From Candidatus Heimdallarchaeota archaeon (lineage in GTDB: Archaea > Asgardarchaeota > Wukongarchaeia > Wukongarchaeales > JBHIFL01): a stretch of 10,459 nucleotides of DNA. Position numbers and translations under genes: made by a program. Within the stretch, counting starts at the first letter, position 1, and each line of letters begins with the position of its first letter. The DNA lies in the NCBI GenBank assembly GCA_046761065.1, contig JBHIFL010000115.1:1-10459 (forward strand). Reading direction: 5' to 3'. The notes under the pieces are model-generated. The model was not told the origin of the DNA. It made no database searches and was given only the letters and a program-made list of their open reading frames with translations. Positions 1 to 10,459 of this stretch are shown one piece after another.

Positions 1-1226
1 TAGATGTATGTACCTCCTTCGGGTTTTATATCCAGCAAGTGCTTCATATCCCAGAAAGATAAGCATAGGATATAGTTCTCTGGAGCTTCGCCAATATCGT
101 TAGGATCGAGGAGCTGATCTGCAAATTCTGCACGTATTTCCCTTTCATACCTGTTGCGGGTTAGCTTCAGATCACTATATATTTGTAGAGCTCGCAATCT
201 ATCCGTGCGGTCAATGCATTTGATTGCTTCAAGTAGGTACGCGTCCTTTGCTAAGACAACAAGGGTCCTCTCCGTATTATTGGCAATTTCTATGAATGTG
301 TCCAAACGTTCGAAATTGCGGGGGGAAAAATCGGCAATAATGAGGTTTTCCTCCGCCATTGCAGGTTCTAGACATGTCGCGTACACCTCTTCCTCCGATT
401 CATCGCGATCTTGCTGATTGATGCGGGTCCCTTCCGTTATGAGTAGTTTGGGCGCCAAACTTTCAGCGGCTTCCACAAACCTTTCGGTTTTTTCTTTAAA
501 TCTCCCATGTGTTCGCAAGTCCCCGGTATAAACCACCCAGCCCGCGGAAGTGTTGATGGCATATGCCGCGGCACCGTAGATCGAGTGATCCACTTCAAAA
601 CACCGGAATTCTAAATTAAGGGAGGTCGCAGGACTCAATTCTCCCGGATGATACTCTCTACTGCTCGGACAGTTCCTCCAGAACTCTTCTAGTGCATCTG
701 TACATTCGTTAGTGACCAGGAACTGTCTACCTTGGTAAGAGACGCGTCGATAATCGCTGGTTCTGATTAACCGGGAACCTTCACTGGAATGCTCTTTCGG
801 GGTGATATATGCGGTTTCATATTCGATACCCGAACTACAATCGCACATTGCCTTCATAATAACAGCACTCATAGGCGTTGTGACGAACGGAATGCCAATG
901 TCAAGTAGACCCGCGTATCCAACATGATCGAGGTGCGCATGAGACAATAAGGCCGCATCTACTTTGAGATCCAACGCTGATGCAAGGTTCACATCACTGG
1001 GTATCATATCCTGTCTGTAACTTCTTATATTTGGAATCAACCCCATTCGGATGAGATCATGAATTCCCCGAGAAGATCTTGGTCTCAGAAATTCTTCAAA
1101 ATAATCTGCGGTTTTTTTGTAATTGATACCAAAATCCAGGAAGATCCCTGTTCCCTTAAACTCCAGGAAAATTTTGTTTCCCCCAATACATTTTGCACCA
1201 TCAAAGACTGTAATACTCGTAGACAA
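1..1226 (-). CDS. MBL-fold metallo-hydrolase, archaeal RNase J / beta-CASP-like (3' end runs off the window)
   Basis: Not in the ORF track, apparently because there is no stop in the window. TTG start at 1226 after GGAGG. Hand translation gives MSTSITVFDGAKCIGGNKIFLE...IFLDFG, LLSHAHLDHVG (HxHxDH, 924-941), VDHSIYGA, VVYTGDLRTHG and LLITEGT. Confidence 0.9.
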   Translation of the reverse strand, partial: MSTSITVFDGAKCIGGNKIFLEFKGTGIFLDFGINYKKTADYFEEFLRPRSSRGIHDLIRMGLIPNIRSYRQDMIPSDVNLASALDLKVDAALLSHAHLDHVGYAGLLDIGIPFVTTPMSAVIMKAMCDCSSGIEYETAYITPKEHSSEGSRLIRTSDYRRVSYQGRQFLVTNECTDALEEFWRNCPSSREYHPGELSPATSLNLEFRCFEVDHSIYGAAAYAINTSAGWVVYTGDLRTHGRFKEKTERFVEAAESLAPKLLITEGTRINQQDRDESEEEVYATCLEPAMAEENLIIADFSPRNFERLDTFIEIANNTERTLVVLAKDAYLLEAIKCIDRTDRLRALQIYSDLKLTRNRYEREIRAEFADQLLDPNDIGEAPENYILCLSFWDMKHLLDIKPEGGTYI

Positions 1227-1406
1227 TTACGATTCCTCCCTGATGAAATATATATGTAAGAGTACTAAGGATTATTAATTTTGTGGGCTTTATCAATTAA
1301 TTCACTCAAATCTTCGCTTGTGCCAAATTCAAGACAATCTATACAATTGTTCACCGTAATGACTTTTTGTGAACTCCTTAAGGGTATTCAAGCAGTAAGT
1401 GAATAA

Positions 1407-1615
1407 CAGACAATTAGAGACGCCGCACGGTATTATATCACAATTGAACTCAATTCTCAACAAATCATCTACCAGCTGGAACAAGCCGCCCAGCGCTCCA
1501 TCTATAAACTTTATACAGTGATCTCCCAGTCAAAGGAACTTGATCATTATACCGCTTCCAAAGTGCATCCGACTGAGACATTTCGGGAGCATTTGCTTGG
1601 CATCGCCAATTGGGT
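1407..1615 (+). pseudogene. Possible ISL3-family transposase fragment
   Basis: Open frame without a convincing start: ARYYITIELNSQQIIYQLEQAA...TETFREHLLGIANW. It resembles the ISL3 C-terminal TLRxHxxGIxNY segment, by eye only. Confidence 0.3.
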
Positions 1616-1670
1616 CCTGTTTCTGCTGCAGACGCGCGCCTCTGGTTCCCTCCCTTCTTCGGCAGCCCTC

Positions 1671-1721
1671 ACAGGCCAGCCAGGTGGAACTCCTGGCCCT
1701 GTCGCAGGGGACGATCCTGGG
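1671..1721 (+). repeat. GC-rich intergenic repeat, copy A (5' third only)
   Basis: caggccagccaggtggaactcctggccctgtcgcaggggacgatcct aligns with the start of copies C, E and F. Confidence 0.8.
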
Positions 1722-1756
1722 AAGGAATTGCAAACAAGATACTCATTTAAGCACAG

Positions 1757-2020
1757 TCATTTATAGATTTTTCCTCTTGTTTCTATTTTTAGCACAATAA
1801 TCCTTCTAGGATCCCTTTCTAGTTCATAGAGAATTCTATATCGACCCAGTCGGATCCGGTAGAGGTTTGTATACCCTCTAACCTTTTTGTAGGGATAACT
1901 GAAGGGGTTTTTTCTTAACTACGTAAAAATTTCTTTCAACTTCTCCCGATACCCCCGGTCCAAATTCTCCATAAATGTAGCTGCGTGTTTAGTAAAAAGG
2001 AGGTCAAATCCGCTGGTCAC
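1757..2020 (-). pseudogene. relE: RelE/ParE-family toxin with in-frame TAG at codon 34
   Basis: The GTG start overlaps the antitoxin stop (GTGA). Translation MTSGFDLLFTKHAATFMENLDRGYREKLKEIFT*LRKNPFSYPYKKVRGYTNLYRIRLGRYRILYELERDPRRIIVLKIETRGKIYK has the RelE YRIRxGxYRILY and RGxIY motifs. The TAG is at 1919-1921. Confidence 0.88.
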
Positions 2021-2202
2021 TCGGGAAACACTCCCTGAAACGGGATAAAGTCTCCTTTTTGAATTTCCTCTCTCAATTGGGCGATTTCTTCTTGTTCCTC
2101 CTCAGTTAAGTCCTCAAATCCTAGAAAATTATCGATTTTCGCATTGATTTCTAGCAACAATTGTTCGATTTTGCTCATCTTTTCTAGGAGCGTGTCCACC
2201 AT
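2017..2202 (-). CDS. Acidic antitoxin (archaeal RelB-like) paired with the RelE toxin
   Basis: 61 aa with an acidic C-terminus (EDLTEEEQEEIAQLREEIQKGDFIPF), strong RBS GAGGTGAGGAG, and coupling to relE. Confidence 0.8.
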   Translation of the reverse strand: MVDTLLEKMSKIEQLLLEINAKIDNFLGFEDLTEEEQEEIAQLREEIQKGDFIPFQGVFPE

Positions 2203-2243
2203 TTCTCCTCACCTCATGTCCTCAGACTCCTTTTGGAGAATTC

Positions 2244-2257
2244 TTATAAAAACTTTG
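2244..2257 (-). promoter_or_regulatory. Archaeal BRE/TATA promoter of the relBE-like operon
   Basis: The minus strand reads CAAAGTTTTTATAA about 45 nt upstream of the ATG at 2202. Confidence 0.55.
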
Positions 2258-2317
2258 ATGTACTTTTCGCTCAGATTGGGAATGGACTTAAAGATGAACC
2301 AGTCGAATCTACTAAGT

Positions 2318-2460
2318 GAGTAGGAGCCTCAGGGGAAACTCCCAGCTCTGTTTCGGGCTCTCGAGGAGCCATAACTCCGTGGTGACGCTCATACGACATG
2401 ACACCCACTCGACGGCGGGGGCGCGACTCCAGCGGTCGGGGGCTTCACGCATCAAGGAGT
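2318..2460 (+). repeat. GC-rich intergenic repeat, copy B (near full length, 14-nt internal deletion)
   Basis: gagtaggag...tcgggctctcgaggagccataactccgtggtga...catgacacccactcgacggcg...gggggcttc...caaggagt. Confidence 0.92.
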
Positions 2461-2508
2461 GGTCTAAAAGGAGCGATTCATGAGCTCGAGCGAATTGTTG
2501 GTACTTGG

Positions 2509-2769
2509 CTACTCTTGCCACAGTTTATAGGCATTAATAATAACCAACCCTTCCGGTTCGCCTTTTGCATTCCTTTCTATATAAACCGGGCCTTGTTGAT
2601 CTATCATGTCGCTCTCCGCGATTTCAGGGTTAATCTTAAAGTAAATGTAGAGGACATCTGCTTCTTCGTCATAATCTAGGCTCACAACATGTGGGAGGCT
2701 CAAGGCATTTTTTTCGAGCACTCGGTGGACGGTTCGCAATGGATCAATTTTCATTAGAGTTCTGGCCAC
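2509..2769 (-). CDS. DUF2283-family protein (putative antitoxin)
   Basis: LDYDEEADVLYIYF...AESDM...IERNAKGEPEGLVIINA is the typical DUF2283 pattern. RBS GAGGAG lies upstream. Confidence 0.85.
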   Translation of the reverse strand: MARTLMKIDPLRTVHRVLEKNALSLPHVVSLDYDEEADVLYIYFKINPEIAESDMIDQQGPVYIERNAKGEPEGLVIINAYKLWQE

Positions 2770-3050
2770 TCTGCGTATCTCCTCGTAAAATTTGCAAGAT
2801 TAATAGGGATTACCGTAATAATAAATCCATCGATTTCGAACGCTTTATAGAGCACGACTAAGCAGTCGGTGAATCCACCTAAGTTTCCCCACTCTGTATT
2901 GACGGTATGAACTTCACATCCCTATGGATTATTCACCAAGTGATTAGGATTCTTGACCGTTTCCAAGAGGTGGTCCACTTGCAATGTTTTCGGAAACCGT
3001 TTTCGGGTGATATGTTGCCATTGCACCAGGGTTAAGCGAATCTTCAGATC
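2754..3050 (-). pseudogene. Decayed RelE-like/DUF4258-type toxin paired with DUF2283
   Basis: KIRLTLVQWQHITRK...LLETVKNPNHLVNNP*...CLVVLYKAFEIDGFIITVIP. In-frame TAG at 2922-2924, no clean start, and it overlaps the DUF2283 start. Confidence 0.7.
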
Positions 3051-3137
3051 GGGATCCCAAAGGATATGGCACAGGTAAGAATAAGAACAAAAAAAAGAAG
3101 AATCATAACGTGCGAAGAAGATAGATAGGGAAGAGAT

Positions 3138-3839
3138 ATGCCATCAGAGAACCTGGAGGAGCGAGATAATGTGCATGACAAGAAGGAGAGGATAGATACC
3201 ACACTTCGGTTCGTCTTAAAGGCGGGACAGGTAAGGAGGTTGCCGAAGGATATCGCTAGCGCTCCATCCAAAATTCGCTTGAGCCAAAAAATCCTCGACC
3301 AGGGGAACAAAGCTGTTCGACGTGCCAATGCCTCGGGAAATGAATGGGGTTTTTTCTTTCATCTTAGTAAGCAGGGGCAATTCCTCCCAAGTGAACTGAA
3401 AGAAGGCACTCCTCAAGTTTGGATTAGTCGAGAAGAGTACTTAAAGGCCAAAAAACAGGATGAAACGCTCCAAGGGCTTTTACATACGCATCCCGAGGCG
3501 AAAACGGTGTTTAGTGAGAGTAATATAGGATTTTTCCTCGACGCCATTGATGTTATTCATATTTGTATGGATTCTCAAGGGGATTATTTCCTCATTCTGC
3601 GCACCGAAAAAACTCCTCCTCCTCACGAAGGGCTGTTTGAGGAGGCTGTCAATCAGTATATCGATTTAGCCCGAAAAGAAACAGTCACCTATGTTCGAGA
3701 ACATGATCTGGAGCATACCAAGGATTCCGCCGAAGCCATTAATCACGGGCTCTTTGAAGCGATGAAAGCGGTATGCAAAAAGTATAATATCGTCCTCTAC
3801 ATAGGTAGAAGTAGGAAGGCTGCGGAGAAGGTGGAGTAA
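3138..3839 (+). CDS. JAB/MPN (JAMM)-like domain protein, possible toxin
   Basis: 233 aa. NEWGFFF upstream and GLLHTHPEAKTVFSESNI fit E...HxHx7SxxD, with the final D replaced by N. Confidence 0.6.
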   Translation: MPSENLEERDNVHDKKERIDTTLRFVLKAGQVRRLPKDIASAPSKIRLSQKILDQGNKAVRRANASGNEWGFFFHLSKQGQFLPSELKEGTPQVWISREEYLKAKKQDETLQGLLHTHPEAKTVFSESNIGFFLDAIDVIHICMDSQGDYFLILRTEKTPPPHEGLFEEAVNQYIDLARKETVTYVREHDLEHTKDSAEAINHGLFEAMKAVCKKYNIVLYIGRSRKAAEKVE

Positions 3840-4007
3840 GTGAAAAAGTCAGAACAGATCCAACACGAACTTTTGAAGCGTGTGAGAGAGGGAAGGACCT
3901 TTTTAGGGGACCTAAGTGGTATTCGCGAATTTCTGGAGGCGGTCGTGGAGGAAACAATAGAGGAAAAAGCCAAACCCAAGAAAGAACAAGCGCAGGTGAA
4001 GACATAA
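3840..4007 (+). CDS. Small hypothetical protein (55 aa) coupled to the JAB-like gene
   Basis: GTG directly follows the upstream TAA, with RBS AGGTGGAG. Translation MKKSEQIQHELLKRVREGRTFLGDLSGIREFLEAVVEETIEEKAKPKKEQAQVKT. It is shorter than any ORF in the track. Confidence 0.65.
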   Translation: MKKSEQIQHELLKRVREGRTFLGDLSGIREFLEAVVEETIEEKAKPKKEQAQVKT

Positions 4008-4200
4008 CCCGTTCTTGGGACTTCTAGTCTTGAATTATTTCCATGACTATCAAAATTCGCTCCTTTTGGGGAGTAAAACCGGAGAATTCTTGTTCCTCTA
4101 GTTTTATGGTTTATAGAGAGCGAGTAGAGCTAATCTCCACATCTGAAAAAAAACTGGTTTGTAGAGATAAAGAGTGTATTTGGTGAAGGGATCTTCCAAC

Positions 4201-4294
4201 GATCAGGCGACCCCGGGAGAACTCCTGGGCCTGTCGCGGGGGATGATCCTCGGGCTCTCGATGAGCCATAACTCCGTGGTGAAGCTCGTGCGAC
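4201..4294 (+). repeat. GC-rich intergenic repeat, copy C (3' truncated)
   Basis: gatcaggcgaccccgggagaactcctgggcctgtcgcgggggatgatcctcgggctctcgatgagccataactccgtggtgaagctcgtgcgac. Confidence 0.92.
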
Positions 4295-4439
4295 TAGGAA
4301 TTTTCCACTGGTTGATTTCATCTTAATCCCAGAAGGGATCGTTGGCTTTCTTCTCGCGACACTCCTGGTAGCGATGATTCCTATGCGACAATGGAGTAAA
4401 AAGTGTTAATTTGCCAATCACGCATTCCTGCAAAACACC

Positions 4440-4883
4440 TCAATCTATCGATTCAAGATTAATTACTTCGATTTTCATCCTTTTTGCATACTGTAATATG
4501 AATTTATCCGATGTAACGAGTGGGAATGCGTATTTTCGAGCGGTTGCTACATGGAATGCGTCAAAAAAGTGAAGTTTTCTTGGCCCCCCATACAGACTGT
4601 AGTATTTTAGAGCACTTATTGAGATGTCAAGAGTAGAATAAACGCATTTATGTTTTATTGCAGCTAGATCCTCCAAAATCCTTATAATTTGCGAATTAGT
4701 TGTTCCTTGGGACTTATAGGCAGTTATGATGTCCATATAAAATTCAGGGGAACCGATGAGCTTTATTTGATCTGTATTTGCTCTCTTTATAAGTATGGCT
4801 GAATGATCTGCCAAGGCGTTGTCTGCCAAATAGGCGATGATAACATCCGCATCGATCAGAACCTTAGTTTGAATGGTTTTCAT
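4440..4883 (-). CDS. vapC: PIN-domain VapC toxin
   Basis: VLIDADVIIAYL...LHFFDAFHVATA...LVTSDK are PIN motifs. The ATG at 4883 follows AAGGAG and overlaps the antitoxin. Confidence 0.9.
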   Translation of the reverse strand: MKTIQTKVLIDADVIIAYLADNALADHSAILIKRANTDQIKLIGSPEFYMDIITAYKSQGTTNSQIIRILEDLAAIKHKCVYSTLDISISALKYYSLYGGPRKLHFFDAFHVATARKYAFPLVTSDKFILQYAKRMKIEVINLESID

Positions 4884-5103
4884 GGGCAAGCTCCTTGAGA
4901 AATTTTTCTTGATCTTCTTCGATCTCTTCTATGGATTTTTCGAGGCGATATTTCCCTCTCAAGCTGTCAACAGGCGGTATAGGTACCAATCGGATTTCTC
5001 CCTCGAAAAGTTCAACCAAGAAGCGATTAGTTTTTATTTTATCTCGGATTTCTTTTGGAATTACCATTCTGCCTTTTTTATCATATTCAATTACATGACT
5101 CAT
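4864..5103 (-). CDS. AbrB/MazE/SpoVT-family antitoxin
   Basis: DKKGRMVIPKEIRDKI...GEIRLVP is the swapped-hairpin signature, followed by an acidic tail. It lies upstream of the PIN gene. Confidence 0.9.
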   Translation of the reverse strand: MSHVIEYDKKGRMVIPKEIRDKIKTNRFLVELFEGEIRLVPIPPVDSLRGKYRLEKSIEEIEEDQEKFLKELAHENHSN

Positions 5104-5180
5104 TTTCCCACATGTTTAATTTTTTTCCACTTATAATTATATTTTCCCATTTTATTATAATATTTCCCATTTCGATAATG
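5101..5180 (-). promoter_or_regulatory. AT-rich promoter/operator region with four ~20-bp-periodic TTTCC(C)A boxes
   Basis: ttttccca, ttttcca, ttttccca and tttccca at about 5103, 5123, 5142 and 5163, just upstream of the AbrB-type gene. Confidence 0.55.
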
Positions 5181-5205
5181 TTATGTCGCCTGGAGTTGCG
5201 GTTCA

Positions 5206-5329
5206 GCGAGGTGGAAGATTCTCGGGCTCTCGATGCGCCATCACTCCGGGGTGACGTTCGTGCGCCATGAAACCCACTCGGCGGCGTAGACGCTCCCACC
5301 GAGTTCAGGACTCTCGTACCCGAAGAGGC
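5206..5329 (+). repeat. GC-rich intergenic repeat, copy D (5' truncated, divergent 3' end)
   Basis: gaagattctcgggctctcgatgcgccatcactccggggtgacgttcgtgcgccatgaaacccactcggcggcgtagacgctcccaccg. Confidence 0.88.
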
Positions 5330-5438
5330 GCTTCACTGACCAAAAAAAGGTTTAAAACGGAGTGAAGGCATCTAACATAAGTGAGTGCCTGTATCCCTCC
5401 ACTTCAAAATATTCTAGATTCTGCCTATAGAATGAAGG

Positions 5439-5463
5439 TTTAAATAATCTGTGTGTATACACA
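5439..5463 (+). promoter_or_regulatory. TATA box plus palindromic operator of vapBC
   Basis: TTTAAATA at 5439-5446 is followed by the perfect 12-bp palindrome TGTGTATACACA at 5452-5463. Confidence 0.65.
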
Positions 5464-5478
5464 TATGTGGAGAATAAA

Positions 5479-5706
5479 ATGGGAAGTAAAACGATAAGCC
5501 TTGATGAAGAGGCATATTCACGTCTCAAACAAGAAAAAAAGGATAAAGAATCCTTTTCTGATGTAGTTAAGCGTATTACTCGGCCTATGAAACAGAAATC
5601 CCTCTTAGAATTTGCGGGAATTTGGCAATTATCTATAGAAGAATGGGAAACAATGCAACACGCCCTAGCAGACTTACGGAGCCAGTTTGATGATTTGTTT
5701 GGATAG
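5479..5706 (+). CDS. vapB: Archaeal VapB-family antitoxin (DUF217-like)
   Basis: MGSKTISLDEEAYSRLKQEKKDKESFSDVVKRI...LLEFAGIW. The ATG at 5479 follows GGAG. Confidence 0.9.
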   Translation: MGSKTISLDEEAYSRLKQEKKDKESFSDVVKRITRPMKQKSLLEFAGIWQLSIEEWETMQHALADLRSQFDDLFG

Positions 5707-6085
5707 CGATATAATGATGGCGTTCCTTCGAGGCGATCAGGACGCCGTGGCTAAAATCAAAGAACTTGACCCCGAGCGAGAGGTCGTGTCAACTGCTATC
5801 AACGCGTTGGAACTTTTTGTTGGGATTGTTGCGGTAGAAGGCGTCTCAGGAAAGCGCGTTGAGGCGACACGCGAGTTTCTTTCCACATTAACTATTTTTC
5901 CCTTAAATACCGGGGCCGCAGAACGGACAGCTTACATTTTAAATACCCTCAAGAAGATGGGAACCCCAATTGGCTTGAAAGATTCATTGATCGCTGGAAT
6001 TGTCCTCGAAAACAACCTGACTTTAGTGACCAAAAATATTAAGCATTTTGAGCGCGTGGCAGGATTAAAACTTGAAAGCTGGTGA
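5690..6085 (+). CDS. vapC: PIN-domain VapC toxin
   Basis: MICLDSDIMMAFLRG...ELFVG...GTPIGLKDSLIAGIVLENNLTLVTKNIKHFERVAGL. Confidence 0.93.
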   Translation: MICLDSDIMMAFLRGDQDAVAKIKELDPEREVVSTAINALELFVGIVAVEGVSGKRVEATREFLSTLTIFPLNTGAAERTAYILNTLKKMGTPIGLKDSLIAGIVLENNLTLVTKNIKHFERVAGLKLESW

Positions 6086-6331
6086 ATGAAGCTGAACTCA
6101 TCCCCCTCAGCAAGCGGAGTTAGTTAGACACTAGGCGTTAGTATTGCATGCGTCTCGGACTCATCTTGTTTTGAATGGTCTTTCGCGGGTTGTTTATCCC
6201 TTAGGACTACCTTTGATTTTTCATCATTGGTTGTTCCAAAAATACGGTGATTCGGTACCGGCTTTCACGATGTTCTTTAAACAAACAAATTCTCTATTGG
6301 GTGAAATTTCTACTAAATAACTCCTCCAAAC

Positions 6332-6489
6332 GAGTAGGAGAGCCAAGTGGACCGCCCGGTCTTGTCGCGAGGGACGATCCTCGGGCTCTCGATGAGCAAT
6401 CACTCCGTGGTGAGGTCCGTGCAAGATGACACACACTCGGCGGCGTGGCCGCGCCCTCTGGGTTTGGGAGCTTCCGTGCACCAAGGAGT
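6332..6489 (+). repeat. GC-rich intergenic repeat, copy E (full length, 158 bp)
   Basis: Colinear with copy F, about 80% identical by hand count (about 30 substitutions and one indel). Confidence 0.93.
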
Positions 6490-6574
6490 TCTTGAGTTCC
6501 CGCAAAGTGTCCTAGTCTCCTTTTGGTTTTAGTCTAGGGAGAAGATGCTTGGGGTCATTTGGTGCGAAATGATC

Positions 6575-6613
6575 GGAATCTGTGTAACCCTTCAAGGGGG
6601 AGGTAGAGTTCAC
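6575..6613 (+). mobile_element. Degenerate IS200/IS605-type right end
   Basis: ggaatc...cccttcaagggggaggtagagttcac has a short palindrome and ends in GTTCAC, like the right end at 7028. Confidence 0.35.
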
Positions 6614-6663
6614 AGAAACAAAAGAAAAGGAGTACTTGTGGCACTTTACTCGGGATATTAGGC

Positions 6664-6975
6664 TTATTGGCGAGTGGTGAGTGCCCGAGAAGTGTGGAGA
6701 AAGGGAGTCAGGATGTCCTTGGAGAGTGGGGTTAAATCAATAGTAAGCGATGGATTGCGCGTTTTTACCGTCTCCCTGATGGTTCCTTGGACGGTGCAAA
6801 GTTTCTCGCAGGCAACACTAATTTCGCTAATGGTGTATGTGAACTAAGGTTGATTAGTTGGCGAAACCCGGTGAAGCGAAGTTTCCCGACCCCCACAGCG
6901 CAGTCTGCAATCCATGTATCGAATCTGGATGTGTACGCGAGAATGTAGTGGGTATTTTTCTGGGATCGCTGAGAT
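6664..6975 (-). pseudogene. Possible frameshifted C-terminal fragment of a DDE transposase (IS4/IS1634-like)
   Basis: Two frames read HYILAYTSRFDTW... and YTISEISVACEKLCTVQGTI...DLTPLSKDILTPF. The resemblance is weak and by eye only. Confidence 0.2.
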
Positions 6976-7027
6976 CCGATTCATTATTGAAGGGTAAATT
7001 TTCTATTTTGTGCACATTGTAATAGGA

Positions 7028-7291
7028 GTGAACTACCCCGCCCTGCCAGACGGAGCTTCGGGCGAAGGGTGCTGTCCAACGACGGTTGGCAGCCTTATTC
7101 GCATCGGACGATTCACACGCCCACTACTTCCTATCCTTGCGGATTCAGAAGCTACTTTGAGGATTTGATAGTCCATTTCAGCACTAGATACATTGCCCCA
7201 TCCTCACAAATTATTATACTTCCAATGATTTAAACCCTGTGTGAGCGATTCACCTCCCCACTTTCGCAGGGATTCTTCTCGCCAATTTGAG
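7028..7291 (-). mobile_element. Non-autonomous IS200/IS605 derivative (PATE-like) with internally deleted tnpB
   Basis: Minus strand: TTTAT target (7296-7292), left end CTCAAATTGGCGAGAAGAATCCC...GGGGAGGTGAATCGC, TATA-like TTTAAAT, a tnpB-like tail ILKVASESARIGSSGRVNRPMRIR...EAPSGRAG*, and right end GAAGCTCCGTCTGGCAGGGCGGGGTAGTTCAC. Confidence 0.8.
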
Positions 7292-7338
7292 ATAAATCTT
7301 ATTTTTAAAAAAATCTACTCAGGGGGTGTGAAAAAATC

Positions 7339-7899
7339 ATGTCAAGTGTCATTAACCTCTGGATTTTTTATGTTGCAGGCTATGCTATCGCCTATTCCTT
7401 GCAGATCTGGGCGAATAGAAAACGAGGAGAGCCTTTTGATGACCCTGAATTTTTATTTCAGGGTAAAAATATCATTGTTCCCGCCTTGTTATGGCTCATA
7501 GGAGGATTTATAATTAGCCTCTTTGTCCCCGTTAATTTTGGGTTTTTATTCTACCTGGGCTTATTTTTTGCCATTGTGGGATTACTCATAGGGGGATTAG
7601 CAATGTATTCGTTTGCACACGAACGCGGACTTACTACGACGAAAATTCATCGTTATTCAAGAAATCCGGTTTATGTTGGATGGACATTCTTTATTGGGGG
7701 TCTGTCTTTGATAGGTTGGTCTGAATCAGTCTGGAGCATCATTTTTCTTATTTATTTCATCATTACTTTACCTTATTTTCACTGGACCGTTTTGCTTGAG
7801 GAGGCCTTTTTAGCTACCAAGTATGGTGATTCCTACCAAGAATATCGGAAAATAACTCCAAGATATTTGGGGATACCAAAAAAGTTGCCTAGCCAATAG
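7339..7899 (+). CDS. Isoprenylcysteine carboxylmethyltransferase (Ste14/PEMT) family membrane protein
   Basis: Several hydrophobic segments, plus the motifs YSRNPVYVG and EEAFLATKYGDSYQEYRKITPRY. Confidence 0.88.
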   Translation: MSSVINLWIFYVAGYAIAYSLQIWANRKRGEPFDDPEFLFQGKNIIVPALLWLIGGFIISLFVPVNFGFLFYLGLFFAIVGLLIGGLAMYSFAHERGLTTTKIHRYSRNPVYVGWTFFIGGLSLIGWSESVWSIIFLIYFIITLPYFHWTVLLEEAFLATKYGDSYQEYRKITPRYLGIPKKLPSQ

Positions 7900-8021
7900 T
7901 TTGAACCAAGACCCATCCCGCTCATGGGGGACCCAATTCCGTATTCTCAAAGGGTTGGCAACTGTTGATATTTTTATTCTAGGTTATCTCTGTTGGAGGA
8001 CTTCGAAGTCCAGGTAGGACA

Positions 8022-8131
8022 TTGAAGTTCCACTTGTACGAGATAGAAATCTGGGTTTTCTTAAGCAGAAAGACCCCGTTCTTCTGAGTCTATCTCCACC
8101 CTTTCAGATGTAGTCTTCTCGCCAATTTGAG
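8022..8131 (-). mobile_element. Second IS200/IS605 left-end copy, possibly a ~110-bp miniature element
   Basis: tcttctcgccaatttgagataaa (8114-8136) is identical to 7274-7296. Internal hairpin gggttttct/agaaagaccc. A possible right end terminates in TTCAA at 8022 (uncertain). Confidence 0.6.
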
Positions 8132-8231
8132 ATAAACTCCTGTGAATTTTCCTTCTCTCGTGAGTTAAATATCCCTATTGCAAAAGATTCTTAGTCCCTC
8201 CCCATCTTCCTTAGAAGTGAAGTGGTTGGAT

Positions 8232-8471
8232 ATGTTCCCTGATAGAATTGTGGTTAACCCAAAAATCTTAGGGGGAAAACCAGTCATTAAAGGAACCCGC
8301 ATCCCCGTCTATATTATTTTACAAATGCTCCGGGATGGCGCGTCTTTTGAAAAAATCCTGAAAGAATATCCCCGCTTATCGGTTGAAGACCTTCGTGCAG
8401 TGTTGGACTATTCTATGTACCTAATTGATCCTGGGAATGAAGAAGAAATTCCGCTAAGTCAGGAACCTTGA
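8232..8471 (+). CDS. DUF433-family antitoxin
   Basis: RIVVNPKILGGKPVIKGTRIPV...ILKEYPRLSVEDLRAVLDY. The ATG at 8232 is preferred to the TTG at 8178. Confidence 0.92.
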   Translation: MFPDRIVVNPKILGGKPVIKGTRIPVYIILQMLRDGASFEKILKEYPRLSVEDLRAVLDYSMYLIDPGNEEEIPLSQEP

Positions 8472-8854
8472 GATGCAAGTCCTTGCAGTTAATTGTTGAT
8501 GAATGTTTAGCGGAGTCCACGGTGTCGCTCCTGCGTGAGCTCGGGTTTAAAATCGTGCAAATCAGCTCGATTCTATCTTGGGGCGCGGAGGATGAAGACA
8601 TTTTCAGGTTTGCATCCCACCATCAAATCCCCTTGATTACCCATGACCGACGATTTGGTCAAATCTACTTTGATTACGTGAAGGAGCCAGCCACCACCAT
8701 TATTCTTCAAGTACAGTCTCATCATCCTGAAGCTACGAATACTTTGCTACGTGATGCGTTTTCTAAAATCAATTTAACTACTGATAAATTTAAAGGAAAG
8801 TTAATTCTGATTTCATCGAGTCGGATTCGAATCCGCCAGAAGTCTAGTCCCTAA
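8468..8854 (+). CDS. DUF5615 (Mut7-C-like PIN) toxin
   Basis: LIVDECL...GAEDEDIFRFA...LITHDRRFG. It overlaps the DUF433 stop (TTGA). Confidence 0.88.
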   Translation: MRCKSLQLIVDECLAESTVSLLRELGFKIVQISSILSWGAEDEDIFRFASHHQIPLITHDRRFGQIYFDYVKEPATTIILQVQSHHPEATNTLLRDAFSKINLTTDKFKGKLILISSSRIRIRQKSSP

Positions 8855-8879
8855 AAGGAAATAGAATGAAACTACCTCA

Positions 8880-9036
8880 GAGCAGGAGACCCAGGGGGAC
8901 CTCCCGTCCCTGTCGCGAGGGAAGATCCTCGAGCCCTCGATGAGCCATCATTCCATGGTGAAACGCGTGCAACATGACACACACTCGGCGGCGTGAACGC
9001 GCCCACCGGACTCGGGGGCTTCGCGCTCCAAGGAGC
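8880..9036 (+). repeat. GC-rich intergenic repeat, copy F (full length, 157 bp)
   Basis: gagcaggagacccagggggacctcccgtccctgtcgcgagggaagatcctcgagccctcgatgagccatcattccatggtga...catgacacacactcggcggcgtg...gggggcttc...ccaaggagc. Confidence 0.93.
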
Positions 9037-9191
9037 TGGCCCCGTGACGTTCTGGGTCCACCGCTATCCCAGCGGCTTGTCTAGCTGGGATCGGATTATT
9101 CAGCTCTGGGTGCCTCGGAATGATGGGGTTATCACCCAAAACAATAAGTATCCTCATCGTATTGTCCATATTGGAGGGATTTAACGCTAAA

Positions 9192-9782
9192 ATGGCGGAT
9201 CTGAACAGAATGACCAAGGTTGACGTCTTAATAAATATCTTGACGAATGTTGAAGGGAGGATGAGCGATCGGGAGGATGCAGCTAATGAACTGGGGAGAT
9301 TAGGAGATAAAAAAGCGGTCATTCCGCTCCTCCATATCCTCCAAGAGGAAAATAGCAATCTTCGTGTGGTCATCGTGAAGAACCTTGGGAACCTCCGGGA
9401 TGCGCGAGCCCTTGACGCCCTCCTACAAGCAATGCAGGATGACCACCGAGTGGTTCGAAGAGCCACCGCCACCGCCCTTGGAAACTTTCAGGATGGGAGA
9501 GCCGTCCCCGTCCTCTTACAAGCCCTTCATGATAAAGACTGGGAAGTTCAACAACACGCCGCCAAAGCTCTTGAAGCGATTGGAGACCCAACGGTCGTTC
9601 CACTCATCGAGAGGCTCCAAGACGAATCCAAATATGTTCGTAGGGCCGCTGCTAGGGTACTCGGCGCGATCGGCGATCAAAAAGCGATCGAACCCCTGAA
9701 ACAGACGTTGAACGATGAAGATCGCGGGGTTCGGATAGTAGCTAAGAAATCCTTAGATAAAATCCGGGAAAAAACCCGTTGA
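9192..9782 (+). CDS. HEAT-repeat (PBS lyase-like) protein
   Basis: Repeated VRxxAAxALGxIGDxxAVxxLxxALxD units. The ATG at 9192 after GGAGG is preferred to 9120. Confidence 0.9.
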   Translation: MADLNRMTKVDVLINILTNVEGRMSDREDAANELGRLGDKKAVIPLLHILQEENSNLRVVIVKNLGNLRDARALDALLQAMQDDHRVVRRATATALGNFQDGRAVPVLLQALHDKDWEVQQHAAKALEAIGDPTVVPLIERLQDESKYVRRAAARVLGAIGDQKAIEPLKQTLNDEDRGVRIVAKKSLDKIREKTR

Positions 9783-9851
9783 CTCAGGAAGGTCGGAAAA
9801 AGAAAAGGAGACAACCGAGCGCCGGTTACGGGGCGCAACTGCTTGGGGGAT

Positions 9852-9881
9852 TTTCGCCGGGATTCTTCTCGCCAATTTGAG
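9852..9881 (-). mobile_element. Third IS200/IS605 left-end copy (truncated)
   Basis: tttcgccgggattcttctcgccaatttgagataaa (9852-9886) matches 7262-7296 at 34 of 35 nt, including the TTTAT target. Confidence 0.7.
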
Positions 9882-9937
9882 ATAAAAGCCTAGGGAGAAA
9901 CAAATCTTACAAAGACATTTTCAATTCACGTGTAGAG

Positions 9938-10459
9938 ATGCTGATTATGCATTCAAGACAACTGTTCTTAGATAGAATCAATGGGAAAGAGTCTTCTATG
10001 AAAAGAAAACCAGAAATTACACTTATTAATTGGAATGTTTCTAATCCATCTTTGCAGCGTGCACTAAACCAGATCGAATGATTGTTGAAATTAGATCCTA
10101 ATATAATAATACTAACAGAAACAAAGTTTTCTCAGGGTTGTGTATATTTAAACGATAGATTGATAAGTTTAGGATATCATGTAGTGTTCCCAAAACCTAA
10201 AGCACCCGGATATGGGGTGCTTTTCGCAAGCAAACTACACCCAAGAAAAACAAGTTTTGCAAACAACATTGATACTGATTTTCGTGCTCGTGTGATATCA
10301 GTAAAACTACCATATCTTGCAGCTGAATTGGAGATCGTTGCTGTATATGTTCCTAATAAGAGAGATGAAAAAAAGAAGAATTTCTTACAAAGTTTACTCA
10401 AGTCCTTAGATAATTCACCTCTAACATCAAATCGGATTTTTTGTGGGGACTTGAATATC
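9938..10459 (+). pseudogene. Endonuclease/exonuclease/phosphatase (ExoIII-like) gene with in-frame TGA; runs off the window
   Basis: ITLINWNV...QIE*LLKLDPNIIILTETK...GYGVLFASK...IVAVYVPN...IFCGDLNI. The TGA at 10079-10081 falls where ExoIII homologs usually have Trp. The start may be 9938, 9947 or 9998. Confidence 0.85.

Follow-up and report, generated by a model that had tools for sequence, protein, structure and literature searches.

Copies of an ARAMP operon end stand at the joints of a shuffled toxin–antitoxin array in a Heimdallarchaeota archaeon

Introduction

ARAMP (Makarova et al., 2020, as summarized in PMC8730458 and PMC12669027) is described as an array-less CRISPR derivative whose mechanism is not established, and Heimdallarchaeota are named among the carriers of its homologues. 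The portions of these summaries that deal with it list type III-related Cas7-like and Cas5-like RAMP proteins, a nuclease domain, PD-(D/E)XK-like proteins and a distinct Cas1, and describe neither an RNA nor a repeat. Gene arrays with repeats between their modules are known from other systems. Integrons and CALINs, the former of which are enriched in Asgard archaea (Ghaly et al., 2022; PMC9668308), have co-oriented repeats between small modules rich in toxin–antitoxin (TA) genes, with repeats that are more alike within a genome and a module order that varies between relatives. The tandem ssrA islands of Dehalococcoides are stacked and strain-variable, part of a structured-RNA gene recurs between them as a direct repeat, and a serine integrase, encoded on many of the islands, makes a fixed 20-bp end (McMurdie et al., 2011; PMC3146451). 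Finally, the T6SS immunity-gene arrays of Vibrio cholerae are proposed to grow via homology-facilitated illegitimate recombination (PMC5361080).

Here we analyze a 10,459-nt stretch of DNA (the window; contig JBHIFL010000115.1 of assembly GCA_046761065.1) from Candidatus Heimdallarchaeota archaeon, whose genome (G000) also encodes the proteins expected of ARAMP. The window resembles integrons and CALINs in the features named above. It lacks, however, attC core sites, the attC fold, an intI next to it and a fixed crossover, and its modules lie in both orientations and reach 2.4 kb. It shares direct copies, here probably derived from a structured RNA, between variable blocks with the ssrA islands, but its repeats are 50–160 bp long, their ends vary, and none of the modules yielded an integrase. 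As in the V. cholerae arrays, genes of toxin/immunity type accompany a conserved homology anchor and no integrase; there, however, only one anchor exists and older genes are pushed aside, whereas here it is repeated between modules. The length of the repeat and its dispersed crossovers do not fit pdif modules, which have 28-bp XerC/XerD sites of 11-6-11 form. What sets the locus apart from ARAMP as summarized is a covarying operon end of ~175 nt, dispersed about 50 times, one lineage of which occurs as cassette joints.

The repeat and the modules between its copies

The window contains six copies of a repeat, R, all on the plus strand and all intergenic (nhmmer E 5e-5 to 2e-44; CM E 9e-9 to 2.5e-40), and they are GC-rich (63–69%, against 44% window-wide), as a preliminary description of the sequence had reported. 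That description took them to be six copies of ~157 bp, but R is ~175 nt long and, numbered on a 175-position consensus, only three copies are near full length: B (2318..2461, R14-170, with a 14-nt deletion of R47-60), E (6332..6488, R14-168) and F (8880..9036, R14-169). Copy A (1658..1721) spans R1-64 and has lost its 3' part, copy C (4201..4294) spans R15-105, and copy D (5207..5330) spans R46-170. The element also begins ~13 nt before the start previously assigned to it, and copy A is fused there to the remnant of a Cas5-HD gene. Window copies measure 64–157 nt, are ~80% alike and are spaced about 0.6–2.5 kb apart; no leader-to-tail gradient of divergence was found among array copies. A seventh copy in the same orientation is found on contig C164, whose overlap with the 5' end of the window is 55 nt. 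Rfam 15 gave no match at any R copy down to E 1, and the single miRNA match of that scan, located away from the repeats, was dismissed as chance.

Between A and B, a minus-strand module (1757..2202) combines a toxin frame, RelE-like by eye and interrupted by an in-frame TAG, with a 61-aa putative antitoxin (2017-2202). Copies B and C enclose a DUF2283 antitoxin (2509-2769; PF10049 E 2e-8) whose upstream partner carries an in-frame TAG (2509..3065, minus strand), and a JAB-like protein with a 55-aa partner (3138..4007, plus strand; PF14464 E 0.003, below cut-off). An AbrB/MazE-like antitoxin and a PIN (VapC) toxin follow between C and D (4440..5103, minus strand), and VapB (PF02697) with VapC (PIN) between D and E (5467..6085, plus strand), all from Pfam matches. 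The E–F interval holds a PEMT-family methyltransferase (7339..7899, plus strand; PF04191 E 5e-7) and a DUF433 antitoxin with a DUF5615 PIN-like toxin (8178..8854, plus strand); beyond F lies a HEAT-repeat protein (9120..9782, plus strand), a paralogue of which occurs on contig C1 without adjacent R. The earlier claim of a TA pair in every interval stands where Pfam matches are clear (both PIN toxins, the VAPB antitoxin, DUF2283, DUF433 and DUF5615). It is weaker elsewhere: the MazE/AbrB and JAB matches are slight, the 61-aa RelB-like ORF has no Pfam match, and the toxins of two of five pairs (the RelE-like frame and the DUF2283 partner) are broken by in-frame stops. R-less versions of modules exist on C124 (the RelE-like paralogue), C66 and the related contig L060.

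R at the 3' end of the ARAMP operon

R is a covarying folded element at the 3' end of the ARAMP operon. In intact operons it overlaps the stop codon of the Cas5-HD gene (C25, C36 and C4 of G000, together with L023, L024, L026 and L028 from other assemblies), and it also occurs 5' of cas7 and between cas7 and cas5-HD. Across the alignment 93% of cells are paired, against 36–48% in slid controls, double changes number 36 versus 12.9 after shuffling, and the top three MI pairs are predicted pairs. The structural claim is based on this covariation, single-sequence folding z-scores being mostly unremarkable. R is probably the operon's RNA, with a structure demonstrated by covariation and an RNA role that we infer. 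Array copies are less well paired than copies elsewhere (79% versus 88%) and often truncated; half of the copies are without one or more helices, although E and F retain most of the fold (69–79% of pairs). In the window, a C-terminal remnant of the Cas5-HD gene (1449..1676, plus strand) runs into copy A and is the probable seed of the array: it reads open and matches residues 221-296 of the intact C25 gene (tblastn, 63%, E 5e-25). Array copies are preceded by Cas5-HD remnants in the window, C1, L061, L062 and L065.

The operon comprises a giant Cas1 homologue, PD-(D/E)XK-like proteins, a Cas7-like RAMP and Cas5-HD. Among known structures, the Cas5-HD model (AlphaFold, pLDDT 82.5) best matches RAMP subunits of type III and other class 1 systems, together with the HD region of the large Csm subunit. 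Its N-terminal RAMP resembles a Csm subunit of a type III-A system (Z 8.8, rmsd 2.8, 111 aligned), and its C-terminal domain resembles the HD region at the N-terminus of the large Csm subunit, also of type III-A (Z 9.8, rmsd 3.2, 142 aligned), as predicted for a Cas5-like RAMP with a nuclease domain. The putative Cas7-like RAMP of ARAMP gives weak but concordant matches (Pfam RAMPs 0.011; PADLOC Csm3 0.005), and its paralogue on C12 matches TIGR03986 at 2e-7. Assignment of a distinct Cas1 homologue to the locus is transitive: homologues of the giant ORF, reached by a profile of its C-terminus, match Pfam Cas_Cas1 (7e-12), although the giant ORF itself gave no direct match to Cas1, PDB sequence searches returned nothing significant, and the single-sequence fold of the Cas1-like domain (pLDDT 42) was too poor for use. 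G000 has two full-length Cas1-like ORFs, of which that on C36 retains the family-conserved E, H and D. No CRISPR array was noticed in the loci read, and the window repeats are neither short nor constant and are irregularly spaced.

Dispersal of R in the genome

The R family is a dispersed element rather than a private cassette site. It has 51 matches on 29 contigs (28 plus, 23 minus), many of which abut the start or stop codons of housekeeping genes. Scattering in random orientation had been named beforehand as a sign against a cassette system; mapping the repeat model on the genome shows it to be true of the family as a whole and untrue of the TA-associated clade. The proposal of a dedicated recombination or capture site is not supported, since exchange points vary (below) and R is dispersed and at home at the ARAMP 3' end. 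Window copies are 81% alike versus 63% to other copies, and form a clade with those on three other TA-rich contigs (97/92 for ten TA-island copies, 89/71 for eleven with C164). On C87, R copies lie in both orientations. R is missing beside the majority of the genome's TA genes: it adjoins 3 of 33 PIN and 3 of 5 DUF433 genes. R was present in 2 of the 151 genomes of the phylum searched and was not found in eight genomes with distant ARAMP Cas7; a GTDB scan with VapC found no relative.

Modules are shuffled among relatives

Modules have been shuffled, and hybrid repeats formed, among array copies. Related metagenome contigs contain the same TA modules in other orders, joined inside R, in co-oriented arrays of eight (L062), five (L061), four (L065 and L064) and three (L058) copies. 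The left flank of copy B is joined to the right flank of copy C in L058 and L059; the DUF2283 module comes after a D-type copy in L062, where the 3' edge of copy A recurs with its relE flank behind a different left flank. The right flank of copy C has five different left flanks and the left flank of copy D five different right flanks, and the left flank of copy E is shared with C87:9683. The AbrB-VapC module stands between R(..105) and R(46..) in the window, C1, L058, L061 and L062, and without R in L060. VapBC (5467..6085) was not found at the corresponding position in L061, X5 and X7, in which DUF433/DUF5615 comes after D and ~300 nt, a joint that recurs on contigs from two other studies. 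In relatives, what follows the DUF5615 end is either of two R starts or no R. Gain, loss and reordering with breakpoints in a co-oriented repeat, as the preliminary description had foreseen, are thus observed. A fixed crossover position is not, as exchange points differ by ~80 nt (about R28, 49-50, 40-61, 69-71 and 102-108, mapped on window copies in place of the actual parents). R, which makes up 4.6% of bases, contains 33 of 90 homology-block ends; the other 57 lie outside it. At least six different left flanks meet R at the same 5' edge, which lies near R14 and is extended by ~9 nt. This common edge resembles precise insertion rather than erosion.

Assembly chimeras are unlikely, since copies differ by ~20%, L058 agrees with L059 from a different sample, L062 agrees with the separately assembled L063, and X5 and X7, from two studies, share a joint. 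Strain contamination was rejected as an origin for the paralogue on C1, whose contig depth in X2 equals that of the window (~20). Joints from 1667/1713/1718 to 2366, 42xx or 5225 were dropped, because any full-length R paralogue maps in this way. The R segment common to both sides of a module varies (R14-64, R46-105, R14-170), which rejects a fixed-length duplication around each module; as a test of circle integration such overlap is uninformative, being expected by chance. No circular intermediate was seen among the contigs compared, which cannot reveal rare circles.

Discussion

We consider it reasonably probable (about 0.6) that the R copies go back to a decayed ARAMP end and provide homology in portable form, by which ordinary homologous recombination moves addictive modules. 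The outcome is integron-like, without integron sites. One R lineage would have been seeded by the decayed end and multiplied in dispensable, TA-rich islands, where copies need not stay whole. As direct repeats of 40–160 bp, the copies could be used by general homologous recombination, presumably of RadA type, and recombination between them would delete, re-insert (perhaps through a circular intermediate) and reorder blocks. Exchange between direct R repeats would keep all copies co-oriented and form hybrid repeats. In superintegrons, TA addiction favors the retention of blocks, and it may do so here. New junctions between R and a module would first require illegitimate joining or an insertion of R, perhaps through ARAMP Cas1. 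The comparative evidence presents R copies as joints at which gene blocks are exchanged in the defence islands of Asgard archaea; tools built to find integrons would overlook them. R is also a concrete candidate substrate, as RNA and as DNA, for the Cas7, Cas5-HD and Cas1 proteins of ARAMP. Against this explanation, ~80% likeness is low for efficient homologous recombination, most block ends lie outside R, most TA genes lack R, several left flanks share the R14 edge, and the copies on C87 are not all in one orientation. A fixed crossover site could also be obscured by gene conversion.

It is unlikely that the ARAMP Cas1 homologue integrates gene-sized DNA at R and recombination reshuffles it afterwards, so that ARAMP would have an array after all, with its own ~170-nt RNA element as repeats and whole gene modules as spacers. 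This would be a Cas1-driven gene-cassette system parallel to integrons, in which the giant Cas1 captures or inserts TA cassettes at R. The full-length Cas1-like ORFs, one with its conserved residues, arrays that begin at ARAMP remnants, the common R14 edge and the presence of L061 and an ARAMP locus on one scaffold, ~30 kb apart, agree with such capture, but the inconstant R segment beside modules, the missing divergence gradient, the dispersed crossovers and the fact that no Cas1 gene adjoins any of the arrays do not. We likewise think it rather improbable that R is a non-autonomous, MITE-like ARAMP end that entered a tolerant island in repeated, independent insertions, with incidental shuffling and no selected role. 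The scattered family in both orientations, its contacts with housekeeping start and stop codons, the copies around cas7 and the R-less modules would be accounted for; however, independent insertion would not predict co-orientation in 7/7, 8/8, 5/5, 4/4, 4/4 and 3/3 copies, a single clade for every TA island, or constant R fragments that move together with a module, and neither terminal inverted repeats nor target duplications were seen at R, although shuffling parts the original two flanks (the inverted repeats listed for the window include no terminal ones, as noted before).

Cassette-like layout and polymorphism, and two IntI of G000 above the TIGR02249 cut-off, could suggest that R is the site of a trans-acting site-specific recombinase or a non-canonical substrate of these integrases, which we regard as very unlikely. 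No recombinase of the kind suspected in the preliminary description was tied to the array, neither IntI lies in the window, and both are on contigs without R. The absence of attC anticipated there is confirmed by our own motif-and-fold script (used instead of IntegronFinder) for RYYYAAC...GTTRRRY cores with paired L boxes, which found no site in the window, C164, C131 or C87 but recovered a canonical attC on the IntI contig C94; RYYYAAC occurs in 0 of 31 R rows. Furthermore, no single position of R is retained in every copy: some consist of R86-171 or R122-170 alone, and B lacks R47-60. Crossovers, too, are dispersed. RNA-based toxin control that addicts the cell has a precedent in CreTA, and the folds kept by E and F and the tight TA association of one clade recall it, but it is most improbable that array copies are expressed as guide or scaffold RNAs through which Cas7/Cas5-HD controls nearby toxins and makes ARAMP addictive: half of the copies have lost helices, and for the 40 nt 3' of R no second site in the genome matches convincingly, the known paralogue apart. 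A separate element in the E–F interval, a miniature element at 7026..7297 that appears IS200/IS605-like from its end sequences, has many copies in the genome, and fragments of its ends also lie at 8094-8136 and 9844-9886.

Repeat copies and cargo in the window

The window is the entire contig C115 of a 4.4-Mb genome, in which the preliminary description had listed six same-strand copies of a ~157-bp repeat. Both nhmmer (E 5e-5 to 2e-44) and a covariance model (E 9e-9 to 2.5e-40) recover all six at the claimed sites on the plus strand, but on the 175-position consensus of the repeat (termed here R, positions R1-R175) only three of them (B, E and F) approach full length: A (1658..1721) spans R1-64, B (2318..2461) R14-170 minus 14 nt, C (4201..4294) R15-105, D (5207..5330) R46-170, E (6332..6488) R14-168 and F (8880..9036) R14-169. 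A seventh co-oriented copy lies on C164, a contig overlapping the 5' end of the window. The cargo had been annotated largely correctly, except that the RelE-like toxin and the DUF2283 partner contain in-frame stops; the exonuclease III-like gene (9998-10459) likewise has an in-frame TGA (10079-10081), which brings the cargo genes with nonsense codons to three.

The left flank of D (5184-5206), which also occurs in contig C1 and in the related loci L058, L061 and L062, resembles the inverted first hairpin of R. The 40 nt 3' of copy B (2462-2505), a repeat of R's last bases followed by ATG, are 95% identical to a paralogue on C131 (1430-1469), whereas the R parts there are only ~75% alike. An IS200/IS605-like miniature element occupies 7026-7297, with end fragments at 8094-8136 and 9844-9886, and sequencing run X5 has such an element fused to copy C at 4247.

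R is an element of ARAMP loci

An iterated profile search of the source genome returned 51 matches to R on 29 contigs (28 plus, 23 minus). The best of these overlap a gene of ~300 aa at its 3' end; this gene lies after a Cas7-like RAMP gene, and its named homologues are from Heimdallarchaeota. The structure predicted for its product (Cas5-HD) combines a RAMP domain resembling class 1 Cas5-group subunits with a second domain resembling the HD region of the type III-A large subunit. Upstream, in this genome (C36, C12) and in other assemblies, is a divergent ORF of 1300-1470 aa, whose C-terminal profile retrieves proteins matching Pfam Cas_Cas1. This gene set is ARAMP (Asgard RAMP), which two sources describe as lacking an array and working by an unknown mechanism (PMC8730458; PMC12669027). 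Just upstream of copy A stand the final 76 codons of cas5-HD. Outside toxin-antitoxin (TA) islands, the start or stop codon of a housekeeping gene marks where many R copies end, but window copies do not end this way.

That R is folded is shown by pairing in 93% of cells (36-48% in slid controls) and by double changes in 36 cells (12.9 in shuffles). Changes from U-G to U-A point to an RNA on the plus strand, and we infer that R is the RNA of ARAMP. The literature searched, which lacked the two original papers, contained no description of an RNA or repeat for ARAMP; R appears to be a previously undescribed ARAMP element, and the array built on it is a variant of repeat-bounded cassette arrays.

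R also occurs ahead of cas7 and in the interval separating it from cas5-HD (L026:4476-4646, 5824-6003 and 6870-7040; L028:4794-4966), in L028 within a called 590-aa gene, immediately before its Cas7 part. An RNase J-like beta-CASP gene (window 3-1226, minus strand; TIGR00649, 4e-16; Cas14 match only weak) runs on into C164 and sits between the C164 copy of R and the Cas5-HD remnant.

Array copies form a clade confined to TA islands

In a tree of 57 copies (copy A, too short, was left out, and bootstrapping was rough), window copies B-F group with those on C131, C87 and the end of C1 (support 97/92), and with that on C164 (89/71); every copy in this clade lies in a TA-rich island. Window copies are 81% alike among themselves and 63% identical to other copies. 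Array copies retain 79% of paired positions, fewer than the 88% of other copies. Where the genome contains paralogous modules, their R copies are in the same register, and in a second sample the window and its C1 paralogue have equal depth. Most of the TA genes in this genome have no R beside them.

Modules are reordered with joints inside R

Related contigs, retrieved via VapC, DUF2283 and DUF5615 proteins, carry fully co-oriented arrays of R (eight copies in L062, five in L061, four each in L065 and L064, three in L058) in which module order varies. Gain, loss and reordering of modules with joints in the repeat, which the preliminary description had proposed to look for among strains, are indeed seen. 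L058 and L059 lack the DUF2283-JAB interval, B's left flank there being joined to C's right flank; in L061, on the same scaffold as a full ARAMP locus, C's right flank is linked to a Cas5-HD remnant that has an A-like start, and D is followed after ~300 nt by DUF433/DUF5615, a D joint that recurs in contigs from two other studies; in L062 the DUF2283 pair comes after D, and A's relE flank is linked to the module of C131. Overall, five right flanks are found paired with the D left flank and five left flanks with the C right flank, and Cas5-HD remnants lie upstream of array copies at five loci. Of 90 homology-block ends, which are not independent, 33 fall inside R (4.6% of sequence) and the other 57 elsewhere. 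The cassette-array observation is partly confirmed, and its interpretation as a recombination or capture site partly supported.

Three-way comparisons place the exchange points of individual hybrids at about R28, R49-50, R40-61, R69-71 and R102-108. Where two copies have the same left flank, the derived bases they share lie mostly in the stretch up to ~R95; where the right flank is the same, they lie mostly from ~R121 onward. The simplest reading, to which we assign a probability of about 0.6, is that R copies serve as portable homology through which general recombination would delete, re-insert and reorder blocks, TA addiction favouring their retention; we infer the recombining enzyme and any circular intermediate.

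The preliminary description had instead proposed a site-specific recombinase acting in trans on R, which fits less well and appears quite improbable, as the exchange points are dispersed and no R position is present in every copy. A 5' edge near R14, common to at least six different left flanks, is the feature that portable homology explains least well; it suggests precise insertion of a free-standing unit and leaves some room for a Cas1-driven origin of the array, which we consider unlikely. Repeated independent insertion of R fits less well than portable homology and is rather unlikely, and a regulatory RNA role for the array copies also fits less well and is very improbable.

Comparison with integrons and other arrays

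R contains no attC cores, as had been stated, and the same script detects a canonical attC-like site (C94:4973-5034) on a contig that encodes an integron integrase. Two such integrases exceed the TIGR02249 cut-off (C94:7406-8350, C178:2735-3466), and the genome thus also carries a true integron. The R array works like integron arrays and the tandem ssrA islands of Dehalococcoides (PMC3146451), but does not qualify as either; its apparent growth without an integrase is reminiscent of Vibrio T6SS immunity arrays (PMC5361080).

Further ARAMP and R loci

A second, divergent ARAMP subtype (L068) encodes Cas7 and Cas5-HD ~30% identical to the first. Its own tail repeat, possibly a second RNA family, has at least three other copies, one within the PD-(D/E)XK-like gene (loci C12:13974-14039, C12 ~16050-16200, C15:10957-11139 and C30:22691-22798). 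Of the 151 phylum genomes searched, nine have ARAMP-type Cas7 (L076-L080; G040), and 12 matches in one near-complete genome suggest that the module is mobile. The R model had no match in any of the eight other genomes with ARAMP-type Cas7. One full R copy, reflecting either transfer or mis-binning, lies on a 3.8-kb contig (L040; G010 C257:2578-2750) in a genome of another family without a Cas7 match. In L023, a block of beta-lactamase, repressor and M56 peptidase directly follows R, between two cyclophilin-like genes (1497-1871; 6764-7111).
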